A stretch of DNA of 64,000 bases from a virus, in UHGV virus genome UHGV-0299153. The stretch is one strand, 5' to 3'. The notes beneath the pieces were generated by a model, which ran no database searches, was not told the DNA's origin, and saw only the letters and a program-made list of their open reading frames with translations. Positions within the stretch are counted from its first letter, which is position 1. Each line of letters starts with the position of its first letter. Below are positions 1 through 64,000 of the stretch, piece by piece. Position numbers and translations under genes: made by a program.

Positions 1-72
1 ACAATAGGTTTTCTGCAGCTATCGAGATCCAGCTTGACAGGTTGGACGGTAAAGTACTGAAAACTTACTAAG

Positions 73-117
73 TTTATTTTTAGATGGCCTTGACTTCAGG
101 GCCATCAATAAAGTAAA
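73..117 (+). promoter_or_regulatory. Repeated 45-bp element, copy 1: palindrome GATGGCC-N10-GGCCATC with embedded TTGACT, then ATCAATAAAGTAAA
   Basis: Near-identical copy at 3821-3865 (1 mismatch); degenerate copy at 421-450; each lies 30-45 bp upstream of a start codon. Confidence 0.5.
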
Positions 118-160
118 CTTTATACTGTTAACACTGAACTAATTCAGAGGAGTTAAAACC

Positions 161-406
161 ATGGCAGCACTAATCACCAAATATTATGCCCCTACCAACA
201 CCAAAAGCGCCCGTATCATGGTAAAAGGCTTCGGACGTAAAAAGGTTTACACCTGGGATTATGCCTTAGACACGGAAGACAACTACACCAACGCGATGAC
301 CGATTTTATTAATGATCTGAACACGCGGATCTTGACAAATTATAAAATTACCGATATTGCCTATATAGGGGAAGGCGGGATCTGTTTTGTCGGTATCGTC
401 AAATAA
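161..406 (+). CDS. hypothetical early protein (81 aa)
   Basis: ORF track; GAGGAG SD 8 nt upstream of ATG; preceded by repeated promoter element. Confidence 0.55.
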   Translation: MAALITKYYAPTNTKSARIMVKGFGRKKVYTWDYALDTEDNYTNAMTDFINDLNTRILTNYKITDIAYIGEGGICFVGIVK

Positions 407-481
407 GCTGTTTTTTCGGTGGTCCTGGTAGCAGGGCCATCTATAAAGATAGTTTATCAACACAATGAAAGGAGAAAGTAC

Positions 482-835
482 ATGATCAGCGGGGCAAGTT
501 TTATTATTGGCGCTATTGCTACGGCTTTAATTGTAAACAAGATCCAATCTAAAAACGAAAAAGAGAGCAACGCGCTCACAGAATACCCATTTTGGGTATT
601 CAACGACAATGAAGACTACATTATCAAGTACAAGAATGAGAAGGGCGACCAGGTAACACCGCGACCGATCCCAGCTTACAAGATGCAAGAAACACTATAC
701 CGCCTAAAGGCTGGAGGCGCAAAAATCGTAGACTTTTGGGGATATGATTGCAAGGATCAGGAGGTTATAAAGCGCCGTATCCGGGCTATTCAGGCCAATA
801 TTGAAGTTAGCAAGGGGGGAATATATGAAGATTAA
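482..835 (+). CDS. hypothetical membrane protein (117 aa, N-terminal TM helix)
   Basis: Internal ATG of ORF 419-835 preceded by AAAGGAGAAAG SD; hydrophobic ISGASFIIGAIATALIV. Confidence 0.5.
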   Translation: MISGASFIIGAIATALIVNKIQSKNEKESNALTEYPFWVFNDNEDYIIKYKNEKGDQVTPRPIPAYKMQETLYRLKAGGAKIVDFWGYDCKDQEVIKRRIRAIQANIEVSKGGIYED

Positions 836-1022
836 TTTTGAGAAGATTGTAAAGCGATCTCATGATTCCAAAGAGCTGCCGGAACGACGCCAGCGTAACA
901 ATAAACTGAATAAGCCGAAAAGATTTGGGAAGATCTGGCGAAATCACTATGATCGCAAATTACCCAGCCTGCTTTTGGAACGTGAACGACAAGCGGAACG
1001 ATACCGCCACAAAGACAAATAG
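825..1022 (+). CDS. hypothetical basic protein (65 aa)
   Basis: Internal ATG of ORF 801-1022 with GGGGGGA SD; overlaps upstream gene end; followed by terminator. Confidence 0.45.
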   Translation: MKINFEKIVKRSHDSKELPERRQRNNKLNKPKRFGKIWRNHYDRKLPSLLLERERQAERYRHKDK

Positions 1023-1030
1023 CAACCAAC

Positions 1031-1057
1031 GCCCCGCCATTGTGCGGGGTTTTTTAT
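1031..1057 (+). terminator. Rho-independent terminator
   Basis: CCCCGC/GCGGGG 6-bp stem, 6-nt loop, followed by TTTTTT. Confidence 0.6.
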
Positions 1058-1204
1058 TTCTATCCTACGAATAGCGCCCCTGGTTGGCCCCACAAACGCC
1101 ACAAAAGCCCCTACCTATGCAATCCCCTTTATTAACCTGAAAACATCACCCAGGGCCGTTTTATGGTGTTAAAAAATATCATTGACAGTGATTTTATTTA
1201 AAGC

Positions 1205-1233
1205 TTGACACCTTGGAATAGTCCGGATATACT
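1205..1233 (+). promoter_or_regulatory. sigma70-like promoter
   Basis: TTGACA-17 bp-TATACT, 35 bp upstream of ORF 1269. Confidence 0.45.
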
Positions 1234-1268
1234 AACCACATCAAAGCAAGAAGGAAGGAGTAAACGCC

Positions 1269-1529
1269 ATGCGTAAATTGAAAAATTTTGATAAGGTAGA
1301 TGTAGTACTGAATAATTTTTACTACTGCAATAATAAAGCCGTTTGGTGGCGTGATAGTTCCACCGATAAAGTTAAGGCGCGCTTTCTCCAGGGGCACTGG
1401 CAAGGCCGTCCAGTGATTAAAATCATGGGGCAATTGGTAGCGTTTAAAAATTGCCGCTGTGTTGATGACGTTGAAGAGATTTTAAGCATTTTGCGCCACA
1501 ATAATTTAAAAAATAGTGTTGACAAGTAA
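1269..1529 (+). CDS. hypothetical protein (86 aa)
   Basis: ORF track; GGAAGGAG SD upstream. Confidence 0.5.
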   Translation: MRKLKNFDKVDVVLNNFYYCNNKAVWWRDSSTDKVKARFLQGHWQGRPVIKIMGQLVAFKNCRCVDDVEEILSILRHNNLKNSVDK

Positions 1530-1546
1530 ATCTCGATAAGTATACT
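1519..1546 (+). promoter_or_regulatory. sigma70-like promoter
   Basis: TTGACA-16 bp-TATACT, followed by hairpin GGCGGGA-AAAC-TTCCCGCC and SD AGGAGAA before ATG 1604. Confidence 0.5.
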
Positions 1547-1603
1547 TAAACACACAGGCGGGAAAACTTCCCGCCACTAACAAAGAAAATAGGAGAAAAT
1601 ATC

Positions 1604-2227
1604 ATGACCACCGTTAACATTACCACAGGTTACAATTTATCTTTCGACGTGCTGACCGATGAACAAAAAGAAAAAGCTATTGAAATGGTCCGCGAAAGAG
1701 AAGAACACAGCGGGGATAACTTTTTTGCAGAAAGTGTAATTGAAGACTATAAAGAACATATCTTTCCAGAGTATGGCCTTGAAGATACCAAGGTACATTG
1801 GTCCGGCTTTTGGTGCCAGGGCGACGGCGCGTCAATCAGTGCGGAAAACGTGGATTTAGAAAAATTCTTGCGTAAAGTCAAGTCTCTGACTAAATTCCGC
1901 TCAATTCGTCACTTGTTCGGCACAATGCACGATGGCGAGCTATCCGCAAGTGTTGAGCGTGATCCATATAGCCGCTATAGTCACGAAAACACTGTAAGCG
2001 GGTACATCGATACTACATGGCTAGACCTGACCGCCAAACAAGAAAATAAAGTGGAAGATCTGGAAGAGCTGATCACCGAGACGGTACGGGAGCTATCCCG
2101 CAAGGTTTACGTAGACCTGGAGGAGGCCTATCTAGAACAGTTCACTACCGAAAACCTGATCGGCCTTATTGAGGCCAATGATTGGCGGTTTGATGTGGAT
2201 GAATATGGAGAGATGAGTTTTTCATAA
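1604..2227 (+). CDS. hypothetical protein (207 aa)
   Basis: ORF track; SD AGGAGAA; no domain recognised. Confidence 0.6.
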   Translation: MTTVNITTGYNLSFDVLTDEQKEKAIEMVREREEHSGDNFFAESVIEDYKEHIFPEYGLEDTKVHWSGFWCQGDGASISAENVDLEKFLRKVKSLTKFRSIRHLFGTMHDGELSASVERDPYSRYSHENTVSGYIDTTWLDLTAKQENKVEDLEELITETVRELSRKVYVDLEEAYLEQFTTENLIGLIEANDWRFDVDEYGEMSFS

Positions 2228-2316
2228 ATAAGTGTTGCAATAATCTAAAAACCTGCTATATTAAAACTCAAGGGGCAAGACGTTTGCCCCCCACACAAAA
2301 CAAAGAGGAAAACATC

Positions 2317-2697
2317 ATGAAAAACACTACTAAAGCTATTGACACCGTCATGTTTAACCTGGTTACCTTTCGCGAGGATATGAAAGATCTTCCACGTGAA
2401 ACAGTGTGCGATCACATTGAAAACTATCGCAAACTAATCAAAGAGTTGCCTTTAAAACGTGATCAGTATGCGGCTAACGCCATGCTTAATGCCATGATCA
2501 AAAAGATGATCCAGTGTGATTTAACTCTGGCCTATGACTATGCGGGTGGTCGTTTTGCAGTATACAATCAGCCCGTGCCCGGTATGGGCACCACCGAAGA
2601 ATTGCACGCGTTAAATCTGAAGCAAGATGTATGGGATAACATGCCCCGCGTGGTGGTGTGGGCAGAAAGCGGAAAGATTTACGGCGATAATTTTTAA
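2317..2697 (+). CDS. hypothetical protein (126 aa)
   Basis: Internal ATG of ORF 2284-2697 preceded by hairpin plus CACACAAAACAAAGAGGAAAACATC leader. Confidence 0.55.
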   Translation: MKNTTKAIDTVMFNLVTFREDMKDLPRETVCDHIENYRKLIKELPLKRDQYAANAMLNAMIKKMIQCDLTLAYDYAGGRFAVYNQPVPGMGTTEELHALNLKQDVWDNMPRVVVWAESGKIYGDNF

Positions 2698-2761
2698 TCA
2701 GGTAACAGGCGGCAAATATGCCGCCTTATTGTTAAACAGAGCTGCAAAAGAGGTACATAGA

Positions 2762-3133
2762 ATGGAATTTATTATTTTGGCTGTAGTAGTTGCCTTGTTC
2801 AACGCCTGGATAGCTGGCAAAATAGGTAGATCCGCTTTTCTATGGTTTGTTATATCTATTTTCCTGGGAGTGGTTGCAACCATTGTACTAGTTATCCTTG
2901 CAATTGTTGACAAGGATAATAATAAGAAGGGTAAAGTATTTTCCGACCTGTATGACGCCCAAACTTTTGTTAACGCCTATTATAGTGATCTTCCGGTCTC
3001 CTTGCGCTGCAGCCTGGCGCAACAAGTTTTTGATGAGGCTAAAACCAGAGATCAAGCCCATGAGATATGTTTAACTGAGGCGGATCGCCTATTTGAGAGG
3101 AATAGAAAATATGTGGGCCAGCCGTTTAAATAA
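2762..3133 (+). CDS. hypothetical membrane protein (two predicted TM helices)
   Basis: Internal ATG of ORF 2627-3133 with AAAGAGG SD; hydrophobic N-terminal half. Confidence 0.5.
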   Translation: MEFIILAVVVALFNAWIAGKIGRSAFLWFVISIFLGVVATIVLVILAIVDKDNNKKGKVFSDLYDAQTFVNAYYSDLPVSLRCSLAQQVFDEAKTRDQAHEICLTEADRLFERNRKYVGQPFK

Positions 3134-3243
3134 TACCACGTTAATTAATCCCTTTAATGAAGATTTGAAGCCAGCCGCCTGGCGTGATGGATTCAATAAC
3201 GAACGCTTTATTTTCAGGCCTGATCTTGAGGAATTTTATAACA

Positions 3244-3369
3244 ATGGATCGAACAACAGCGGAGATAATTTTTCTTGTGGTGTGCGTGGTGATAGGACTC
3301 CTGGGGGCCATTGTAAACCACGTCACTACTAACAGGAGGGAAGGGGGAGACGATGACAACCAAGGATAA
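3244..3369 (+). CDS. possible small membrane peptide (41 aa)
   Basis: Internal ATG of ORF 3184-3369 with GAGG SD; hydrophobic core; competes with overlapping ORF 3093-3332. Confidence 0.3.
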   Translation: MDRTTAEIIFLVVCVVIGLLGAIVNHVTTNRREGGDDDNQG

Positions 3370-3476
3370 GCCATGCGCTGATAAGGTGCGCCGTGTTATG
3401 GTATGGCTTGAGATCATCGCCCTTGAAATATTGTTAGGCGTAGGGATGTATTTTATCTCTGTAAGTAACTGATAAC

Positions 3477-3508
3477 GGCCCCCGATCCCTGGGGGCCTAA
3501 CTTTTTTC
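3477..3508 (+). terminator. Rho-independent terminator
   Basis: GGCCCCC/GGGGGCC 7-bp stem, 7-nt loop, followed by TTTTTT. Confidence 0.6.
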
Positions 3509-3617
3509 AAAAAATTTTTCTTCCGGGGTGTTGCAATCCGGTCCTGAATATGGATAATAACAATCAACGGGGAGACACTCCCCACCACACAGACAAAGTT
3601 CCAGAAGGGGAAACAAA

Positions 3618-3818
3618 ATGAGCAACAATATCCGCGTTATTAACTTCAAAAAAGAAGAAAAAATTGCTGTGCTGGTTGATGGTCAAGAAATATTCAAGGG
3701 GTATTATGAAGATCATCAAACGGCGATTAGTATCACTCGCGTGATTGGTTACCATAATTTTTACCCTCAAGGCGCTGAGGCAGCAGTAAAACGAATTAAA
3801 GAGATTGTAGGCCTGTAA
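3618..3818 (+). CDS. hypothetical protein (66 aa)
   Basis: ORF track; preceded by TTGCAA promoter-like box, hairpin GGGGAG-ACA-CTCCCC and CA-rich leader. Confidence 0.55.
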   Translation: MSNNIRVINFKKEEKIAVLVDGQEIFKGYYEDHQTAISITRVIGYHNFYPQGAEAAVKRIKEIVGL

Positions 3819-3820
3819 AA

Positions 3821-3865
3821 TTTATTTTTAGATGGCCTTGACTCCAGGGCCATCAATAAAGTAAA
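3821..3865 (+). promoter_or_regulatory. Repeated 45-bp element, copy 2
   Basis: Same sequence as 73-117 with one mismatch; upstream of ORF 3910. Confidence 0.5.
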
Positions 3866-3909
3866 TTTAAACCCTGTTAAAATAATCAGTGCAAAAAGGA
3901 GGAATGATC

Positions 3910-4209
3910 ATGTTTATCCAGGCTAATAATCTTTATTTCTTTGATGGTCAGATCGTAGACGGCGTGGAGGTGGAAATCACCGGGTGCCCTGGCGGTCAGG
4001 TTATGACTTTTCGGAATAATGCCTTTGATGATTCTCATATCGTTATGAGAATGGAAGTTAGTAAGCTGGATGACAAGAAAACACTTATCGACTATTCCGT
4101 CAAAGATCATCCAGACTACCACATGATCTATGGTGATTTGTGCATTGTTGACCGTGACAAGGTGAACGGCATTGTTATAGCCATTGTGAACGATGTTTTC
4201 TCTGAATAA
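3910..4209 (+). CDS. hypothetical protein (99 aa)
   Basis: Internal ATG of ORF 3889-4209, 7 nt after GGAGG. Confidence 0.55.
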   Translation: MFIQANNLYFFDGQIVDGVEVEITGCPGGQVMTFRNNAFDDSHIVMRMEVSKLDDKKTLIDYSVKDHPDYHMIYGDLCIVDRDKVNGIVIAIVNDVFSE

Positions 4210-4432
4210 TTCCGGCAAATGATGCAAAATAAGGCCCCTAGCAGGGCCTGCAGCGATATAATCACATAAAGGCTATGCGGTTGCATGGCCTTTATTATTT
4301 TAGCGTTACAGCGGCCCCAAGGCGCTTAAAAATTTTTTAAAGAAGTACTTGCATCAAGCCCTACAATATGGATAATAGGACGTGTCAGGGGGGAGGCCCC
4401 AATCATTAACCGGATAGATAGGAGTTAAAACC

Positions 4433-4717
4433 ATGGCTATTGTTACCGCTGGCGATGTAGTAGAAATGGAAGCAAAATACTTAAAAGCGGGTATGCATAT
4501 CCTACGCAACGATCTTGAACTGGTCCTGACAATGGTTGACTATAACCCAGGGCAAGATTATCCAAGTGTTGACTACTTTTTTGAGTATGTTGATGAAGAG
4601 TTGAAAGAGGATGAGGCCTATTGCGGTGAGTTCTGCAACTTCTTTTGTCCTGATGAGGTTGTAAAGGTTATCTATCAACCTGGCGTAGCTTTCCCGCTGC
4701 ACGCTATCAATAAATAA
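4433..4717 (+). CDS. hypothetical acidic protein (94 aa)
   Basis: ORF track; SD AGGAG upstream. Confidence 0.55.
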   Translation: MAIVTAGDVVEMEAKYLKAGMHILRNDLELVLTMVDYNPGQDYPSVDYFFEYVDEELKEDEAYCGEFCNFFCPDEVVKVIYQPGVAFPLHAINK

Positions 4718-4779
4718 ACCTGGCGGGGCCGAAAAGGCCTCCGCCTGAAATTATGAAAAATAAAAAGAGGCAAACTATC

Positions 4780-5010
4780 ATGATGGAACAAATTAAACGC
4801 GCTGAGGCTATTAATGGCAATGTGATCTATTTTGTCAGCAATAACGAAAAAGGCGTACCATATGCGGCGGTAATAGTACAGCCTGACGGCGATTATTGGT
4901 TTACTGTGTACGGCGCTTACTCTTTTGGGCGTCCAGTGCATGATAAAATTTTGAAAGTAGCGAACCCTACCGGGAAGAATATCACAGCAGAAAAATTTTT
5001 TGAAAAATAG
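4780..5010 (+). CDS. hypothetical protein (76 aa)
   Basis: Internal ATG of ORF 4753-5010, 9 nt after AAAGAGG. Confidence 0.5.
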   Translation: MMEQIKRAEAINGNVIYFVSNNEKGVPYAAVIVQPDGDYWFTVYGAYSFGRPVHDKILKVANPTGKNITAEKFFEK

Positions 5011-5038
5011 TTGACATGGCCTTATAAGACTGTAGAAT
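5011..5038 (+). promoter_or_regulatory. sigma70-like promoter
   Basis: TTGACA-16 bp-TAGAAT, followed by hairpin GGGGGC-AACA-AGCCCC and leader CACAAAGAGG. Confidence 0.5.
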
Positions 5039-5090
5039 ATAAATCAAAGGGGGCAACAAGCCCCACCAACCACAAAGAGGATAAAAAATC

Positions 5091-5270
5091 ATGGCTATTA
5101 TTGCAAAGACTGAGATCGTAGGCTTAGATTCTATTCTCCTCGCATATGAGGAAGCTATAGAAATGTATGTGGTTTCCTATGGTGAATATATCCGTGAATA
5201 TAAATCTATTGATCTGGCTTTTGAATGTTATATTCGCCAGGTTAATAAAGCGTACGATGATTATCGTTAA
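5091..5270 (+). CDS. hypothetical protein (59 aa; below the ORF-track cut-off)
   Basis: Translated by hand: ATG 5091 to TAA 5268-5270, 60 codons; canonical promoter/hairpin/SD module upstream. Confidence 0.45.
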   Translation: MAIIAKTEIVGLDSILLAYEEAIEMYVVSYGEYIREYKSIDLAFECYIRQVNKAYDDYR

Positions 5271-5360
5271 AATAGTTTGACAACAAACAACCATCTAACA
5301 AAGCATAATACATAAGGCGGTGGAATGGTCCGCCACCTGGAACAAGAAGAGGAAAACAAG

Positions 5361-5465
5361 ATGAAACAGAAATTAATTGATGCGGTGATCCTGGTTATTG
5401 CCCTGGGTATTGGCCTGATTGCAACCATGGCTAATATGATCTTGTCTTCCAACGGTATCGGGTGA
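5361..5465 (+). CDS. hydrophobic micro-protein (34 aa, MKQKLIDAVILVIALGIGLIATMANMILSSNGIG)
   Basis: Translated by hand; SD AGAGGAAAA upstream; preceded by hairpin GGCGGTGG-AATG-GTCCGCCACC. Confidence 0.4.
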   Translation: MKQKLIDAVILVIALGIGLIATMANMILSSNGIG

Positions 5466-5474
5466 GGTTGGCAA

Positions 5475-5690
5475 ATGATCACTAACAAAACAGGCAAAAC
5501 AGAATTTTTACGCAACTTACAGATCGGCAAGCCTGAGATCTGGCATTGCACTAAAGCACCACGTGACGAAATGAAAGACTTCACCGCCACGCTGCAACGG
5601 GTAAAGATATCCATCACGCAGAAAAAGGCCTTGATAGTGGTGGAAGGTGAGATCCCTCAAACCGTTGTTATAGTTGAACGTACAGCATAG
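5475..5690 (+). CDS. hypothetical protein (71 aa)
   Basis: ORF track; GTGAGG SD-like upstream. Confidence 0.5.
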   Translation: MITNKTGKTEFLRNLQIGKPEIWHCTKAPRDEMKDFTATLQRVKISITQKKALIVVEGEIPQTVVIVERTA

Positions 5691-5781
5691 TTTAATTTAT
5701 ACCGATACCCGAAAATTAACCAACAAAGCATAAACAGGCGGTTACCGCCGCCTTAAACGTAGCAGAAAGAGGATAGACACA

Positions 5782-6066
5782 ATGAAAAAGATGATCGCAG
5801 TGGTTGCCCTGGTTGTTGGACTTAATGCGCCTGTAATGGCTAAAGAGCTGGCAAAAGAGGTTAATCTAACGGATATTCATGCCGTCAATCAAATCGGGGT
5901 TACTTATCGCTTATGCCTTGCCGCTAAAACTTTCCAGGACGGCACGACAGAGTGCTACGGATTCGAGGGTATCCGGTGCGGTGAGCTTGCTCGCGACCTT
6001 AAGGAAGATCCAGACCTGGAAGATCTGCCCATCACCGTAAACGGTAAAGCTTACGTAAACCGTTAA
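5782..6066 (+). CDS. hypothetical secreted protein (signal peptide)
   Basis: N-terminus MKKMIAVVALVVGLNAPVMA resembles a Sec signal peptide; AAAGAGGA SD; hairpin in leader. Confidence 0.55.
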   Translation: MKKMIAVVALVVGLNAPVMAKELAKEVNLTDIHAVNQIGVTYRLCLAAKTFQDGTTECYGFEGIRCGELARDLKEDPDLEDLPITVNGKAYVNR

Positions 6067-6068
6067 CC

Positions 6069-6203
6069 ATGAGAAAGATAATCATCACCTTGGGGATTGT
6101 GGCGGGATCGCTGGCGCTCTTTCCCCTTATGGTTAGATATGTGCTGATTAATGTTGTCCTGGTAGTCAGCGATCTGGTGTTATATATTAACTCATTGTTT
6201 TAG
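6069..6203 (+). CDS. possible hydrophobic micro-protein (44 aa)
   Basis: Translated by hand; start overlaps upstream stop; weak SD. Confidence 0.3.
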   Translation: MRKIIITLGIVAGSLALFPLMVRYVLINVVLVVSDLVLYINSLF

Positions 6204-6211
6204 GCGCGATA

Positions 6212-6403
6212 ATGACAGCGGAAGAAGTTAAAAAAGTACTGGCGGTACTGCGTTATCATAATCATTGCAAGGTGAAGAATGATCCTGATTATCTTGATTC
6301 ATCCCTTGAAGAGGATACACTACAAGCCATAAGCAACATGCAAGAATTGCTTAAGCGTATGACAGAGAAAAACCGACCGGACTACATAGGGGGTAAAATA
6401 TGA
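6212..6403 (+). CDS. hypothetical protein (63 aa)
   Basis: ORF track; stop overlaps next start (ATGA). Confidence 0.45.
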   Translation: MTAEEVKKVLAVLRYHNHCKVKNDPDYLDSSLEEDTLQAISNMQELLKRMTEKNRPDYIGGKI

Positions 6404-6711
6404 TCGCTATTACGCCAACCGTTTTAGATTGGTATCGGCAACGCATAGCGCCTCCGCTGGCTATCTTCAAAGATGCGGAAGCAAAACAACGCCGGATCTC
6501 AATACATGAGATCATCAACCTTAACGCTGGAGGCACACCATACCGCCCAGGACCTGGCCGTGAGATGGACAATACGTTAGCGATCCTGAAGATACGCCGT
6601 AAACGGTCCTCCCTTACTCTGGACTCATTACACACAATGCAGCCTCCGTTCCAGGTGACCGGGAAACGGATCGCCAGGTCCTGGACAAAGGCCAATGATC
6701 GGACCGTATAA
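6400..6711 (+). CDS. hypothetical protein (103 aa)
   Basis: ORF track; ATGA overlap with upstream gene suggests translational coupling. Confidence 0.5.
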   Translation: MIAITPTVLDWYRQRIAPPLAIFKDAEAKQRRISIHEIINLNAGGTPYRPGPGREMDNTLAILKIRRKRSSLTLDSLHTMQPPFQVTGKRIARSWTKANDRTV

Positions 6712-6845
6712 ATAAAAGTGTTTTGGTACTGATTTTGGGGTTGACTTGTTCGGCCCCTTTTGCTATTCTTATTAAACGGGCGGCACTTGGGAACAGGGGG
6801 AGACAATCACCGGGCCTGCCTGTCATATAAGAACTATAAAAACCG

Positions 6846-6874
6846 TTGACATCTGCCATGGGGTGAGGTAACAT
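6846..6874 (+). promoter_or_regulatory. sigma70-like promoter
   Basis: TTGACA-17 bp-TAACAT, followed by hairpin GGGCA-AAAG-TGCCC and leader CACACAACAACCAGGAGAGAGG. Confidence 0.45.
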
Positions 6875-6928
6875 TTATCTTGAAGGGGCAAAAGTGCCCA
6901 CACAACAACCAGGAGAGAGGAAAACACT

Positions 6929-7201
6929 ATGTCAAGCTGGATTAATCAAGAAGTCGAATCACGTTTTAATGCTATTTGGGATCTCATCGAAAAAGAGGAC
7001 GGAACATCAAGCCCCTACCTCAACAATTTGGAATTCCATTTTGTGGAAGCGATGAACGCAGAACATGATCACGAAGGTGGCGCGGATGAGTTCGCTAAAG
7101 GTTATGGCTTTAACAATGCCAACGAAATGATCGAGGCGGTCGTACTCCAAGCTGAGGAAGATTATCAATTAAAAACGCTTGAATTCTGCCGCCATAAGTA
7201 A
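6929..7201 (+). CDS. hypothetical acidic protein (90 aa)
   Basis: ORF track; strong leader module. Confidence 0.55.
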   Translation: MSSWINQEVESRFNAIWDLIEKEDGTSSPYLNNLEFHFVEAMNAEHDHEGGADEFAKGYGFNNANEMIEAVVLQAEEDYQLKTLEFCRHK

Positions 7202-7261
7202 TAAGATAATGACACGGGCCAAAAGGCCCACTAATCAGAACCGCACAAAGAGGTAAACATC

Positions 7262-7525
7262 ATGAAACGTCTTGATCAGCTCAAATTAGTTCAATATATG
7301 GCTTATCGTGTTCTTGAAGTCCAGAAAGGTAGCAAAAAAGAGGTTTGCGAGAAAGCTTATAAGATCTTCACTCGCAAAAAAGATGACTGGATGCTACGCC
7401 AGACTAAAAAGGCTGACATCTTGGGGTACCTGGAAGAAGAGATCCGCCTTGAAGAGCAAGAAGAGATCCGCCGTAGTGAGGCAGATTATCAGGCAGCTTG
7501 GGAAAACTGGATGAGCAACAAATAA
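7262..7525 (+). CDS. hypothetical protein (87 aa)
   Basis: ORF track; hairpin GGGCC-AAAA-GGCCC then CACAAAGAGG leader. Confidence 0.55.
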   Translation: MKRLDQLKLVQYMAYRVLEVQKGSKKEVCEKAYKIFTRKKDDWMLRQTKKADILGYLEEEIRLEEQEEIRRSEADYQAAWENWMSNK

Positions 7526-7591
7526 TACAACAAGTTACATGGTCAGGGGCAATAAAGCCCCTTGATCACATAAAAATTATGCTATCCCTGG

Positions 7592-7620
7592 TTGACAGGG
7601 ATCGGCAGTTTTGCTATATT
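7592..7620 (+). promoter_or_regulatory. sigma70-like promoter
   Basis: TTGACA-17 bp-TATATT upstream of ORF 7670. Confidence 0.5.
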
Positions 7621-7669
7621 CTTTTTTGAAGGGAAGTTGTAAGAAAATTAACTAAGAGGTAAAAACACC

Positions 7670-8089
7670 ATGAACATTAAATCTAATAATCCGGCATATA
7701 GCTTTGATAACGCTTTTTGTCACGGTCCGGCGGCGAAAGGATTCGAAATCGATGGTAAACTAATTATTGTCAATGTTGACGGGGAAGAGGTTGCAGTATA
7801 TCCGGTGGCAGACGTAAAAAGCCGTTTACAATGCCGCATGGATGTTACCGCCTATCAGCTTGATCCGGTCCGCATAGTTGCCCTGGTCCTGGAAGAAGAA
7901 ATTAAAGCCATGCACCATAGCAACAGATTTATTGGTGACGCGCAGGATAATATGAAAGTATGCCGCCATAAAGTTAATGAAGTGCTTAAAGAGTACGGCT
8001 ATAAAGATCTTATGATCAAACGTGAGGAAAAATTCCGCTACCGTAACGACCTGGCAAATCGGATTTTTGAAATATACGAATCATTATAA
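7670..8089 (+). CDS. hypothetical protein (139 aa)
   Basis: ORF track; SD AAGAGG; last gene of rightward block. Confidence 0.55.
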   Translation: MNIKSNNPAYSFDNAFCHGPAAKGFEIDGKLIIVNVDGEEVAVYPVADVKSRLQCRMDVTAYQLDPVRIVALVLEEEIKAMHHSNRFIGDAQDNMKVCRHKVNEVLKEYGYKDLMIKREEKFRYRNDLANRIFEIYESL

Positions 8090-8108
8090 TTTTTTAACTG
8101 AATTATCA

Positions 8109-8132
8109 AGGGGCTTAGGCCCCTTTCTTTTT
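8109..8132 (+). terminator. Rho-independent terminator ending the rightward early block
   Basis: AGGGGC/GCCCCT stem, TTAG loop, then TTCTTTTT. Confidence 0.6.
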
Positions 8133-8749
8133 GTCTGCTCTTCTCCTACCATAAACGGCCCTACCTGGCAAGTGGAATAATTGACTAGCCATCAATCCCG
8201 CATACTGTACAAATATACATGGAAAATAACTATTGCATAATTTTTCATTGTGTGGTAGCAAGTCCATTTTTACCCGTTTTCTCTCCCAAAAGTGCACGTA
8301 ATGCCGCTATTGCACAAATTTTAACCTGATGCACATCTCCAATATCTTGTCAACAACTAAAAATCTTTATAAGTCATACACTTACACAGCATCGAAAGCG
8401 TGTTCTACGCGAAAAATCGAGTATAACTATAGCCGCCAGATCTCAGAATTCACGTACGCACGCCATTCTATAGCCTGCAAAGTATTTATTCCAACCACAG
8501 AATAACGGAATAGTCAATACCTGCATAAAATAATTATTCGTGTAAACTGCATAACATAAATCAGCTCAGGTGTCAACATTTTTCGTAAACAGTCCGAAAT
8601 TATCACGATGAGTTATCATAAACAGAGAAATCTTTAGTCGTCTAATGTTTACTGTACATTACTATACTGACTGGAATCATTAGATGACTAAGAGAAAGAT
8701 AAGAAATAATTAATAATGTAATTATTTTACCTGTAACAATAAGGCAACT

Positions 8750-9030
8750 ATGCAAACGAATGGCATGGCGCGACGGAGTCGCGACATAATATAAAAGCAG
8801 TAACCATCACCCCCGTGATAGTTTGTCTGCAAACTATTAATCAGATCATAGTTGCCTTGTATTTAGTTAATCGTGACATAACAAGCAAGGCAACTATAGA
8901 TCTTCTAATAGTTGCCCTGCTTTTATATTATGTCATAGAAACACCCGAAGGGGTGACCAAAGGTCACCTGGCATAGCCAGTGAAAGATTGTAAACAAGTT
9001 AATTATTATCATGCAAACGAATGGCATGGC
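8750..9030. repeat. 20-bp direct repeat ATGCAAACGAATGGCATGGC (8750-8769 and 9011-9030)
   Basis: Exact match read from sequence. Confidence 0.7.
8783..8934. repeat. 18-bp perfect inverted repeat GACATAATATAAAAGCAG / CTGCTTTTATATTATGTC enclosing GGCAACTAT/ATAGTTGCC sub-repeats
   Basis: Arms at 8783-8800 and 8917-8934; GGCAACTAT at 8743 and 8889, ATAGTTGCC at 8848 and 8908. Confidence 0.7.
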
Positions 9031-9042
9031 TTATCATCTCTG

Positions 9043-9097
9043 TGTAAATAGTTTGTTTGTAAACAGTTTATACGTGAACAGTTAGCTGTGTAAACTA
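9043..9097. repeat. Cluster of TGTAAA(C/T)AGTT-like iterons
   Basis: TGTAAATAGTT, TGTAAACAGTT, GTGAACAGTT, TGTAAACTAT within 55 bp; related copies near 8540, 8825 and 9359. Confidence 0.55.
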
Positions 9098-10585
9098 TCA
9101 GGCATGTCAATTATGCCCGGTGTGTTTAAGGTGCCCAGTATGTCAGACAAGTTTTTCTCCTCTTTGTCAAGTGCTGCATGAAAAATTTACAAACTGGTAT
9201 GGTAGCATTTTTGCGGCCCTGTTTACATTCAGTAATGTATGTATAATCCTTGTTGTGTGGGCGTTTAGACGTCTAGACGGTTGGAAGTCCACAGGTCAAT
9301 ATCTAATCTATCGGCTGCTAACTATATCCCACACAAATAGTAAGAAATATAATTGTTATGTGTGTAAACAGTAACTCATGTTATCAATCCCTGTATGGAT
9401 CGCCAGTGGTGCGCATAATGGGTATTATGTTAAATTGCCCGTAATGATAACTATTCTCACAATGATAGGTATTCTCATTCCCCCACACAAAATAGATTGC
9501 AAATGTTGTGCCACTATGTGAACGGCCTCACCTATTAATTTGCCTCACTGCCTCGATATTTGAGAATTATTATAAGAATGAGAAGTATTCCCATTCCGTC
9601 CGCCTGGCAGCACTCCAGTCGCTACCGCTCATGACAGGGCAGAACTGGGTCCATTCAGATATTTCTGGCTGACTCTTCAGGCCTGTGTGGGAAAAGCCAA
9701 CCTCTCCGGCGGCGGCGGGGAGGGGTTTGTCAGGAAAATTGCAGGTCAATTAAAAAATTTACGGGGTATATGAAGCGCTCTTCAGATAAGGCATGTATTA
9801 TGGGATGAAACCCTCTTCAGGCAATGATATTTGTGGGTGTGATATTTGCTGGAAAGCCAGATATGACGGGACTCCCGGCGGGGCAGGGGTAGTACAGACA
9901 GGGAAAATATGGAGGATGTGGTTGGGTAAATTGATCAGGCAGGTAGAGTATGGAATATGTTACAGGTATGTTAAATAGGGAGGCTGAATATCTGTAGGAT
10001 TTGTGTGTAAAATCAAAGACTTAAGGGGTGTTGTGGTATTTTCTATAAATAATTCAAGTTTAATAGGCAATATTTGTCTCTATCCGCTTTGTGTGGTAAA
10101 CAGATTCAGATTAGATTGGTTTACAAGTGTATACATAATATACAAATTAAAGATACAAGAAACCCCCCTCCCCCTTCGGCTACCATTCACCTTTTCCTCT
10201 GACTGGTACTTAAACACTTATTCAGACTTTTCAGGTTATCACCCATATACCATATGGCAGTGACTGGTGTCCTCCGGCCCCTCTTTCGTCACCCGTCCGC
10301 TTCGCCATGCTAATGCCATAGCCAATGGTTCGGTTGTTCACCCTGTTCACTCAGGTGTATCTCCATACCCCTTCAAACCGAAGAGAACAGAAAACCCGAA
10401 TTACTCGGTAAAAGAAAAGAGAAGAACTTAATTTTATCAGGATAGGCAAGAATGTCAAGGCATGACTGCTCACTAAACAAGCAAACAGTCATGTGTGGGA
10501 GGTAAGTGATTGTGGTGGTAGGAAATTTAGTTGAAAGATGTGTTATAGGTGCTCCCAGCACTTTAGCCGGGTAGCTAATTGTGTG

Positions 10586-10801
10586 TCAGTCCAGTGGTTC
10601 ATCACCTACTTCACTGAAATCAATGTTCATGGTCTCCTCCCAACCATCAATCTCAGCACCAGAGTAGAGATCTTTAGGACTTACTCCCAAAGCCTCAGCA
10701 ACAGAGTCTATATTTAACACCTCTGGCAGGTATGATTCATCGAGTTCAAGGTAAATCAGGCCACGAGTGTTGTCAGCTCCACCAAATATTTCTATCTTCA
10801 T
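10586..10801 (-). CDS. hypothetical small acidic protein (72 aa)
   Basis: Internal ATG of ORF 10586-10867 with GAGGAG SD; last gene of leftward block. Confidence 0.5.
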   Translation of the reverse strand: MKIEIFGGADNTRGLIYLELDESYLPEVLNIDSVAEALGVSPKDLYSGAEIDGWEETMNIDFSEVGDEPLD

Positions 10802-10921
10802 GAAATCTCCTCTGGAAATGAGAATGTGAACAGGGTTTATATGTTCCAATGCACTGGAATTATGCACGTTTGCCTCTTCAGGCCATGCTTTAGCATGAGG
10901 AACCTGTGTGGGCTCGGTGCT

Positions 10922-11335
10922 TCATAGTCTACCACCTCTGAACTCTTCGTGCTCAGGCATAATAGAGAACCAGATATCTACGATGTCTTCCCACGTTAGG
11001 TCATCAGCCTCAGGATCTACCTGGAGCGAAGATGGAGAATCTTCAGAATCGAAGTTTTCCTCTTGCACTGGCTCAGTCAAGGGACATACAGTCACTCCTT
11101 TGGATGTCTCTTCAGATGCATGTGTGTTTATCATGTTCCACCCGTGAGTATTCCGGCAACAGCCACTATGGACGTAATGATCATCAGGATCACCACCAAA
11201 ACCTCTGACAATGTTTTCATTGTGTATCCCATATTCTCCAAACGATGTGTGGATACTATCACTGGAGCGGCAATGTGTCAACAGAAACGCCGCGAGGGTT
11301 TGGTTAAAATCCGAGCGTATGGTGATTTGGGTCAA
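10922..11335 (-). CDS. hypothetical protein (start uncertain)
   Basis: ORF track only; acidic C-terminus like neighbours; competing plus-strand ORFs. Confidence 0.3.
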   Translation of the reverse strand: MTQITIRSDFNQTLAAFLLTHCRSSDSIHTSFGEYGIHNENIVRGFGGDPDDHYVHSGCCRNTHGWNMINTHASEETSKGVTVCPLTEPVQEENFDSEDSPSSLQVDPEADDLTWEDIVDIWFSIMPEHEEFRGGRL

Positions 11336-11494
11336 AACGGACGTGCGTTCTCGCTACGCTCGAAATATGGAGTTGTTTGTAGGGAGCTCTTAAACGCTCT
11401 GTAATGAGATTAACTACCCAAGGTATGCAATCGTGCACCAGATAAAGAAAAGGACGCCACAGAGCGTCCTAGGTGTCTTAAATTTGATATTTTG

Positions 11495-11806
11495 CTATAC
11501 CCACGAGGGCTTATCAAGGTTGGAGTAGCTGAAAGGTGTCAAAAGGTGACTGTCAAAATCTCTCAAACTATCCAAATCTTTTTCCTCGTCCTGACACCAT
11601 CTGTGCCTACATTTGTTGTTGTAGTGCATGGAATGCATAGCGTTCTGCAACTTAACAGGCACAAGTGATTCAGGAGTAGATAGTATTGTTGGGTATGCCA
11701 GAACCACCTCAAACAGTGGAAACACATCGAAACTAAAGTCTACCTCTGCAGAGGTTGATGGCATATAGGAGTATTTAGCCGCCTTTGTAGACATAATCCA
11801 CCTCAC
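11495..11806 (-). CDS. hypothetical protein (103 aa)
   Basis: ORF track; start overlaps upstream gene end. Confidence 0.4.
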   Translation of the reverse strand: MRWIMSTKAAKYSYMPSTSAEVDFSFDVFPLFEVVLAYPTILSTPESLVPVKLQNAMHSMHYNNKCRHRWCQDEEKDLDSLRDFDSHLLTPFSYSNLDKPSWV

Positions 11807-12174
11807 ACAGGTTTGATAATACCTTCACCGAATAGCTCTTCGTATCTAATCTTGTCCGGATCCCACTCCTGTATAATTTCGAAGACAATATCCAACCCAG
11901 GAACAATCACTTCTCCAGTGTCAAGCTTAGCAAGAACAAAACCGGAAGGTTGAATGGTTTCCCAGTTACGGCGATCAGAATAAAATACTTCGAAAATATC
12001 GCCAACCTCAATCCGTTTCTGTTGCTCAAGATGCTCAAGGTTCTCTTTCATACGGATGCAGCGTATTTTTCGTGCAGGCCATAGACCACCTGCATCACGT
12101 TCATTCAATTCTTTTACAGTGATCGGTATACCCATCTCAAATCTCCTCCATAGATAGTAAAAAGAGGGGCCCAA
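11803..12174 (-). CDS. hypothetical protein (123 aa)
   Basis: ORF track; GGAGGAG SD upstream. Confidence 0.5.
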   Translation of the reverse strand: MGPSFYYLWRRFEMGIPITVKELNERDAGGLWPARKIRCIRMKENLEHLEQQKRIEVGDIFEVFYSDRRNWETIQPSGFVLAKLDTGEVIVPGLDIVFEIIQEWDPDKIRYEELFGEGIIKPV

Positions 12175-12190
12175 GCCCCCCTCTTTGTCA

Positions 12191-12496
12191 TTATTCTACA
12201 GAGCGTTTGAACAGAATGTCTGCCTCGGACATGTGCTCAACCTCTTCTTCGATTTTAGCTCGACGTTTTTCAGCCTCATAGCGAATATCAAACTCGGTAG
12301 CAACCAGAGATTTGATGAATTTAGGAGAATACAGGTGATCCTGCTTCTCAACGAGAATGATATCCTTAATGGCATCTTTCAGATCTTTAATCTGAAGTTG
12401 GAGTTCCACCAGTTCTTCGATTGTTTTGCGAAGGCGATCACGCTCTGCAGTGTCAGAAGGAAGAGAGGTGAACAGTTCAACTTTAGATTTAGCCAT
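12191..12496 (-). CDS. hypothetical coiled-coil protein (101 aa)
   Basis: ORF track; charged heptad-like sequence; hairpin plus T-run just downstream. Confidence 0.5.
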   Translation of the reverse strand: MAKSKVELFTSLPSDTAERDRLRKTIEELVELQLQIKDLKDAIKDIILVEKQDHLYSPKFIKSLVATEFDIRYEAEKRRAKIEEEVEHMSEADILFKRSVE

Positions 12497-12524
12497 AGTA
12501 AGAGTCTCCTTATGTTGTTTTAAA

Positions 12525-12776
12525 TTAACGTTCTACAAAAATACCGTTCAGTTCAATAACCAGGAATTTCTGGTCTTCACTATCGTCACGAGCCAGCACC
12601 TCACAGACGTAACGGTCATCTCCGTCATCATCACAGTCAAATACAAGACTGAGGACTTTATCATGATAAACCTTCGCCACTACCGCCTCGTAAGTATTGC
12701 CGATTGTGAATCCAAGATAATCTCCAATGCATTTGACAACAACATGATCACCAGCATTCAAGTCAATCTTCGTCAT
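12525..12776 (-). CDS. hypothetical acidic protein (84 aa)
   Basis: Internal ATG of ORF 12525-12842 with AAGGAG SD. Confidence 0.5.
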   Translation of the reverse strand: MTKIDLNAGDHVVVKCIGDYLGFTIGNTYEAVVAKVYHDKVLSLVFDCDDDGDDRYVCEVLARDDSEDQKFLVIELNGIFVER

Positions 12777-12931
12777 TACTGCGCTCCTTGGGTAATAATA
12801 CTGTATGTAAAACTTTAACCAGAGATGTGAATAACGCCCCAAAACACACCGATAGCGCTAAAACAGACAAGGCCATCATTAAAGCTTCAGTAAAATCAGT
12901 CACCCCTCACCTCTTGTTAGTCACTATACTG

Positions 12932-13195
12932 TCATTTATCCTTGCCGTCAAGAACTTTTTTAAATCTTTCAGGGATATCGCCTGTTCTTAGATAGCTCAT
13001 GACCTCACAAGGTTCCCACTTAAATTTCTTACAAAGCAGGGCGGCTGAGATTGTTTCATTGCGAAAAGAAAGGATATTAATATCCCATTCTGAGAACCCC
13101 AACTTCCGAAGGGTAGCTACAGAAATCCTCACCGCAACCCAGCAGCAAAAACATGCAACAAACGCCACTGCTATAACCCACATCAGGATGTTCAT
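12932..13195 (-). CDS. hypothetical membrane protein (N-terminal TM helix)
   Basis: ORF track; hydrophobic MNILMWVIAVAFVACFCCWVAV. Confidence 0.45.
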   Translation of the reverse strand: MNILMWVIAVAFVACFCCWVAVRISVATLRKLGFSEWDINILSFRNETISAALLCKKFKWEPCEVMSYLRTGDIPERFKKVLDGKDK

Positions 13196-13284
13196 ACAAG
13201 CACCTCACTGAAATACAAGACACAGTGTTAAGGTTACTGACCAGCAAATAATTAACAGTGCCGTTGCAACCTTGGCAAGATTTA

Positions 13285-13572
13285 TCATAGTGCCTCTAAG
13301 ATTTCATATCCTTCGGGTCGGAATACAAGCCACTCCGTGGCTCCGTTTGGTCGATACGCTTTATACAGAACAACCTGATCTCGGCACATGCACATAGCTA
13401 CATAGTTTTCATCCACACCTGCAGCCTGCATTGCAGCTTCTTCTCCGGCAACTGCTTTGCTTACAACCTCCTTGGTAGGCAGGTGTGCGATCAGCTCGTC
13501 ACCATCATTAATTCCAAAATGACTGAGTTCTCCATTGGTATCTTTAATCTTAATCTTAACCAGATCTTTCAT
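13285..13572 (-). CDS. hypothetical small acidic protein
   Basis: ORF in tightly packed leftward array. Confidence 0.5.
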   Translation of the reverse strand: MKDLVKIKIKDTNGELSHFGINDGDELIAHLPTKEVVSKAVAGEEAAMQAAGVDENYVAMCMCRDQVVLYKAYRPNGATEWLVFRPEGYEILEAL

Positions 13573-13901
13573 TAGTCTTCCTCCAGGTTCAAAGGCCCTA
13601 AGATTTCATATGCCAGATTAGAAGTTACCAGAGGGTCTTCTGCATCTTTAGTATTGTACCACCCGTGAATAACCAGAGTCCCACTTTGTTTCATGTCCAA
13701 CTGGAACTCTTCTGCCGTTTCCTCATCCAGCTCCAAGATTTCCATGAGGTATTTGATGTTAGGAAGGTATGCAGCTGTTACAGTTCCCTCCACCAAACCT
13801 TCGGGCCAACCTACATCCGGATGACAAGTAGGAACCAAGTTGGTCAACTTAATGGTGTACGCTTTTTCTGCACGAGCCTTCAGTAACGGGTCAATCTTCA
13901 T
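13572..13901 (-). CDS. hypothetical small acidic protein
   Basis: ORF in tightly packed leftward array; 1-nt junctions with neighbours. Confidence 0.5.
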   Translation of the reverse strand: MKIDPLLKARAEKAYTIKLTNLVPTCHPDVGWPEGLVEGTVTAAYLPNIKYLMEILELDEETAEEFQLDMKQSGTLVIHGWYNTKDAEDPLVTSNLAYEILGPLNLEED

Positions 13902-14251
13902 TATTCGTCCTCCTCTTCGGTGCCTGCTTCCAGTAATAAGTTAAGAATATCTTCTGCACAAGGCTCATAGAACTCTTGGCCTTCATTATCGATGATTTTG
14001 TAGTCATCTCCACGAATAATCAGTGGATCACTCTCAAAATTATCGAGACCTTTAACAACGACAACACGATCGATTGCCATCATTGTAAGAACTTTATCGA
14101 CATCTTCCTCTGCTACACCATACTGCAGCAGAATGTCTTTGGTAGGAGGAACAGCATCCACCACAACGCCGTTACCAAAACCTTCTGGAAGTTTAGCTAA
14201 AATATCTTCCGGAACCACATTCACATCAAAACCGGTAATTTCTACTTTCAT
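13901..14251 (-). CDS. hypothetical small acidic protein (paralog of 14252-14512)
   Basis: Shared EED...MM.ID..V.V block with neighbour. Confidence 0.5.
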   Translation of the reverse strand: MKVEITGFDVNVVPEDILAKLPEGFGNGVVVDAVPPTKDILLQYGVAEEDVDKVLTMMAIDRVVVVKGLDNFESDPLIIRGDDYKIIDNEGQEFYEPCAEDILNLLLEAGTEEEDE

Positions 14252-14512
14252 TTACAGCACCTCTTCGTCAACTACTTCATAAAAATGGCCTGGGATTGCA
14301 ATAGCGTTCTCACCTTCACCTACAAACACAGTTCCGTCAAGAATCAACATCATAAGAATGTCTGGAATATCCTCTTCCGGAACGTTGCCAAAACTTTTAA
14401 TCAGTTTGTAGGTTGGAAGATTTACCTCTAAGATGTCACCATCTTTAGAACGGAAATCTACACCGTCCTGAATCTCTGCCGTTTCAAGGTTTTTCAATTT
14501 AATCTTCATCAA
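14252..14512 (-). CDS. hypothetical small acidic protein (paralog of 13901-14251)
   Basis: ORF track; similarity to adjacent gene. Confidence 0.5.
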   Translation of the reverse strand: MMKIKLKNLETAEIQDGVDFRSKDGDILEVNLPTYKLIKSFGNVPEEDIPDILMMLILDGTVFVGEGENAIAIPGHFYEVVDEEVL

Positions 14513-14588
14513 TCAGTCTCCTGTCTTGTTAAGATGAAGGTATTATTTCACACAGGGTTGGTGTTGTCAACACCTGTGTGCAAGAAAA

Positions 14589-14984
14589 TTACTGAAACAG
14601 TGCGGATAAATTACCTTCTGGTGGGAACTTATCTGCCAAAAACGGTGTTAGCACAGTAGCCTTCTGAAGATCTGGGGTCCACTCGTTGTTCAGAACATCC
14701 CAGTAGTACGCAATGTTGCTGTGTGGGTGCCGCATTACGAACTTTTTCCCTTCGTAGTCATCTGAAACCTCTACAGAAGAAATAACAACAGAATCTTCAA
14801 GGGTTTCTTCATAGAAAGATCCGCCTTCAAATTTCCAACGAGATGCAAGAGCCCCTGCCTTGAACGCTGCAGATAACGGACTGTCGGCAAGAACATACAT
14901 TTCTTGCACTCTGTCGCTGCGATCTTTGCTTCTTACGTTGTACACAGTATCTGAGCTATACTCAACACGGTATAGGCTTACCAT
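14589..14984 (-). CDS. hypothetical protein (paralog of 16790-17188)
   Basis: Shared C-terminal HP.S...YW......WTP motif. Confidence 0.55.
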   Translation of the reverse strand: MVSLYRVEYSSDTVYNVRSKDRSDRVQEMYVLADSPLSAAFKAGALASRWKFEGGSFYEETLEDSVVISSVEVSDDYEGKKFVMRHPHSNIAYYWDVLNNEWTPDLQKATVLTPFLADKFPPEGNLSALFQ

Positions 14985-15343
14985 TACCGCACCTCCTCAA
15001 TAACTTCCACATCTGAACCCACCACAAATGCAAAAGGACAGGTTTCATGAAAGACATCCGGATCTCCGCCAAGCTTGCTAACAATTTCTCCACCACTAAT
15101 AAACACAAGCTCACCGATATTCATCAGATTGCTGAAATAGTATCCATAATGATTAAAGAATGCAGCAGGGTCAGGTAGACTAGTGGCCTCAAGTTCTACA
15201 TCGGTTGAGATTACTTTCTTATCATAACCTCTCGCCTTCTGAGATGCAAGATCCGCAGAATCTTCAGGCGACCGGAGATGCACAGGAATTGTTTCACCAA
15301 TAAAGCGTACTTTCATATTATCACCCAACAACCATAGCTTCAA
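14984..15343 (-). CDS. hypothetical small acidic protein (GSD/AGA family)
   Basis: ORF track; similarity to 15321-15584 and 17201-17455. Confidence 0.5.
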   Translation of the reverse strand: MKLWLLGDNMKVRFIGETIPVHLRSPEDSADLASQKARGYDKKVISTDVELEATSLPDPAAFFNHYGYYFSNLMNIGELVFISGGEIVSKLGGDPDVFHETCPFAFVVGSDVEVIEEVR

Positions 15344-15584
15344 AAGGGGTCATGAACGAATAAACGGCATCATCATCTGCTTCAGGGAATGCTCCCAAAG
15401 ACTTCATGTCTGAGCCCTTGACAAATACAAGGTTTTGATCAAAAGCTTCTTGGGGATCAATCCGATACATATTTCGTAGAATATCGCTTACCTCCTCATC
15501 AAGAGGTGAGTATGCTGTGCACGTTTTTCCGATCAAGCTTTGAGAATCAGGGTATCCACCTGAAGTTTTAAAATAAACAATCAT
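15321..15584 (-). CDS. hypothetical small acidic protein (GSD/AGA family)
   Basis: ORF track; VFVKGSD..SLGAFPE resembles VFILGSDLIAAGAPE. Confidence 0.45.
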   Translation of the reverse strand: MIVYFKTSGGYPDSQSLIGKTCTAYSPLDEEVSDILRNMYRIDPQEAFDQNLVFVKGSDMKSLGAFPEADDDAVYSFMTPFEAMVVG

Positions 15585-15674
15585 ATAGTATCACCTCTGG
15601 TAAGAGATGGGATTCCTTTCCCACAAATAATTACAAACCTTCCTTATCGAGGAAGTATGCTAATACAAGCAGGA

Positions 15675-15944
15675 TTATTCCTCTACAATCTCATACACAT
15701 CAGGAGTTACAATCAACTCTTCTCCGTTACCCGGTGCAATAAACACCACCAAACCTTCAGGTGTGTGCTTTTTAGCCATCTCGATAACATCTTCCCGCAG
15801 AGCTGGCTCCATCAGATCAAAACCTTCACCCAGGGCATCACGAACCACCTTCATATAGTCCACTGGTTGTGCTTCAACAATCATGCCTTCAACCAGACCA
15901 CAATTTTTGTCTGCCAGCTCAGTTTTGAATAATTTAATTTTCAT
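15675..15944 (-). CDS. hypothetical small acidic protein
   Basis: ORF track. Confidence 0.5.
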   Translation of the reverse strand: MKIKLFKTELADKNCGLVEGMIVEAQPVDYMKVVRDALGEGFDLMEPALREDVIEMAKKHTPEGLVVFIAPGNGEELIVTPDVYEIVEE

Positions 15945-16081
15945 TTAGAGGTCTCCTCAATTATTTGATATTAATAGCCGTAACCTAACACATTAACTAC
16001 AACTGCGATTGCAAACATAATTTCAAAGCATGCAATCTCTACATTTGGGACTAATTTCTTAATCACATCCATTGTAGCACC

Positions 16082-16399
16082 TCATTCTCCAAAGTCAATC
16101 TTTACTTTGCCTTTCCCCTTACCTTTCTTTCCACCGCATTTAGCCAGCTGACGTGCTGCAACATCTACCATACGGTCAGTTGCCTCGTAAGCATCACTGC
16201 CTTTAGCCTTGGCAATAACTTCTTTTCCAGAATTGTCAAAAATGAACGCCATAACTTCCTGGTGATCATTTTCAACTTTTACACTCACACGTGCATAGTT
16301 GGCAGATGGGTGCAAACGCTCCAGCTTAGACATTTTGTGGGAAATGAAAGACACCATACCTTCAGTGATTTCTACGTTGCCAGTGATTTCAATTTGCAT
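16082..16399 (-). CDS. ribosome hibernation promoting factor / RaiA-like protein (S30AE family)
   Basis: MQIEITGN-VEITE...KLE...VKVE...GKEVIAKAKGSDAYEATD..VDVAARQL aligns by eye with E. coli HPF MQLNITGNNVEITE...KLE...LKVEK...GGEIHASAEGQDMYAAIDGLIDKLARQL; AAGGAA SD; own promoter. Confidence 0.8.
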   Translation of the reverse strand: MQIEITGNVEITEGMVSFISHKMSKLERLHPSANYARVSVKVENDHQEVMAFIFDNSGKEVIAKAKGSDAYEATDRMVDVAARQLAKCGGKKGKGKGKVKIDFGE

Positions 16400-16446
16400 A
16401 ACGTGTTCCTTTTAAAGAAGAGGGAACCAAACCCTCTTTTAAAACA

Positions 16447-16475
16447 ATGATACTAAATCTGAAGCGTTGTGTCAA
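16447..16475 (-). promoter_or_regulatory. sigma70-like promoter for the HPF-like gene
   Basis: On minus strand TTGACA-17 bp-TATCAT, then leader hairpin (16419-16437) and SD. Confidence 0.5.
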
Positions 16476-16481
16476 CAGTTT

Positions 16482-16772
16482 TTACAGCTTGTCGTCGATA
16501 GTTTTTAAAATATCCACAGCAAGATCTGCCATTTTTCGAACATACTCTGCAAACTCAACAGGATCCTTGATCAAAGAATTCACAGGGTCGTACCCTAGAG
16601 CGTTCAAAATGGCTGCAGCATCTACAACCTTCTCATCATTTGCGAAGATCTCTCCATCAAACTTGTAGGTCCATTTTGAGTCAATCTTGGCAGGGAAGGA
16701 TTGGTCAACGCTTGTTACACCATCCTTTTTAAACTCTCCGGTGTTATCCGTGTCCAGAACTAAATCCATCAT
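16482..16772 (-). CDS. hypothetical protein (96 aa)
   Basis: ORF track. Confidence 0.5.
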   Translation of the reverse strand: MMDLVLDTDNTGEFKKDGVTSVDQSFPAKIDSKWTYKFDGEIFANDEKVVDAAAILNALGYDPVNSLIKDPVEFAEYVRKMADLAVDILKTIDDKL

Positions 16773-16789
16773 GTTAGTACCTCACTGTT

Positions 16790-17188
16790 TCAGTTTAGCT
16801 TTTCTTCAACAATCCCATAACTTGGGGCAGAGTCAAGAGCTTTCTGGTTTAAAAGTGGCGTAGCAGAATCTGCAAACGGTGTCCAAGTTTTTGTTCTGGC
16901 GTTCCAGTAATGCTTCACTCTGGAATCTGGATGCACTATAACAAAAACTTTTTCACTTGTCAACACATTAATTTCTTCCACACCCCTGCTGATAATTTCT
17001 CCGTCATATCCCCCGGTCTGGTATCCTTCGTACCAGGTTCTTGCATAGGCATAGCCAGCCTGCCAGCATGCAGCCTCCTCCGAGGTGGAGACTACGTAGA
17101 AGTCTTTCTCAAATTCTGGGATACGCCCTTGCTTTACGCTCCAAGCTCCGCGAATTTTCATTGTAACTTTGAATAGTTTATTTTTCAC
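16790..17188 (-). CDS. hypothetical protein (paralog of 14589-14984)
   Basis: Shared HPDS...HYW....TWTP motif. Confidence 0.55.
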   Translation of the reverse strand: MKNKLFKVTMKIRGAWSVKQGRIPEFEKDFYVVSTSEEAACWQAGYAYARTWYEGYQTGGYDGEIISRGVEEINVLTSEKVFVIVHPDSRVKHYWNARTKTWTPFADSATPLLNQKALDSAPSYGIVEEKLN

Positions 17189-17200
17189 AACGGTTACCCA

Positions 17201-17455
17201 TCACAGTTCTACAATATCTGCATCTGACCCTGCCCCAAAGGCATAATAGGACTCTTCCCCGAAATAATATTCCGGTGCACCAGCAGCGATCAGGTCTGAT
17301 CCCAAAATGAATACCACGTTGTGTCCTACATAGCTGTGATTTTGCCGCACAGGATCATCCCACGGCAACCCTTCGAAGTATACCGCAGGGACGACCTTTC
17401 CTTTCAGGAAGGATTGCCCCAAGTAGACGTTAGAATCAAGAATTTTAACCTTCAT
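17201..17455 (-). CDS. hypothetical small protein, DLIAAGA family
   Basis: Motif GSDLIAAGA shared with 17445-17672 and 21098-21331. Confidence 0.55.
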   Translation of the reverse strand: MKVKILDSNVYLGQSFLKGKVVPAVYFEGLPWDDPVRQNHSYVGHNVVFILGSDLIAAGAPEYYFGEESYYAFGAGSDADIVEL

Positions 17456-17672
17456 GATCGTCCTCCACTATCTCTACATCCTCACCTAGGGCAAAGTTGT
17501 AGGTCCACTGACTGTCAAAGCATTCCTGAGATGCACCAGCGGCAATAAGATCTGCCCCTTTTATTTTTAAAAGGTCAGGGTAATCTTCGTTAGGGACAGC
17601 AGTAAACACTTTCCCTACTAAAGGCTCCTGACCAATATAGAAGCTTGAATCTAAAACTTTAACTTTCATCAA
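17445..17672 (-). CDS. hypothetical small protein, DLIAAGA family
   Basis: Motif KGADLIAAGA; N-terminus MMKVKVLDSS parallels MKVKILDSN of neighbour. Confidence 0.55.
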   Translation of the reverse strand: MMKVKVLDSSFYIGQEPLVGKVFTAVPNEDYPDLLKIKGADLIAAGASQECFDSQWTYNFALGEDVEIVEDDHEG

Positions 17673-17956
17673 CGGTCTCCATCAGGTGGTTGTGGGACGT
17701 AAACACTGTTACGAATATCGTCCGCAGTATAGTAATAAGTGTCTCCAACCCTATCTCTGGCTGCAATGTACTCTGCTATACCAATAAGTGCCATTGATTT
17801 GGTGGCGTATCTTCCCAACTCGTTAGCTCCCCAGTAGAATTTAGACCAATAGGGAATAAGACCGAACAAATATACCTTTTGACGAACTTCCCAGTAAGTG
17901 CCTTTCCCGACAAGTTTAAACTCAACTTCACCACTGTTAATCTTTTTCATTATCAA
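17669..17956 (-). CDS. hypothetical protein (95 aa)
   Basis: ORF track. Confidence 0.5.
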   Translation of the reverse strand: MIMKKINSGEVEFKLVGKGTYWEVRQKVYLFGLIPYWSKFYWGANELGRYATKSMALIGIAEYIAARDRVGDTYYYTADDIRNSVYVPQPPDGDR

Positions 17957-18249
17957 TCTACCTCCACCGTGGTTGGATTGTCAGTAAGAAATTGAGCATT
18001 AGCTGGAGGCACGCCTGACATTTTCCACACAACCATAAGTTTGTAACCAGGCACTCTATTAAGTGCAGATCGAGTAGAGTTTGTGCACGTATATTTTCGC
18101 TTTCCAAACCCGTTTTCAAGCATGATCCAGTATCCCGTGTCTTTATCACCTGGAATTGGTAATCCCTCATCGTCCACCCACTGAATGGACCACGGCACGA
18201 TGGCTACAGCTTTATATTTAAACTTTTTAAACCACTCAAAAAGTTTCAT
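17953..18249 (-). CDS. hypothetical protein (98 aa)
   Basis: ORF track; preferred over nested same-strand ORF 17958-18170. Confidence 0.5.
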   Translation of the reverse strand: MKLFEWFKKFKYKAVAIVPWSIQWVDDEGLPIPGDKDTGYWIMLENGFGKRKYTCTNSTRSALNRVPGYKLMVVWKMSGVPPANAQFLTDNPTTVEVD

Positions 18250-18343
18250 AATTCAGCCTCGCATAGACATAATCACTATAAACAGGCAAACAATGAATCC
18301 GAATGCCACGCCACCCATAAACGTTAATATTGATGCAATCATG

Positions 18344-18529
18344 TCAATCAGCCTCGCTTGGCAACTCTTCCACCTTAACATGCCGAAAAGTGTTACCGTA
18401 ATGGTTGATCCATGACATCAGCTCACTTTCTTGCTCTTCCTCTGGGATGAACTCTCGAATACTGACAAGTTTTAAGAAAACCCAATCACAATCTGCACCC
18501 ATTCTACCAGACAGACAATAGTGCTTCAT
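18344..18529 (-). CDS. hypothetical protein (61 aa)
   Basis: ORF track. Confidence 0.4.
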   Translation of the reverse strand: MKHYCLSGRMGADCDWVFLKLVSIREFIPEEEQESELMSWINHYGNTFRHVKVEELPSEAD

Positions 18530-18548
18530 AAAAACCCTCCATCCTGGT

Positions 18549-18749
18549 TTAGAATACTGCCTCTTTTAATGATCCAAGGAGCAGCAGGTGTGAAATCTGA
18601 TCCACATCCATGGTAGATTCAATCTCCTCTTTTTTGAAAGGTTCTCGGCAAAACAGTACTACATTTGGGTTTTCGCTACGCACTATATAATACAGATCGT
18701 TCAAATCATTCTCATAGTAGGTATTAAATTTAAGAATTTTGTCACTCAT
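18549..18749 (-). CDS. hypothetical protein (66 aa)
   Basis: ORF track. Confidence 0.4.
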   Translation of the reverse strand: MSDKILKFNTYYENDLNDLYYIVRSENPNVVLFCREPFKKEEIESTMDVDQISHLLLLGSLKEAVF

Positions 18750-19033
18750 TTTCTAATCCTCTTCTTAGATTTTTGTGCAGAAACGCTTTCTGCAATACGA
18801 GACAGGCGTTCTTCTGAAGCTTTACCTACCCCAGGTTTCTTGAGCGGGTTATCTTTATGACCGCAATCCAATTGGATGCTAGATACCTCCCCAACCTTGT
18901 AAGTCAATTCTAACAAAAGGTTGTCGTCCTTGTCAAATGTTTTTACGATAAATTTTTTATCGTCCTCCTGAACTTCATACCTAGTACCTGCAGTATACAG
19001 CATGGTGCCATCAGTGTAGGATATCCAAATCAT
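18746..19033 (-). CDS. hypothetical protein (95 aa)
   Basis: ORF track; 4-nt overlaps with neighbours. Confidence 0.5.
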   Translation of the reverse strand: MIWISYTDGTMLYTAGTRYEVQEDDKKFIVKTFDKDDNLLLELTYKVGEVSSIQLDCGHKDNPLKKPGVGKASEERLSRIAESVSAQKSKKRIRK

Positions 19034-19377
19034 TGCACCTCCTTCTGCTGCAACAGCATTAACTCTTTGTTGGAAATCTTTACTGCTGTCTTTATTGTTC
19101 CATCTTCACGGAACCACGACCAGAATTCTACAGTGTCACCACTATCAAGCAAGGCATGACCATGGTAAAAATCCTTGTCCTTAGACAGTTTCTCATCTAT
19201 ATCTGCATCGACACATTCGTGATCCATAGCATTTTGCCTGAATGCATCGGTTATGCCAATGCATGCCTTGCTCTCAAGACTGGTATATCCGATATCTTTT
19301 AATTCAGTTTCCCAAGTCCAGTATCCTACAAAAGCCACAACAGCTACCCACATTAATATCGATTTAATCTTTGACAT
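19030..19377 (-). CDS. hypothetical membrane-anchored protein
   Basis: N-terminal hydrophobic LMWVAVVAFVGYWTW. Confidence 0.5.
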   Translation of the reverse strand: MSKIKSILMWVAVVAFVGYWTWETELKDIGYTSLESKACIGITDAFRQNAMDHECVDADIDEKLSKDKDFYHGHALLDSGDTVEFWSWFREDGTIKTAVKISNKELMLLQQKEVQ

Positions 19378-19437
19378 TCTCTCTACCTCTTTCTTAATTT
19401 GTTTAATTATGGCACATCCTTTGTGCCTTGTTGCACA

Positions 19438-19899
19438 CTACTTAAACAACAGTTCAAAATAGTGCAAAATTAACAGAAGTTGAATTACGCCTAGCACAAC
19501 AGCAAGTATGTTAATCTTAGAATCAAAAAACTTCTTAACTTTTACCCTAAAAGGTTCCTTAATGTCCTTTACGATCCTATCTATAGATGACCTCATATCC
19601 CTGATTACCATCCTGAACATTAAAGACGGATGATCCCTCTCTGTAACGGAATCGAAAACATACTCTCTTTGATCACAAGGGCCGCCAGCTCTGCGTATTA
19701 ACCTCTCCACAGAGACCTCGTACGACACACCTGTAACGTAATCATCTATGACAAGGAGTGACGGGTCTTTATCGTCCAAGGGTATCAAAGTTATCTTTCC
19801 AGATTTTGTTAAAATTTCTCCTTTTTCAAGTAAGGTGTACCAATGCTCTCTGCCAAGACTGTTGAGGCACGTTTTTACATATTTAACAAACATCGTCAC
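19438..19899 (-). CDS. hypothetical protein with C-terminal TM helix (153 aa)
   Basis: ORF track; C-terminal ILAVVLGVIQLLLILHYF. Confidence 0.5.
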   Translation of the reverse strand: MTMFVKYVKTCLNSLGREHWYTLLEKGEILTKSGKITLIPLDDKDPSLLVIDDYVTGVSYEVSVERLIRRAGGPCDQREYVFDSVTERDHPSLMFRMVIRDMRSSIDRIVKDIKEPFRVKVKKFFDSKINILAVVLGVIQLLLILHYFELLFK

Positions 19900-20099
19900 C
19901 CCTCATCGCACGTCTGATATAACCACTCTATAAAATCTTGATACCATTCGCCCTCTGAGCGCTCCGTAGGCCAATAATCTTCACCCTCTCGTGCATTAAA
20001 ATCTGAGTATTCAACTTTCCACTCCTTTACCAGCTCGTGGAGAAGGTTTTCAGCCTGCTCTAAAGATTTATTTTTTGCCATTGCTGTCTCCTTTTTCAA
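19896..20099 (-). CDS. hypothetical protein (67 aa)
   Basis: ORF track. Confidence 0.45.
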   Translation of the reverse strand: MKKETAMAKNKSLEQAENLLHELVKEWKVEYSDFNAREGEDYWPTERSEGEWYQDFIEWLYQTCDEG

Positions 20100-20164
20100 G
20101 ATAGTTATACATCAGAACTGCACCACCTAAGATGGCTACCAGTAACAATACCCCAGATAGCATC

Positions 20165-20362
20165 TCAATAAACATGGCTTGAAACACTGGAAGGTCTCCC
20201 TAAATTAACGCACCATTTTAAATACATGCTCTTTTCCCATAAAGGTGCCTGGCTAAGATCTGCGTAGAACGCAATCTCTTTAAGAACAGTATAAACAGTT
20301 TTAGGTGCGGTCTCCATCCCTACTCTCCTTTTTCTCCTTACGAATATTCTTGTAGTAATCAA
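20165..20362 (-). CDS. hypothetical protein (start uncertain)
   Basis: ORF track only. Confidence 0.3.
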   Translation of the reverse strand: MITTRIFVRRKRRVGMETAPKTVYTVLKEIAFYADLSQAPLWEKSMYLKWCVNLGRPSSVSSHVY

Positions 20363-20537
20363 CTAGGCACATTATTACGATGAAGATAACAATAGGCCAA
20401 AAAGGTGCAGCAGTGATGATGGTGATAAAATCATCAAACTTCACCTTTCGTCTAGACACGATGCATATACCTGTCAAGAATACCGCTGTTATAACGGCTA
20501 TTACCAGGTAACCTATTAGCACAACATTTATACTCAT
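20301..20537 (-). CDS. hypothetical membrane protein (two TM helices)
   Basis: Hydrophobic LIGYLVIAVITAVFLTGICIV and PFWPIVIFIVIMCLV. Confidence 0.45.
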   Translation of the reverse strand: MSINVVLIGYLVIAVITAVFLTGICIVSRRKVKFDDFITIITAAPFWPIVIFIVIMCLVDYYKNIRKEKKESRDGDRT

Positions 20538-20555
20538 TAGCCCTCCCTTTGTAGG

Positions 20556-21101
20556 TTAAATTGTATACTGCAGATGGTTGCTGATGGTGTCAAGAAAATT
20601 ATCCCGTTCTTTCTCAGAGTTTTCACGGGTGTATCTGAAAAACATATCGAGAATAACCTTATTGATATATTCCAGCTCCTCTGTGTTCAGGTACTTAGCA
20701 GGATCTACAATTACATCCCAAATATCATACAGACCACACTCATGATACCCATAACGCCACTCAATTGTCAAGCTGAGCGGCAAATCTTTACCGTCACAAA
20801 CAACCTTCCATCTACATATGTTGGTATCTGGGCGTACCTGTGCACGGTACACCTGTACAAAATCTAATTTAAATTTGAGGTACTCGTCATACAATTTAAG
20901 CACAAAGCTCTCGATTTGTGGAGACACTTTTGCAGCAAACTGTGCGTATTTGTACTTGCACTGGATGATCTTTCTGCGTTTTGCAGTTAAATTTTTTGCC
21001 GCTAGTTGTTCTTCAGTGTATCTCCACCTACGATCAACAAACGCAACAGGGTCTTTGTCCCCATAGAGGTCTTCCCAGTTAATCAGAAGCATACCTGTCA
21101 T
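20556..21101 (-). CDS. hypothetical protein (181 aa)
   Basis: ORF track. Confidence 0.55.
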   Translation of the reverse strand: MTGMLLINWEDLYGDKDPVAFVDRRWRYTEEQLAAKNLTAKRRKIIQCKYKYAQFAAKVSPQIESFVLKLYDEYLKFKLDFVQVYRAQVRPDTNICRWKVVCDGKDLPLSLTIEWRYGYHECGLYDIWDVIVDPAKYLNTEELEYINKVILDMFFRYTRENSEKERDNFLDTISNHLQYTI

Positions 21102-21331
21102 TCCTCCACAACTTCAAGGCCTTTGCCGCCTCGTTCTGGTAGATTACTTAAAGATAGGTAATACGTATAGTCAGGAGAGATCCTGCCAGACTCTGCACCT
21201 GCAGCTAATAAATCTTTTCCCTTAACCATGACAACATTATCGTTTGCAGATAGCCGTTTTGCTTCCACAATTTTACCAATGCAGTCAACCAAGGAAGGGT
21301 ACCCTAAATCTGTAAGAAATTTAACTTTCAT
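21098..21331 (-). CDS. hypothetical small protein, DLIAAGA family
   Basis: Motif KGKDLLAAGAE. Confidence 0.55.
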   Translation of the reverse strand: MKVKFLTDLGYPSLVDCIGKIVEAKRLSANDNVVMVKGKDLLAAGAESGRISPDYTYYLSLSNLPERGGKGLEVVEE

Positions 21332-21370
21332 GCTACCTCCTACTTCTACCGTCCCTGGTAAGATAAATTA

Positions 21371-21769
21371 TTACTGAACAAAGCGCGGAGCTGGGAAGGA
21401 TAACTCTTCTAAAGAGAAGATTTCATTCCCCACAATCCATGTTGCAGGATCATCTGGGTTGACTGGATAGATAATCATCACCTCGTCAGTGTTACATACC
21501 CGCTTTTTACCTGTGGAGTCATCAGCAACCAGCATGCGCGGTTCTTCAGAAATGCACAGGTAGCCTCCTCGGCCCACTGTTCCTTCCACAGGGTCTTGCC
21601 CTTTGATCACGATGATTATCTTCTCTCCTGAGGCGATATTACCTTGCACACTCACCGTTTGACCAACCTTGGATGTGCCAATCTTAGTGACTTCGAACAT
21701 TACATCCCGAATTACTGTTGCATAATCGCCAGACACTTTCTTACCTTCTTTAGTGATCTCAATCTTCAT
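21371..21769 (-). CDS. hypothetical protein (132 aa)
   Basis: ORF track. Confidence 0.55.
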   Translation of the reverse strand: MKIEITKEGKKVSGDYATVIRDVMFEVTKIGTSKVGQTVSVQGNIASGEKIIIVIKGQDPVEGTVGRGGYLCISEEPRMLVADDSTGKKRVCNTDEVMIIYPVNPDDPATWIVGNEIFSLEELSFPAPRFVQ

Positions 21770-22032
21770 ACACTGGGCTCCTTAAATGAATCTATGTAAT
21801 CAATTAAATCCCAAACATCCCTATGACCTGTCAGAGGGTATACTTCTCCAAGAGGGATCATAGCAATAAGTCTATCAAAAACCCAATCTGGACGCAACAT
21901 TTTATGGTGATACTCCCACTCACCTTCTACAGACTTTTTCTGAGTGATCAGGATCTCTGTGTAGTGTTTCGCCTGTCTTGAGTAAATTGAAAATGACTTG
22001 TACATAAATGACCCCCTTGTTGAGAACAACAA
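21766..22032 (-). CDS. hypothetical protein (88 aa)
   Basis: ORF track. Confidence 0.45.
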   Translation of the reverse strand: MLFSTRGSFMYKSFSIYSRQAKHYTEILITQKKSVEGEWEYHHKMLRPDWVFDRLIAMIPLGEVYPLTGHRDVWDLIDYIDSFKEPSV

Positions 22033-22039
22033 TACACAA

Positions 22040-22354
22040 CTACCAAGTTACTGTCAAGTAGGCAACCGTGTTATTTTTCTCTGGAGAGATGCCAACAACA
22101 TCTACCTGTAGACCTCCTGCCCTCAAATCCCCAACAATATGCGGGAAGTAATCTGAGAGATGCGAGGGTAGATTTATCGAAAATCCGCATCCCAGAAAGC
22201 CTGCTAACGCTTTATTTTGTATCTCCCCTACAATCGCATCATAAATGGAGTTAAGCTCGTCAGGGAGCGTTACAGGACGTTTTAGCGCTAACTGGTGTAA
22301 TTTGTCCTTAGCACTCATTTTCATTTCAGGTCTACCTCTGGTGGTGCCAACCAC
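22040..22354 (-). CDS. hypothetical protein (104 aa)
   Basis: ORF track. Confidence 0.45.
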   Translation of the reverse strand: MVGTTRGRPEMKMSAKDKLHQLALKRPVTLPDELNSIYDAIVGEIQNKALAGFLGCGFSINLPSHLSDYFPHIVGDLRAGGLQVDVVGISPEKNNTVAYLTVTW

Positions 22355-22854
22355 ATAAATGGCGGCAAGCCTAAACGGTTTTTCTTATCCCACACAAAAT
22401 ATGCATATGCTTGCCCGTCAGTTCTGCCATTTGATTGAAATGACGGACGCTTAGATATTGTGATCACAGTGGTAGGTGCATTATCAAGCCACCATTCAAA
22501 TCTGGCTTTGCTTTCCAGAAAATTAAGACGTAAAAGCATAATAACTACGTCAGCATCTTTCAACGCCTTGTCTACAAACTCACGAGCCAAGCTGTATGGT
22601 GGGTTGGTGATAATACAGTCAACATGGTTGTATTCTGTATTCAGATAGTCAACACCTTCTTGGATTTCTCCCCATGCAGATCCTAACGGCATACGGGAGT
22701 AGAACACACCTGAGGTACTATTCCTGCAAGGCTCTAAGTAGGTCCAGTCTTCTGGGAACGGAATAAGGTCATACAGCCCTTCTGCACACCACTCCGGTGT
22801 CACATACTCATCGTAGGCGTTACGTTGTTCATCAGGTTTTCTAGCACAAGTCAT
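22321..22854 (-). CDS. DNA methyltransferase (amino-methyltransferase, NPPY motif)
   Basis: CIITNPPYSL is the motif IV signature of N6-adenine/N4-cytosine DNA MTases; short (177 aa). Confidence 0.55.
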   Translation of the reverse strand: MTCARKPDEQRNAYDEYVTPEWCAEGLYDLIPFPEDWTYLEPCRNSTSGVFYSRMPLGSAWGEIQEGVDYLNTEYNHVDCIITNPPYSLAREFVDKALKDADVVIMLLRLNFLESKARFEWWLDNAPTTVITISKRPSFQSNGRTDGQAYAYFVWDKKNRLGLPPFMWLAPPEVDLK

Positions 22855-22905
22855 GCAAATCTCCAGATCATAAAAGCCCTCCGAAGAGGGCTTTAGAATT
22901 AATGT

Positions 22906-23955
22906 TTAAACTTCTTCGACAATTCCTGCACCCAGGATTTTTTCATTGAGCTCTTTTGCTGTTTTAATAATATTATCTACCAGACGCTTGCGAGTCTTAT
23001 CTTTCACCTTAACCTCTTCACCGCCGTTCAGAGTAGTCTTCAATTGAGACAGAATATCCTGAAGTTCAACGACAGAGAATCTCTGCAGATCTTCTGAAGT
23101 AATCTCACCCAGGGCAATTCGGACGGTCTCGCCACTTTCCATCTGCAGATTCAGGAACACAGTGTGAACATCACCTTTCGAACCACCCGCTTTTGCAGAT
23201 TCAACAGCATGAACTAACTCATCTAAAGATGTGCACTGGTGAATCTCCGGAAGACCTGCTTCACCTAACACGCCTTCTTCATCACCTTTTGCCAGAAGCT
23301 TTTTCGGTTTTTGTCCGTTCTGGATGCGTTGTATGTTGCCTTCATCCAGAATAATAGCTCCAGTGCGTGCTGCCAGCTCTTCTCCGTCCAACCACACTTC
23401 GCCACCAGCTGTGATGGATGCGATCTCATCTTCTGTCAGCACCCCACCGTAGTATTTTTCGATTAAGCGTTCGAAACGTTTTTTCCAGTAGCTGACCTGA
23501 GTATTCATGTTCACACCGTTACCATAAGTGCCACCTTGGTAGTAGTGGAACATAAACTCTGTGTCCGGAGCCACAGTGCGTTCTTTGCAACCCAGCCATA
23601 AGATTGTTCCCGCAGAGCAGCACATCCCTTCAGCATGTGCAACAACGCTTGCCTGAGACTCGCGGAATGCCTGCAGATAAGCCATTGCAATGTGCACGCA
23701 ACCCCCAGGACTATTGATGATCACCCGAATGCTTTCTTCCGGCTGAGCCATACGGATCGTCTGCAGACGAGACATATGATCTTGTAAGTCTTCCAAATCG
23801 TCGATATAAAGAACGTGGTCAACAACTGGTGTTGGGTAGCTGTATGTTTCCATAATACCACCCGGCATACCGAACATTTTATTACTCATAGGTTCGAAAC
23901 CGTTCTGTTTTTCTTTCATGCCGTGTACCATGGTGCTACGAGGTGTTAAATTCAT
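22906..23955 (-). CDS. ClpP-like (S14 family) serine peptidase with long C-terminal extension
   Basis: VIINSPGG...AEGMCCSAG resembles the ClpP core and active-site Ser region; about 150 extra C-terminal residues. Confidence 0.65.
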   Translation of the reverse strand: MNLTPRSTMVHGMKEKQNGFEPMSNKMFGMPGGIMETYSYPTPVVDHVLYIDDLEDLQDHMSRLQTIRMAQPEESIRVIINSPGGCVHIAMAYLQAFRESQASVVAHAEGMCCSAGTILWLGCKERTVAPDTEFMFHYYQGGTYGNGVNMNTQVSYWKKRFERLIEKYYGGVLTEDEIASITAGGEVWLDGEELAARTGAIILDEGNIQRIQNGQKPKKLLAKGDEEGVLGEAGLPEIHQCTSLDELVHAVESAKAGGSKGDVHTVFLNLQMESGETVRIALGEITSEDLQRFSVVELQDILSQLKTTLNGGEEVKVKDKTRKRLVDNIIKTAKELNEKILGAGIVEEV

Positions 23956-24015
23956 GAGAAATCCTTAATATTGGAAGTTGAAAGCTATTTATTTAAACCT
24001 GATTCACATTTACCT

Positions 24016-24327
24016 TTATTTAGCAATCACTATAGAGTACTTACGATTGTCAGAAGCATCGCAGCTCAATGATTGCCAGTCTACCACATACCACGTATCA
24101 TTGTCAACAATTACTTTATCGCCTGTTCTGTAGCAGGTGCTGCTTTCAATAATCCGAGACTCGATAAAGAATCTGTGTCGGCGCTCACGTAGCAACGCTA
24201 AGTTGATTATATTACCACCACTGTCCTTGATCCACACATTCTTGGATCCTTTATTTGCCAAAATTGTCTCGCCGTTATAGACAAACAGGCAGTATATTTT
24301 ATTCAGTCTCTCTTGTATTGTAGCCAT
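24016..24327 (-). CDS. hypothetical protein (103 aa)
   Basis: ORF track. Confidence 0.5.
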   Translation of the reverse strand: MATIQERLNKIYCLFVYNGETILANKGSKNVWIKDSGGNIINLALLRERRHRFFIESRIIESSTCYRTGDKVIVDNDTWYVVDWQSLSCDASDNRKYSIVIAK

Positions 24328-24430
24328 ACTATCTCCTTCTCCTTGTCTTGTCCGATAATAATATCTAAAGCTTACCTGTTTGTCAACAACTGTTTTAGAT
24401 ATTTAAGGGTGGAATAACCACCCTTCTGTA

Positions 24431-25219
24431 TTACTCGGAAACAGGGGTCCAAATATGATTTGCACGATCCTCAATAAGATTGAGTGCAATCTGACGACCC
24501 AACCCGGAACGAACAACATCGTCTGGACTATCAAAGCTGATCATTCCAACCTCAGGGTCTGGATGACGAGTAAAGAAATCCGTCACCCATGCAAGGCCAG
24601 ATTTACCAGGGATGTCACGTTGGCTATTATCGCCCATAATTACAAGGGTGGCCTGATCAGAGATCCTTGTGATAATTGACAACATTTCTTCAGGGTTAGT
24701 TTGCTGTGCCTCGTCAATCAGGACAAAGCATCGCTCATCGAAACTACGACCACGAATGCTTTCAACCTCACAAATCTCGATACGGCTGTTCTGACCGTTT
24801 CCCAGCATTGCGGCAAAAGCACCTTTGCCAACACGACGACAAATCGTGTCCATCATGCTTCGAAGATAGGGCCACAGTTTCTGCATTGCATTTCCAGGTT
24901 TAAATCCTGAAGTCTTTCCTGTCTGAACGTAAGGACGTGCAACAATGATCTTATCAATCTCGTTCTTACGCAGAAGATCACCTGCATATGCAGATGCCAT
25001 GAATGTCTTACCGGATCCAAACACACCGTTTACAATGATAATCTTACGTGACCCTAGATAATCAAGATACTTTTGCTGCTTCTTATTCATTGGTCGGAGA
25101 GCTGGAGCGGTGTGCTCTCTTTCGTCAGCAAATTTCTCAGCAGCCTTGCGCAGGCGATCAGATTTGCGAGCCTCTCTAGCTTCATCACGCATGCGTTTTG
25201 TTTCTTTAGCTCGACCCAT
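24431..25219 (-). CDS. phoH: PhoH-like ATPase
   Basis: Walker A GVFGSGKTF and PhoH-like architecture (262 aa). Confidence 0.8.
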   Translation of the reverse strand: MGRAKETKRMRDEAREARKSDRLRKAAEKFADEREHTAPALRPMNKKQQKYLDYLGSRKIIIVNGVFGSGKTFMASAYAGDLLRKNEIDKIIVARPYVQTGKTSGFKPGNAMQKLWPYLRSMMDTICRRVGKGAFAAMLGNGQNSRIEICEVESIRGRSFDERCFVLIDEAQQTNPEEMLSIITRISDQATLVIMGDNSQRDIPGKSGLAWVTDFFTRHPDPEVGMISFDSPDDVVRSGLGRQIALNLIEDRANHIWTPVSE

Positions 25220-25257
25220 GTTGGGACTCCTTTCAGATTGAGATGTGCCAAGTACTT

Positions 25258-25608
25258 TTACTGCAACAGTTTTTCAATAGCCGCTTCCATGCTGCTTGCA
25301 ACAGCCTGAACTCGGATATTCATCTCTTCTTGGTGGATCAGCTCCTTAAGCTCTTTAATGGTAAATTCTTTAGAGAAACCTTCCACCATAATCTTGTGTA
25401 AGGCTTCTTGCGTATCTACTTGCAAGAACTTTTCCAGTTTGTTGGCAGAGGCTTCTAAATCAGCCCGAATGCGAGGGTCATCTGTGCGATTCAGCATTAG
25501 GCGTAAGCCATCAAGATTAGTAGAAATAGCGTCTGCATGTTGAGTAACTAACCGTGGCAAAATGAGATCTACAAACTTATTAGCCAAATCGATACGTTCT
25601 TGTGTCAC
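25258..25608 (-). CDS. hypothetical protein (116 aa)
   Basis: ORF track. Confidence 0.5.
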   Translation of the reverse strand: MTQERIDLANKFVDLILPRLVTQHADAISTNLDGLRLMLNRTDDPRIRADLEASANKLEKFLQVDTQEALHKIMVEGFSKEFTIKELKELIHQEEMNIRVQAVASSMEAAIEKLLQ

Positions 25609-25782
25609 TGTTGCACCCCCTCTTCATCCTCATGATGTTTCTTTTCACGCTTGTGTTTTTTCTTGAGCTCAAGCGCAATTTCTTTTTTGTACGCCTTCTT
25701 CAAGGCTTTTTTAGCCATTTGGCACCTCCTCTGCTTTCATTTTACGATAATTATACCTATCTAAACAAAGCTTTGTCAACAG

Positions 25783-26256
25783 CTAGTCTACCTGAACCCA
25801 ACCGCCTGATACTTTTTTAAACATTCTTTGGTTATCACTGCCTCGGAACGGTTTCTTGGTTGGTAAATCTTTTACATACTTACCGTCAATGATGATATCA
25901 GCCAGTTTAAGAACATCACTAGAGATATGGTCAAATGTGAACCCAGTATATACAAGAATAGTTTTCTTGTCACCAAATTTTTCCTTAATTTTCTCCATCA
26001 GGCTAATAATATCTGGCTCATTATAGTATGCTAAGGGTTCTCCACCCAGCAGAGAGATACCGCACACAGACGGGTTATCTAAATCTGACAAGATTTTTTG
26101 CAAGTCTTCTTCAGTAAACTCTCTCCCCTTATCTTTTGACCAAAATGCCTGATTAAAGCAACCAGGGCAAGCGTGTGGGCACCCAGATACCCATAAGGCA
26201 GTTCTAATACCTGGCCCTTCGGTGTAAGATATTTCTGTGTATCCGGCAATATTCAT
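25783..26256 (-). CDS. nrdG: anaerobic ribonucleotide reductase activating protein (radical SAM)
   Basis: CPHACPGC cluster (CxxxCxxC) near N-terminus; size 157 aa; directly downstream of nrdD. Confidence 0.8.
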   Translation of the reverse strand: MNIAGYTEISYTEGPGIRTALWVSGCPHACPGCFNQAFWSKDKGREFTEEDLQKILSDLDNPSVCGISLLGGEPLAYYNEPDIISLMEKIKEKFGDKKTILVYTGFTFDHISSDVLKLADIIIDGKYVKDLPTKKPFRGSDNQRMFKKVSGGWVQVD

Positions 26257-26432
26257 AGATACTCCGCATCACATTTAGGGCAATGCCAAATAAAATCGTC
26301 CAGTGCCTTGCACCAACGAAGATTGCAACGACAACCACACTTGCAAATTTTATAAATACCTGTAGACATACTGTACCTCCTAGCTCACTGTGTGTCAATA
26401 ATATGCCACATCCTTGTGGCTTTTGTCAAGTA

Positions 26433-28556
26433 TCAGCAACCACAACTTCCGTAGTGCTTAACCCGTTCTATAACTTCCGCTTGCTTACCTTTATTGTAAG
26501 GACGGGAGTTTGGACTAGACAGGTACCCGGATACACGTCTGATCACACTGATCGTTCCCTCTTCATGGTTTCCACACTCTGGGCATACAAAGCCTTTAGC
26601 TGTTGCACTAAACTCACCAGAGAAACCACACTTGAGACATTTATCCACAGGTTGGTTAATACCAAAATACATAATGTGTTTATACCCGAAGTCAACAAGA
26701 GCCTCTAAAGCATCCAGGTTGTTTTTCAGATTTGGTGTCTCTACGTATCCGATGTTGCCACCAGAAGAGATCATGGCAAAACCTTCCTCATACTCCCACT
26801 TATCAAAAGGAGAGCTATTGATCCATACTGGCTGATGGAAACTGTTGGTGAGATATTCATGCTCGTGCTTCAACACTTCAGGATATTCACGATCCAGACA
26901 GGTTGCAGCTTTATAGCATAGACTCTCAGAAGGGGTGCCGTACAAGCTAAACGCTAGTCTACTTTCCTTCTTGTATCGCTCACAAGCATCTCTCATGTGC
27001 TGAAGTATTCCAAGAGCTAAAGCCTTGTCACCCTCCCTGCCCAAAATCTGACAGGTTTCATACACACCAATATACCCAATACTGATGGAAGCGTACCCGT
27101 CATAGAAGAGTTTATCAATACTCTCTTCAGGATCCAGGCGAGCAAGAGCGCCTTCACACCACATGATAGGGTTCTGCCCTGCCTTTGTTCCTTTTAGACG
27201 GTTAACCCTTACAAGGTGAGCCTCGTATGCAAGATCCAGATACTCGTCAAGAACGGCAAAGAAATCAACACCTTCCGTCTTAGCTTTTGCCGCAATCATT
27301 GGCAGGTTAAGACTAACAACACCCAAGTTGAATCTGCCGAGGTATTTCTCCTCGCCTGTTTCCAAGTCATTGTATTTGCTAAGAAAACTCCGGCAACCCA
27401 TGCTCGTTACTTTACCATCTGTCGAGCCTGTCACTTTACGATTTAGTGGAACAGAAACAAAGTCAGGATAAATCCGCTCTGCAGAGCATTCCAGAGCTAA
27501 TCGTTTCAAATCATAGTTAGGATCTCCAGGGTTCATGTTGACACCCTCTTCTAGGAAGAACAGCACTTTAGGGAACACAGGTGTGATACGTTCTTCACCA
27601 AGACCCATTTTGTGGACTTTCAAGTAATTTTTGGTAATCATTCTACCAAAGACCGAGGTATCCAGTCCTAAACTTAATGTGATGAATGGAGTTTGCCCGT
27701 TGACAGAAGTTAACGTATTGATTTGATAGAGCAAAGTCTGCATGCTGTCAAATACGTCTTTATCTGTCATTTGCATTGCAACAGTCTCAGCATCTGGCAA
27801 CCAATGTTCCTGGCAAAATTTAAGGTTCTTCTCATAGGTCGCTTCAGCATACTGTGCCAGATAATGATCAATATGGCTCATAGTCTGACCACCATATTGA
27901 GCACTAGCTACTGCACTAGAGATTTGGCTAAGGATTGTTGTTGCAACCCCTATTGACTTCGGCTTACTGACATGGGCGTTACCAATGTTGAATCCGTTTT
28001 CCAACATATCTGGATAATTTACCAAACAACAGTTTGTTAACGGACTGATCAAGTAGTCAAGATCATGCACATGGATGAAGCCTCTATTGTGCTCTTCTGA
28101 GACACGGTCTGGCAGGATCTGTGTTGATGCAAGGTGTTTGCTAAGGATGCCTGCAAGCAGGTCACGATGAGTGTGTACATGATTGGTAGGCTTATTTGCG
28201 TTTTCTTTTGTAAATTCATCACAAGTGCGATCCAAGAAGCCACTAATATCTGCAAGCAGTTTTCCACCTGCCTCTCTATTATTATCTCTTGTCTGCCTAT
28301 ACTGGATGTATTCTCTGGCTGCACATTTTAAACCCATATCCATAAGAGCGTCTTCAACAAGGATATGGATATTTTTTACAGAGATCGTGCACTGGTCGGT
28401 TGGTAGAGTGTTAGCAACAACTTCATTAACCGCGCAGGCGATCCGGTAAGCTTCTTCTTCAGTATGTCCAGACTCAAGTAAGGCGGACTCTGCCGCCTTG
28501 ATCACCTTAATTCCGTTATAGACCTCTTCTCTACCGTCCCGTTTTACAACTTTCAC
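26433..28556 (-). CDS. nrdD: anaerobic ribonucleoside-triphosphate reductase
   Basis: 707 aa; C-terminal CLKCG...CPECG zinc site and glycyl-radical motif RRVSGYL. Confidence 0.85.
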   Translation of the reverse strand: MKVVKRDGREEVYNGIKVIKAAESALLESGHTEEEAYRIACAVNEVVANTLPTDQCTISVKNIHILVEDALMDMGLKCAAREYIQYRQTRDNNREAGGKLLADISGFLDRTCDEFTKENANKPTNHVHTHRDLLAGILSKHLASTQILPDRVSEEHNRGFIHVHDLDYLISPLTNCCLVNYPDMLENGFNIGNAHVSKPKSIGVATTILSQISSAVASAQYGGQTMSHIDHYLAQYAEATYEKNLKFCQEHWLPDAETVAMQMTDKDVFDSMQTLLYQINTLTSVNGQTPFITLSLGLDTSVFGRMITKNYLKVHKMGLGEERITPVFPKVLFFLEEGVNMNPGDPNYDLKRLALECSAERIYPDFVSVPLNRKVTGSTDGKVTSMGCRSFLSKYNDLETGEEKYLGRFNLGVVSLNLPMIAAKAKTEGVDFFAVLDEYLDLAYEAHLVRVNRLKGTKAGQNPIMWCEGALARLDPEESIDKLFYDGYASISIGYIGVYETCQILGREGDKALALGILQHMRDACERYKKESRLAFSLYGTPSESLCYKAATCLDREYPEVLKHEHEYLTNSFHQPVWINSSPFDKWEYEEGFAMISSGGNIGYVETPNLKNNLDALEALVDFGYKHIMYFGINQPVDKCLKCGFSGEFSATAKGFVCPECGNHEEGTISVIRRVSGYLSSPNSRPYNKGKQAEVIERVKHYGSCGC

Positions 28557-28831
28557 TTTTTCTCTCCAAAACCATTCTTAACAAAAGAGATGAAATCGTC
28601 GGCACCGCCTATATGGACACTTTCAAGATTACTTTCTAAGAAGATCTGCGGCAACGTTCTGGGTACGATTGGACTGCACTTCTCAATAAGCTCTTCTTTT
28701 GTGTAACCCTCGCCAAGTGTCTTATATACAAAAGGCAGACCCTTACTGACTGCAAATTCTTTTGCTCTTACACAATGTGGGCAGTTATCTTTACCGTAAA
28801 TAATAAAGAAAAAAGATTTTTCACAGCTCAT
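28553..28831 (-). CDS. glutaredoxin-like redoxin (CPHC)
   Basis: N-terminal CPHC active site; 92 aa; sits between nrdB and nrdD. Confidence 0.65.
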   Translation of the reverse strand: MSCEKSFFFIIYGKDNCPHCVRAKEFAVSKGLPFVYKTLGEGYTKEELIEKCSPIVPRTLPQIFLESNLESVHIGGADDFISFVKNGFGEKK

Positions 28832-28834
28832 GTA

Positions 28835-29923
28835 TTAAAACTCCCAAATTTCTTCTTCAGCGTCGTTAACAGTTGTGTTGACGCGGTAGTCAGTGTTCGA
28901 CATTTCTTGGTTCGCCGTCTGTTGCAATGAAGGTTTCATCCACACCTGCATAAACGGTAGAGGGTCCTTTGTTGGCGGCACAAAGTCTTTGTCGATGTCG
29001 TAGTAATCATAAATCGGTGAGCAGTTATAGTCAACCCATTCTTTAAGCAACGGTGAGTTAAGACCTATAATCGCTCTTCCTTCGCTGAAAATATAGTCAC
29101 TCCAACCGTACTCTTTGGTTCGTACTTCATCAAGAATCTCTTTTAACTCCCCTTTTATCTCAAGGAAGCTTTTCTCCCATGCGGGATCATTAAGCAGGAT
29201 ATCAATGATGGCAAAATCACCTTTCGAATGTAGCATTTCGTCAAGCATGATTTTTTGAACAAGCTGCGCCACCTGAACAAAGATACCCTGCTCAGCTACT
29301 GCGAAAGTGCATGCAAAACTTGCAATAAACTCAATACTTTCCAGAGCTAAAAGTGCAAAAAGCGCTCTAAGAATGCATTTCCGCACAACATCTTCTTCAA
29401 CACTAGAAGGATCCAGTCGGTATTTTGCACCAATAACCTCAAGCTCTTGCATGTATTTGACAATAACGCCGGATCTGCTCAGAACGTTTTGGTTTTCCTG
29501 AATCTCTTCTATAATCTCACGGGCATTGGGGAGGCATTGTCTAACAATCTCTGAGTAAGTTAGTGCGTGAAGAACTTCAATCTCTGACTGTTTCATCAAT
29601 AGAGTGAAAAGCTCACTATTGGTGATAAATGGTGAAAACAGACAAATGATAGATCTTGCCGCAACGCTATCAGCCTCCCATTGCCACATCAAGGTCTGCA
29701 CCATCACGTCATAAGTTGACTTTGAGCATGTTACAAAATCTGAAATAGATTGCGACAAATCCACTTCATCCTCTGCCCAGTCTTGTTCTTTTTGTTTTTT
29801 GTATAGTTCAAACAGTTGTGGATATTTTTTGTTGATAGAGTCGTACATACCCATTTGCTGTCCTAGAAACAGCGGATAGTCACCAGTTTTATGAGCGGTG
29901 TTCTCAGCATTAAATACAGCCAT
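28835..29923 (-). CDS. nrdB: ribonucleotide reductase small (beta) subunit
   Basis: 362 aa ferritin-like protein immediately downstream of nrdA. Confidence 0.8.
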   Translation of the reverse strand: MAVFNAENTAHKTGDYPLFLGQQMGMYDSINKKYPQLFELYKKQKEQDWAEDEVDLSQSISDFVTCSKSTYDVMVQTLMWQWEADSVAARSIICLFSPFITNSELFTLLMKQSEIEVLHALTYSEIVRQCLPNAREIIEEIQENQNVLSRSGVIVKYMQELEVIGAKYRLDPSSVEEDVVRKCILRALFALLALESIEFIASFACTFAVAEQGIFVQVAQLVQKIMLDEMLHSKGDFAIIDILLNDPAWEKSFLEIKGELKEILDEVRTKEYGWSDYIFSEGRAIIGLNSPLLKEWVDYNCSPIYDYYDIDKDFVPPTKDPLPFMQVWMKPSLQQTANQEMSNTDYRVNTTVNDAEEEIWEF

Positions 29924-29962
29924 TATTCTAACCTCTAAAATGGGGCCGAAGCCCCTTTAAAA

Positions 29963-32278
29963 TTATAGTGCACAACTTTCGCAATACTGATCTTCAACTG
30001 AACTATCTGCATTCAAAGGATAGTTCTTTCTGGTTTCATCTTCAGCCTGTTTCTTGGCATGAAGTTCCTCTGCCAAGGAGTCGCCAGCACCAACCCTAGA
30101 GTTTAAATAATACCATGTCTTCATTCCGAATTTAGTGGCACGGATAAGGTACCCTAGCTGCTCCTTCATTGAAATTTTACCATCTTTCAACTTGGTGTAG
30201 TCTATGTACAAATCCGCGCTGATTGCCTGACCTGTGAATTTTTGAATCACAGCATACATATCGATCATGTCGTTAGTATCAACGTCCCAAGCCGAAGTGT
30301 AATACTCTTTCAACTCATCATAGTCAGGAACGATAAACAGCACCTGCCCTTGTGGCGACTTTTTAAAGATAATGTGCTCACGGACAGGATAGACCCCGTT
30401 AGTGGTGTTTGTTGCCAGCGAAGAGCTTTCATTAGGCATATATGCTTCAAGAACGCTATTACGTAGCCCACCATTTTCAATGATTTCTTTACGTAACCCT
30501 TCCCAATCCTGTTTAAGAGAAGGATCTTTCACCACGCTATCGACCTCTTTGTTATAGGTGTCGATTGGTAACCAACCTTCTGGATATTTTGTTTTATGCA
30601 TCCACTCGCAGACACCACGCTCTTTTGCCAACCGTAAACTTGCCTTATGCAAGCTGTAGCTGTGAAGTTCTGCAAGATCGTGAACGAGCTGTTTACTTTC
30701 AGGAGATCCGTAAGTAACCTTGTGGCTGGCAATAAAATGTGCAACATTGGTAAGGCCAACCCCGATGGATCTGCGTTTTTTAACTGTGCTTTCCATATTT
30801 TCATACGGATATGTCATGATTTCCATAACATTGTCAATCATAAGCACCGTATAGTATGCAACATCCTCATACTCCTCTGGAGTAACCCTCCCAGCTACAA
30901 GAGATGACAGGAAGCACAATGCAACCTCTCCATCATCAGCATCGTACTTGAAGATATTACGCATATCTGAATAGCCTTTTGTCGGGAGGGCTATTTCTGC
31001 ACACAGGTTACTTGAATAGATCACATCTTTAAAAGGTGTATGTCTATTCATCTCATCTGTCCAGTATACATACAGCCTTCCCACCTCAGTACGCTGCGTG
31101 ATCAGTTCAACAGCAAGATCTCTGGCCCGGATCCATGTTTTAGGAATACTGTCATCTTTAGCAATACGATCAACCTCTGCATCAAACTCCTCCATAGACA
31201 TGGTGAAGATACCCTCATGCAGTTGAGGCGCGTGCTTATAAGAAACAAGCATCCAATCCAAATTCTTAGCCACACGGTTGATAAACGACCTATTAATACC
31301 GATGGAGTAGTCCATGGTGTTGATTCTTTTTGAAGCAACAGTCATAGGGTTTCTCAAACGGATTAGCTCATCAATCTGCGGGTCTAGTGCAAGAAATGAT
31401 ACTGTTGCAGAACCGCCACGTGATTGTTGTCTGTTCTCCTTAACCCCAGCATCAATACCTCGATAATATGGAATCTTACCCATGTGTTTAATAGTGTTAC
31501 CACGAACACCATCGCCTGCAGATCTTGATGATAAATAGTAGCCGATACCTGCTTGGTTAACCGTCATTGTGTACGCAACTTCACGTGCCACACCAATAGA
31601 TTTTGCTGTATCGTCAGCTTTTATTACACAACAAGATGCATACCCTGTCTTACCTGTGCGCAGCCCGTTTAAGTACGGTGTCGGGGCATTGATCTTTAAG
31701 TCGGACAGATAAGTGTATAATTTTACAACATCGTTGATACGACGTTCTTTCGGCATATTCTTCATGACAGCCATTGCTATCCCCATAAACATCATCTGGG
31801 GAGATTCAAACAAGGTGTCTTTAAGAGTATCCTTGATCCCGTATTTGTCGCGAAACTGTTTAAGGACTGCATAGCCATAACCGAGATCTTTACTGTGGTC
31901 AATAACAGCGTCTAAAGTGTTTAGCTCGGTAAAGCTATAGCCCATATCCTCCCAATACCCTTTCTCAACCATGGTATTGTAAAATGATGGTAAGGAAGGG
32001 ATCTTTGTAAACCCTCCAAAAGCCTCTTTATAAATCTGACCAATAAGAACACGACCAGCCATACGGGAATGTGCTTCGTCTTTACGGCTAACACAGGAGT
32101 CTATGATAGCTTGGTTAACTTCTTTGGTTGTACATCCATCATACAGTCGTTTGTATGCATCCAGTGCAATATGTGACCAATTGCCGTTACCGTCGTCACC
32201 GAAAATAGCTGCCTTATTTAAACGTTCTGGATCGAATGCTACCTCACATCCGTTGCTTTTAATTACCTTGGTGATCAA
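29963..32278 (-). CDS. nrdA: ribonucleotide reductase large (alpha) subunit, class I
   Basis: 771 aa; catalytic-site block SSNLCAEIALPT and C-terminal CxxC redox pair. Confidence 0.85.
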   Translation of the reverse strand: MITKVIKSNGCEVAFDPERLNKAAIFGDDGNGNWSHIALDAYKRLYDGCTTKEVNQAIIDSCVSRKDEAHSRMAGRVLIGQIYKEAFGGFTKIPSLPSFYNTMVEKGYWEDMGYSFTELNTLDAVIDHSKDLGYGYAVLKQFRDKYGIKDTLKDTLFESPQMMFMGIAMAVMKNMPKERRINDVVKLYTYLSDLKINAPTPYLNGLRTGKTGYASCCVIKADDTAKSIGVAREVAYTMTVNQAGIGYYLSSRSAGDGVRGNTIKHMGKIPYYRGIDAGVKENRQQSRGGSATVSFLALDPQIDELIRLRNPMTVASKRINTMDYSIGINRSFINRVAKNLDWMLVSYKHAPQLHEGIFTMSMEEFDAEVDRIAKDDSIPKTWIRARDLAVELITQRTEVGRLYVYWTDEMNRHTPFKDVIYSSNLCAEIALPTKGYSDMRNIFKYDADDGEVALCFLSSLVAGRVTPEEYEDVAYYTVLMIDNVMEIMTYPYENMESTVKKRRSIGVGLTNVAHFIASHKVTYGSPESKQLVHDLAELHSYSLHKASLRLAKERGVCEWMHKTKYPEGWLPIDTYNKEVDSVVKDPSLKQDWEGLRKEIIENGGLRNSVLEAYMPNESSSLATNTTNGVYPVREHIIFKKSPQGQVLFIVPDYDELKEYYTSAWDVDTNDMIDMYAVIQKFTGQAISADLYIDYTKLKDGKISMKEQLGYLIRATKFGMKTWYYLNSRVGAGDSLAEELHAKKQAEDETRKNYPLNADSSVEDQYCESCAL

Positions 32279-32583
32279 TTTGCTTCCTCCACTTCATTAA
32301 CGTATTTATCAAGGCAGGTATCAGTATCTTGCTGGATAAAGGTATCCTCTTCTACAGAGATATTTATAATTTTACCTGTATACTCGTCATAATAAACATC
32401 ATCATACATTTTAATATCGTTTGTCAGGCCGTTGAACCAAAGCCAACCAACATACTCTGCCCGACTTGCAAAACCAAGATCCTTCCACTTGGAGTTATGG
32501 CTCATCTTCACCACCTTAGCTTTCAATACCGAATAATTTTTCCAGGCGATGCAGATCTTCAAAATTGAAAGGTTCATCAACAA
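32275..32583 (-). CDS. hypothetical protein (102 aa)
   Basis: ORF track. Confidence 0.45.
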   Translation of the reverse strand: MLMNLSILKICIAWKNYSVLKAKVVKMSHNSKWKDLGFASRAEYVGWLWFNGLTNDIKMYDDVYYDEYTGKIINISVEEDTFIQQDTDTCLDKYVNEVEEAN

Positions 32584-33016
32584 TATGAATATCTTCAGCC
32601 TTTTCAGATTGTTTTGTATACTTTCTTACATTAACACGATCCTCTACTGGGATATCATACGGGAGATCTTGAACAAGCATTGCCTCACCAGGTGCTTTAT
32701 CCACATCTAAAATATCTACACCGTTATACATTTGCGGGTATCTAAAGTCTGCACGCATAACACCAGCAAATACATCTGCCTTTCGATAATGTGTTGGCTT
32801 ATTTTTGCATCGAACGTTTTTTCCACGAAGAACATCAATACTTTTTAAATCAAACCCTACGGCAAAGAGTGCAGCTCGGAGACCGTTTCGTGTGCGAACG
32901 TTAAACCCAGGGACGGTAGCTAGGAAATCTAAAGTAACTGAAATAAATGTCTTTTTAGGAATCATAACATTACTCATATCTGTCTCCATTTCTGGCTCAC
33001 CAACAAAGTGAGCCAT
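32516..33016 (-). CDS. hypothetical protein (start probably internal)
   Basis: ORF track; 3' end overlaps next gene by 68 nt. Confidence 0.45.
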   Translation of the reverse strand: MAHFVGEPEMETDMSNVMIPKKTFISVTLDFLATVPGFNVRTRNGLRAALFAVGFDLKSIDVLRGKNVRCKNKPTHYRKADVFAGVMRADFRYPQMYNGVDILDVDKAPGEAMLVQDLPYDIPVEDRVNVRKYTKQSEKAEDIHIVDEPFNFEDLHRLEKLFGIES

Positions 33017-33075
33017 TATTATAGATTATCTGATACTATTAGTCAACACAAAAGTTACCTATCGCTGTGATAGGA

Positions 33076-34059
33076 TTAACCTTTCACGAAGTGGTTATTA
33101 AGCAGTTGTCTGTGCTGAACCCACCCACAAAAGTTGGCAGACCAGAATTTACCATCACGGTCTTGATGGGTTACACCTTCCTGCCAAACACAGCTGTCTT
33201 GTGTGATTTCACATGAAGACAGGTAGTAGTTTAAACGTTCCATTGCGTTATCGTGATCCATAGGTGTTGCCTGGTGCTCGTAAGGGCTTGCATGGATACG
33301 ATCCCCACCAATCAATTTTTTAGCCACACTGTCTGCCTTTTCAAACGTGCTGTCAATATTTCGATAAGATACTTGTGCACAGCAACTAGCACTGATAGAC
33401 AGAGCTTCTTTAGTATCGAGAATGCAGAGCTTTCCTTCTGTGTCACGTACAGCGTAGTTAAACTCTCCGTCCAAATAAACGTGCTCTACATATGGAGTGT
33501 GCCATTGCCCTGGTTTAAGGATTTCAGGAGTGCTATTCACAAGAGCTTCCCACATACAATTAGCCAACATCTGAATCGTAGGATCCGCATCGTGCCAGCA
33601 ACGGAGATGGAAAAAATTATTCCACTCTGTGCTTGTTACAACTGTTTTCATGCGCTGAAACGGCTCCACTAAGCGGTTACATACTTGTTTATGGTAACCA
33701 GCAAGGGCGAACTTCTCTGCATGCCAAGCGGCGTTTTTTGCAGCTTCTTTCCAAAACTCTTCAGGGGTTAGCTCCATGTCAGTGTACTCTACACGGATCT
33801 TTTGATCGTGTTCTCCACCATCTTCCATACCTCGCTTATTTACACCGAAGCGAACTGGCATTGCCGGATTCTCCACAATCTGCTGCAGCATCTTGCCGAC
33901 AGGAACTGCACGGGAAGACATGGCGTTTCGGCTGAACACTCGGTGCGTCATAAGCTCTGAGTGAATAATTCGAGGATACTCTAGCTCAAAAGTGGTGATA
34001 CGCTTACCTTTCTCGGAAATGCTGTCAGCAATGATCTTTGCAGTGCACAGTTTTAGCAT
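33076..34059 (-). CDS. thyX: flavin-dependent thymidylate synthase
   Basis: ThyX signature RHRVFSRNAMSSR (RHRxxSxxxxSxR). Confidence 0.85.
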   Translation of the reverse strand: MLKLCTAKIIADSISEKGKRITTFELEYPRIIHSELMTHRVFSRNAMSSRAVPVGKMLQQIVENPAMPVRFGVNKRGMEDGGEHDQKIRVEYTDMELTPEEFWKEAAKNAAWHAEKFALAGYHKQVCNRLVEPFQRMKTVVTSTEWNNFFHLRCWHDADPTIQMLANCMWEALVNSTPEILKPGQWHTPYVEHVYLDGEFNYAVRDTEGKLCILDTKEALSISASCCAQVSYRNIDSTFEKADSVAKKLIGGDRIHASPYEHQATPMDHDNAMERLNYYLSSCEITQDSCVWQEGVTHQDRDGKFWSANFCGWVQHRQLLNNHFVKG

Positions 34060-34259
34060 TATTTAGCTCTCCTTGTTTTAATTTTGGAAATTTCGTCTGG
34101 GTTTATGTTGGCCTTAAATGCAAGGTATCTGTTAAACATATCAGAGCACATGTCTTGGGTGATCCTGGAGGCATACACTAGCTTACCTCCCAGATCATAT
34201 ACCTCCAGCCAGTCACCGTATCTGACTACAGGATCGCCACCTTTAGAACATCTGCCCAT
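34059..34259 (-). CDS. hypothetical protein (66 aa)
   Basis: ORF track. Confidence 0.45.
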   Translation of the reverse strand: MGRCSKGGDPVVRYGDWLEVYDLGGKLVYASRITQDMCSDMFNRYLAFKANINPDEISKIKTRRAK

Positions 34260-34260
34260 T

Positions 34261-34854
34261 TCAAATACCTTCTAAAAACTTTCCTATTTTATACCAGCTA
34301 TTGGCGGTATAGTCAACACTGACCTTTAACTCCTCGAATTGCTCATAAGGCGTATCTTTTAGGATTTTAATAACTTCAGGTCGTGAAGCGAATTGGTTAA
34401 GGTATTCATGCCTGTCGTCAATTATAACATCTACAGCCACATTTCCTTTGAAATGTGTGGCGTAGAAGCCGTGACCCTGGGTGTGATCGTCCAGATCCAT
34501 AAAATCACTGGTCCAACGCTTTAAGAACCTTGATTTAGATGCAAGGTGACCTTTCTTGCATACCGAGATAAATGCAAGCTTGTGACCACGAGCCACCAAA
34601 TCTTTCATAACCTCAATAGCCCCCTCTTCAGGCTTAAGAAAGTCGTAGAGGAATGGGTCACTCCAGAAATCAAAAGGCCCTATGATGTTTTCTTTGGGGC
34701 GATCAGGCCAATACTTTGACAGATCGTAATACATCAGTCCATTAGAAGGTTTAGCGACTGTCTTACTGGCTGGACCATACAAACGCTCCAACCACTCCCA
34801 CCATGCTGTTCCTGAATCTACCAGTGTCAAATCTACATCAATTCCGATTAACAT
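34261..34854 (-). CDS. HAD-superfamily hydrolase-like protein (possible nucleotidase)
   Basis: N-terminal IGIDVDLTLVD fits HAD motif I DxDx(T/V); sits in nucleotide-metabolism cluster. Confidence 0.4.
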   Translation of the reverse strand: MLIGIDVDLTLVDSGTAWWEWLERLYGPASKTVAKPSNGLMYYDLSKYWPDRPKENIIGPFDFWSDPFLYDFLKPEEGAIEVMKDLVARGHKLAFISVCKKGHLASKSRFLKRWTSDFMDLDDHTQGHGFYATHFKGNVAVDVIIDDRHEYLNQFASRPEVIKILKDTPYEQFEELKVSVDYTANSWYKIGKFLEGI

Positions 34855-35465
34855 TCTTCTTGGGCCTCTTTAGCATCAATATACTTGCACACAATCTCCG
34901 ATGCACACTCCCAAGGTGCACCTTCAGGGTTTACAACATCGAACTCAATCCCTTTTATTCCGTTCTTTTCCAGACTTAGATAGGTTCTGGAATCATTTCC
35001 CCAGTCATATCCGACACGGTGAATACGGAACAACAACAGATCTCCACCTGTGCTGTATGCGTACTCACTAAGGCATGCCAGCTCCTCTTTGAATCCACCA
35101 TCGGAGTAAACAACAACCCCTTTACCTTTAGGGAAATCTTTCTTCAAGGATGTGACTGCGGCCTTACCGAAAGCATCTTCACCAAAGATAGGTTTAATCA
35201 GATTTTCACTACAATGGATCATCCACTCTCGCGGAGAAACATGCTTACCGTCTATCATTAAGAAAGGGCAAGGCTCTTCTTTGTAGTGGCGGTCATAAAG
35301 TGCATTCCAGAGTTGAGGAGTTACACCAGCTGCCTTAATTGCCACGCTGAAGAGCATCTCCTTAACCTCACGATGGTGTGAGTTAGGAATAGCTTCCAAC
35401 AAGAGATCTGCAATGTGATCCTTACCACTACTAGGTGGGGCGTTAAGAACAATAATATCCATCAA
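34848..35465 (-). CDS. P-loop nucleotide kinase (putative dNMP kinase)
   Basis: N-terminal LNAPPSSGKDH resembles the phage dNMP kinase P-loop (T4 gp1: LSGVKRSGKDT). Confidence 0.45.
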   Translation of the reverse strand: MMDIIVLNAPPSSGKDHIADLLLEAIPNSHHREVKEMLFSVAIKAAGVTPQLWNALYDRHYKEEPCPFLMIDGKHVSPREWMIHCSENLIKPIFGEDAFGKAAVTSLKKDFPKGKGVVVYSDGGFKEELACLSEYAYSTGGDLLLFRIHRVGYDWGNDSRTYLSLEKNGIKGIEFDVVNPEGAPWECASEIVCKYIDAKEAQEEC

Positions 35466-35665
35466 AAACCTCCGTGGTATTCTTCAACTGCATCAATAAT
35501 ACTTTTACACTTATCTACCAGCTCGTTAGCCACTACAGCATCGTCTTCCCAAACAGCCTCTTCAATCTGATCAAGCAATGATCGCATCTTATCCATCATT
35601 TCTGGGATAAAGTTTTCTGAAAAGCTGTCTGGAACTGTTAACTTTAGTGTCATTGCGGTCTCCAA
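35462..35665 (-). CDS. hypothetical acidic protein (67 aa)
   Basis: ORF track. Confidence 0.45.
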   Translation of the reverse strand: METAMTLKLTVPDSFSENFIPEMMDKMRSLLDQIEEAVWEDDAVVANELVDKCKSIIDAVEEYHGGF

Positions 35666-35680
35666 TCATACTATGCGTTA

Positions 35681-36139
35681 TTAGAAGTTTGTTTTTACAC
35701 GTCCCTTTTCATCTACCTCATTGTTAGCTAAAAGCGTTACAAAGTCTGTGAAACGGACATGAAGAACTCTTTTCTTGTCAAGGTATCCTAAAGCCACCCC
35801 TGAAAAATTTAGCATCAAGGGGGCTAAAGAAGCTCTAGCACTGAAATGCTGTTGTTCTACTCTTCCTACACCCTTAGTGTAGGATGGGTTAAGATTGTAA
35901 GTTCTGAATCCCAGTTTTGTTGGAGCTTTAGAATTAAAAACAACTTTATAGCGTTTCTTACTCAACTTATGCTCCAGGATAAGAATTCCCTTATCACCCT
36001 TGATAAGTTGAAAATCTGTAAAGTGCTCTTTTAAGACGAAAGGTAGTGCCAGTCCCATAGCCTGGCCTCTTTGTACCGCTGTCTCACCAAAAGCTTTTGC
36101 ATCAGCAAGTTCTTTGGTCAAGTCTATGCTTTTGATCAT
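35681..36139 (-). CDS. hypothetical protein (152 aa)
   Basis: ORF track. Confidence 0.5.
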   Translation of the reverse strand: MIKSIDLTKELADAKAFGETAVQRGQAMGLALPFVLKEHFTDFQLIKGDKGILILEHKLSKKRYKVVFNSKAPTKLGFRTYNLNPSYTKGVGRVEQQHFSARASLAPLMLNFSGVALGYLDKKRVLHVRFTDFVTLLANNEVDEKGRVKTNF

Positions 36140-36950
36140 ACCGGGTCTCCAAAATGTATTGTAGTTCTTTCTTGCCTATACTCTTCATTCCAGCAGTCTT
36201 ACCTGCTTCTTCTTGAAAAGAAGAATAGCATTCAGCAAACACTCTGTCAACACCGTCAACTAAAGATTTTATGAAATATGTAGATTCTTCAGATTTTGGA
36301 TCATCATCACCCAATACTTTTCCAGCGTTATACCCAACACGTCTTACACAGAAGTCGTAGTCATCCGGTGTGCTAAAAGAAAATAACTTATTCTCTCCAA
36401 TCTCTACAGGATCCCTATTGCACGCCTTTTTCTCCCAAATTTGGAAAACACATGGCACGTCATAAGGTTTGCCATTAAGTAAAAACGAGTTCTTAGGGCA
36501 CCTTTCGCTGTAGACAAGGTGCATAGACATGTCCAGTTTGTTTGAAAAAAATATTTTTTCAAATGTCCGTGGCAAGATGAAGGCTATAGCCCCGCCAAGC
36601 TCTAGCAATGATGCACAATGGTTAAAGAATTTGCAAGCTAAAGATGAATTCTTGCCAAATGGTGGGTTACCTATGAAGACATCTGCCTTGGGGTGCATCT
36701 CCAAGAAGTTTGCCTGAATGCACGGTGTTGGTCCTTCAAATTCAGGATCTGGTACTAAATCGTACGACAGTATCTCTGAAAATAGTTTTGAAAAAGAACC
36801 TCTTCCAGCAGAAGGCTCAACGTATGCACAATTCCCATACTTATCTTTTACTTTACCAACAAGATATTCTGCATACCCTGGGTTTGTGTAATACTTGTCG
36901 TTAGACTCTTTCTTGCTCAAAGTGCCTCCAAAAGGAAAAGGGAGGCGCAA
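36102..36950 (-). CDS. DNA methyltransferase (amino-methyltransferase, NPPF motif)
   Basis: DVFIGNPPFG motif IV; 282 aa. Confidence 0.6.
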   Translation of the reverse strand: MRLPFPFGGTLSKKESNDKYYTNPGYAEYLVGKVKDKYGNCAYVEPSAGRGSFSKLFSEILSYDLVPDPEFEGPTPCIQANFLEMHPKADVFIGNPPFGKNSSLACKFFNHCASLLELGGAIAFILPRTFEKIFFSNKLDMSMHLVYSERCPKNSFLLNGKPYDVPCVFQIWEKKACNRDPVEIGENKLFSFSTPDDYDFCVRRVGYNAGKVLGDDDPKSEESTYFIKSLVDGVDRVFAECYSSFQEEAGKTAGMKSIGKKELQYILETRYDQKHRLDQRTC

Positions 36951-36965
36951 GCCTCCCTCTACTTG

Positions 36966-37949
36966 TTAGATTATCTGAATCAGGGTGTTTTTCATCTCTT
37001 CTCTGGTACGGATGTTGTTACGATCACGAACAACAGATCCACAACCTTCGCAGCGGTATGTTTTAAATGCACTCAGCTGAGTATACGCCAAAGCTTCTTC
37101 CTCGTGAAGGTGTTCTCCACCACAGCGTGGGCAACGAACCTTTGGCTCCTCGTCCTGGTAGTACAATGACATGTTTGGGTGCTGCTTAGCAAACGGGCGA
37201 GCCAGCAAATACAAGCCTTCCAGAGACAGGATATCACCAACATTATACTCCCGCATCTGTTTAAATGCCTCAAGATCGCCATGGACACACTTGATCCACA
37301 TTTCAAATGTGTGGTCAATCAGTTTCTGTCGGGCCAGTTGGAAGTATTTGCATGCATACTCTAAAGTGTTTGCATTCAAACGGAATGCCTTCTTGATCAT
37401 TTTAAGGGTGTCAACCTCTTTGTAGGGGCTTGTTGGAGGCAACCCGTGAAATGCAAATCGTTGGTTGGCCCACCCGCAGTCAAAACCTGAATTGTGGGCT
37501 ACTGCGACATCGCATTTATCCAGATAATACCACAAATCCTGAATCAATTCGAGATCATTGTGAATATCCTCATCCCACATTTTGTAATCTGGAAGAGCGC
37601 AGTCAACCACACTAGGGCTGTCTAACCACTTACCTGCGAAAGTTAGCATATAGGGCATAACTTCAATACCACAGGTTTGAATGTTGGTCTTATAGTGCCC
37701 AAAGAACCAGCCGTTTGTTGGGGATGTCTCTGTATCATACACCCAAACTTTAGCACCTTTGTGCTCTTCAAGGAAGCGCTCCGTTGCTTCTCCTACAATC
37801 TCTGACATATTCTCTTGTGCACGTTTAAGCTGTAGTCGGATCCAGCTCTCACGTGACTCACGGCCTAAAAATTCACGAGCAATTTGTCTATTAGTGTATC
37901 CTTGTTGCTTTAGTGTTAAAATTTGCTCAAGAGTTAACTTTGTCATCAT
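36966..37949 (-). CDS. DEDDy 3'-5' exonuclease with N-terminal HTH and C-terminal zinc ribbon
   Basis: Exo motifs VWVYDTETS, VAHNSGFD, YNVGD; N-terminal TLKQQGYTNRQIAREF HTH-like; C-terminal CPRCG...CEGCG. Confidence 0.65.
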   Translation of the reverse strand: MMTKLTLEQILTLKQQGYTNRQIAREFLGRESRESWIRLQLKRAQENMSEIVGEATERFLEEHKGAKVWVYDTETSPTNGWFFGHYKTNIQTCGIEVMPYMLTFAGKWLDSPSVVDCALPDYKMWDEDIHNDLELIQDLWYYLDKCDVAVAHNSGFDCGWANQRFAFHGLPPTSPYKEVDTLKMIKKAFRLNANTLEYACKYFQLARQKLIDHTFEMWIKCVHGDLEAFKQMREYNVGDILSLEGLYLLARPFAKQHPNMSLYYQDEEPKVRCPRCGGEHLHEEEALAYTQLSAFKTYRCEGCGSVVRDRNNIRTREEMKNTLIQII

Positions 37950-37961
37950 CGTTAAGATTCC

Positions 37962-38183
37962 TTAGTAAAACTGAAGAATGTCTTTTAAAGCGAAGTCACG
38001 ATATTCGCCCTTGTCTACATCGAAGGCACGCATCAACCACTGCTCTTCTTTATGATACTCTGTAGAGCCAAACCATAAATTAGGCTCAGTAACGCAGCGA
38101 TCTGCAACAACACCTTTCCAGTTACGGTATTTCATCCTGATCAGGACTGAGTCGCAAGGATTGAATACCTTTTTCATCCCCAT
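37962..38183 (-). CDS. hypothetical protein (73 aa)
   Basis: ORF track. Confidence 0.4.
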   Translation of the reverse strand: MGMKKVFNPCDSVLIRMKYRNWKGVVADRCVTEPNLWFGSTEYHKEEQWLMRAFDVDKGEYRDFALKDILQFY

Positions 38184-38727
38184 AGAAATCTCTCTCCTCA
38201 GTTTTCTTTATAAACTCCTGCATGTAGAGCTCAATAGCCTCATGCTTGGTGCACTCTGGATTAATGACAAGATTGAGATCTGATTCTGCTCGTGCAATAA
38301 TCGTAGCTTTAGAGCATCTCCTCAAGAACTTTGTCATATCATCTCTGTAGTTTTTGTGGAGCGGGAAGTCGCTGTAGTCTTTCTCCAAATAGTCAGCCAT
38401 CCGGCGCAACGCCTCTGATAAACTGCAATCTGTATACTCGTTACAGTATTTCATCCAGTATTTAAGCACATACCCCTCAAAGGTATTAGTGCATTGAGAC
38501 AAAACACCCCTGCAACGACCAGTCAGATGATCATGATCTAAACAAGGCTTACGAAGTGGCTCGCACAAGATCGGATCAAGACCATCCTGCTCCTCTGACA
38601 ATTCTTTTCGAAAGTTGGCTATGTCCTTAGAATCTTTTAACCACCCGTTATGAACTGGGGCTTTGACAGCTTTCTTTCTTATTTTACGCTTTGCGATAAT
38701 CCCTCCAGATGAGCCCTGCCTATCCAA
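38122..38727 (-). CDS. endonuclease VII-like Holliday junction resolvase
   Basis: CLDHDHLTGRCRGVLSQCTNTFEG matches the T4 gp49 signature HLDHDHELNG...RGLLCNLCNAAEG. Confidence 0.7.
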   Translation of the reverse strand: MDRQGSSGGIIAKRKIRKKAVKAPVHNGWLKDSKDIANFRKELSEEQDGLDPILCEPLRKPCLDHDHLTGRCRGVLSQCTNTFEGYVLKYWMKYCNEYTDCSLSEALRRMADYLEKDYSDFPLHKNYRDDMTKFLRRCSKATIIARAESDLNLVINPECTKHEAIELYMQEFIKKTEERDFYGDEKGIQSLRLSPDQDEIP

Positions 38728-39308
38728 TAAGCATCTGCGAGATCGGCCTTACCTTGTACCAAATTGATCCCGTCTAGGAACCCAGGTTCAGATACTTCGC
38801 AGGCCTTAACCATCAACTTTTTATCCATTGTAACAGGTTTCTTCACAGTATGCTCTTTACCTGTCTTTTTGTCAAGCTTTTTCTTCTCCTCAAAAGCAAG
38901 TTCTTCAGGAAGATGACTACGAGCAAACTTTTTGGCAGTTGTTGGTGTCACTGTGTGGACCTTAAACAGGCCGTCATTTTCACAATCAGCTAAGGCATCC
39001 CAAAGCATAATTTCAAGACCGTAAAACAACCCAGCCAGTTCACGTGTGGCATCCCCGCGTGATCCAAAGGAAAGCCCTTCCATAACCACGGTGTCAACGT
39101 GATGCGTGTGGATATAATATCTGACCTGTTTGCAGATCCAGTCAATACGCTCAGCAGCTGTTGCAAAAGAAACCGTCCCTGGTTTCTTCTCTTTTGCAGA
39201 TGAGCTTTGAGTTCGTAACACAACCTTATGAACAGGCTTTCCATCGTCCCATACAACGCAAGCTGTGTGTGTCAACGACTGGTCTATGGATAATAGACGC
39301 TCTCTCAT
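38679..39308 (-). CDS. RuvC-like resolvase (putative)
   Basis: N-terminal LLSIDQSLTHTACVVW, central VVMEGLSFGS and C-terminal DLADAYWIGRAH resemble RuvC-fold catalytic blocks. Confidence 0.45.
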   Translation of the reverse strand: MRERLLSIDQSLTHTACVVWDDGKPVHKVVLRTQSSSAKEKKPGTVSFATAAERIDWICKQVRYYIHTHHVDTVVMEGLSFGSRGDATRELAGLFYGLEIMLWDALADCENDGLFKVHTVTPTTAKKFARSHLPEELAFEEKKKLDKKTGKEHTVKKPVTMDKKLMVKACEVSEPGFLDGINLVQGKADLADAYWIGRAHLEGLSQSVK

Positions 39309-39640
39309 GCTTCCTCATCCTCCTCTCCTTCATCAGGAGCATAAGCCTTATCTTTGAACAAGACGAGAGAGCAAAGCTTAACATCTGTTTCCACACTGGT
39401 GAACATGCATAACCGCTCGCCCTCAATCAACTCACAATCCTCTTTTAAAACAGCAGACCATACACGGTCATCTGCGTAATCATCTGTGTACAGGATGTAT
39501 GAAATAGTGTCATCTTCATACAACCGCCACATACCTGTGGCAACAATAAATGTATTTTTTGTTTTAATGGTCCCTGTTGTATGATCATCCTCAAAAACAG
39601 CTTCCATAATTGCATTATCTACAGAATTTTTAGTCATCAA
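39305..39640 (-). CDS. hypothetical protein (111 aa)
   Basis: ORF track. Confidence 0.5.
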   Translation of the reverse strand: MMTKNSVDNAIMEAVFEDDHTTGTIKTKNTFIVATGMWRLYEDDTISYILYTDDYADDRVWSAVLKEDCELIEGERLCMFTSVETDVKLCSLVLFKDKAYAPDEGEEDEEA

Positions 39641-40776
39641 ATTGCTCCAACATTTCTAAGAACGTTAACAAGTTTTGTTCGATCATTGAATGTTCGCTTC
39701 ATATACAAACAGTCAAAAATTATACTCATCCACTGACCTACGGAAATTCTACGATCAATACCATTGAAGTCAGTATACTTAACAACACCTTTCGGGAACC
39801 ACTTCTTGTACTGATCAATAATAGCCGCCCACATCTCCTTTGGAGTGCTGCACTGAGACAGTAGGTAGAATGCTGAGGCATCCCCGAACTTACCCTTACC
39901 GATAAGTCCTTGATACGGCTTGATGTTGTCAGCAGAGTCACCACACAGCATTTGGTATCCGAAGAACAGCATTCCGTAACCACCAACCTCTCCATTAGGC
40001 TTCATGAAGATGTTACCCATACCGTTATCGATCAGCATAGGGGTTTCCCTTACAAAATCTCCCTTATCATTTCGCATGGGATCGAACACAAGCCCCGGTA
40101 GTGTTCTTTGGTCCTTATCAATAGAGATAATAAACTTGTTGAACTTACCTGTTTTTTGGTAGTGGTTCCAACCTTCAAATTGCTGGATAGCTAACCAGTC
40201 GTCAGCCTCGATACCGTTGATCACTTGAGCATTATACTGCTTTTGGAGATACTGCCTTGCATCTCCAAGCAGCAGTGGTCGAAGAGTATTGTTACGGTTG
40301 GCTTTATATCTTTCCGGCATTGGGAGATCTAGTCTGAAGTTACCTGTGCCTCCCAGCACCCCAACGCACCGATCTTCCGGAATACCGAGATAATTAAGGA
40401 CTGCATTAGCTTTACACTTAATTGTGTGCAAGCAGTTCTCTACAGGATCTGGGGTTTGGATATCCAAGACATCGAAATCTTCTCGTGTCCACGGAATAAA
40501 CTCCTTGCCAGCCTTTTTACATGCAGCTTCACGGTTGGTATTCTCAGCTTTTAACCAACCACCAACGGTGTTCTTCTGCCGCCCCCAGAACTCTGTTCGT
40601 GTTTTAAACATCTTCTTACGTCCGGAGGCTTTGTGTGTTACCTCAATTGTCCTTTTTTCACAACTTGCTGCAGCTTGATATGCAACCTGATCGAAGTCAT
40701 AATAAACTATAGCGTCAGGTTCAAGAAGATCAGCCAGACAATCTATGGACTCAATAAGTGGATATTCTCTACTCAA
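39637..40776 (-). CDS. 5'-3' exonuclease / flap endonuclease (FEN family)
   Basis: CGDSADNIKPYQG matches the H3TH GDxSDNIPGV block of phage flap endonucleases; 379 aa. Confidence 0.7.
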   Translation of the reverse strand: MSREYPLIESIDCLADLLEPDAIVYYDFDQVAYQAAASCEKRTIEVTHKASGRKKMFKTRTEFWGRQKNTVGGWLKAENTNREAACKKAGKEFIPWTREDFDVLDIQTPDPVENCLHTIKCKANAVLNYLGIPEDRCVGVLGGTGNFRLDLPMPERYKANRNNTLRPLLLGDARQYLQKQYNAQVINGIEADDWLAIQQFEGWNHYQKTGKFNKFIISIDKDQRTLPGLVFDPMRNDKGDFVRETPMLIDNGMGNIFMKPNGEVGGYGMLFFGYQMLCGDSADNIKPYQGLIGKGKFGDASAFYLLSQCSTPKEMWAAIIDQYKKWFPKGVVKYTDFNGIDRRISVGQWMSIIFDCLYMKRTFNDRTKLVNVLRNVGAI

Positions 40777-41077
40777 AGACCCTCCTGTTAGTTATTCTGC
40801 AAGATGGTTGGATGCTGTAATGGAATGCATCATCACTCTCTGCAATAAGTGACTCAACATCCCAATACTTTTCAAAAAGGAACGGATTAGACCCCCAGTG
40901 GTGGGTTATTTTCATCAAGGAGTCTGGTATCATATAACCACAGATCTTAATTACATCGCCAGGTTGAATTGTGTTTTCATGAAGGTTGCTTGCCTTCTTC
41001 AGAATCATACCTTTATGATTCTCGTTTGCATACAACTGGACAATATCTTTATCTTCAATAATAAAAATTTTAAGCAT
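40769..41077 (-). CDS. hypothetical protein (102 aa)
   Basis: ORF track. Confidence 0.5.
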   Translation of the reverse strand: MLKIFIIEDKDIVQLYANENHKGMILKKASNLHENTIQPGDVIKICGYMIPDSLMKITHHWGSNPFLFEKYWDVESLIAESDDAFHYSIQPSCRITNRRVFE

Positions 41078-41136
41078 ATCTAGTTCTCCTAGTTTATAGA
41101 TATCTGACCGATAATATCAGATTAATAACACTTTTG

Positions 41137-41430
41137 TCAAGACTTTTTAGTCTTTCTTGGAGAGCTTTTTGTTGATCTTTTCCTTTTGTGGTAGATTCCA
41201 AGTGCAGCGTTTTCTTGGGCGCACGTTTTAACAGTTCTCAGACAAGAACTTTCAGCTTTAGGCAGGTTTAACTCCCACCAACCAAGCCAGTAAAGTTCTG
41301 ATTCAGACAACTGCTCAGATTCAGCCTTCCGATACAAGGCTTGCATACCTCTGATGATATCGTCCAGAGGTGTATCGAATACAAAAGCTGTCTTATCGAA
41401 TTTCTCTTTTACAGGTTTCTTAGCCATCAA
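41137..41430 (-). CDS. hypothetical protein with basic C-terminus (97 aa)
   Basis: ORF track. Confidence 0.45.
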   Translation of the reverse strand: MMAKKPVKEKFDKTAFVFDTPLDDIIRGMQALYRKAESEQLSESELYWLGWWELNLPKAESSCLRTVKTCAQENAALGIYHKRKRSTKSSPRKTKKS

Positions 41431-41884
41431 GGTAACCCTCTATCCACGAAAAGTCAGTCTTCCATTCTGGAACTTTACTAAGCTCACGCCACTCTGCAAA
41501 GCAGTCTCGGTAATAGGCCTCTGCCATACCCTTGGTGATCTTATTCACCTTAGCTAACTGACTAACTGCCTGAGCATACTTTCCACGGATATTTGCTAAC
41601 CCAGGATGCACCGATGTGTGACAATCTGGGCACAACGCTATCAGTCCGACAAGCCGGATCACTCCCTCTTCGAAAGTGTAAAGTTCATGACACTCCACTG
41701 GGTGTTTGCTGCCTTTACCGCCGCACACCTCACAGGTGTAGTTGGCTTCTCTATAGCACTTCTTGCGGATCTTATCCCACTCACTCTTCTTCACAGCGTT
41801 TCGGAGGTTATTATACCAAGCTGTTTCTGGGATCAGTTGCACAATAAGCCTGCGTTCAGACTTCATTAAACGTCCGTCTTCCAC
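41420..41884 (-). CDS. HNH endonuclease
   Basis: CEVCGGKGSKHPVECHELY ... CPDCHTSVH: two Cys pairs flanking an HNH-like His/Asn core. Confidence 0.55.
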   Translation of the reverse strand: MEDGRLMKSERRLIVQLIPETAWYNNLRNAVKKSEWDKIRKKCYREANYTCEVCGGKGSKHPVECHELYTFEEGVIRLVGLIALCPDCHTSVHPGLANIRGKYAQAVSQLAKVNKITKGMAEAYYRDCFAEWRELSKVPEWKTDFSWIEGYLDG

Positions 41885-41893
41885 GTATTCTCC

Positions 41894-42100
41894 TCACTCA
41901 AAGAAATGGGTGCGAGGACAAGATCCAGCCTCGCCTTGTTTCACAAGCTCGTAGAGCTCACCTTGACTTGTCTCATAAAGGCAAATACGTTTACCATTGT
42001 CCCGATATACATCGACAAGATACGCTGTTTCACCTGCAAACACGACACCACAGGCCAGACATGCTGCCATGAACAAAATTGCCAACAGAAAGTCTTTCAT
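41894..42100 (-). CDS. small secreted/membrane protein adjacent to endolysin
   Basis: N-terminal hydrophobic LLAILFMAACLACGVVFA; 68 aa. Confidence 0.45.
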   Translation of the reverse strand: MKDFLLAILFMAACLACGVVFAGETAYLVDVYRDNGKRICLYETSQGELYELVKQGEAGSCPRTHFFE

Positions 42101-42163
42101 GGTTAAACCCTCCTAAACATTTTATGAGGTAACAATACCACGTCCGTGTGGTTATGTCAATGA

Positions 42164-42634
42164 TCAATCAAGGACAACACCGCCTGCCTTTTTAAACACC
42201 TCGATCAACTTCTCAATCTTCTGTTCATGCTGACCATATCCAGCACCAGGCAACGAAGCCCAGCGGGAACGGCATTTATGGATAGCCTCGTGGATACGCC
42301 CTTCGTCAATGTCGGCGAGAGCCTTGCACTCACGGATCAGTTGCAACGCAATCTTGTCCTGACTGGCAGGGCCAAAATCTGGCAATCCTAACTGTTCCAT
42401 GTAGTGTTTAGCAAACTTCTCCAAAACCTGGTAACGCCCAGCAGCGGAGGAGGTAAGTTTAGCATTTAGCTTAACGTAAACACCGGGATGCTTGCTGTAA
42501 TCGCTGAACAGCTTGCCTCCGACTATGACATCGTATCCCCGATCCTTGGTAGGTTGTCTACCATTATCTGTGCCTTCCGAATATGCGATCATATCCAAGA
42601 AAGCCTTTCGTTGAACATTTTTATCAAGTTTCAT
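42164..42634 (-). CDS. endolysin, lambda R-like lytic transglycosylase
   Basis: QRKAFLDMIAYSEGTDNGRQ...GYDVIVGG...WASLPGAGYGQ aligns closely by eye with lambda R. Confidence 0.85.
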   Translation of the reverse strand: MKLDKNVQRKAFLDMIAYSEGTDNGRQPTKDRGYDVIVGGKLFSDYSKHPGVYVKLNAKLTSSAAGRYQVLEKFAKHYMEQLGLPDFGPASQDKIALQLIRECKALADIDEGRIHEAIHKCRSRWASLPGAGYGQHEQKIEKLIEVFKKAGGVVLD

Positions 42635-42776
42635 TTTTCATACTCTCCAGTTCACTCATAACGAGCCCCGATCAGCACCACTGTGTGGTGTGGCTAGGTT
42701 GCACAGTTCATACATCAGGGCATATGTAGGTGCAAATTGAAAACACTTATTCAATTGGCTACTAAACATACCTAAA

Positions 42777-44060
42777 TTATTCCAGCACCTCCCAAGTGTC
42801 TGGGTTAACATTTCGGACGCAGATACCGACAGGGAATTGGTAGTTGTTGTCTTCTGTCCTTGCTTGATATTTGAAGGTGACAAACTTGCCGATCATTTCC
42901 TGCATTCTGTCATAGCTACGCTCCTCGTGCGTACCTTTCATCTTCATTTTAACAACAATACCTTCCTTGTCAACACAGATAAGAACACCTTCATCATTCT
43001 TATCTTTCTCAACGTCAATAACTTTCACCTCTGCGTCGTTGAACTTTTTCCATTTCAATGCTTCAGATGTTCTCTGACCGTACTCATATTTACCACAGAA
43101 GTTACGCATAATGGTACCTTCATATCCTTCGGACATGAATATACCAACAGATTCTTCGCAATGATCAACTGTGTACGCAAGCTCTGCGTCAACAACCTTG
43201 ATATGGTCAAGCATCAGAGTGGTAACGGTATCCTCTGCATCCATAAGATCCTTGCAGCGTCCAGACTCTGTTTCGGGATCCCACCACACCTTGTCGCTAG
43301 GAATATCAAAAATGTGATACTCCAGATCGTAGCTACAGTACCCACCGTAACGCAAATCATCACGAACAGGCTCAACATCGACAGGAATATCTACCTTGTT
43401 GAAGTTTTTGTATGTTGATAAGCCGGACTTAATTGCGGCATGACGGCGTTTTTTATCTGCCTCATAGTCTTTATCGATCTCGGCCTGAATCTCTTCCTGT
43501 GTGCGCCACCGTTTAGCAAGAGACACTATTTTCTGCAAAGGAAGACCATGAATGTATAGTTCCCCATCAAGTTGTTTAATCCCAGTGGTAGAATGGAAAG
43601 AACGAAGTTGCTCTAAAAGCTTTCCTTGAATAGGGTAGGACTTATTACCACGGGAAATAAATTTAGGCTCACCATTTTGGAAAACAACAAGCAGACGAAG
43701 GCCATCTAACTTACGCAAGATCCAGCAAGGTAGTTTAAGTGCCTTGCCACGCTTCAGGTAGTCATGCACCAGCATGGGTAAAAGATCAACACCCTGCTCG
43801 CAATCTTCCATGTTTTCAACATACCCCAGACGGACTTGTTTTTCCCACTTGCTGATAGCCTCAAGCTCGGCCTGTTGCTCAGCTGTAGTCTCATTGGCAC
43901 GACCTACGTTCTTAGGTGTGCATACCGTCTCTTTGTACTGCAATTTACCGTCAAGCTTGCCAAACTCTACGATAACCTTTTCGCCATCAGTGAATACTTT
44001 CCACTGTTGGTAGCTGCCATCTTTGTTCAGTGCGTACAGTGTTGTTTTGATTTGATGCAT
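42777..44060 (-). CDS. ATP-dependent DNA ligase
   Basis: Motif I KxDG (LRKLDGLRLLVV); 427 aa. Confidence 0.65.
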   Translation of the reverse strand: MHQIKTTLYALNKDGSYQQWKVFTDGEKVIVEFGKLDGKLQYKETVCTPKNVGRANETTAEQQAELEAISKWEKQVRLGYVENMEDCEQGVDLLPMLVHDYLKRGKALKLPCWILRKLDGLRLLVVFQNGEPKFISRGNKSYPIQGKLLEQLRSFHSTTGIKQLDGELYIHGLPLQKIVSLAKRWRTQEEIQAEIDKDYEADKKRRHAAIKSGLSTYKNFNKVDIPVDVEPVRDDLRYGGYCSYDLEYHIFDIPSDKVWWDPETESGRCKDLMDAEDTVTTLMLDHIKVVDAELAYTVDHCEESVGIFMSEGYEGTIMRNFCGKYEYGQRTSEALKWKKFNDAEVKVIDVEKDKNDEGVLICVDKEGIVVKMKMKGTHEERSYDRMQEMIGKFVTFKYQARTEDNNYQFPVGICVRNVNPDTWEVLE

Positions 44061-44329
44061 TACTCGGCCTCTTCCTTAAAAATTTTAAACATCTCTTCTT
44101 TACTCATTACCAACCAGTCTCCCATAAAGTCAACTAGCCAATCTCCCTGGTACAGGACAAGGTTACCAAAAGGCTCGACAAGCTCACACATGCGACGAAG
44201 ATCTCTGGTCCGAACAGGTGACGATGTAAACACACCTGTATCAATCCACCGTTGCAGATCAGATACTGATGAAGAGCTTCCGTCAAACTGGTGGGCTTCT
44301 ACAGGTTTAGCAAGATTAAATAACGGCAT
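44060..44329 (-). CDS. hypothetical protein (89 aa)
   Basis: ORF track. Confidence 0.5.
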   Translation of the reverse strand: MPLFNLAKPVEAHQFDGSSSSVSDLQRWIDTGVFTSSPVRTRDLRRMCELVEPFGNLVLYQGDWLVDFMGDWLVMSKEEMFKIFKEEAE

Positions 44330-44624
44330 TGCAGTCCTCCTTCTGTAGTAGGTCTTTTATAGGATAAACAAGTAAGTGTGGATCGGAATAACGTATAGTC
44401 TTATTCTGCCACACTATGAACTTTATTACAACCAAATTTACAATATCTTTATCACCATGTAGCCCAACACACACATTTGTCCATATTTTGTGGTTGAAGA
44501 TCTTGCTATCGATGTAGATTTTAGTGTCAAACTTATCTTCCATTCTACCTATAAGTTTGATCAGCTCCTTCATCTGGTCGCCAAACACAGCATCTTTTTC
44601 AAGATTTCTGGAATGCTTGTACAT
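44316..44624 (-). CDS. hypothetical protein (102 aa)
   Basis: ORF track. Confidence 0.5.
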   Translation of the reverse strand: MYKHSRNLEKDAVFGDQMKELIKLIGRMEDKFDTKIYIDSKIFNHKIWTNVCVGLHGDKDIVNLVVIKFIVWQNKTIRYSDPHLLVYPIKDLLQKEDCNAVI

Positions 44625-44686
44625 AACTAACTACCTCGCTGCATACTTTCCATAATAAGTAAAGCCGGGATTACCCGGCTATGTTG

Positions 44687-45400
44687 TCAAATATACTCTG
44701 TTACATCCTTGAAGCTCGAAGGCTTCATGATCTTACCTTTACTGTCAAGGAATATGATAACTTTATTACCGTTGTAGAACTCTTCCTTAGCAACAAAACC
44801 TTCGTAGCGACCATCAAAGCGTCGCTCAAGATCTTTAATCTCCAACTCTATGAGTTGTTCAGCAGGCATATCTGCACTGGCACCGTGTGAATACCGTAGA
44901 TGGTTTACCCGTGCAAACTTGCTGTCATTAGATTTGAGAACCTTACGCATCATCCCGCACACATCGCCGCGAAGCTGGAACAGCAAAGCTGTTGACAACT
45001 CCGCTAAGCGGTAAGCTGACGCTCTTTGCTTGGATGTGTTTTTCGCAGCGATCAGTGTATCATAGAACTCACCGATCTTGAACTTAAGACCTCGTGGATT
45101 ATCAAACAGGTTTGACCACTTTTCGTGATTGTCATTAACGAGATAAGCTGCATAACTTGTGACAACGTGAAGATCGCAGGCCTCTTTTAGCAGGTGATCT
45201 CCACCATCACCTTTCTCCAGCTCTTCCAAAACCTCATTGAACTCTTCCTCAATGAAGCTAAGCTGTAATTCGAATGGTGTGTATGATTTTTTCACTTTAG
45301 CTGCCACACGGTTCCAGTTTTCCACCCAGTTGGCAGACCAAAGGTAGTTTTCAGGCTGAGACAGTTTTTCCAGGTTGTCGATCAGTTTAGTATTTAGCAT
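44687..45400 (-). CDS. hypothetical protein (possible MazG-like NTP pyrophosphohydrolase, weak)
   Basis: Acidic EEEFNEVLEELE...DLH block loosely resembles MazG/HisE metal-binding helices. Confidence 0.35.
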   Translation of the reverse strand: MLNTKLIDNLEKLSQPENYLWSANWVENWNRVAAKVKKSYTPFELQLSFIEEEFNEVLEELEKGDGGDHLLKEACDLHVVTSYAAYLVNDNHEKWSNLFDNPRGLKFKIGEFYDTLIAAKNTSKQRASAYRLAELSTALLFQLRGDVCGMMRKVLKSNDSKFARVNHLRYSHGASADMPAEQLIELEIKDLERRFDGRYEGFVAKEEFYNGNKVIIFLDSKGKIMKPSSFKDVTEYI

Positions 45401-45414
45401 TAAAAGGTCACCTC

Positions 45415-46176
45415 TTACAGTTCCATAAAGTTTTCTACAGTTTCAATAAATGCTTTATCAGAGAAAGCGTCAACAGCACCGTTAAACCATACAGGGATCC
45501 CGCGATCCTCATATTGATAAAGGTCGCTACGTGAAATGCCACTTCCATCTGCACTCTGCGAATCATACTTGTTTACAATCAGCAGTTTTGTGCCTTTACA
45601 AGTAGCAGGAAACAATTCCCAGTTAAAATTAATAACTGTGTTAGAACAACCTACCAGGATCACCATATCATTGCTGGTAAGAGATGTCAACAGGTCATAC
45701 ATGTCTGTATACTTAGGAGCAACCTCACCGAAGAACACTACATTGGGCTTAACCCAGGTATACTTGCCTGTATCTACCTCCGTGTATCCGATATTTTTAA
45801 TTACATCATTACCTTCAGCATCTTCGTAGGTGATTTCAGGCAAATACCCGTGGACATGTAAAATATCTTCATGTTTTACACCAGCACGCTCCAGCAAATC
45901 ATCTACATTGGTAGTAAGGTTGATCACACGACCATACCAGCGGGAATACCACTCAGCGATCCGAAGATGTGCAAGGTTAGGATCAACACTGCCCAGAGCT
46001 ACACGACGTGCATTGTAAAAGTCATGCACCTTATAGTAGTTCTTGGCAAAGGTGTGGATGTTGCACACCTCATCGATGCTGAAATTCTCCCACATTGCAG
46101 TGCTACCAGATCGGAAAGTGGGAATACCAGATTCAGCGCTCAAACCAGCACCGGAGATAATAATCAGTCGTCGCAT
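45415..46176 (-). CDS. Sir2-family (sirtuin) NAD-dependent enzyme
   Basis: GAGLSAESGIPTFR, TTNVDDLLERAG, VHG (catalytic His), VVFFGE, VLVGCS; no CxxC zinc-ribbon pairs. Confidence 0.8.
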   Translation of the reverse strand: MRRLIIISGAGLSAESGIPTFRSGSTAMWENFSIDEVCNIHTFAKNYYKVHDFYNARRVALGSVDPNLAHLRIAEWYSRWYGRVINLTTNVDDLLERAGVKHEDILHVHGYLPEITYEDAEGNDVIKNIGYTEVDTGKYTWVKPNVVFFGEVAPKYTDMYDLLTSLTSNDMVILVGCSNTVINFNWELFPATCKGTKLLIVNKYDSQSADGSGISRSDLYQYEDRGIPVWFNGAVDAFSDKAFIETVENFMEL

Positions 46177-46184
46177 AAGTGTCC

Positions 46185-46535
46185 TCAGTAGATGTTTTGT
46201 TTAATCTCTATTCCAAACTTCTTGAATGAGTCAGCAGCAAGCATAAATTTACGAGCTGCCGATGGATTAGAAGTATGCACGAAAATAATCACGTTGTCAA
46301 TAAGTGGTGGCTTTCCGAATACAAGTTTCTCCTCTAGCGCAGAGAAGCAGTCGTACCCTTCAAGCACTTCACCTAGGTCATTGTCAAAATACCACTCAGA
46401 TACGCGTCTGTAGAGCTTTCTCTTATCATTAAGAAAATCCATAAACTCAGAAGAATTCTTTAGCCACAGAGCGTCTGGGAGTCCATAATCTGACGGATCT
46501 CTAAAATCATCAAGCCACACAATCCACTTCTTCAT
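46185..46535 (-). CDS. hypothetical protein (116 aa), possible receiver-like fold
   Basis: ORF track; KWIVWLDDFRDP N-terminus; 4-nt overlap with RNA ligase gene. Confidence 0.45.
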   Translation of the reverse strand: MKKWIVWLDDFRDPSDYGLPDALWLKNSSEFMDFLNDKRKLYRRVSEWYFDNDLGEVLEGYDCFSALEEKLVFGKPPLIDNVIIFVHTSNPSAARKFMLAADSFKKFGIEIKQNIY

Positions 46536-47467
46536 TGCATATAGTCCTCGTTGTGGAAATAGTAGTCCAGTATCTCACGACGCTCCTGCTCTAATAAGCA
46601 ATTCCACACATCTTCTGTACAGTTGCTACGAATAAATTTTACCATACCGTAAAACTCTTCGTCAACACGTTTAAAGATATCATCATCCCAAATCTTCCAA
46701 GCTTTACCCCTCATTACGGCCTTCCGTGCCAGATAGTATGGAGACTTGATCTTCAGCTGCAGATCATAAGGGTAGTAAGGCTTACGAATCATATACCCTT
46801 CACCTCTTGTTTCTGCAGCTAATTCTTTTGCATAGCTGAACGGAATTTCACGCACAGTGTGAGGACGTTTTGCACCAAGGTATTTGGCAATCCCATCTAA
46901 AGCTGCTTCTGGTAGCATTATTCCAGAATCATTATATCTGCAACCTATCAAATATGCGCCATGATCTTCCTGAACAATATGCGGATCTGAAGGGTGGCAA
47001 ATTTCAAACATGAATGTCATGTTTTCATTGCCCATAACCTTCTTGATAAGATCTAAATTACCACATTGCTCCCTGATGGTTTCTTTTGCGAGGTTACAAT
47101 ATGGGGAATCAAGAGACCCGGTTGTTGAGAACAATAGTTCACCTTTATGAGATGATACCACACCGAGGAATCCGTTCTTTTTCTCTACCGCAGTAACAAG
47201 TTTACTGTCCGGTAGGTTGGTGGAGTTTTCTCCTAAGTTGAATACTTTTGTGAAAGGCCATGCCACAACATTCCCCTCATTGCCAACAACAATACCTCGG
47301 CACTCCAGTAAACGCGGAGACAAATGCCACAGATTGTTGTAGAATACTTTTCTGGCATATTTATAGATCTTTAATCCAAGATCTGGATAATACCGACTGG
47401 TTACAAGACCTTTGTCTACTAGGTCATCTGCATTAAAATACTTCATCATACGTTCCTCATTTGTCAT
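46532..47467 (-). CDS. RNA ligase (nucleotidyltransferase superfamily; putative)
   Basis: Candidate motif I EKKNGF (KxNG), motif IV FMFEICHP, motif V LQLKIKSPYY; adjacent to kinase/phosphoesterase pair. Confidence 0.5.
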   Translation of the reverse strand: MTNEERMMKYFNADDLVDKGLVTSRYYPDLGLKIYKYARKVFYNNLWHLSPRLLECRGIVVGNEGNVVAWPFTKVFNLGENSTNLPDSKLVTAVEKKNGFLGVVSSHKGELLFSTTGSLDSPYCNLAKETIREQCGNLDLIKKVMGNENMTFMFEICHPSDPHIVQEDHGAYLIGCRYNDSGIMLPEAALDGIAKYLGAKRPHTVREIPFSYAKELAAETRGEGYMIRKPYYPYDLQLKIKSPYYLARKAVMRGKAWKIWDDDIFKRVDEEFYGMVKFIRSNCTEDVWNCLLEQERREILDYYFHNEDYMQ

Positions 47468-47510
47468 TTTGTCAGTCTATCCTGACACACAAATAACCTA
47501 GTGTCAACAC

Positions 47511-47539
47511 TTGAAATTAACAAAACAGTTAGGTATACT
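47511..47539 (+). promoter_or_regulatory. sigma70-like promoter at divergence point
   Basis: TTGAAA-17 bp-TATACT, 29 bp upstream of ATG 47568. Confidence 0.5.
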
Positions 47540-47567
47540 ATCATTAAAATTAAAACGGAGGATTGCT

Positions 47568-47978
47568 ATGTCTAAAATGCTATATATCGTGCGTGGTCTG
47601 CCAGGGTCTGGCAAATCAACACTGGCAAATGCGCTATCTTTAGAAGGTCTGTATCCACATTTTGAGAACGACATGTTCTGGTATGACGATGACGGCAATT
47701 ACAACTGGGATGCAAGTAAAGTAACACTCGCAGCAAAATGGTGCAAAGATAACGTAGAAGATATGATGCGTATGGGATACGACCGTATCGTGGTAAGCAA
47801 TACGTTTACAAAAGAAAAACATGTGCAGGAATATGTTGACATGGCAATCAGTCACGGGTATAGTTATACCGTGATCGTGGTTGAAAACCGCCACGGTAAT
47901 AAAAGCATTCATGATGTTCCAGACAAGGTTGTGGATCGTATGGAACGCCAGCTTAAAAACTGCATTAAACTTAAATGA
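47568..47978 (+). CDS. P-loop polynucleotide kinase-like protein
   Basis: N-terminal LYIVRGLPGSGKSTLANAL P-loop typical of polynucleotide-kinase (PNK)-type kinases; ACGGAGG SD. Confidence 0.55.
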   Translation: MSKMLYIVRGLPGSGKSTLANALSLEGLYPHFENDMFWYDDDGNYNWDASKVTLAAKWCKDNVEDMMRMGYDRIVVSNTFTKEKHVQEYVDMAISHGYSYTVIVVENRHGNKSIHDVPDKVVDRMERQLKNCIKLK

Positions 47979-47985
47979 GGAATGT

Positions 47986-48540
47986 ATGAAATACTTTGTA
48001 ACAAGCGATACACACTTTCTCCACCAGCGGGTCATGGAGTTTGATTCATGTCAAAAACACAGATCTCAGTATGATCACAATCTTGACAGTATGAATGCGG
48101 GAATCATCACCAAGTGGAACTCTGTTGTGTCACCTGCAGACACTGTGTTCCACTTGGGAGATATTGCATGCACTAATGATAAGAATATCAACAAATTGCT
48201 CCCAGATATTCTAAATATGTTGAACGGACATATTATTCTTGTTCGTGGCAACCATGACACAAGGACGACTGTCAAAATTATGAAAGAGTTCGGTCATGAG
48301 GTTGTAGATTATTACGAGCTTCGCCACAACAAGAATTTGATCTGTATGAGCCATTACCAGTTTGCAAAGTGGAACAGAAAGCCTCACGGATCAGTCCAAC
48401 TGTTCGGTCATGCTCACGGAACCACACAACAGTTGTTTGGCAGGCAGCTTGATGTCGGTTGGGATGTGTGGGGGAGACTCTTACCATTAGAAGAGGCATA
48501 CCGTATTGCAATGAGTTTTGATATTGACAGCAGGGAGTAA
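47986..48540 (+). CDS. calcineurin-like metallophosphoesterase
   Basis: TSDTHF (DxH), LGDIA (GD), VRGNHD (GNHD/E), GHAH blocks. Confidence 0.75.
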   Translation: MKYFVTSDTHFLHQRVMEFDSCQKHRSQYDHNLDSMNAGIITKWNSVVSPADTVFHLGDIACTNDKNINKLLPDILNMLNGHIILVRGNHDTRTTVKIMKEFGHEVVDYYELRHNKNLICMSHYQFAKWNRKPHGSVQLFGHAHGTTQQLFGRQLDVGWDVWGRLLPLEEAYRIAMSFDIDSRE

Positions 48541-48587
48541 TCCCTGCTATTTTAAAGAAAATTGCCACACAAGGAGAATCAGGAGAT

Positions 48588-48938
48588 ATGAAAGATGGGG
48601 ATAAGCTGCTATATCTTAAAGTCCCCCTTGAAATACTGTCTATGTCAAAAGTTTTGAATGACACAACTGGGGAGGTTGTTGTTCTTGACTTGTATGACAA
48701 GATCGTATACTGCTACCTGCACAACTGGTATAAGCTTGGAGGAAATTCACGCTTCACACCAAGCACAAGGAAAATTGCAGCAGATATTGGGATAAAGAAA
48801 ACAAAAGCAGCAGCGTGCGTTAAAACTTTAGAATGTGCAGGAGTGGTTGAAACATCCACACAAGGGAGAGGTAAAAGATGCACATTTTCCAAAGTTTTGC
48901 CACCAGAAGAAGTTATTCGAATGTCAACAACTGGTTAG
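48588..48938 (+). CDS. hypothetical protein, possible DNA-binding (116 aa)
   Basis: ORF track; AGGAGAA SD; TRKIAADIGIKKTKAAACVKTL resembles an HTH; lies upstream of iteron array. Confidence 0.5.
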   Translation: MKDGDKLLYLKVPLEILSMSKVLNDTTGEVVVLDLYDKIVYCYLHNWYKLGGNSRFTPSTRKIAADIGIKKTKAAACVKTLECAGVVETSTQGRGKRCTFSKVLPPEEVIRMSTTG

Positions 48939-49013
48939 ACCAGCAAAAACTTAAATATCTGTACTATAAGGATTTGTATGTTTTATGTTCACCACGGAAC
49001 AGAAACTATTAAC

Positions 49014-49073
49014 TGTCCGTCACGCGGACACATCTGCCCGTAATACGGACACTAACTGTCCGTGATACGGACA
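49014..49073. repeat. Iteron array: alternating TGTCCGT / ACGGACA half-sites (5 copies)
   Basis: TGTCCGT 49014 and 49057; (A)CGGACA 49025, 49045, 49067; followed by 130-bp AT-rich block with palindromes AGTAC-N5-GTACT. Confidence 0.7.
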
Positions 49074-49577
49074 CATAAAGAATATAACTAAAATAACTAA
49101 ATAATAAAAATAAAAGATCTAGTACTTATGGTACTAAGTACATATACTTAACTTATGTAGAATATATTAGATCCTAAGTACCATGTTTTTAAATTTATTA
49201 CTTACTATGGGTAGTGTCGGCCCTTCATTGGCACTCGCCTACGAGGGGCGAGATGCCGGGCCTCCCTAGTGCACACAATAACAGAGGTGCATACATGCAG
49301 GTCTGTTAACATGTGTGGGAGCGAAGCGATAGCGCAGGCCAAAGGCCGAGCACTAATGTGGGCCACCGACGAAAGCTTGCCAGCGCCGTAAGGAGTCGGT
49401 TGAGAGCCTCCCGCGCGAGTTTGGATAAAGTTTATGTGTGGAAACGGATAATGAGGCCCCTAAATCACTCAACAGCTATATAAACCATACCAAGTAATGC
49501 AATCGCACCAGTTTGATAGAAAAGCTCGTTACAAAGCGATACAGTGAGTTTTTCTATAACTTGAAGAGGAGGCAGCT

Positions 49578-50156
49578 ATGAGTTCACGCAAAGATGACCG
49601 TGAAAAGATTGCAAAACGTTATCAGAATGAAGAACAGATGGAGAAAACTTTCAAGTGGAAGCCAGGTTTCCAGCGTAATCATTCTAACGCTCGTGATCGT
49701 AAGCATCCAGATAAGTGGCTAACACCGCCAAATGATGGCATGCAGGCTGGTGATGAGAAGGAGCTGTCACCTGGAAAAGATGGCAACTATATCCGCACTA
49801 AGGAAGCGAGTCCAAAGGATGATAGCTATCTTGTAGATAAGGTTCTTGATGGTATTGATGTAGATGTTGACACTGCACGAAACCTTTTTCTTGGTTGGTA
49901 TCGTACAGGGTTTTTCGACATCAAGGCTATTCGTCGTGTTTGTGATATTAAAAAGTCTGCCTATGATGATGACTCCCTACATCGCACTCTGAGACAATAC
50001 TCAGAGAGATACGGTCATCCAGTTATCACTCTTGACGATATTAACGAAGTGATGTATCATGCAGAGGTTGTTGCAGGTAGATTCGGTGATGCATATCTCG
50101 GTATTCTTTCTGCAAAAGATGAGGCAATGTTAAATAAAATTTACTATGAACGCTGA
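49578..50156 (+). CDS. hypothetical protein (192 aa)
   Basis: ORF track; GAGGAGG SD. Confidence 0.55.
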   Translation: MSSRKDDREKIAKRYQNEEQMEKTFKWKPGFQRNHSNARDRKHPDKWLTPPNDGMQAGDEKELSPGKDGNYIRTKEASPKDDSYLVDKVLDGIDVDVDTARNLFLGWYRTGFFDIKAIRRVCDIKKSAYDDDSLHRTLRQYSERYGHPVITLDDINEVMYHAEVVAGRFGDAYLGILSAKDEAMLNKIYYER

Positions 50157-50355
50157 GGAGCGCTTAATGAACAACCCGGTAGCAAAGAACTGTAATAAGT
50201 TCAACAAGTCTGCAATTCACACTGACAGGAAAAAGGGCTGGTCTCCTGACATTGACGAGGAGCTTGAGAGTTACTTTGAAGACCTGGTCACTAATGCAGA
50301 TGAGGTTGCGATTAAAGAATACGCAGACAGGAAGGATAAGGCCGGAATCTGTTGA
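50146..50355 (+). CDS. hypothetical protein (69 aa)
   Basis: ORF track; overlaps upstream gene end. Confidence 0.45.
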   Translation: MNAEERLMNNPVAKNCNKFNKSAIHTDRKKGWSPDIDEELESYFEDLVTNADEVAIKEYADRKDKAGIC

Positions 50356-50431
50356 CAAAAATAGTGTTACCTGATAAGATCTGCAATATGATGTGATGCA
50401 ATTTTAACTTACGAGGTCTACAGGTAATGCT

Positions 50432-50674
50432 ATGTTTAAGGTTAAGCTCGTTTTTCGTTCCATGAATGAGGATTATTTAGAAGATGAAGGTGAATTTCGT
50501 GCACTGGATGATGCAATAGATTTTGCCAACGACCTAGCTTGTATGAATACAGGTTATGGGCTATGCTGTTGGGATGGTGGTGTTCAGATCGGTGATAGCA
50601 AGATCTTCTACTTCTACCCTGAGCCTGATAACAAACAAATTAAGTATGTTTTATTTATTTGCGCTTTACAATGA
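50432..50674 (+). CDS. hypothetical protein (80 aa)
   Basis: ORF track. Confidence 0.5.
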   Translation: MFKVKLVFRSMNEDYLEDEGEFRALDDAIDFANDLACMNTGYGLCCWDGGVQIGDSKIFYFYPEPDNKQIKYVLFICALQ

Positions 50675-50739
50675 GGTTGTTTTCGTGTATCATGATGAAT
50701 ATCCAATTTAAAGATGAATTTGATGGCTTTATCTCCGGA

Positions 50740-50950
50740 TGCTTTGAAACAGGGTTCGGAGAAGACTGAGTTCCCCTTAGAGGGCTTGATAGTGCACCAC
50801 ACTTAAAATGGTAGGGGCAGCCAGCACATGACGATGTGACCCCAGCCAACCTGTAATAAGGTCGAGCCTGAGCGCGGTAATGGGTATAGCTGGAAAACCC
50901 ACTTGCTGGTCCAGGACGCTGGACAAGTCGCAGGGAACACCACCCTGCGG
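50740..50950 (+). ncRNA. candidate structured non-coding RNA (GC-rich, ORF-free island)
   Basis: GC-rich block in AT-rich context; hairpins CACAT-GACG-ATGTG (50825-50838) and GTCCAG-GACG-CTGGAC (50909-50924); CAGGGT/ACCCTG closing pair; only an implausible antisense ORF. Confidence 0.3.
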
Positions 50951-50955
50951 CGAAC

Positions 50956-50984
50956 TTGACAATCAGTATTTGCTGTGATAAAAT
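50956..50984 (+). promoter_or_regulatory. sigma70-like promoter
   Basis: TTGACA-17 bp-TAAAAT, 28 bp upstream of ATG 51013 (SD GGAGGA). Confidence 0.55.
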
Positions 50985-51012
50985 CCACCTATCACGTGAT
51001 AATGGAGGAAAC

Positions 51013-51351
51013 ATGGCGGATACAACTAAAAAGCGTCGCCGTAGAGGCAGACCTCTGAAAGAGGAGTCTAACGCCATTCAGCTAGAGAAGAACATCCTTG
51101 ATATGAAGGAATCTTTTATAGCGATGGTTCCAGAAGCTCACAAAGTTTTAAGAGAGCTGATGTTGGACCCGAAAACCAAACAAAATATTCGTCAAAGCAT
51201 TGCAGAGTATGTTCTTGATAAGGCAGACCGAATGCAGGAAGAATATGATGAGATGTTTGGTGAAGAGGAAGAGGTGGTAGTGGAAGAGGCTGAAAAACCA
51301 GCACCTTTTATGCCATTTACTACAGAAATACAGCCTGTTAGCAATAGCTAA
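51013..51351 (+). CDS. hypothetical DNA-binding protein (basic N-terminus KKRRRRGRP); possible terminase small subunit
   Basis: Internal ATG of ORF 50956-51351; strong promoter and SD; upstream of tRNAs and terminase large subunit. Confidence 0.5.
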   Translation: MADTTKKRRRRGRPLKEESNAIQLEKNILDMKESFIAMVPEAHKVLRELMLDPKTKQNIRQSIAEYVLDKADRMQEEYDEMFGEEEEVVVEEAEKPAPFMPFTTEIQPVSNS

Positions 51352-51447
51352 AATATTTTCTTGACAAACTTTGCTTAACAGTGTAATATTGTAAACATGG
51401 TCTCCCACCTTTTCTGGCGGCTAAGGTGTAAAAGAAAGCCACCCAGT

Positions 51448-51522
51448 GCCCTGTTAGCTTAGTGGATAAAGCAGCGGCCTTCTAAGCCGTTGACACTGGT
51501 TCGAGTCCAGTACGGGGTGCCA
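51448..51522 (+). tRNA. tRNA-Arg (anticodon TCT)
   Basis: Cloverleaf folded by hand: acceptor GCCCTGT/ACGGGGT, anticodon loop CTTCTAA, T-arm ACTGG-TTCGAGT-CCAGT, encoded CCA. Confidence 0.75.
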
Positions 51523-51526
51523 AATT

Positions 51527-51613
51527 GGGGAGTTATCCCGTAGAGGTAGCGGTGTAGACTGTAAATCTATTGTCATTGCGACTCGGGTGGTTCGACTCCA
51601 CCACTCCCCACCA
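51527..51613 (+). tRNA. tRNA-Tyr (anticodon GTA), type II
   Basis: Acceptor GGGGAGT/ACTCCCC, anticodon loop CTGTAAA, long variable arm, T-arm GGTGG-TTCGACT-CCACC, encoded CCA. Confidence 0.8.
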
Positions 51614-51728
51614 AATTTATATTTTTTAGATGCATAAATAATACAGATAATGGCATTGATATTTATCGTCGTTTATACTAGTCACTAACTGCTCGAAAAT
51701 CAGTGTCATTATCAGTATAATTTATAAA

Positions 51729-51819
51729 GGAGGGTAGGGAGCAATGGTGCTCAAGCGGTCTTGAAAACCGTCCCGTTGAGGATGACTCGATGATGGTTCG
51801 ATTCCATTACTCTCCGCCA
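51729..51819 (+). tRNA. tRNA-Ser (anticodon TGA), type II
   Basis: Acceptor GGAGGGT/ACTCTCC, anticodon loop CTTGAAA, long variable arm, encoded CCA. Confidence 0.75.
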
Positions 51820-51917
51820 CATTGTTGACCTTGTAATTAAGCGAAAGCCGGAAGCAGAACCGGATTATCAAATGTTACAGTCGTCATCGCCGACTAGCAA
51901 CATGGTCAACATATTGA

Positions 51918-52014
51918 GCTAGGTAAGCCCTTTGGCAAGGGCGAGGATTTTTAATCCTGAAAATAGACGAGGTAGTCGTTGAATACATAGGTGGTTCGAT
52001 TCCACCGCCTAGCA
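51918..52014 (+). tRNA. atypical tRNA-like gene (anticodon loop TTTTTAA, apparent UUU; about 30-nt variable region)
   Basis: Acceptor GCTAGGT/GCCTAGC, D-arm GCCC-TTTGGCAA-GGGC, T-arm GGTGG-TTCGATT-CCACC; only a 4-bp anticodon stem; no encoded CCA. Confidence 0.45.
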
Positions 52015-52021
52015 CCTTTTT

Positions 52022-52097
52022 GCTGATGTAGCACAATTGGTAGTGCAATTGATTTGTAATCAATAGGTTGCGGGTTCAAGTCCTGCCATCAGCACCA
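52022..52097 (+). tRNA. tRNA-Thr (anticodon TGT)
   Basis: Acceptor GCTGATG/CATCAGC, anticodon arm ATTGA-TTTGTAA-TCAAT, encoded CCA. Confidence 0.75.
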
Positions 52098-52098
52098 T

Positions 52099-52173
52099 GG
52101 CCCTGTAGCTGGAAGGTTCAAGCAAGCGACTCATAATCGCCAGACGGTGGTTCAATTCCACCCAGGGCCACCA
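52099..52173 (+). tRNA. tRNA-Met (anticodon CAT; could be an Ile-lysidine type)
   Basis: Acceptor GGCCCTG/CAGGGCC, anticodon loop CTCATAA, T-arm GGTGG-TTCAATT-CCACC, encoded CCA. Confidence 0.75.
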
Positions 52174-52184
52174 AATAGTAGATA

Positions 52185-52261
52185 CTCCGCGTAGCTCAGC
52201 TTGGTAGAGCGCCTGATTTGGGATCAGGAGGTCGAGTGTTCGAATCACTCCGTGGAGACCA
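52185..52261 (+). tRNA. tRNA-Pro (anticodon TGG)
   Basis: Acceptor CTCCGCG/CGTGGAG (one GU), anticodon arm CCTGA-TTTGGGA-TCAGG, T-arm GAGTG-TTCGAAT-CACTC, encoded CCA. Confidence 0.75.
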
Positions 52262-52307
52262 CTTTCAGTTATACTTTAAACATATACAAACAAAAGGAAC
52301 CTTTAAA

Positions 52308-52577
52308 ATGTATACACTTAAAATTGTAGAGCGTGTAAATCCAACCCATACCGTAGATTTTCGTGACGATTTCAATCCTCTGGCTGTAAATCTTCGAGAG
52401 TCATATCATGAACTCAGCTGCGATGCAGTGGTGGTCTTTTTTGAAGACAACTCTGAAGGGGCGGTAGCTTGTGTTGTTGATAGTGAGCAGAAGTTTTATA
52501 TTTACAGAGATGTAGATGCATACTTGATGAATGAAAATGCAGTTACTGTTAGAATCATCCACCGAGTGCCTCGATAA
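52308..52577 (+). CDS. hypothetical protein (89 aa)
   Basis: Internal ATG of ORF 52218-52577 with AAGGAA SD; the longer ORF would overlap tRNA-Pro. Confidence 0.5.
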   Translation: MYTLKIVERVNPTHTVDFRDDFNPLAVNLRESYHELSCDAVVVFFEDNSEGAVACVVDSEQKFYIYRDVDAYLMNENAVTVRIIHRVPR

Positions 52578-52682
52578 GTATTAGTCTCCTTTTAGTTAGT
52601 TTCGATCTATTTAGGTTACTCAATTTTAACCCGCCCCGTTAGCTGTATAGCTGCGGGGTTTTTTCGTTTCTGGAGCCTTAAA

Positions 52683-53081
52683 ATGATTTCAGGTTTAACA
52701 TGGCTGAGTAGGTATAGAGGGATCATAAAAGGTTTAGTTTTTGCAGCGGCTATAGGTGCAGCTTATCTTGGGGCCGTGTATTGGTTTAACTCTAAGCTTA
52801 ATGATGCCTACCAAGAGGGTGTGTCAGCAACAGAGTTAAAGTGGGAACGGATCCTTGATCAGCAACAAAAGCAGGCCGACAAAATTAAAATGGGCCACGC
52901 AGAGGAGGTTAAAAACCTTGAAAAATCTCTTTCTGATTTGCAGGATAAATTAAATATAGCTGAGAGGGCAGGTAGAGAAAAGCAGATTATCTACCTCCAA
53001 TCACCTGAAGGTAAGAAGTCAACACTTCCTGATCAGCTTATAGATATTTATAATGAGAGTATCAATCAGGAGGATCGATGA
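52683..53081 (+). CDS. i-spanin (Rz-like)
   Basis: N-terminal TM helix GLVFAAAIGAAYLGAVYWF then charged coiled-coil periplasmic domain; directly followed by lipoprotein gene. Confidence 0.6.
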   Translation: MISGLTWLSRYRGIIKGLVFAAAIGAAYLGAVYWFNSKLNDAYQEGVSATELKWERILDQQQKQADKIKMGHAEEVKNLEKSLSDLQDKLNIAERAGREKQIIYLQSPEGKKSTLPDQLIDIYNESINQEDR

Positions 53082-53365
53082 GAGTTGCTACACTGTTTAT
53101 TGCGTGCTTGTTATTATGTGGGTGTGCAACCAGTGTTGAGAAAGAATACAAGATTGACCCTCCAGATGTAGGAAGGTTGATTGTTAAACCCCCAGAAGGT
53201 GCCATGAAACCACCTGCTAAAGCTATGCCTTTGAAGAAAGGTGCGCCAGATGCAGTGAACTCTGGCATTATGAGGGATAATAATCTGTCTTGTAGCAATG
53301 ATAGAGCTAAATTGATCATTTTGCAAGACTATATTAGAACACTGTTTCCAAAGGAGAGAGGTTAA
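53078..53365 (+). CDS. o-spanin (Rz1-like outer-membrane lipoprotein)
   Basis: Signal peptide with lipobox-like LLLCGC, proline-rich mature region; 95 aa. Confidence 0.6.
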   Translation: MRVATLFIACLLLCGCATSVEKEYKIDPPDVGRLIVKPPEGAMKPPAKAMPLKKGAPDAVNSGIMRDNNLSCSNDRAKLIILQDYIRTLFPKERG

Positions 53366-54912
53366 TGTCTAAGATTTACGGACCGTGTTCTGAAAAGCAG
53401 AAGATGATCCTAGAAAACGATGCAGATATTTTGGTAATCGGCGGTGCCGCAGGGTCTGGCAAGTCGTTCCTCTTGCAGTTGATGCCACTTAAAATTATTG
53501 ATGACCCCCACAGCTCTGTGGTTATGTTCCGAAGAACAACCCCACAGTTGGAAGGTGAGGGTGGACTATGGCCTAAAGCAGTAGCTATTTATAGTGATCT
53601 GCCTGAAAACATTAAGCCAAAGTTCAGAGAGAAGGATCATAAGTTCATTTTTCCACGGTTTGATCCGAACACTGGCAAGTGGGATAGGAGCAAAAAGGGA
53701 GCTGTTGTAAAATACTGCCACATGGAGTATGTACAAGATAAGCTTAACCATCAAGGGCTTGAGTACACCATGGTTTGCTTCGATGAGGGAACGCAGTTCG
53801 AATGGGAGCAGATAGACTATCTGATGTCTCGTCTGCGATCTCAGTCAAAGTATCCATCAAGAATGGTTATCAGCTGTAACCCAGATTCAGAACACATGCT
53901 TGCCAAACTGGTTAGATGGTGGTTGGACGATGAAGGGTATCCAGATCCGGAGAAATGCGGTAAGAAAAGATATTTTATCCGACGCGACGGTGAATTTATC
54001 TGGGGAGACTCTAAAGAAGAGTTGATAGAGAAATACACCACGGTTAACGGACTGGGTGTGGAGATCAAGCCAAGACCGTTGTCATTCTCGTTTATAGGCG
54101 CAACAATCTTCGATAATCCTGTCTGCTTGAGAGACAACCCAGAATACCTTGCTTTTCTTGAAGGTCTGCCCGAGCTTGAAAAAGCCCAGCTTCTTCATGG
54201 CAACTGGTTTGCAAAGCCTGAGGGTGCAAACTATTTTCAAAGATCTTTCCTTCGTGATGCCGATAGAGTACCCCTTGGATCAGTATCTTGCAGGGCATGG
54301 GATAAGGCAGGAACCGAGAGAACTTCCGGTAATAAATTTCCTGACTTTACCGCCAGTGTTAAGGTAAGTAAAGATAGCGACGGCTTTTATTACCTGTCCG
54401 GTGATTATTGTCCTGAGAACGTGGATGACGGGAGGTATTCCACAGGTCTGGAAGGCAAGTTCTGTAAAAAGGCTGGTGAACGAGATGTGATCATCAGGAA
54501 ACAGGCGCAGTTTGATGGTGATGATTGTATAATCGTATTCTCTGTGGACCCCGGTCAGGCAGGTAAGAGTGAGTTCTTAACATCCTCCAGATCCTTGCTC
54601 GCCGAAGGGTTTAGGGTTGAAGAAGACCCAATGCCTTCCAACAAATCTAAACTGACAAGGTTCTCACCTTTTGCCAATCTTGCCCAACAAGGAATGGTTA
54701 GGATTGTAAAATCCAGTTTCCATCCTGATACTCTGGAAGCATTTCTGACTGAACTTGAAAAATTCAACGGGGAAAGATCAACATTTAACAGGAAAGACGA
54801 CTGGGCCGACTGTGTAGCTTCTGCGATTAATTTCCTGGAGAAAGAGGAGGTAGCACTTCCTTGTGTGATTCCATCAATCTCATCACCTTCTATGTTCAAG
54901 CGTTTTATCTAA
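53365..54912 (+). CDS. terminase large subunit
   Basis: Walker A ILVIGGAAGSGKSF at N-terminus, 515 aa, immediately upstream of portal-sized gene. Confidence 0.75.
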   Translation: MSKIYGPCSEKQKMILENDADILVIGGAAGSGKSFLLQLMPLKIIDDPHSSVVMFRRTTPQLEGEGGLWPKAVAIYSDLPENIKPKFREKDHKFIFPRFDPNTGKWDRSKKGAVVKYCHMEYVQDKLNHQGLEYTMVCFDEGTQFEWEQIDYLMSRLRSQSKYPSRMVISCNPDSEHMLAKLVRWWLDDEGYPDPEKCGKKRYFIRRDGEFIWGDSKEELIEKYTTVNGLGVEIKPRPLSFSFIGATIFDNPVCLRDNPEYLAFLEGLPELEKAQLLHGNWFAKPEGANYFQRSFLRDADRVPLGSVSCRAWDKAGTERTSGNKFPDFTASVKVSKDSDGFYYLSGDYCPENVDDGRYSTGLEGKFCKKAGERDVIIRKQAQFDGDDCIIVFSVDPGQAGKSEFLTSSRSLLAEGFRVEEDPMPSNKSKLTRFSPFANLAQQGMVRIVKSSFHPDTLEAFLTELEKFNGERSTFNRKDDWADCVASAINFLEKEEVALPCVIPSISSPSMFKRFI

Positions 54913-55014
54913 GTGTTGCCAATCTTAATTAGATGTGGTAGAATAGAGTAATCGGAGATACTAGCCCTCTAACACGAGGGCTATTTTGTTATACTGTTTT
55001 GAGGGGTAAAGCTT

Positions 55015-56571
55015 GTGTCCAAAAAGAACCGCAGGAAACACAACGCCACAGCCAAAACTGTGAATAAATCTGGGAACGCAGGCGCACCAACTCATAATGT
55101 TCGTATGAGTGAGATCGGTTCTGGCGCACTTTCCCAAATTATGGCAGAGTCGCAATCTATGATGGTTGAGGAATTGCGTTGGCCTCAGCTGATTGCTACA
55201 GTGGAGACTATGAAATGTGATTCCACAGTTGCTACTGCCTTAGATACAAAATATGTTTTCATCACGAAAGCATTTAATGATTTTAAGATCCTTTATAATG
55301 TTAAAAGTGAAGACTCTAAGAAAGCTGCCGAGCTTATAGAGTATTCTTTGCGTAATTTGGCAAACCAACAAACTCTTCGAGATATTGCAAGAAGCGCAGC
55401 TACCTTTAACGAGTATGGTTTTTCACTGTTTGAGAAAGTATACCGCAGAGAGAGAGAAGGTAAATATGCCGGGATGCTTCTTATTGATAAAATTGCATTC
55501 CGACCTCAGGCTAGTTTGTCCAGATCAGAGCCGTTTGTTTTTGACAAGAATAGTAGAACACTGACAGGTATTTATCAGTCACCTAATGCATTTCTAAACA
55601 CTCAGAATGCACGCTGGGCTGGACCTCTTGCTGCAATGCCTTCAAAAGGCTTTAATGAGCCTGAAATTTTCATCCCTGCTAAAAAGCTTATGCTCATGAC
55701 CCTGTCAGGAACAGAATCTAACCCTGCAGGTGTGTCACCGATGATAGGTTGCTACAGATCTTTCCGTGAGAAAGTTCTGATTGAAAACCTTGAGGTTGTT
55801 GGCTGTTCCAAAGACCTTGGTGGTGTGCTTGAGCTGAAAATTCCTTCCAATATTTTGAACAAGGCCAGCATTGACCCGAATTCAATGGAAGGGAGAATGG
55901 TTGCAGACCTTATGCTTGACGCAGCAAACGCCCATAGTGGTGAGCAAAGTTTCTTTATACTTCCGTCTGACAGAGATAAGTCTGGTAAAGAGCTTTACTC
56001 CATGACCCTGAAGGGGGTTGACGGTATGGGTAAGCAGTATTCCACTAAAGATTTGATTGATGCCCGTAAGAAGGCGATTCTTGACCGTTTCGGTGCTGGC
56101 TTTATTAACCTCGGTAACGATAACGTTGGATCCTTCTCTCTGTCTGAGTCAAAACAGTCTATCCATGGTCATTTTGTTCAGCGTGATATAGATATTATCA
56201 CTGAGGCCTTCAATAAAGATCTTATTCCACAGCTTCTGGCATTGAATGGTATCATCCTTGAAGATGATGATATGCCTAAACTGAAACCTGGTCTGATTGA
56301 AGAGGTGGACATGGAGAGCTTCTCCAAGTTTGTCCAGAGGATCGGTGCTGTAGGTTACTTGCCAAAAACTCCTGCAGTAATTAATAAGATTCTTGAAGTA
56401 GGCGGGTTTGATGAAAGATTTGACGAGGACATGGATCAGGAAGAGCTGATGAAGCTCTTGGGCCAGGACATCAGTAGGGCTGGTGATGGAATGGCTGCAG
56501 GATCCACTGGTAACGGAACTTCTAAGATGTCATCAACCAGAGATAATTCCATATCCAACATGGAAAATTAA
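55015..56571 (+). CDS. portal protein (putative)
   Basis: 518-aa protein directly after terminase large subunit and before scaffold/capsid genes; assigned by position and size only. Confidence 0.55.
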   Translation: MSKKNRRKHNATAKTVNKSGNAGAPTHNVRMSEIGSGALSQIMAESQSMMVEELRWPQLIATVETMKCDSTVATALDTKYVFITKAFNDFKILYNVKSEDSKKAAELIEYSLRNLANQQTLRDIARSAATFNEYGFSLFEKVYRREREGKYAGMLLIDKIAFRPQASLSRSEPFVFDKNSRTLTGIYQSPNAFLNTQNARWAGPLAAMPSKGFNEPEIFIPAKKLMLMTLSGTESNPAGVSPMIGCYRSFREKVLIENLEVVGCSKDLGGVLELKIPSNILNKASIDPNSMEGRMVADLMLDAANAHSGEQSFFILPSDRDKSGKELYSMTLKGVDGMGKQYSTKDLIDARKKAILDRFGAGFINLGNDNVGSFSLSESKQSIHGHFVQRDIDIITEAFNKDLIPQLLALNGIILEDDDMPKLKPGLIEEVDMESFSKFVQRIGAVGYLPKTPAVINKILEVGGFDERFDEDMDQEELMKLLGQDISRAGDGMAAGSTGNGTSKMSSTRDNSISNMEN

Positions 56572-56638
56572 AAATTATCAACACAGGGGGTTGCAAAACC
56601 TCCTTTGGCGTGATAAAATAATCCACATGGGGAATAAT

Positions 56639-57058
56639 ATGCCACAGGAAGAAATGATTTCCTACGAAATCATCTACGAGCCTGACACTAAAGATGCTCA
56701 CGGTGAGTGGATGAGTAAAGACACCATCAAAAAGGCTAAAGATAACTGGGACGCAGCATACGCCGCAGGCCTAGTTTCTGAGAACCTTTTCCACTTGACC
56801 TCTACAGATGCTTTCACCATTGAAAAAACGTGGATTCAAGAAGAGTTTGATGTTGTAGTAATTGGCACTGAGCAGGTCATCAAGGCTGGCTCTTGGGTTG
56901 CTAAAGTTAAATACAATAATCCTGAACTATGGGAAGCTAAGAAGGCTGGCATTGTTGGTGGCCTAAGCATTCAGGCAACAGGTAATGTTGATGAAGAAAC
57001 TGGTGAAATTACCAACGTAAACTTCGGGATCAGTGTTGTAGAAGAGGGCAATGAATAA
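56639..57058 (+). CDS. hypothetical head-morphogenesis protein (139 aa)
   Basis: Internal ATG of ORF 56483-57058; promoter-like TTGCAA-17 bp-TAAAAT at 56591-56619. Confidence 0.45.
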   Translation: MPQEEMISYEIIYEPDTKDAHGEWMSKDTIKKAKDNWDAAYAAGLVSENLFHLTSTDAFTIEKTWIQEEFDVVVIGTEQVIKAGSWVAKVKYNNPELWEAKKAGIVGGLSIQATGNVDEETGEITNVNFGISVVEEGNE

Positions 57059-58035
57059 TGTCTGAAAAAACGATTACTATTAAAGAGAAGGGGATTGCCC
57101 TGTGCCATAAGGCGCAAGGCTATAGCGCTAACAACAGACCTGTATCTCTTTTGATGAAGAGTGATCTTAAGCCTGAGCAGTTAACAGACGATATTGTTAA
57201 GGCACTTCGCCAAGTTACTGTGGAGCTTAGTTTTGAAGAATACCTGCGTCGTTTCTTCGATATGTGGTATGATGATGCTAAAGCACTTGCACACATGCTT
57301 GGTTTTGAGATTGAAGAGGAGGCTTGGGCTAAAGAGCATCCTGATTGGGAATGGGCGCAAGCTGACGCAGAGTCTTGTATTGCATGGCTGGAAGAGCGTT
57401 GTGATAACGTGACCATTCATAAGGCTGCAAAAGAAGGCAAGCCGCTTAGTGTGGTAGATCAGTACAGCCTGTTAAAAACACAACAGATTTTTGAACAAGT
57501 AACCGCTGATCTCTTCGATAAAGAAGGGAACCTGATCAAGGCGGTACAGGAACCTGCTGAGGTGGATAAAACTACCGAGGTGGATGATGTTGCAAAATCC
57601 GCAAATACCGAGGAGAATCCGGTGGACGTAACCAAAACTAAAGAGTATCTGGATCTGCTGAAGCAAGTAGAAGAGCTGAAAGCAACCCAGAGTAAAGCTG
57701 AAGAAATCATCAAGGCCCAGGTTGAAGTTGAAAAAGCTAAAATGCTGACTAAGGCTCAAGCTTTAAGCTTTGTTGGTGAAGAAGATCACGCAACCCTGGT
57801 TGACTTCATGCTGGAAAAAGCTAACGAACCTATCGTAGCTATGCTGGAGAAAGCTCAAGCAAAAATTGAAGAGCTGGAAGCAGAGGTGCATAAAACTAAA
57901 GAAGAGTTTGCCACCACTGAACATGGTAATGATGGCGAACCTGTTGTGGATGATATTGCAAAATCCGCAGAAGAAATTCTTGCTGAAAACGTTGCAAAAG
58001 CACTTGCTCGTGCACGTGCAGAATCTAACAAATAA
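57058..58035 (+). CDS. scaffolding protein (putative)
   Basis: Acidic, strongly alpha-helical/coiled-coil sequence between portal and capsid genes. Confidence 0.5.
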   Translation: MSEKTITIKEKGIALCHKAQGYSANNRPVSLLMKSDLKPEQLTDDIVKALRQVTVELSFEEYLRRFFDMWYDDAKALAHMLGFEIEEEAWAKEHPDWEWAQADAESCIAWLEERCDNVTIHKAAKEGKPLSVVDQYSLLKTQQIFEQVTADLFDKEGNLIKAVQEPAEVDKTTEVDDVAKSANTEENPVDVTKTKEYLDLLKQVEELKATQSKAEEIIKAQVEVEKAKMLTKAQALSFVGEEDHATLVDFMLEKANEPIVAMLEKAQAKIEELEAEVHKTKEEFATTEHGNDGEPVVDDIAKSAEEILAENVAKALARARAESNK

Positions 58036-58055
58036 GACATTAACGGGGGAAATAA

Positions 58056-58445
58056 ATGATTACCGCTCAATATTCTGATATCGTGCTCGGCAAAGTTGAT
58101 TCTAGCGATGCTGGCTACAATTTTAAAGAGATGGAAATTACACTGACAGAGCACCATCATGCTGGCACGGTTGTGACCAAAGATGGTAGCATTGCCAATC
58201 AGGACGGTTCAAACGCCTATGGCGTTCTGGTGGATCGTGCTTTAATTCCGGACGCTGCTGGTAAAGTACATATCGCTGAACCTCTTGGCACAAAGAAATA
58301 TAAACTGGTTGTTGCTGTGCGTGGTGTTACTTTTGCCAAGGATAAATTGCTGGCAACTGGTGGTGCTAAAGCAGAACAGGCTGTGTTAGACAAGCTTGAG
58401 GCTCTGGGTAACAAGGTTCAGGTCCAGACTCTTGGTGAAGAGTAA
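58056..58445 (+). CDS. head decoration protein (putative)
   Basis: 129-aa protein immediately upstream of major capsid gene; Gly/Ala/Val-rich like lambda gpD-type proteins. Confidence 0.4.
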   Translation: MITAQYSDIVLGKVDSSDAGYNFKEMEITLTEHHHAGTVVTKDGSIANQDGSNAYGVLVDRALIPDAAGKVHIAEPLGTKKYKLVVAVRGVTFAKDKLLATGGAKAEQAVLDKLEALGNKVQVQTLGEE

Positions 58446-58493
58446 GCCCTAAATTGTTCGGGAAAATATTTAAGTTTTACTTTGGAGAAATAA

Positions 58494-59501
58494 ATGATTA
58501 CTCGTAAAGATGAATTTGGCATTGTTGATTTAGGTGCTACTCTGGACCTTGTTCCGCGCCAATTCCGACTGATTACTGGTATGGATCTGTTCGAAACCCG
58601 TCTCGGCACCTCAACGATTGCTCAGATCGAGCGTGTTGATGAAGTTGTAACCGACATTCCGGCACGCCGTCGTGGTGGTGAGCGTAATTACGTTGGTAGT
58701 GAACGTGCTCAGGTTAAAAACCTGAACATCCCGTTCTTCCCTCTGGACAAAGGCATCACCGCAGCAGATGTTCAGAACTTCCGTCGTTACTTCACCCCTG
58801 ATGCTCCGAAAACTGTTCAGGACGTAGTAACCCGCGTTGTTCGCCGTATCCGTGTTTCTCATGAAGCACTGCGTGAGAAAGCGCTGTTCCAGGCTATTCT
58901 GGGTAAATCCTATGCACCAGGTGACACCACCTGTCAGTATGATTACTACACTCTGTGGGGTGTGTCCCAGAAATCTGTAGAAATTGATCCAGCGAAAGCA
59001 GATCAGGACCCGATGGAAGTTCTGGAAGACGCTCGTCTGCATATCGCCCTGCAAGCTGGTGACAACGCTGCTGGCTACCGTATCGTGGCTCTGTGCTCTC
59101 CTGAGTTCTTCAGTGCAATCACTCACCACCCGCTGGTAGAACTGGCATACACCTACTACGGCTCTGCTCAGGAACCTCTGCGTCGTCGTCTGGGTGCTGG
59201 CGGTCAGGACAGCGTTTATCGTGTGTTCGAACATAAAGGTATCACCTTTATCGAAGATATCTCTGGCAATATTCCTAAGAAAGAAGCTCGCATTCTGCCG
59301 ATGGGTATTGATCAGATGTTCCAGCTGCACTTTGCTCCGGCAGATGATGTTAACGAAGCAAATACCCCAGCACAGGAACTGTATATGTGGTATAAACACT
59401 CTGCATACCTGCGTGAAGAGAAGATTGAATCTGAAACTTCCATGCTGGCAGTTAACACCCGTCCAGAGCTGGTTGTTAAAGCAACTCTGAAAGGTGAATA
59501 A
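58494..59501 (+). CDS. major capsid protein (putative)
   Basis: 335 aa; follows scaffold/decoration genes; shifted codon usage (CTG, CGT, GGT, GAA) typical of highly expressed genes. Confidence 0.6.
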   Translation: MITRKDEFGIVDLGATLDLVPRQFRLITGMDLFETRLGTSTIAQIERVDEVVTDIPARRRGGERNYVGSERAQVKNLNIPFFPLDKGITAADVQNFRRYFTPDAPKTVQDVVTRVVRRIRVSHEALREKALFQAILGKSYAPGDTTCQYDYYTLWGVSQKSVEIDPAKADQDPMEVLEDARLHIALQAGDNAAGYRIVALCSPEFFSAITHHPLVELAYTYYGSAQEPLRRRLGAGGQDSVYRVFEHKGITFIEDISGNIPKKEARILPMGIDQMFQLHFAPADDVNEANTPAQELYMWYKHSAYLREEKIESETSMLAVNTRPELVVKATLKGE

Positions 59502-59581
59502 TCACTAAGGTGATTCATCCCATATGGGGAGGGGGTTCTCCCCTCCCCTTTTTATTTATTAGGGTTTAACAGGAGTGTCCC

Positions 59582-60427
59582 GTGAAGAGAGCCGTATATC
59601 CAGTTGAGTATGATCCGCTATTAAGAGTTTTCAACAATCAGTTAAGTTTTTATCAATTTTTAGCACAATATAACCCAGAAATCAATGTTGGTTTATCAGC
59701 CCTGCTGCCACCAACAGAATTCGTTATTGGCAGTGTTCACTATCCATGTAGAACGATTGTAGACTTCTTTGAGAAGATTGCAAAACATACAGGCCTGCCA
59801 ATTGATACTGGTATTTCAACTATCCGTATGGGTGTTATTCTTCTGTTCTTCACAGAGAACCTTGATGAAAGCACTTTAACACTGCAAAGCGGGGATGTCA
59901 ATATCACCCTCACCCCGTCAGTGTTTAAAGAGGTAGATGCTGCTTTCCAAGTTTCCGTGGCAGAGGGGCATCTATGGGACCCTGTAGGGATGCCTAAAAA
60001 AGTGACCATAAACGATGAGCAATGCAACATTGTTTATGAAGAAGATACCCAAACTTTCACCATTGAGTGGCCTAAGAAACGTTCTCAGGTTGTAAATCTT
60101 GGACTGGTTTCTACGATAGCTCCACCGCCTGAACCAGAACCGGAGCCGCCTGTAGGTCCTACTGAACCTGGTGGTGACGGTGAAGAATCCCCAGATCCGG
60201 CTGCACCGGGAGGCACTGAGCAGGATCCTGAACAGGCACAAGAATCAAGATCTTCTCGCAGTGATATTGATGCCATACTGCAGCAGGCCGCAGCTCTTAA
60301 CAACGAAGATGACAAAAGTGGTTCAAAAGATGCACTCCAAACCTTCGCCAAAGAGCACGGTGTTACCTTAAGTAAGGCAAAAACTTTCCAAAATATGATG
60401 AAAGATTTTGAGGCTGCACTGGCATAA
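59582..60427 (+). CDS. hypothetical structural protein with Pro/Glu-rich linker
   Basis: ORF track; PPPEPEPEPPVGPTEPGG low-complexity linker. Confidence 0.5.
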   Translation: MKRAVYPVEYDPLLRVFNNQLSFYQFLAQYNPEINVGLSALLPPTEFVIGSVHYPCRTIVDFFEKIAKHTGLPIDTGISTIRMGVILLFFTENLDESTLTLQSGDVNITLTPSVFKEVDAAFQVSVAEGHLWDPVGMPKKVTINDEQCNIVYEEDTQTFTIEWPKKRSQVVNLGLVSTIAPPPEPEPEPPVGPTEPGGDGEESPDPAAPGGTEQDPEQAQESRSSRSDIDAILQQAAALNNEDDKSGSKDALQTFAKEHGVTLSKAKTFQNMMKDFEAALA

Positions 60428-60429
60428 TT

Positions 60430-61107
60430 TTGTTAAGGCCCCTTCCAAATCAGGAATGGGGCTTTATTTTTACGAGGTATTTTCAAATGGCATGGTATGA
60501 AGATGAAGAGATTATCCCGTCACCGCCTAACCATGATGGTGTAGTCGATACCCCAGAAGAACCACCAAAAGAAGATCCTGTACCTCCGGAACCTGATCCA
60601 GACCAACCTCTTATTAATATTATGAGGTTGTTGCTTGGCAATGTTGATGAGGAAACCCTCCCTGATGAGGTAATTAAAACATTCCTTGACATGGAGAAGT
60701 TGAAACTAAATTATCCGGCAGATCCTGATAAGCTACCTCTACTTAAGTATAATGTGCTTGTGCAGCTTGTGCGGTGGCTGATGATGCAGGAAGTGTCCAG
60801 CGGTAATGCAAGTATAACTTCCCGTCTGGAAAAAATAGGTGATGAGACCATAGAGATTCGTGGTGGATCTTCCTACGCCCAATGGAAGGATTTCCTTGAT
60901 TGGCTGCTGGCACACCCAGACTATGTAGATTCTGAGCTAGATGCTTACAGCAGAATGATTATCATTGGTGGTGTTCGTGTAGACGAAGGAATTCGGGTTA
61001 AATTTAATGAAAACAGCAACGGACCGTTCGATGTCCAGGGGATTACACCTATCAGCGGTCTAAATAACCAACCTCCTCGCCACCCAAGACGCAAACGCAG
61101 TTTTTAA
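60430..61107 (+). CDS. hypothetical structural protein (225 aa)
   Basis: ORF track; in late block. Confidence 0.5.
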   Translation: MLRPLPNQEWGFIFTRYFQMAWYEDEEIIPSPPNHDGVVDTPEEPPKEDPVPPEPDPDQPLINIMRLLLGNVDEETLPDEVIKTFLDMEKLKLNYPADPDKLPLLKYNVLVQLVRWLMMQEVSSGNASITSRLEKIGDETIEIRGGSSYAQWKDFLDWLLAHPDYVDSELDAYSRMIIIGGVRVDEGIRVKFNENSNGPFDVQGITPISGLNNQPPRHPRRKRSF

Positions 61108-61148
61108 AAATTGTTGCTTTTGATGTATCTTTGTGGTAAAATACATTA

Positions 61149-61625
61149 GTGAGGGATATAATGCTAAAGGTTAAATGTCAAACAAGGTTCAACCTAAAGC
61201 GTTTAGATCGCTTCTACAAAGAACTTGTGAGACTTGAAAGTAAAACAATAACCTACGGCTTTTATGACGAACCTCACCCGTCAGGCTTAAATATGGCAAC
61301 ATTGGCAGCCATTCACAACTTCGGTTGGAACGGGCTGCCTGTTCGCAATTTCATGGAGACAGCTTTTGCATTTCACAGCACTCAACTACAGACCTTGACA
61401 GAAAAATTGTTGAGAGCTATGGCTAGAGGATCAAGTGCAGAGGCTATTCTTAAGCAGATGGGGGACACAGGGGCCAAAGCTATCCAGTTTGTTATTGAGG
61501 CTGGTCAGTTTAGTAACCCTACTGTTAGTGAGCAGTGGGCACAAGAGAAGGGCTTCAACGAGGCTATGCGGCATTACGATGTGCTGCTGGAATCTGCAAC
61601 CTTTAAAATTGGACAGCAAAAATAA
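61149..61625 (+). CDS. hypothetical structural protein (possible head completion/neck)
   Basis: ORF track; position between capsid and tail genes. Confidence 0.45.
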   Translation: MRDIMLKVKCQTRFNLKRLDRFYKELVRLESKTITYGFYDEPHPSGLNMATLAAIHNFGWNGLPVRNFMETAFAFHSTQLQTLTEKLLRAMARGSSAEAILKQMGDTGAKAIQFVIEAGQFSNPTVSEQWAQEKGFNEAMRHYDVLLESATFKIGQQK

Positions 61626-61634
61626 GGGGGTTGA

Positions 61635-62060
61635 GTGGCAGCAGGTTATAAGCTGATAGGAAAGAACAGGCTAATACCCCGTAAAACATTCAAAGGTCGC
61701 CACAGAGTGTATAACAAAACAGTTGGTGGTCCTTTTGCTAACGAGGGGTTAGAACTTGAGTATGAAGAGTTTGATGTCTTAGAGTGTGTTGTGCAGCCGT
61801 TGACAGGAAGGGCAGCTAAAGATTACTCCTCTCAAATAAATCCAGAAGGTGACAGACAGTACGAGGCTTTTACAGTCTACTCCTCAACCAAGTTGTATAG
61901 TCCAGATGAAGGAACATATGCAATGGCTGATCAAATTCAGCTGCCTGACATCCGTGGTGACTTGAAATGGTTTACCGTTTTAAAATGCGATGCATATGTT
62001 ACCTCTGGTGGTGGGAGATATAGATTTTTTGTGGTAGAAGAGCCTGAAGGAGAAGACTGA
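61635..62060 (+). CDS. hypothetical structural protein (141 aa)
   Basis: ORF track. Confidence 0.5.
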   Translation: MAAGYKLIGKNRLIPRKTFKGRHRVYNKTVGGPFANEGLELEYEEFDVLECVVQPLTGRAAKDYSSQINPEGDRQYEAFTVYSSTKLYSPDEGTYAMADQIQLPDIRGDLKWFTVLKCDAYVTSGGGRYRFFVVEEPEGED

Positions 62061-62611
62061 TGGAAGCTTTCGAAAAAGTTTTTTCTGATCTTGAAACAAC
62101 CATTGCTAAGCTTGTCAAGGTTGCCACAGGAAGAACTGTAGTTCTGGCAGAAAGCTCTACCATACCGAAGCCGGAAGGTGAGTTTGTGCTTTTACAAACC
62201 TTGGCGATCAATCCCACCACTTGGGAAGATAATGAGTTTCAAGATGCGGAGGGTAATGCTTACGTCACCCACAGCTACACTATTACTTATCTGTTAACAG
62301 CTTATCGTGGCAGGGCATATGCTGCACTTAGCAGAGTATTGCAAGCAATAAACCTTCCAATGTTTTATGACAAGTATTTCCCTCTGGGATCGTGCTTTGC
62401 CTACTCTAACAATTCAACAATCTCACCTCAAAGAGTGCCGTTGAATAAGCAGACGTATGAAAATAGAGCCACTGTGATGCTGACATTTAACGTAAGGTTT
62501 GTTGAAACAGACATTGGGGCTTTTGAGGATCTCCAGGGAATTAAGGCTGAAATAACCACACACTTCCCTTCACCCAATTCTGGTAAAGCGGTTACAGACA
62601 GTGGTCAGTAA
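62060..62611 (+). CDS. hypothetical structural protein (183 aa)
   Basis: ORF track; start overlaps upstream stop. Confidence 0.5.
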   Translation: MEAFEKVFSDLETTIAKLVKVATGRTVVLAESSTIPKPEGEFVLLQTLAINPTTWEDNEFQDAEGNAYVTHSYTITYLLTAYRGRAYAALSRVLQAINLPMFYDKYFPLGSCFAYSNNSTISPQRVPLNKQTYENRATVMLTFNVRFVETDIGAFEDLQGIKAEITTHFPSPNSGKAVTDSGQ

Positions 62612-62683
62612 TCGTTATAATTGTGTAGTGTAATGATTACACTGCGTGTTTGATATCCGTGCACAGATATTAAGAGGAAACAA

Positions 62684-64000
62684 ATGCCATATTTAGATAA
62701 AGTGGTAGATGTTACAGTTAACCTCGGAACCCAGCCTATTGACACTGTAGGTTTCGAAACTCCCCTGTTCATCGCTATCCACAACAACTTTACTGAGCGA
62801 GCTCGCGTATATGCAGAGCTGGATCAGATGGTGGAAGATGGTTTCGCACAAGGCTCTGCAGCGTATGAGTTTGCAGCAAAAGCTTTTGGTGGTGTATTCC
62901 CTCCACAATACGTTATGATCGGCAGACAGGCCAAAGAAAAGACCACTGTAGATTTTAAAGGTATTGCTGCCGCAGCTGATACCGATGTCGTAATGACTAT
63001 TGCAAAAGGTAGCTACAATACCTCTTTGATAGTCCCTATCTCTGGTGGAACAGCTGCAACTCAGATTGCAGAGTCAATGAAGACTAAAATCGAAGCAGAT
63101 GATAACTTGGACGATATCACTGTAGAGGCTTCTGAAGGTGTTCTCACCATCACTGGTGACTGTACTGTTGGTTACCATACTGGTAACTATACAATCAAAA
63201 ATATCGCCAATGCTGAAAAACCTTCTACAGTAGTTGATAAGATCAATGCTGAGCGTGACAATTGGTACTTCCTGTGCCATGAAGACCACACCGACATTGA
63301 AGCATGTGCTAAGTGGGCTCAGGCTAACTACAAGCTGCATGTCTACTCTACTGCAGAAGATGTGACGGGTAAAGATAATAACATCGCCACCAAACTGAAA
63401 GCTGCACAATATGACAGTGTCGGCATGTACGATCCTCGTGCAGATAAGGACTTCCCGGAGGGTGGTATCATAGGTGCTATGGCATCCAACGATCCGTCTT
63501 ACGGCGACAGCTTGCACTTAAAACAGATGCCAGGTGTGATTGCACCGTCTCTGACTTTAACTCAGCGTATGGCTATTTGGGAAAACCACGTTAACTTCTA
63601 CAGAATGATTAACGGTGTTGGTGCTTTCTGGGAAGGTAAGTGTGCTTCAGGTCAGTATGCAGACGCTATTCGTTTTGCACACTGGATCAAGTTCAGATCT
63701 GAAGAATCTATGTTTGGGTACATGCATCGTCGCTCCAACATGGGTTTAAGCATGAAGATGTCTGATGATGATCTTCCGGTTATCAAGTCTGTCCTGATGA
63801 ACAACCCAATCAACACTGGCATTAAGAATGGTGCGATCCTGACAGGTTTTGACGAAGACAACAATGTGTTCTACGACCCGATCATCACAGTTCCTAAACG
63901 TGCAGAGATTCCAACCAATCAGTTGGCTGCTCGTGTTCTGGAAGGTGTGAAAGTAGAACTGGTGTATAACAACGCCCTGCACTTCGTTCGTATCCGGATC
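62684..64000 (+). CDS. tail sheath protein (putative), 5' partial, runs off window end
   Basis: Hand translation from ATG 62684 (SD AAGAGGAAA) is open for 439 codons to the window edge; absent from ORF track for lack of a stop; late-block position. Confidence 0.5.
   Translation, partial: MPYLDKVVDVTVNLGTQPIDTVGFETPLFIAIHNNFTERARVYAELDQMVEDGFAQGSAAYEFAAKAFGGVFPPQYVMIGRQAKEKTTVDFKGIAAAADTDVVMTIAKGSYNTSLIVPISGGTAATQIAESMKTKIEADDNLDDITVEASEGVLTITGDCTVGYHTGNYTIKNIANAEKPSTVVDKINAERDNWYFLCHEDHTDIEACAKWAQANYKLHVYSTAEDVTGKDNNIATKLKAAQYDSVGMYDPRADKDFPEGGIIGAMASNDPSYGDSLHLKQMPGVIAPSLTLTQRMAIWENHVNFYRMINGVGAFWEGKCASGQYADAIRFAHWIKFRSEESMFGYMHRRSNMGLSMKMSDDDLPVIKSVLMNNPINTGIKNGAILTGFDEDNNVFYDPIITVPKRAEIPTNQLAARVLEGVKVELVYNNALHFVRIRI

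Follow-up and report, generated by a model that had tools for sequence, protein, structure and literature searches.

The 64,000-nt stretch of DNA analysed here (hereafter the window) comes from a Vequintavirus, an rV5-like phage of E. coli, and contains a locus that we propose as the best candidate yet for the replication origin of this phage. The locus runs from a 116-aa gene (48588-48938) through a palindrome array and an AT-rich block to a GC-rich island, and we give about an even chance (probability roughly 0.5) to the reading that it is an iteron-type origin cassette combined with a new structured RNA for the priming or activation of replication. This reading draws on the layout, with a gene, phased dyad repeats and an extreme AT content; on the initiator-type fold of the protein together with its PHROG and RefSeq label; and on a homologue of the GC-rich island that lies directly after iteron arrays in plasmids with O-like Rep genes. 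A preliminary description of the same DNA had proposed an origin or a regulatory RNA; the RNA half of that proposal is now well supported by conserved + strand structure with seven compensatory pairs, and the origin half is supported indirectly, by layout, fold, labels and plasmid homology.

The window has 119 relatives in GenBank, and the locus is kept at 90-97% identity across these 119 phage genomes. According to the rV5 genome paper, an origin of replication was sought and none was found, and zero promoters or terminators were predicted for the gap. The phage encodes its own polymerase and helicases and might initiate replication without a dedicated origin protein, which we count against the origin reading. 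Only short, GC-driven ORFs occur in the gap, and those in the island are labelled 'hypothetical protein' in some records, a point in favour of a functionless spacer that holds a decayed gene or chance repeats. That explanation is effectively refuted by an array that is highly improbable by chance, by the compensatory changes present in the island, by open-frame differences that are all non-synonymous, and by the identity across the 119 genomes. A coding island was likewise rejected: in the open frame 12 of the 12 phage-plasmid differences in the core are non-synonymous, and the frame whose changes look synonymous lacks a start codon and is preceded by a stop. The earlier statement that no described element is recognised here was half true, since the tandem repeat is already annotated in some GenBank records and the protein has a name in RefSeq.

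The array (49010-49076, no strand assigned), delineated from motif positions, shuffles and relatives, consists of three 17-bp palindromes of the form TGTCCGT-N3-ACGGACA at 49014-49030, 49035-49051 and 49057-49073, with 1, 1 and 0 mismatches, respectively. It starts 75 bp past the stop codon of the 116-aa gene, and its start-to-start spacings of 21 and 22 bp, close to two helical turns, would place all palindromes on one face of the DNA. In dinucleotide-preserving shuffles, 0.115 sites with at most two mismatches are expected per 64 kb; the window has two further sites with two mismatches (6555 and 35743). Five alternating half-sites had been described before, and TGTCCGT (49014 and 49057), ACGGACA (49045 and 49067) and CGGACA (49025) are indeed present where reported; a sixth, TGCCCGT at 49035, had been missed, and the units are really three tandem palindromes. 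The repeats are palindromic 17-mers, unlike classical direct-repeat iterons. Relatives carry three or four copies. Logan contigs that end inside the array were considered as genome ends and rejected as assembly breaks at the tandem repeat.

Iteron origins have at least three tandem, helically phased repeats, and the three sites at 21/22 bp agree with this; the array equally has the tandem 17-bp dyad-symmetric layout of lambdoid operators. It shares with lambda OR/OL the three tandem 17-bp pseudo-palindromes, spacers that are short and AT-rich, and an adjacent gene for a small HTH protein. This format favours a transcriptional switch, the main alternative, which we consider possible but less likely. 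Here the 116-aa protein would act as repressor or activator, with the palindromes as its operators, and would control rightward transcription into a structured RNA, either non-coding or a leader; such an RNA might, for example, work in cis on antitermination, stability or translation at the head of a long operon. Replication would not be involved.

The array is followed by an AT-rich block (49075-49205, no strand assigned) that is A-rich on the + strand and, from composition and repeats, is a candidate DNA-unwinding element. The AT-richest 100 nt of the 64-kb window fall at 49073-49172 (18% GC), the 9-mer ATAACTAAA occurs twice in tandem at 49084-49101, and nested inverted repeats join 49107-28 with 49175-96 and 49128-38 with 49174-84. 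The palindromes previously noted in this block were confirmed (AGTAC-TTATG-GTACT at 49121-49135; ATGGTACTAAG / CTAAGTACCAT at 49128-38 / 49174-84). The block resembles an unwinding element by composition alone, through its 18% GC and the tandem AT-rich 9-mer. Against a switch, 130 bp of 18-20% GC far exceeds what a promoter requires. At the same place, the related genome L014 has an AT-rich block of unrelated sequence and the plasmids described below have one of 35-40 bp. A clustering of GATC was dismissed, as the window averages 5.8 GATC per kb and the two sites in the block are ordinary.

The gene upstream of the array (48588-48938, + strand) encodes a winged-helix protein of 116 aa, which Pfam, PHROG, AF2, Foldseek and its joint exchange with the repeats point to as a DNA-binding protein of the initiator N-terminal-domain type. 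The HTH-like segment suspected earlier was verified by Pfam (HTH_36, E 1.5e-5, and DUF6945). PHROG 12838 and RefSeq label the protein 'replication initiation protein'; the label of GenBank annotators is 'putative transcriptional regulator', in line with a switch. An AF2 model from an 8-sequence alignment reached a pLDDT of 81.6, compared with a poor 46 for a model from the sequence alone. With the former, Foldseek ranked 4ro3, an uncharacterised Vibrio domain, first, and the best near-whole-chain matches after it were RepA_N initiator domains (pSK41 / pTZ2162 RepA; 4pql, 5kbj, 4pt7 and 4pta), among which 5kbj is a Rep-iteron DNA complex. These matches (TM 0.49-0.57) cover 90-114 alignment columns and include the N-terminal strands before the wHTH, whereas the wHTH transcription regulators in the list align over only about 56-91 columns, and the whole-length matches thus favour initiator domains over a switch. 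The wHTH core also matches the regulators CodY, MarR and SlyA, as a switch would predict, and sequence similarity to RepA_N is marginal (E 0.4-0.6).

RepA_N plasmids use the N-terminal domain, as a dimer, to bind their origin repeats; these systems differ from the phage locus in their second, DnaD-like domain, in an origin inside the rep gene and in their Gram-positive hosts. The phage protein is a single wHTH domain without a C-terminal part, and no domain that would recruit a helicase or loader is present, which counts against the origin reading. Acidic C-terminal tails ending in F occur in some remote homologues and in the 143-aa allele described below, and are absent from the 116-aa protein. 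Pfam Phage_rep_O does not match it. Searches by tblastn with the 116-aa protein, the 143-aa allele and the 192-aa product of the downstream gene gave zero matches beyond the genus, IMG/VR gave none, and a search of 5.8 billion proteins returned near-identical sequences only. A representative protein search yielded 11 matches, of which 6 were HTH_36 proteins and 3 were spurious.

The 116-aa gene had been put forward as the likely source of the binding protein, and comparison with relatives supports this. In the lineage of L014 and L202-L206 (137-kb relatives, at least eight contigs), homology to the window ends at about 48550 and restarts at 49216. The DNA in between encodes a 143-aa homologue of the 116-aa protein (28% identity, E 5e-7) and carries unrelated palindromes, GATACATATTTGTATC, in about four to five copies in L014 and one more in L202, at spacings of 22, 33 and 55 bp that are all multiples of 11. 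The flanks and the GC-rich island were retained while protein and repeats were replaced, and recombination breakpoints fall exactly at the 5' edge of the island (49216). Because protein and repeats were replaced together and the island was kept, they are likely to form a cognate protein-repeat pair, with the 116-aa protein as the presumed binder of the palindromes. Repressor-operator pairs are equally expected to swap jointly, which is compatible with a switch.

The lambda OR/OL operators overlap promoters; the phage array differs in having no convincing promoter and in lying downstream of its gene. In a test limited to sigma-70 promoters, no promoter-like sequence scoring at least 9/12 overlapped or followed the array (49010-49076) on the + strand, and the rV5 paper lists none. 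This argues against a switch, as does the location of the sites downstream of the regulator gene and away from its promoter. The sole nearby promoter-like site lies on the - strand (48991-48963, 9/12), 22 bp left of the array, and is borderline and at background level, since 3.1 kb contained 13 sites with this score where 6.7 were expected. No terminator was found from the upstream promoter (48524-48553) to the island, so read-through transcription into the latter is plausible from the sequence. Neither the DnaA box TTWTNCACA nor the IHF consensus WATCAANNNNTTR was found within 48900-49600; such host-factor sites are common but not universal in iteron origins. The cumulative GC skew has its minimum at about 47.5 kb, 1.5 kb left of the locus, where transcription diverges, and it tracks transcription only. 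The missing host-factor sites and the position of this minimum count against the origin reading. At the right end of the gap, a hairpin with a 12-bp stem, AUAGAAAAGCUC...GAGUUUUUCUAU (inverted repeat I11; 49516-49557, + strand), precedes the RBS of the 192-aa gene (start 49578), and its stem is invariant in all lineages.

The GC-richest 100 nt of the window lie at 49317-49416 (65% GC), and the local hairpins previously noted in this GC-rich stretch proved to be real conserved helices. The 5' hairpin P1 (49219-49262, + strand) comprises 14 pairs in GGCCC/GGGCC, GGCA/UGCC and UCGCC/GGCGA; 98.6-100% of cells are paired, and plasmid L011 shows two compensatory pairs (G-C to U-A, twice). It is followed by a variable hairpin (49280-49307, + strand), AACAGA..UCUGUU enclosing UGCA-UACA-UGCA, which lineage variation indicates to be dispensable: the pair 49285/49302 is A-U, C-G or U-A by lineage, phages Murica and typing phage 5 have lost the 5' arm, and plasmids replace the hairpin with several others capped with UUCG or UACG. 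The conserved core (49311-49420, + strand), supported by compensatory pairs, identity with the plasmids and covariance model R1, is organised around the helix ACCGAC/GUCGGU (49365-70/49395-400), in which three compensatory pairs plus G-U wobbles were found. This 6-bp helix is extended by GGRC/GYCU (49360-63/49406-09) and encloses an invariant 24-nt loop region (49371-49394) made up of GCU-UGCC-AGC and a CC-GNAA-GG tetraloop. A GCGC/GCGC pairing (49332-35/49413-16) is possible, and the outer pairing of the core is uncertain; the closing helix GGGAG/CUCCC (structure A) fails in L202, whereas the alternative GGRC/GYCU (structure B) holds. Alignments further revealed 3' patches in common with the plasmids (49453-49510, + strand), including GCCCCTAAAT (49457-65) and the near-palindrome TGCAATCGCA (49498-49507).

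The covariance check suggested in the preliminary description was carried out across related genomes, and 97.8% of cells were paired over 43 pairs. Seven pairs had changed on both sides, compared with 2.2 +/- 1.0 in shuffles (0/500) and at most 2 in slid controls, with few independent lineages contributing (two phage, one plasmid). G-U cells outnumbered A-C cells by 11 to 1, which assigns the fold to the + strand. The GNRA loop is GUAA or GGAA, and UUCG or UACG caps the lineage-specific hairpins. Given that helices were kept via seven compensatory changes and bear GNRA and UNCG loops, the GC-rich island is most likely a structured RNA. The general hallmarks of such RNAs, namely compensatory pairs, strand-specific wobbles and non-coding sequence, were all seen, within the same few independent lineages. 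The combination of invariant loops with variable stems also suits a protein-binding RNA with, for example, RNA polymerase as the partner, as a switch might employ. Energetically, the complete island does not stand out (z = -1.7 for the + strand, -2.4 for the - strand), and such scores are uninformative; the ordinary energy and the small number of lineages are points against the proposed cassette.

Rfam 15, at the gathering score and at permissive E-values (1-10 or lower), returned only tRNAs in the window, nothing credible in 48900-51450 and nothing in the plasmid or L014 loci. The stretch around the locus is rich in RNA genes; a second GC-rich, structured-looking island lies at 50730-50950, and seven tRNA calls, one doubtful, are clustered at 51448-52261. 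Model R1 detected a single copy per genome and none elsewhere in the window. An 18-mer contig scan listed 80 loci (95 stretches), all from unrelated and mostly GC-rich genomes, with R1 negative on the four gammaproteobacterial ones screened, and the 75 loci from two IMG/VR scans with shorter patterns were all R1-negative. A metagenome scan recovered further phage and plasmid copies only, and distant blastn against phages recovered genus members only. A host origin of the island was rejected, as its E. coli matches are plasmids only, with zero chromosomal ones.

The sole other homologues of the GC-rich island reside in 13-kb E. coli plasmids (for example NZ_CP035869) that encode a capsid and have O-like Rep genes. 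Distant-mode blastn against 72,556 PLSDB plasmids hit five records, four from this 13-kb family and one mislabelled phage genome. The plasmid copies sit in a 2.2-kb ORF-free region; 5-7 iterons of 23 bp with dyad symmetry end about 40 bp before them, and 0.9 kb downstream of them lies the gene for an HTH_36 / 'replication initiation O-like' protein of about 300 aa. Core identity between phage and plasmids is 82-83%, with the loops invariant. The Rep types of the plasmids diverge (22-83% identity) and the core stays constant, which suggests that the core is a generic component rather than the specific site of one Rep. Further AT-rich repeat blocks lie 0.3-1.5 kb farther upstream in the plasmids; against the origin reading, these could be the true plasmid origin, with the arrays beside the RNA as operators. 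The plasmid element also heads a co-directional run of about 12 genes, rep included, as would befit a switch; the downstream genes differ between phage and plasmid, so a conserved regulated target is absent.

We also considered that the array and AT-rich block, as an origin or operator, merely adjoin an island that is a stable RNA gene or an mRNA processing element in its own right, placed there by chance and comparable to the small stable RNAs flanking the T4 tRNA cluster. The island is separable, with breakpoints exactly at 49216; the stretch is rich in RNA genes (the island at 50730-50950 and the tRNA calls at 51448-52261); and the distance from array to island varies, being about 40 bp in the plasmids, 140 bp in the window and 260 bp in L014. 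Such chance neighbours are nevertheless improbable, because a dyad array, an AT stretch and the element recur in the window type, the L014 type and the plasmids, which otherwise have nothing in common there, and because each genome has one copy of the element that always adjoins such an array.

The plasmids themselves are undescribed and may represent a novel type of satellite or mini-phage. Their products include capsid, tape-measure and baseplate proteins and a Neck1-like protein that has 47% identity to a window product; neither terminase nor portal was identified by annotation or by Pfam/PHROG scans, most of the proteins being of unassigned function. Plasmids and phage have a second non-coding hairpin element in common (window 8937-8987). 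If the plasmids were satellites of the phage, the shared element might be a packaging (pac/cos) or partition (centromere) signal, with which the virion-protein genes, the second hairpin element and a weak sequence match of the 116-aa protein to TubR would agree. We judge this very improbable: selection for base pairing on one strand and GNRA/UNCG loops are unexpected for a double-stranded pac, cos or centromere, a virulent phage needs no partition system, and the capsid protein of the plasmids shares only 22-25% identity with any phage capsid in the collection, with zero Vequintavirus among its matches.

The origin reading was further compared with known systems. At the lambda ori, dyad repeats bound by winged-helix dimers are followed by an AT-rich stretch and then by palindromic sequence; this ori lies inside the O gene, the C-terminal domain of O recruits P-DnaB, and firing needs transcription through the region. 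Lambdoid phages exchange initiator and repeats together between relatives. By analogy, the phage locus resembles the lambda ori in its three to four dyad repeats, winged-helix protein, AT-rich stretch and joint exchange, and differs from it in having its sites after the gene, a protein that is no more than a 116-aa domain, and a structured RNA of about 200 nt without a lambda counterpart. The order of gene, repeats and AT-rich DNA is the same in the lambda ori and in the SaPI rep-ori. In SaPIs the origin is immediately 3' of the initiator gene, its repeats lie beside an AT-rich region, and rep-ori specificity types are exchangeable; however, SaPI Rep is a helicase of several hundred residues, and a structured RNA is absent there.

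At ColE1 RNA II, T4 oriF/oriG and the T7 primary origins, a transcript made through or beside an AT-rich region serves as primer or forms an R-loop, and in ColE1 the folding of RNA II decides whether the hybrid forms. These transcript-primed origins lack initiator repeats and have no sequence similarity to the locus (PLSDB blastn), and no partner like the antisense RNA I of ColE1 was identified in the phage locus. The ssi signals (RSF1010 oriV; G4-type, F-like plasmids) are GC-rich hairpins that work on one strand only, lie next to iterons and AT-rich DNA, and serve as recognition sites for priming proteins. In contrast to these, the island shows zero similarity to F, R100, ColIb and IncQ plasmids in PLSDB, and its GNRA/UNCG loops point to RNA rather than single-stranded DNA. 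Distant-mode blastn on PLSDB likewise gave no similarity to known plasmid priming signals or primer RNAs (ColE1 RNA II, G4- and phiX-type ssi).

If the locus is an origin, the sequence of events that we infer would begin with the 116-aa gene, whose small winged-helix product, similar to the DNA-binding N-terminal domain of plasmid and phage initiators, would bind the three 17-bp palindromes (three to four in relatives) as dimers. The loaded array would then distort and open the adjoining AT-rich block. Rightward transcription from the upstream promoters would produce the structured GC-rich RNA of about 200 nt just beyond the opened region, where it might act in cis as a pre-primer, by forming an R-loop, or by offering host priming and loading proteins a place to land, and so take part in replication.

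Vequintaviruses, among them rV5, FV3, phAPEC-type and several BASEL phages, have been isolated widely and find use in E. coli biocontrol and therapy work. The locus offers them a concrete and testable origin candidate, with a probable cognate binding protein and two natural specificity alleles that should help phage engineering and work on copy number and superinfection or incompatibility. The GC-rich island is a well-supported structured RNA element missing from Rfam that is found beside the replication repeats of two replicon types that are otherwise unrelated; a role in initiation, if it has one, would link the initiator-driven and transcript-driven styles of origin, which are normally seen as alternatives. 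More tentatively, the island may be the first member of a new structured RNA class, one built into iteron-type origins and independent of the initiator. Should that be true, priming or loading factors of host or phage would read the RNA, and the element would be common to a virulent 137-kb myovirus and to possibly satellite 13-kb plasmids. Origin firing would then need a folded RNA, and the satellite-like plasmids would use it to tap the same machinery.

We compared the 1.2 kb around the ORF-free gap at 48940-49577 with public genomes and found 119 phage records matching at at least 90% identity, all from the genus Vequintavirus (rV5-like E. coli myoviruses, ~137 kb). Eighteen GenBank 'Campylobacter phage' records (MG0656xx; host C. 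jejuni) were at least 90%, mostly at least 94%, identical across the locus; several lack annotation or are fragments, and they are probably mislabelled or contaminant assemblies. The upstream 116-aa gene (48588-48938, + strand) is labelled 'putative transcriptional regulator' or 'DNA-binding protein' in GenBank records and 'replication initiation protein' in RefSeq. In the rV5 genome paper, an origin was sought by skew analysis, which found only transcription-direction switches, and zero promoters and zero terminators were predicted within the gap.

The preliminary description had proposed a candidate replication origin or regulatory RNA locus, and every motif it listed was present at its position. 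We found a sixth half-site (TGCCCGT, 49035) that it had overlooked, and the half-sites form three tandem 17-bp palindromes, TGTCCGT-N3-ACGGACA, starting at 49014, 49035 and 49057 with spacings of 21 and 22 bp, or two helical turns. A few records annotate a tandem 'repeat_region' at exactly these half-sites. Shuffled sequence gave a chance expectation of 0.115 palindrome sites with at most two mismatches per 64 kb. Relatives carry three or four copies; short-read contigs frequently end within these repeats as an assembly effect. Of all 100-nt stretches in the window, the most AT-rich (18% GC) falls within the 130 bp directly after the array, and the most GC-rich (65% GC) about 250 bp further on, at 49317-49416; the two compositional extremes of the 64 kb thus adjoin here. 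Two further 17-mers with two mismatches occur at 6555-6571 and 35743-35759; shuffles yield up to two such matches per window, and these could be secondary sites for the 116-aa protein or chance matches.

Domain searches with the 116-aa product hit Pfam HTH_36 and DUF6945 as well as PHROG 12838 ('replication initiation protein'), and almost no relatives were found outside the genus. An AlphaFold model built from a small alignment was confident (pLDDT 81.6) and places two N-terminal strands ahead of a winged helix-turn-helix. Its best PDB match was 4ro3, an uncharacterised Vibrio domain, followed by N-terminal DNA-binding domains of RepA_N plasmid initiators (4pql, 4pt7, 5kbj and 4pta; 90-114 aligned columns), whereas winged-helix transcription regulators among the matches listed (CodY, MarR-type and others) aligned over only about 56-91 columns. 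The predicted fold thus resembles the DNA-binding domain of a RepA_N initiator.

In a sister lineage (IMG/VR contig L014 and at least eight further ~130-kb contigs, L202-L206), homology to the window stops near 48550 and restarts exactly at 49216. The replacement encodes a 143-aa protein (28% identity to the 116-aa protein, E 5e-7), followed by unrelated palindromes (GATACATATTTGTATC; spacing 22, 33 and 55 bp) and an AT-rich block differing from that of the window. The different protein and unrelated palindromes between the same breakpoints indicate that gene and sites were replaced as a unit, a pattern seen for specificity pairs of initiator and origin or of repressor and operator. The 116-aa protein and the palindromes therefore appear to belong together, the strongest evidence being comparative. 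The alternative cassette carries ~150 nt of extra hairpins between repeats and AT-rich block (L014 reverse complement 1049-1190 and the L202 equivalent; e.g., ACUGACUGGGAAG..CUUCCCACUCAGU and AACUCUAACU..AGUUAGAGUU) that are absent from the window type. The 143-aa allele (L014 2342-2770, - strand) and P0009, P0012 and P0015, remote homologues of the 116-aa protein, have acidic C-terminal tails ending in ...APF, ...VPF or ...EDF, resembling the SSB C-terminal tip, which recruits replication proteins; the window protein has no such tail.

The GC island had no Rfam match, even at permissive thresholds, and its relatives outside the genus were confined to regions without ORFs in circular 13-kb E. 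coli 'plasmids' and two metagenome contigs of the same type. Between phage and plasmid copies, loops are invariant and stems change pairwise (GGCA..UGCC to GUCA..UGAC, UCGCC..GGCGA to UCUCC..GGAGA, and ACCGAC..GUCGGU to GCUGCC..GGCAGC), and among the phages a variable hairpin contains a pair that three lineages carry as A-U, C-G or U-A. The 43 proposed pairs were 97.8% paired (14 distinct sequences), and seven changed on both sides, compared with 2.2 ± 1.0 in column shuffles (0/500) and at most two in slid-partner controls, a covariation support that rests on few independent lineages. Non-Watson-Crick cells comprised 11 G-U versus one A-C, which identifies the + strand, the sense of the flanking genes, as the folding strand. 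The core hairpin CC-GNAA-GG varies at N (GUAA or GGAA), and inserted hairpins in the plasmid copies end in UUCG and UACG; GNAA, UUCG and UACG loops are typical of RNA, not single-stranded DNA. A covariance model of the core (49311-49420) found exactly one copy per genome and zero elsewhere in the window. The outer closing helix is uncertain because one pairing (GGGAG/CUCCC) fails in L202 while the alternative (GGRC/GYCU) holds, and the folding energy of the whole island is not unusual. Overall, the structured-RNA component is new and well supported, and a locus with no function is hardly credible. A coding role for the island was rejected, as 12 of 12 phage-plasmid differences change an amino acid in the only frame staying open.

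The 13-kb plasmids encode major capsid, tape-measure, baseplate and Neck1-like proteins, the last 47% identical to a window product; annotation and Pfam/PHROG scans identified no terminase or portal, and for most of their proteins no function is known. Their 2.2-kb ORF-free region holds 5-7 dyad-symmetric 23-bp repeats, variable in sequence between plasmid variants, that end ~40 bp before the structured element. Located ~0.9 kb downstream on the same strand is the gene of a ~300-aa protein with an N-terminal HTH_36 domain and PHROG matches to 'replication initiation O-like', 'replication initiation protein' and 'DnaD-like helicase loader'. These Rep-like proteins diverge (22-83% identity), while the RNA core is constant. 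Dyad-repeat array, AT-rich stretch and element therefore recur in the same order in three settings with nothing else in common at this position. That they are unrelated neighbours is unlikely, and a packaging or partition signal common to helper and satellite is more improbable still.

The family comprises L113 (NZ_CP035869), L011, L012, L110, L112, L114 and L118, typed as non-mobilizable by MOB-suite; one 39.6-kb record with three element copies may be a trimer. Their capsid protein shares only 22-25% identity with any phage capsid in the collection, and they may represent an undescribed satellite or mini-phage family. A second non-coding element common to phage and plasmids consists of three back-to-back hairpins at 8937-8987 (CACCC-GAA-GGGUG, GUGACC-AAA-GGUCAC and CUGGC-AUA-GCCAG), 88-90% identical to plasmid non-coding DNA (L113 10646-10697, L011 2756-2806). 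Its middle hairpin shows a compensatory change, and an inverted copy lies near 11062-11111. About 2.4 kb at 8100-10600 lack a credible ORF and probably correspond to the region that the rV5 paper boxes as 'non-coding'. The octamer TGTGTGGR (19 in the window versus 4.4 expected) clusters at 9254-11253, flanks the hairpins inserted into the plasmid version of the RNA, and precedes the core at 49312.

A 12-bp-stem hairpin at 49516-49557, directly before the ribosome-binding site of a 192-aa gene, has a stem invariant even in the divergent L014/L202 lineage, despite scrambled sequence just upstream. A second GC-rich ORF-free island (50730-50950, up to 60% GC), bounded by an 80-aa gene and by P074 of the rV5 paper, a sigma-70 promoter at 50956-50984, is conserved in relatives and shows one compensatory hairpin change (CUCCGGA..UUCGGAG to CUCUGGA..UUCAGAG in the relative L002). 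It was not matched by Rfam and may represent a further structured RNA. At 51918-52016 ARAGORN predicts a tRNA of 99 nt whose anticodon has four bases (atcc); it appears as tRNA-OTHER or tRNA-Lys in other records and is unreported by Rfam at gathering score.

The best-supported reading of the locus is an iteron-type origin cassette, with a probability of about 0.5. The initiator-like small winged-helix protein would bind the phased palindromes adjoining its own gene and open the extreme AT block, and transcription from the left would yield the folded RNA just beyond, which might act in cis as a pre-primer, an R-loop former or a platform for priming or loading factors. Such transcription is plausible, since the stretch from the promoter at 48524-48553 to the island contains no terminator. 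This reading accounts for the sites after the gene, their phasing, the AT extreme, and the protein's fold and PHROG label, and it would explain why the RNA turns up again next to iterons in replicons whose Rep proteins differ. It leaves unaccounted for how the 116-aa domain would recruit a helicase without a second domain, and the lack of DnaA and IHF sites at the locus and a skew minimum 1.5 kb away count against it. The main rival, in which a lambda-like array of operators would control a leader or non-coding RNA, is a tentative possibility: three 17-bp palindromes suit the lambda operator format, but no sigma-70-like promoter was detected over or after the array on the + strand, the regulator gene is situated upstream of the sites, and phage and plasmid do not share the genes that come next.

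The locus is real and more structured than the preliminary description could see: covariation adds a structured RNA on the + strand. The interpretation in that description is supported in part, and an origin role is plausible only. As an origin cassette, its layout would work like lambda ori/O and SaPI rep-ori. Membership in the lambda O, SaPI or RepA_N families is not established; the 116-aa protein has no Phage_rep_O match and lacks a second domain. Since the RNA belongs to no Rfam family and resembles neither ColE1 RNA II nor known ssi signals of sequenced plasmids, it is a new motif joined to a cassette of a familiar kind.

Follow-up and report, generated by a model that had tools for sequence, protein, structure and literature searches.

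A probable structured non-coding RNA near the tRNA genes of a Vequintavirus, and an RNA module shared with T4 and other enterobacterial phages

The island and its RNA

The stretch of DNA analysed here (UHGV virus genome UHGV-0299153; 64,000 nucleotides, referred to as the window) comes from a Vequintavirus (rV5-like). Its closest record in BLAST is phiWec189, with 98.6% identity across the island considered below. This island lies upstream of a tRNA cluster, between a gene at 50432-50674 and a promoter-like site at 50956-50984 scoring 11/12, in a gap which carries no annotation of any kind in relatives. A first-pass annotation, made from the window sequence, had singled out positions 50740-50950 with these flanks as GC-rich. 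The G+C content is indeed 55.0%. The mean for the window is 42.8%, with an sd of 3.8% among 211-nt windows, and only 0.3% of these are as G+C-rich. The segment had also been considered free of coding ORFs, the only long frame being antisense. This frame (50655-51077, 140 aa) does extend into the promoter and the next gene. It is shifted or cut in the relatives phiWec189, L005 and L038, and a sister lineage, class D, lacks it. A conserved protein-coding frame was looked for on both strands: antisense and sense frames alike are shifted or broken in L002, L005, L038 and class D. Folding of the + strand is more stable than that of shuffled sequences (z -2.26; 3 of 200 shuffles equally good) while the - strand shows no excess stability (z -0.79).

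The features of the region are as follows (all on the + strand).

50665-50693, + strand: promoter-like site TTTACA-17-TATCAT (10/12, consensus match only), a possible start of window-type transcripts with a start site near 50700
50770-50955, + strand: approximate extent of the structured non-coding RNA (some 186 nt), its 5′ end placed by homology with the promoter-proximal start in class D and its 3′ end adjoining the next promoter
50778-50795, + strand: Vequintavirinae-specific 5′ motif TAGAGGGCTTGATAGTGC, invariant in classes C and D
50791-50803, + strand: small hairpin AGUG-CACCA-CACU after the 5′ motif
50814-50843, + strand: P1, with outer strands GGGG (50814-50817) and CCCC (50840-50843), an internal loop and the inner hairpin CACAU-GACG-AUGUG (50825-50838)
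50844-50886, + strand: three-way-junction core (R1 covariance model, 64.8 bits, E 1e-20)
50845-50848 and 50881-50885, + strand: P2, GCCA paired with U(G)GGU, with a bulged G at 50882
50849-50862, + strand: H2, ACCU-GUAAUA-AGGU
50863-50865, + strand: CGA joining segment of the core
50866-50875, + strand: H3, GCCUGAGCGC
50876-50880, + strand: GGUAA of the core
50887-50908, + strand: variable linker with strain indels (a 4-nt deletion in phiWec189, insertions of 7-13 nt in others)
50909-50924, + strand: hairpin GUCCAG-GACG-CUGGAC, lineage-specific
50929-50949, + strand: terminal hairpin CGCAGGG-AACACCA-CCCUGCG, without a U tract, ending 6 nt short of the -35 box of the promoter that follows
50956-50984, + strand: strong sigma-70-type promoter TTGACA-17-TAAAAT of the gene at 51013-51351 (phrog_3330), setting the 3′ limit of the RNA

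The limits of the RNA body differ from those of the GC-rich segment. Class D has its own promoter, TTGACA-N17/18-TATACT, about 7 nt 5′ of the GTTCCCC homologue. Since this promoter ends about 7 nt before GTTCCCCTTAGAGGGC, the RNA appears better placed at about 50770-50955 than at 50740-50950. In the window lineage the position of the class D promoter is occupied by other sequence and there is the weaker promoter-like site at 50665-50693. Read-through from upstream is as plausible a source of the window RNA as a start at this site.

Both GACG hairpins reported in the first-pass annotation can be read in the sequence: CACAT-GACG-ATGTG (50825-50838) is the inner hairpin of P1 and GTCCAG-GACG-CTGGAC (50909-50924) lies 3′ of the linker. 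A variant of the second, with CUGGGC, still pairs via a U·G, and its class D equivalent is GCUGG-GGACGGA-CCAGC. Class D also has a second copy of the 5′ motif, 3′ of the core. The long-range CAGGGT/ACCCTG pair thought to close the whole domain does not survive comparison. CAGGGT (50750-50755) is upstream of the likely 5′ end of the RNA, where the sister lineage has its promoter, and ACCCTG (50942-50947) is engaged in the local 7-9 bp hairpin CGCAGGG/CCCTGCG at 50929-50949; the proposed closing pair is not conserved. Nor is the terminal hairpin an intrinsic terminator: it is followed by GCGAAC instead of a U tract, and there is no terminator-like site in 50700-50960. A role as CsrA sponge was also set aside, the 186-nt RNA including four GGA motifs where about three are expected from its composition.

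The minimum free energy (MFE) structure of the window RNA alone (-69.7 kcal/mol, compared to -53.3 for the comparative fold) includes neither P2 nor H3, an observation that runs against the best explanation given below. It pairs GGGCUUG (50782-50788) with CGAGCCU (50863-50869), which may represent an alternative conformer. As both segments are invariant, the comparative data are unable to decide on this.

Distribution and fold of the module

The island used as a query retrieves 680 phage records in BLAST with a core about 91-98% identical, of which 119 are full-length Vequintavirus matches. Hundreds of T4-like genomes match over only 45 nt (window 50842-50886), again at about 91-98% identity. 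In one of these, RB51, the 45-mer lies in an unannotated spacer between Ip4 and vs.8, and this spacer used as a query retrieves 1003 phage records spanning Tequatrovirus, Mosigvirus, Dhakavirus, Jiaodavirus, Kanagawavirus and Moonvirus. Further lineages were added by pattern scans of metagenomes and IMG/VR together with additional BLAST searches. These include class D, a divergent group of Vequintavirinae (L027, L032, L045 and L144), a subset of Phapecoctavirus (phiWec188, phiWec190, SF1-1 and DE16), the N4-like Klebsiella phage Pylas, 46-kb Klebsiella siphophages and three uncultured phages (L047, L145 and L151). In total, the module is present in more than 1000 genomes of phages of enteric bacteria belonging to at least seven lineages, with every known host among the Enterobacteriaceae. 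A possible bacterial homologue of metagenomic or MAG origin (L025, identical to L076) is partial and scores only 24.8 bits with R1. There is a single R1 copy in the 64-kb window, and positions 50849-50880 agree with the family at every invariant column.

A search for mimicry of host sequence at the DNA level revealed no core in 5,426 E. coli genomes (blastn). The 33 matches to a 17-mer in bacterial genomes include none with flanking similarity, and by our own estimate about 100 are expected by chance.

Only about 43 nt can be aligned across lineages, and 23 of these 43 columns are invariant in phages whose flanks are unalignable. The module consists, in order, of the variable hairpin P1, the 5′ strand of P2, H2, CGA, H3, GGUAA and the 3′ strand of P2, the latter with one bulged G. 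The consensus of H2 is ACCU-RURNNA-AGGU and that of H3 is GC(N)-loop-(N)GC.

P2 carries the clearest pattern of change. Its three inner pairs are formed in 39/39 distinct real sequences with four, four and two pair types (A-U/U-A/U·G/C-G; C-G/U-A/G-C/G·U; C-G/G-C). The covariation score of these 39 sequences was reached by 0/500 shuffles and collapses with slid partners, and the register with the bulged G outperforms the unbulged register. Examples of compensated P2 helices are GCCA/U(G)GGU in T4 and the window, CUGGU/A(G)CCAG in L155, GCA/U(G)GC in class D, and ACUA/U(G)AGU versus ACCA/U(G)GGU in class F. H2 and the outer two pairs of H3 are invariant in all 39 sequences. Support for their pairing is confined to two divergent tandem second copies, found with R1, in which H2 is compensated as GCCU/AGGC and H3 as GUC-CGC-GAC and GCC-CGC-GGC.

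The P1 hairpin ends 0-2 nt 5′ of P2 in every copy but its sequence is lineage-specific. The stems found are GGGAA/UUCCC, GGGAG/CUCCC, GGGG/CCCC, GGAAC/GUUCC, AAAGG/CCUUU, AAAGC/GCUUU, GAAUG/CAUUC, GAGUG/CACUC and GUGUA/UACAC. The P1 stems of the reduced alignment (A1) came from a stem search. This inflates the percentage paired for the helix, a value which is hence not independent evidence, and only compensations within a lineage were counted. These are GGGAA/UUCCC to GGGAG/CUCCC, AAAGG/CCUUU to AAAGC/GCUUU and CCUCAU/AUGAGG to CCUUAU/AUAAGG. Within the Vequintavirinae, GGGG..CACAU-GACG-AUGUG..CCCC is replaced in class D by GGAAC..CUACG-GACG-CGUAG..GUUCC with both stems compensated.

The covariation analysis that had been proposed as a check thus reveals compensatory changes in P1 and P2, with H2 and H3 compensated in the divergent tandem copies. 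At the level of sequence comparison, these changes show that a fold consisting of P1, P2 with its bulged G, H2 and H3 is maintained. G·U pairs are found on the + strand, and all copies share the strand of the genes and tRNAs around them. Together these show, as far as sequences can, that it is the sense transcript which folds. Three further pairings were rejected: one predicted by RNAalifold between a 5′ GUUCC and the 5′ strand of P1 is disrupted in 2/9 sequences, all nine of which keep P1; CUAACC/GGUUAG in classes E and F is uncompensated where P2 is compensated; and there is no consistent complementarity for a kissing interaction between the loops of H2 and P1.

The second check proposed, an Rfam scan, returned nothing: no Rfam 15 family was matched, permissive thresholds included. 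There is no match bearing on the island in the whole window at gathering score, and between 50600 and 51100 at E up to 10 there are only chance-level matches of at most 15.5 bits. At the same threshold there is no match for the Phapecoctavirus copy and no relevant match for T4 rnaC and rnaD. Likenesses to 5S rRNA, SRP Alu, hammerhead, HDV and twister noted by eye have no model match behind them. No description of the module was found in the searchable literature, although an unnamed entry in a large catalogue of phage RNAs (PMC10690425) is conceivable.

Carriers: tRNA regions, tmRNA-like RNAs and T4-like spacers

At least seven lineages of Enterobacteriaceae phages have the module, in carriers of very different types. 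T4-like phages have it in mRNA spacers or leaders and the Vequintavirinae in a small RNA close to its promoter; further carriers are tRNA arrays and tmRNA-like RNAs. With a single exception, the non-T4 lineages have the module 46-720 nt from tRNA genes of the same strand, and at every locus having a tRNA it shares the strand of the nearest one. It is located 519-577 nt upstream of tRNA-Arg in the Vequintavirinae; in the window the nearest tRNA is 568 nt downstream, with one ORF and two promoters between. In Phapecoctavirus it lies between tRNA-Thr and tRNA-Gly within a presence/absence polymorphism of approximately 180 nt. The Klebsiella siphophages carry it 207-363 nt upstream of their tRNAs. 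Elsewhere it follows the tRNA genes. In L047 it comes 46 nt beyond the last tRNA; in L145 it is 299 nt beyond tRNA-Pro, and an intrinsic terminator occurs about 35 nt past the module; in Pylas it is 719 nt from the end of the tRNA array.

Small stable RNAs are encoded near the tRNA genes of T4 (species 1 and 2, rnaC and rnaD) and are cotranscribed with the tRNAs, and the first-pass annotation had suggested an analogy with the island. One part of this suggestion stands: the island probably does encode a conserved, structured non-coding RNA beside a tRNA cluster. It is, in contrast, neither an analogue nor a homologue of rnaC/rnaD, the likeness being limited to that of a small RNA near tRNA genes. 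There is no rnaC/rnaD sequence or model match: the sequences differ by eye, and R1 finds nothing in the T4 tRNA region (L081). The BLAST matches of the island are to a different T4-like locus, and the true T4 copy lies between denV and vs.8. Moreover, the 3′ end of rnaC is tRNA-like, with a T arm and an acceptor, while the island RNA (50770-50955) has no T arm, and the direct abutment to tRNAs typical of rnaC/rnaD is lacking with the nearest tRNA 568 nt away.

Some carriers resemble tmRNA. In Pylas, the module lies in a 1-kb ORF-free gap with a sub-threshold Rfam match to permuted tmRNA (33.7 bits, E 6e-5), and the gap includes a canonical resume codon and the tag ANDDVVLMAA. In the Klebsiella siphophages L173, L120 and L094, a tag ANEE[MV]YLAVA is found about 250-280 nt upstream of the module. 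P1 of these four copies is 79% identical over 34 nt to nt 278-310 of E. coli ssrA (PK4 region; E 0.002). E. coli ssrA itself (L201) has no R1 match and hence no three-way-junction core. The module is thus, judging from these sequences, a portable domain that is built into tag-encoding, tmRNA-like phage RNAs among other carriers. The window RNA is, on the same type of evidence, not a tmRNA. Neither ARAGORN nor Rfam identifies one in the window, and the scan for tag patterns is negative there, though positive in Pylas, L173, L120 and L094. No tag ORF, tRNA-like domain, tmRNA model match or significant similarity to ssrA is found for the copies of the window, T4, Phapecoctavirus or class D, and the window, T4 and class B give only 8-nt chance BLAST matches to E. 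coli ssrA.

T4-like phages carry the module farther off, about 6 kb downstream of their tRNA cluster, and some of them have it in tandem copies. The T4 core is found directly 3′ of the denV stop codon and before vs.8 (about 64.86-64.90 kb), and the annotated start of vs.8 falls within the element. The vs.8 frame is closed over the core in 30/31 distinct T4-like sequences. Since it is open in only 1/31, the extension of vs.8 over the element is very probably an annotation artefact. The distance from the core to the vs.8 start (ATG) is nearly fixed, 93-103 nt in 29/31 T4-like sequences, a spacing which resembles that of a gene-specific leader more than that of a generic module. The genes 3′ of the module are unrelated from one group to another (vs.8/phrog_1488, internal head proteins, phrog_3330).

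Possible modes of action

Four observations argue that the segment is a conserved structured non-coding RNA: covariation, G·U pairs specific to one strand, frames that indels break in close relatives, and the dedicated promoter of the sister lineage. We consider it highly probable that the island is such an RNA and a member of the family described here. It would be either the whole gene of a non-coding RNA or one domain of such an RNA, transcribed rightward like the flanking genes and the tRNA cluster. The central part of the island (50844-50886) would be one copy of a portable, autonomously folding module in which P1 is stacked on a three-way junction with nearly invariant junction and loop nucleotides. 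A primary sequence frozen within free surroundings, and stable or early carrier transcripts linked to the translation apparatus, suggest that the module most likely acts at the RNA level and in cis, on the transcript carrying it. Its fixed surface would consist of the U-turn-type hexaloop RURNNA, CGA, GGUAA and the bulged G. A conserved component of the host machinery for RNA processing, translation or transcription would recognise this surface, and binding of the partner would protect, process or route the carrier RNA. The choice of a host macromolecule is suggested by the 23/43 invariant columns, by hosts that are all Enterobacteriaceae and by carriers that are stable or early RNAs. We assign a probability of about 0.5 to this explanation as a whole, that is, a portable RNA module acting in cis through a conserved host partner to protect, process or route its carrier. 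Taken separately, a specific macromolecular partner for the module is an evenly balanced proposition from the sequence data, and a role in the protection or processing of stable RNAs is possible but rather doubtful.

The H2 loop invites a comparison with the ribosome. The GTPase-associated centre of 23S rRNA includes a GUAAUA hexaloop (nt 1093-1098), and H2 has the same loop in most copies. The R-U-R-N-N-A consensus would retain its sheared G·A closure and U-turn but the closing pair and context differ. Mimicry of rRNA is unlikely because other loops occur in the family (GUGAUA, GUAAAA, GUAGAA, GUAGCA, AUAAUA and GUAACA).

Of the alternatives, the one that survives best, although improbable, dispenses with a partner: a compact and very stable fold at the boundaries of transcription units would form a nuclease barrier or transcript insulator, blocking 3′-5′ exonucleases or RNase E scanning and stabilising upstream tRNA precursors, tmRNA-like RNAs and early mRNAs. 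Several placements are in keeping with this. The module is immediately 5′ of the next promoter in classes C, D and E, follows the stop codon of denV or Ip4 in T4-like phages, has no intrinsic terminator of its own and occurs among hairpin modules in the tmRNA-like RNAs. A plain barrier, however, has no need of 23/43 columns invariant across unrelated phages or of H2 and H3 stems that are frozen though free to covary.

A processive antiterminator or anti-pausing RNA, binding the E. coli RNA polymerase that made it and taking the enzyme across untranslated tRNA/tmRNA arrays and delayed-early operons, is a long shot. The model for such a function is the putRNA of phage HK022, which is about 70 nt in length with two stems, acts in cis and is specific for the host RNA polymerase (PMC9378689). 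Like putL and putR, which are compact, two-domain and specific to an enterobacterial host (PMC9378689), the module has two adjacent helical domains, 0-2 nt apart, and it is always in sense orientation. It is promoter-proximal in class D. In the window, L094, L120, L173 and L199 it precedes long untranslated arrays, and in T4 it precedes the vs.8-regB-vs operon. The put RNAs are, however, two plain stems forming a V, whereas the module is a hairpin with a three-way junction, and a search of the whole HK022 genome with R1 at E up to 10 gave no match. Moreover, some copies follow a tRNA array (L047, Pylas) or precede a terminator by about 35 nt (L145), and with strong promoters after the window element read-through is not obviously required.

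It is quite unlikely that the module is a sensing leader, that is, a riboswitch aptamer or translational operator which responds to a ligand or protein and controls the downstream ORF. This reading is attractive only in T4-like phages, with their tandem copies and near-constant distance to the vs.8 ATG; the combination of a conserved junction with covarying stems would also suit it. Elsewhere it encounters the unrelated downstream genes listed above, a promoter between module and next ORF in the window and class D, and several copies within tRNA arrays or tmRNA-like RNAs where there is no ORF to control.

A new self-cleaving ribozyme, or an RNase processing signal for maturation of tRNA arrays or two-piece tmRNAs, is very unlikely. 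The small junction, invariant unpaired nucleotides and portable architecture would be compatible with it, and theta ribozymes (minimal HDV-like) are known small structured RNAs beside phage tRNA genes (PMC10879173). Unlike these, the module has no HDV-like nested double pseudoknot and does not abut the 3′ end of a tRNA, the distance to the tRNA end varying from 46 to 720 nt, and no ribozyme of Rfam resembles it at E up to 10.

Explanations at the level of DNA or of an encoded protein can be all but dismissed. An element acting as DNA, such as a hotspot of recombination or mobility, an origin or a homing-endonuclease site, could account for the patchy distribution, the 180-nt polymorphism in Phapecoctavirus and the location in hyperplastic regions of T4-like genomes, but the compensatory changes, with G·U pairs limited to one of the two strands, point to a single-stranded transcript, the orientation always follows transcription, and the T4 origin oriE, considered as a candidate, is at a position distinct from the module locus (PMC3016281). 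Least credible is a protein, from the antisense frame that is open in the window or from small + strand ORFs, given the interrupted frames in relatives, the scarcity of chance stop codons in G+C-rich sequence and the presence of the core in phages with all frames closed.

Structured RNAs beside phage tRNA genes are a known kind, but the fold of this module is in no RNA family library tested. It is shared by more than 1000 genomes from at least seven phage lineages with little else in common, and is present in T4, the best-studied phage, where it is masked by the over-extended vs.8 annotation. Near-absolute conservation of 23/43 columns in distant Enterobacteriaceae phages speaks for an important host interaction of a specific kind. 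Since T4 and rV5-like phages are genetically tractable, the function of the module is directly testable. The unannotated tmRNA-like genes of Klebsiella phages provide a second lead, to phage control of ribosome rescue. That many unrelated virulent coliphages, T4 included, carry a portable RNA device which engages a core host machine is, for the present, a speculative proposal and unlikely as it stands. If true, and if the target were RNA polymerase, as with put, the device would permit read-through into delayed-early and untranslated tRNA/tmRNA units; alternatively, the target would be the ribosome or the trans-translation apparatus, as suggested by the tmRNA-like carriers. In either case the module would represent a new class of host-hijacking RNA and not a passive structure.

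Conserved sequence upstream of the RNA and an alternative pairing within it

Upstream of the non-coding RNA, within 50692-50769, the window carries a short sequence that is identical in window-type Vequintavirinae and in the divergent Vequintavirinae group referred to as class D:
50710-50730, conserved 21-mer AAAGATGAATTTGATGGCTTT

Its flanks differ between the two groups. The 21-mer codes for KDEFDGF, which in the window lies inside a 25-aa ORF and in class D inside an 8-aa ORF (MKDEFDGF) that has a good Shine-Dalgarno sequence. This may be a micro-ORF, or else a site with a regulatory role.

The 5′ motif contains an invariant GGGCUUG (50782-50788) that is able to pair with CGAGCCU of the core (50863-50869), in competition with H3/P2. 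This pairing is used in the single-sequence minimum free energy fold and may represent a possible alternative conformer of the window RNA. In class D, a second copy of the 5′ motif is found 3′ of the core.

Other G+C-rich stretches, tRNA cluster and introns

A second ORF-free island (49195-49460, G+C up to 60%) is located 1.3 kb upstream of the module island, after an A+T-rich stretch. Its + strand fold has a z of -2.7, Rfam gave no match for it, and it is kept at 90-97% in 119 Vequintavirus records and in those only, mostly without annotation. It is probably another structured RNA. Two more stretches, 58951-59250 and 60081-60320, are also unusually G+C-rich (0.555-0.58 in 211-nt windows).

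Within the tRNA cluster, at 51918-52016, ARAGORN predicts a 'tRNA-???' of 99 nt whose anticodon has four bases (ATCC); the Rfam tRNA model scores below gathering there. The window has no group I intron match; such matches were obtained for L145, an uncultured phage (12784-13079; 54 bits, above gathering), and for the class D contig L032 (7591-8803; below gathering).

tmRNA-like genes of Klebsiella phages

Four Klebsiella phages (L084, L173, L120 and L094) carry tmRNA-like genes without annotation, including:
L084 (Klebsiella phage Pylas, MH899585), about 2480-3215, tmRNA-like gene
L173, about 1755-2330, tmRNA-like gene

These genes have resume codons and the tags ANDDVVLMAA and ANEE[MV]YLAVA, and tRNA-like pieces lie close to them. 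They were missed by ARAGORN, and their Rfam tmRNA_permuted matches (33.7 and 26.3 bits) are below gathering. Enterobacterial phages are absent from the ssrA-bearing phages of a 2014 tmRNA survey (PMC4131195).

Module copies in other phages

The tRNA-Thr/tRNA-Gly gap of Phapecoctavirus shows an insertion/deletion polymorphism of ~180 nt (phiWec188, L082, 1494-1690 versus Schickermooser, L083, about 1702), and the polymorphic segment contains the module and a 70-nt hairpin. The 300 nt downstream, common to both phages, include long hairpins that are akin to the ones on either side of the module in the tmRNA-like RNAs of the Klebsiella phages.

Klebsiella phage UTI-K1 (L012) has a second module copy at 653-684, whose 5′ half is T4-like and 3′ half (GGCAAUGCCAG) resembles that of record L155. 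Its P2 is unable to form and it scores 35 bits versus 65 for the first; it looks like a decaying recombinant.

In T4 (L011, NC_000866), the annotated start of vs.8 (T4p119) falls inside the RNA element (record 64858-64912). Of 31 distinct T4-like sequences, T4 alone keeps the resulting N-terminal extension of 39 codons open, and the true start of T4 vs.8 is most likely ATGAGAACATTT, as in RB51.

Follow-up and report, generated by a model that had tools for sequence, protein, structure and literature searches.

A tRNA-shaped gene with a fifth arm in the tRNA cluster of an rV5-like phage, a candidate phage tRNA mimic

The element located at positions 51918–52016 (plus strand) of the window, that is, of the whole 64,000-nucleotide stretch of viral DNA analysed here (UHGV-0299153), is a tRNA-shaped gene that presents a cloverleaf plus an extra arm. 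It is probably a functional gene encoding a phage-only, five-armed tRNA mimic, which would act in the conflict with host tRNA-cleaving defences and not in decoding. The window belongs to an rV5-like Escherichia phage of the genus Vequintavirus, and its region 51300–52400 is 99.9% identical to phage phiWec189. A covariance model was built from the homologues of the element and applied to the family, to phage genomes and to ordinary tRNAs. The family members scored 83–123 bits and the ordinary long-arm tRNAs at most 33 bits, what makes the element a discrete family, far beyond chance. As a family, its sequences indicate that it is not a conventional decoder.

The full-length gene, which includes the 3′ CC, shares with canonical tRNAs a 7-bp acceptor stem, a 5-bp T stem, the T loop and the elbow; all its parts are on the plus strand. 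The acceptor stem is formed by GCTAGGT (51918–51924) and GCCTAGC (52007–52013), and is followed by the discriminator A (52014) and by CC (52015–52016); the next base is T, so that CCA is not encoded. The D arm (51927–51942) can form in the style of tRNA-Sec, with a 6-bp stem (GCCCTT/AAGGGC) and a 4-nt loop (TGGC), in which the G at 51935 is equivalent to G19. The T arm GGTGG-TTCGATT-CCACC (51990–52006) is canonical, and the C at 51997 is equivalent to C56. On the other hand, the core departs from the canonical one, which has U8, a D stem of 3–4 bp with a 7–11-nt loop, a 5-bp anticodon stem and a variable region of 4–5 nt or a compact arm: the element has A8, a D arm able to form 6 bp with a 4-nt loop, a 4-bp anticodon stem, and a 31-nt variable region with unpaired linkers of 7 and 9 nt. 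The linker A8-A9 (51925–51926) lacks U8, which is near-universal among tRNAs; in the family alignments A8 is invariant and position 9 varies between purines. A single G (51943), invariant in 30/30 sequences, separates the D arm from the "anticodon" hairpin (51944–51958), whose 4-bp stem AGGA (51944–51947)/TCCT (51955–51958) closes the loop TTTTTAA (51948–51954), with an apparent UUU at 51950–51952. The 31 nt that precede the T stem (51959–51989) include a G plus A-rich single-stranded linker, GAAAATA (51959–51965), in which the G and AAA are invariant; the extra, fifth arm, a 5-bp hairpin GACGA-GGTAG-TCGTT (51966–51980), a hairpin being predicted here in all homologues; and a second single-stranded linker, GAATACATA (51981–51989), whose ATACATA part is invariant in 30/30 sequences. 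The acceptor, D and T arms, the 4-bp stem and the TTTTTAA loop of the preliminary description are thus all present in the sequence, and the distance of about 30 nt that it gave between the anticodon stem and the T arm was counted here as 31 nt.

The Rfam tRNA model (RF00005) recognized the element with 31.0 bits (gathering score 29, E = 3.4e-4), against 60–76 bits for the four class-I tRNAs of the cluster. Its alignment gave an identical fold, with one anticodon-stem pair absent and a 26-nt insertion placed in the variable region, for which "tRNA with an insertion", one of the options raised earlier, is a fair account of the anatomy. The minimum-free-energy fold presents the same five helices (−37 kcal/mol, z = −3.82, 1/200 shuffles equal). 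In the window, ARAGORN reported 51918–52016 as "tRNA-???" with a four-base anticodon, atcc; in the genera other than Vequintavirus it did not detect the element. The alternative fold of ARAGORN, in which five A-U pairs present atcc, was rejected, since these positions are 42% paired in the family alignment and lack covariation, as in the shifted controls. A standard Leu or Ser fold with another anticodon, an outcome considered from the beginning as contrary to the reading of the interval as an atypical tRNA, was returned neither by ARAGORN nor by the Rfam models. The suggestion of a mis-folded type-II tRNA is abandoned, since no predictor yields a Leu or Ser fold and the ARAGORN helix is not conserved.

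In the original rV5 record and paper, six tRNAs are listed and the element is unannotated. In other public records the same gene is labelled "tRNA-OTHER, ???(atcc)" or "tRNA-Stop(tta)"; in the BASEL phages it is labelled "tRNA-Lys, AAA", and tRNAscan-based records likewise give tRNA-Lys; the homologue of Erwinia phage Hena1 is labelled "tRNA-sup(tca)". A BLAST search with the element revealed 124 phage records, nearly all with at least 95% identity, with Avunavirus at about 92% and one Seunavirus at 74%. The family was then widened by motif scans of IMG/VR and by a second BLAST search with a divergent variant; 33 phage records carry another variant than that of the window. Homologues were found in the genera Vequintavirus, Avunavirus, Seunavirus (phages of Salmonella and Cronobacter), Henunavirus (Erwinia) and Mydovirus (Klebsiella and Raoultella), and also in the N4-like Salmonella phage UTK0002 (Schitoviridae), where the gene again lies within a tRNA cluster. 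The resulting set comprises 30 distinct sequences from six Vequintavirinae genera, the N4-like Salmonella phage and metagenomes. The metagenome scan, based on the invariant linker plus the T arm, gave 20 loci and 12 new variants; the same scan of 185,579 bacterial and archaeal species, with one genome per species, gave 0 matches. Other anchors were weak: the T arm alone retrieved mostly ordinary tRNA-Tyr genes, the D-arm anchor retrieved coding sequence, and the pattern TTTGGCAA...ACTAACAG was too permissive, with more than 120 chance matches. The carriage by these genera and by the N4-like phage, together with the 0 matches in cellular genomes, indicates that the family is confined to lytic phages and has been transferred among unrelated phage lineages. 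No description of the family was found in the searchable literature, nor reports of its expression, processing, charging or phenotype.

According to the covariance model, the element is present in one copy per phage, and it is kept in genera that lost most of their tRNAs. The next-best match, L017, scored 40 bits; folding gave it no advantage over shuffled sequences (z = −0.86), and it was not counted as a distant member. In phage V18 a chimera scored 34.5 bits, in which the 5′ part of tRNA-Tyr is joined to the 3′ part of the element via a short microhomology. This fusion removed tRNA-Ser and both intact genes, tRNA-Tyr and the element, and the phage is still viable, which indicates that the element is dispensable for plaque formation and that its function would be conditional at best.

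Comparisons among the homologues revealed a body maintained by paired changes. For 19 distinct sequences, 418/418 cells covering the acceptor, D, anticodon (outer three pairs) and T helices were standard pairs, with nine pairs changed on both sides, and the individual folds of these sequences gave the same five-helix shape in 19/19 cases. In the model-guided alignment of the 30 distinct sequences, 660/660 core cloverleaf cells were paired and 11 of the 22 pairs were compensatory, while controls in a shifted register, with the partners slid by 1–3 columns, were 35–51% paired. All seven pairs of the acceptor stem (five compensatory), six of the D stem (three compensatory) and five of the T stem (one compensatory) were 100% paired. 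The two inner U:A pairs of the D stem never vary, and for this reason the D stem may instead be one of 4 bp with an 8-nt loop. The elbow pair G19 (51935):C56 (51997), the sole tertiary pair examined, combines G with C in 23 sequences; in the other 7 it is U:A, and these are the sequences with the D loop TGTC, from Mydovirus and metagenomic relatives, in which the change of the D loop from UGGC to UGUC is linked to that of the T loop from UUCGAUU to UUAGAUU. The "anticodon" stem also covaries, since pair 27:42 is A:U, G:C or G:U, and its fourth pair is A:U, C:G or U:A according to the lineage. Several unpaired positions never change: A8, the two G residues that flank the anticodon-like hairpin, AAA in the linker upstream of the extra arm and ATACATA in the one downstream of it. 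The maintenance of the helices and of the elbow pair by compensatory substitutions shows that selection acts on the L-shaped tRNA body. Judging by these patterns, the body is under strong purifying selection, and the anticodon-like loop and the discriminator are relaxed or diversifying. A pseudo-tRNA in the sense of a decaying gene, as had been proposed, is contradicted by the complete pairing in the 30 homologues and by the 11 compensatory pairs, which include the elbow.

The variable region ranges from 31 to 41 nt across the family, and its extra hairpin occurs in three styles, each with differing stems around the loop. The Escherichia phages have a short 5-bp/5-nt arm, with an A:U to G:C change from rV5 to Av-05; Seunavirus has an 11-nt loop, AGCGUGGAGUR; and Henunavirus, Mydovirus and the N4-like phage have a 12-nt loop, GAAYUAACAGUA. 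The position of the GAAAATA linker (51959–51965) was single-stranded in 19/19 individual folds. An antisense role of the invariant linker AAUACAUA was rejected, given the 3 complementary sites in the window, the linker itself included, against 2.4 expected. An inspection by eye of the table of loops and arms presented no kissing of the anticodon-like loop with the extra-arm loop that was consistent across lineages.

Assuming a 4-bp stem, the 30 sequences present nine loops in total, 7 or 8 nt long or, with a fifth pair formed, 6 nt: CCAUCCAG in 10 sequences, CAUCAAA in 6, UUUUUAA in 5, UUUAUAA in 3, UAUCAAA in 2, and four other loops in 1 sequence each. The only constant loop positions are U34 and A37. 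U33 occurs in 8 sequences, only from the two Escherichia-phage genera, and is A or C in the remainder; the loops of Seunavirus and Mydovirus have 8 nt, or 6 nt with the fifth pair. Across the family, the anticodon-like positions read UUU, UAU, UCC or UCA. A UUU anticodon and A73 are identity elements for LysRS, and this pair is present in the window (51950–51952 and 52014) and in Vequintavirus only. Thus, the apparent UUU (Lys) assigned previously stands for Vequintavirus and fails for the other genera, which have UAU, UCC or UCA, often with a wrong loop length or without U33. The phages with UCC loops have a conventional tRNA-Gly(tcc) in the same cluster, and Hena1, with a UCA loop, carries both a tRNA-Lys and a tRNA-Gly of its own. 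For the UCA-loop lineages, opal suppression was rejected, since Hena1 uses the UGA stop at a normal rate (7/35 long ORFs, against 10/37 in the window).

The family has A, U or C as discriminator, with U73 in most lineages and A73 only in Vequintavirus. The discriminator differs between otherwise identical or near-identical sequences (EspYZU15 and SPLA5a; Av-05 and both TH18 and L107), and such drift among close relatives is unlike what is expected for an aminoacylation identity element. The CCA is encoded by 6/6 conventional tRNAs of the cluster in the window, where the element reads A-CC-UUUUU; the elements of most other lineages encode U-CCA. A parent isoacceptor for the body, searched with the extra arm removed, was rejected, because the best scores were 14–16 of about 71 and were scattered across co-resident tRNA types. 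The nine loops of two lengths, mostly without U33, the drifting discriminator and the co-resident conventional tRNAs together indicate that no anticodon is selected across the family.

The tRNA cluster (51448–52261, plus strand) has the order Arg(tct)-Tyr(gta)-Ser(tga)-element-Thr(tgt)-Met/Ile2(cat)-Pro(tgg). A sigma-70-like promoter, TTGACA-17-TAATAT (51361–51389, plus strand), precedes tRNA-Arg at a place equivalent to the P(tRNA) annotated in the rV5 record, and likely starts a transcript that includes the element; no credible terminator was found within the cluster. In the window, 5 nt separate the element from the downstream tRNA-Thr, and in every other lineage a tRNA is found 1–5 nt away. 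The position of the element varies by lineage: the preceding tRNA is that for Ser, Thr, Ile or Leu, and what follows is Thr, Asn or a long spacer. Its neighbour in the N4-like phage is tRNA-Asn(GUU). The spacers beside the element are structured as well.

A set of RNA-repair genes is located at 46185–48540, 3.4–5.7 kb upstream of the element. By Pfam matches, these genes encode a cREC_REC (cyclic-phosphate-processing receiver-domain) protein (46185–46535, minus strand), a T4 Rnl1-type RNA ligase (46532–47467, minus strand), a P-loop kinase (47511–47978, plus strand) and a metallophosphoesterase (47881–48540, plus strand); the BASEL annotation of a 99% identical phage gives RNA ligase, polynucleotide kinase and phosphoesterase. 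In T4, such repair equipment reverses the damage of anticodon nucleases. The nuclease AriB of the PARIS system targets Lys(UUU), Thr(UGU) and Asn(GUU) tRNAs; its cut falls in the anticodon stem, it contacts this stem and the D loop, and T5 evades it by variant tRNAs (PMC11464382, PMC12409363).

In the model proposed here, the promoter that precedes tRNA-Arg would drive transcription of the element together with the phage tRNAs, and tRNA-processing enzymes would release it, as its distance of 1–5 nt from a tRNA in every lineage suggests. It would then be recognised as a tRNA by some tRNA-binding protein, without decoding. In Vequintavirus, the loop UUUUUAA and A73 would copy tRNA-Lys(UUU), and the RNA could serve as decoy or competitor for U34-type tRNAs against PrrC- or PARIS-type host defences. 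The Lys-like loop with A73, the repair set and the adjacency to tRNA-Thr(UGU) point to a conflict with tRNA-cleaving defences as the most likely arena, and we have moderate confidence in this tRNA-centred conflict as the setting. Among the options raised earlier, a decoy substrate for anticodon nucleases is in our view the best functional lead, as a prediction. A more specific and only tentative proposal, which we consider unlikely in its full form, is that of an anti-defence RNA of the phage: a tRNA-shaped decoy or inhibitor whose loop is retuned per host genus and whose gene is swapped between unrelated phages. In that case, the conserved body would provide for processing and recognition as a tRNA; the hypervariable loop would imitate U34 anticodon loops (Lys-, Gly- or Sec-like), with U33 usually disabled; and the RNA might titrate, mis-trigger or block host anticodon nucleases, or feed the phage RNA-repair enzymes.

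The viability of V18 without the intact gene weighs against the proposed model, and so do three further points. A decoy that acts in stoichiometric amounts would protect only weakly from a nuclease, which is catalytic. The adjacency to Thr or Asn, maybe inherited synteny, is circumstantial to a role in defence, as is the repair module. The loop of Vequintavirus is fully tRNA-like (7 nt, U33 and A37) and occurs with A73, so that Lys decoding is possible there.

The main alternative, rather unlikely and for Vequintavirus only, is that the element has become, or also is, a functioning elongator tRNA-Lys(UUU) to which an extra arm is added, charged by LysRS through UUU and A73 and resistant to host nucleases through its divergent anticodon stem and D arm, as T5 tRNA-Lys is to PARIS. 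The 7-nt loop UUUUUAA with U33, UUU and A37, the restriction of A73 to this genus, the tRNA-Lys label of the tRNAscan-based records and the lack of another tRNA-Lys in rV5-like phages agree with it. In addition, the gene adjoins tRNA-Thr(UGU), and the tRNAs for Lys and Thr are the main targets of PARIS for which phage tRNAs compensate (PMC11464382, PMC12409363); and allo-tRNAs with a Sec-like D arm are reported to be translationally active (PMC5389517, PMC7590224). However, in Avunavirus, the sister genus, UAU is combined with U73 or C73, and the loops of the remaining family members are unable to decode normally, which argues that the conserved function predates a Lys role and does not need it. 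The 4-bp anticodon stem, A8 in place of U8, the 31-nt variable region with long unpaired linkers, the CCA that is not encoded, unlike in all six neighbours, and the Rfam score of 31 bits, where the class-I tRNAs of the cluster reach 60–76, also weigh against it. A very improbable reading takes the element as an allo-tRNA-like recoding tRNA, charged independently of the anticodon (e.g., by SerRS via the long arm and U73) and reading UGA, GGA or AAA according to the lineage. The Sec-like D arm, the long extra arm, the predominance of U73 and the diverse "anticodons" are listed as allo-tRNA traits (PMC5389517), and the Erwinia phage records say tRNA-sup(tca). Nevertheless, the branch is 7/5 and not 8/4 or 9/3, the anticodon stem is shorter and not longer, and most loops have A33 or C33, or 6 or 8 nt; UGA is an ordinary stop in Hena1, at the frequency given above; and the 7–9 unpaired nt on each side of the extra hairpin are unlike an arm read by SerRS.

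A cis-acting or precursor element, which would recruit RNase P or similar enzymes for the maturation or stability of the cluster, or would be cut into a small regulatory RNA, is improbable. Its constant location inside tRNA clusters, 1–5 nt from the neighbouring tRNA, its conserved A/U-rich single-stranded linkers, which resemble RNase E-type sites, and the structure of the adjacent spacers would be expected from such a role. On the other hand, the position in the cluster varies by lineage and the element has passed to an unrelated phage as well; an aid to processing would need no covarying elbow, conserved anticodon-like hairpin or encoded CCA; and there is no excess of linker-complementary targets in the window. 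The probability that the gene is a decaying tRNA pseudogene or a functionless artefact of prediction is close to negligible. The marginal Rfam score (31 against 29), the inconsistent public annotation and the viability of V18 after losing the gene could be read in this way, but the pairing is perfect over 30 distinct sequences with 11 compensatory pairs, the single-stranded blocks are invariant, and the gene was kept where most tRNAs were shed and was transferred to an unrelated phage family.

Host immunity based on tRNA cleavage, and how phage tRNAs overcome it, is under active study. To our knowledge, every known counter to such immunity is a conventional tRNA with few protective substitutions, or a repair enzyme; a conserved and mobile phage-only RNA, with a selected tRNA body and a free anticodon loop, would be a different kind of player. 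Since phages of the BASEL collection carry the element, the hypothesis is directly testable there. A dedicated covariance model would fix the recurrent misannotation of the gene in GenBank (nothing, tRNA-OTHER, tRNA-Lys, tRNA-TERM), and would also keep spurious "suppressor tRNA" and "tRNA-Lys" calls out of analyses of codon usage.

In comparison with known systems, the five-armed element shares with type-II tRNAs (Ser, Leu and Tyr) the 7/5 acceptor/T branch, the GG of the D loop, the T loop UUCGAUU, the added hairpin between the anticodon and T arms and the location in tRNA clusters. It differs from them in the extra hairpin isolated by 7 and 9 unpaired nt, within a variable region of 31–41 nt; in a D arm able to form 6 bp with a 4-nt loop, A8 and the anticodon stem of 4–5 bp; and in a loop that is not conserved and carries no Leu, Ser or Tyr anticodon. 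With bacterial tRNA-Sec (RF01852) it has in common the long extra arm and a D stem that can form 6 bp with a tetraloop. The loop of E. coli tRNA-Sec is CUUCAAA, from which the CAUCAAA of some lineages differs only at position 33. The branch is, however, 7/5 and not the 13-bp branch (8/5) of tRNA-Sec, there is no G73, UCA is found only in some lineages and not in the window, and UGA is not avoided in Hena1. The family scored 24–39 bits with RF01852, for which the gathering score is 47, and the neighbouring Ser and Tyr tRNAs did at least as well. An identity as tRNA-Sec was rejected on the covarying 7/5 branch, the discriminator A, U or C and the sub-threshold Rfam score.

Allo-tRNAs, as described by Mukai et al. 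(2017), are bacterial, have 8/4 or 9/3 branches and longer anticodon stems, and were proposed as suppressors "and/or regulatory noncoding RNAs" (PMC5389517). The family resembles them in the long variable arm, the diverse anticodons, the clusters of irregular tRNAs and, less clearly, the Sec-like D arm and U73, and differs in the 7/5 branch, the short anticodon stem, the long single-stranded linkers and the restriction to phages (PMC5389517). The allo-tRNA trait of G73 or U73 is represented by U73 in most lineages, with A73 in the window and C73 in some. Membership among the allo-tRNAs was rejected on the 7/5 branch, which is neither of the two that define them (PMC5389517).

The tRNA-Lys(UUU) of T5 is, like the element, phage-encoded and clustered, with a Lys(UUU)-type loop and a stem unlike that of the host; neighbouring tRNAs (Thr, Asn, Pro) are also targets of defence (PMC11464382, PMC12409363). 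The T5 tRNA is a canonical one of 76 nt, with few substitutions from that of the host, and was shown to work (PMC11464382, PMC12409363). In contrast, the element combines a non-canonical core with a fifth arm, and the Lys anticodon is not kept among its orthologues.

As for RNAs outside decoding, T4 has the stable species 1 and 2 RNAs in its tRNA cluster, which are co-transcribed with tRNAs and for which no function is known. The tmRNA and the Y RNA YrlA keep the tRNA elbow and acceptor and are handled by tRNA enzymes without normal decoding; YrlA is, in addition, genetically linked to RNA repair. No tmRNA or YrlA Rfam match was found over the element at E ≤ 1. The element differs from both in having no mRNA-like domain or Ro-binding stem, and in presenting all four arms of a tRNA plus one more.

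The element, a five-armed RNA and probable tRNA mimic located in the tRNA cluster, is also present in the N4-like podovirus Salmonella phage vB_SenP_UTK0002 (Schitoviridae; locus L090, positions 2001-2108), where it is flanked by tRNA-Ser(tga) and tRNA-Asn(gtt). When used as a BLAST query, the variant from the IMG/VR locus L029 presented 85% identity to this copy. The occurrence of the element in an N4-like phage supports its horizontal transfer across unrelated phage families. The comparison of the tRNA cluster (window 51300-52400) with the phage collection returned 738 matching records, many of them from T4-like phages (Tequatrovirus) with 80-95% identity, whereas the element alone matched just 124 records. 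This difference indicates that some conventional tRNAs are common to, or have been swapped among, very different coliphages.

The same matches included 18 records annotated as 'Campylobacter phage' with C. jejuni as the host (GenBank MG065646-MG065677; rows H8-H13, H34-H35 and H43-H47), which share approximately 99% identity with rV5-like Escherichia phages across the tRNA-cluster region of the window. These records are probably mislabelled or contaminating coliphages.

In Escherichia phage V18, the 5′ part of tRNA-Tyr is fused to the 46 nt at the 3′ end of the element (L007:1451-1547). This chimera arose by deletion through the microhomology GTC(A/G)TTG, with the loss of tRNA-Ser and of the intact copies of both tRNA-Tyr and the element. 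A possible distant relative of the family was observed in the IMG/VR contig 3300046009_009581 (L017:30-136); its D arm matches the 6-bp/4-nt form of the family, with TTTGGCAA, and its extra region contains the ACTAACAG motif. This sequence scored 40 bits with the covariance model of the family, its linkers are unlike those of the family, and its fold was no better than that of shuffled sequences.

Both long spacers flanking tRNA-Ser in the window, 51614-51728 and 51820-51917, fold far better than their shuffled counterparts (z = -4.3 and -2.8, respectively), and the predicted fold of the latter is a multi-branch core closed by a 9-bp helix. The two spacers may represent additional small structured RNAs or processing elements. 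A promoter-like site, TCGAAA-17-TATAAT, is located immediately ahead of tRNA-Ser (51693-51721). In genera other than Vequintavirus, a spacer of about 190-210 nt separates the element from the next called tRNA (L089:2109-2320, L004:1300-1500 and L006:1606-1796), with no annotation and no match in Rfam or ARAGORN. By eye, the ends of this spacer resemble the halves of a single tRNA around a large insertion (GTGCATTAGCTCAG ... GGTGGAGTCACCATGCAAC in L006).

Irregular genes, reported by ARAGORN as 'tRNA-???' with anticodons of two or four bases (agat, ga, gt, ggca), were found at L091:1922-1998, L092:1923-1998, L096:1892-1966, L096:3595-3664 and L054:5994-6079. Their close relatives carry ordinary Ile(gat) or Ser(cga) genes in their place, and shifts in anticodon-loop length seem to be common in the tRNA clusters of related phages. 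Beside the cluster of the window, an RNA-repair gene set (46185-48540) encodes a cyclic-phosphate-processing receiver-domain protein, a P-loop (polynucleotide) kinase, a metallophosphoesterase and an RNA ligase of the T4 Rnl1 type; a SIR2-family protein is encoded at 45415-46176.
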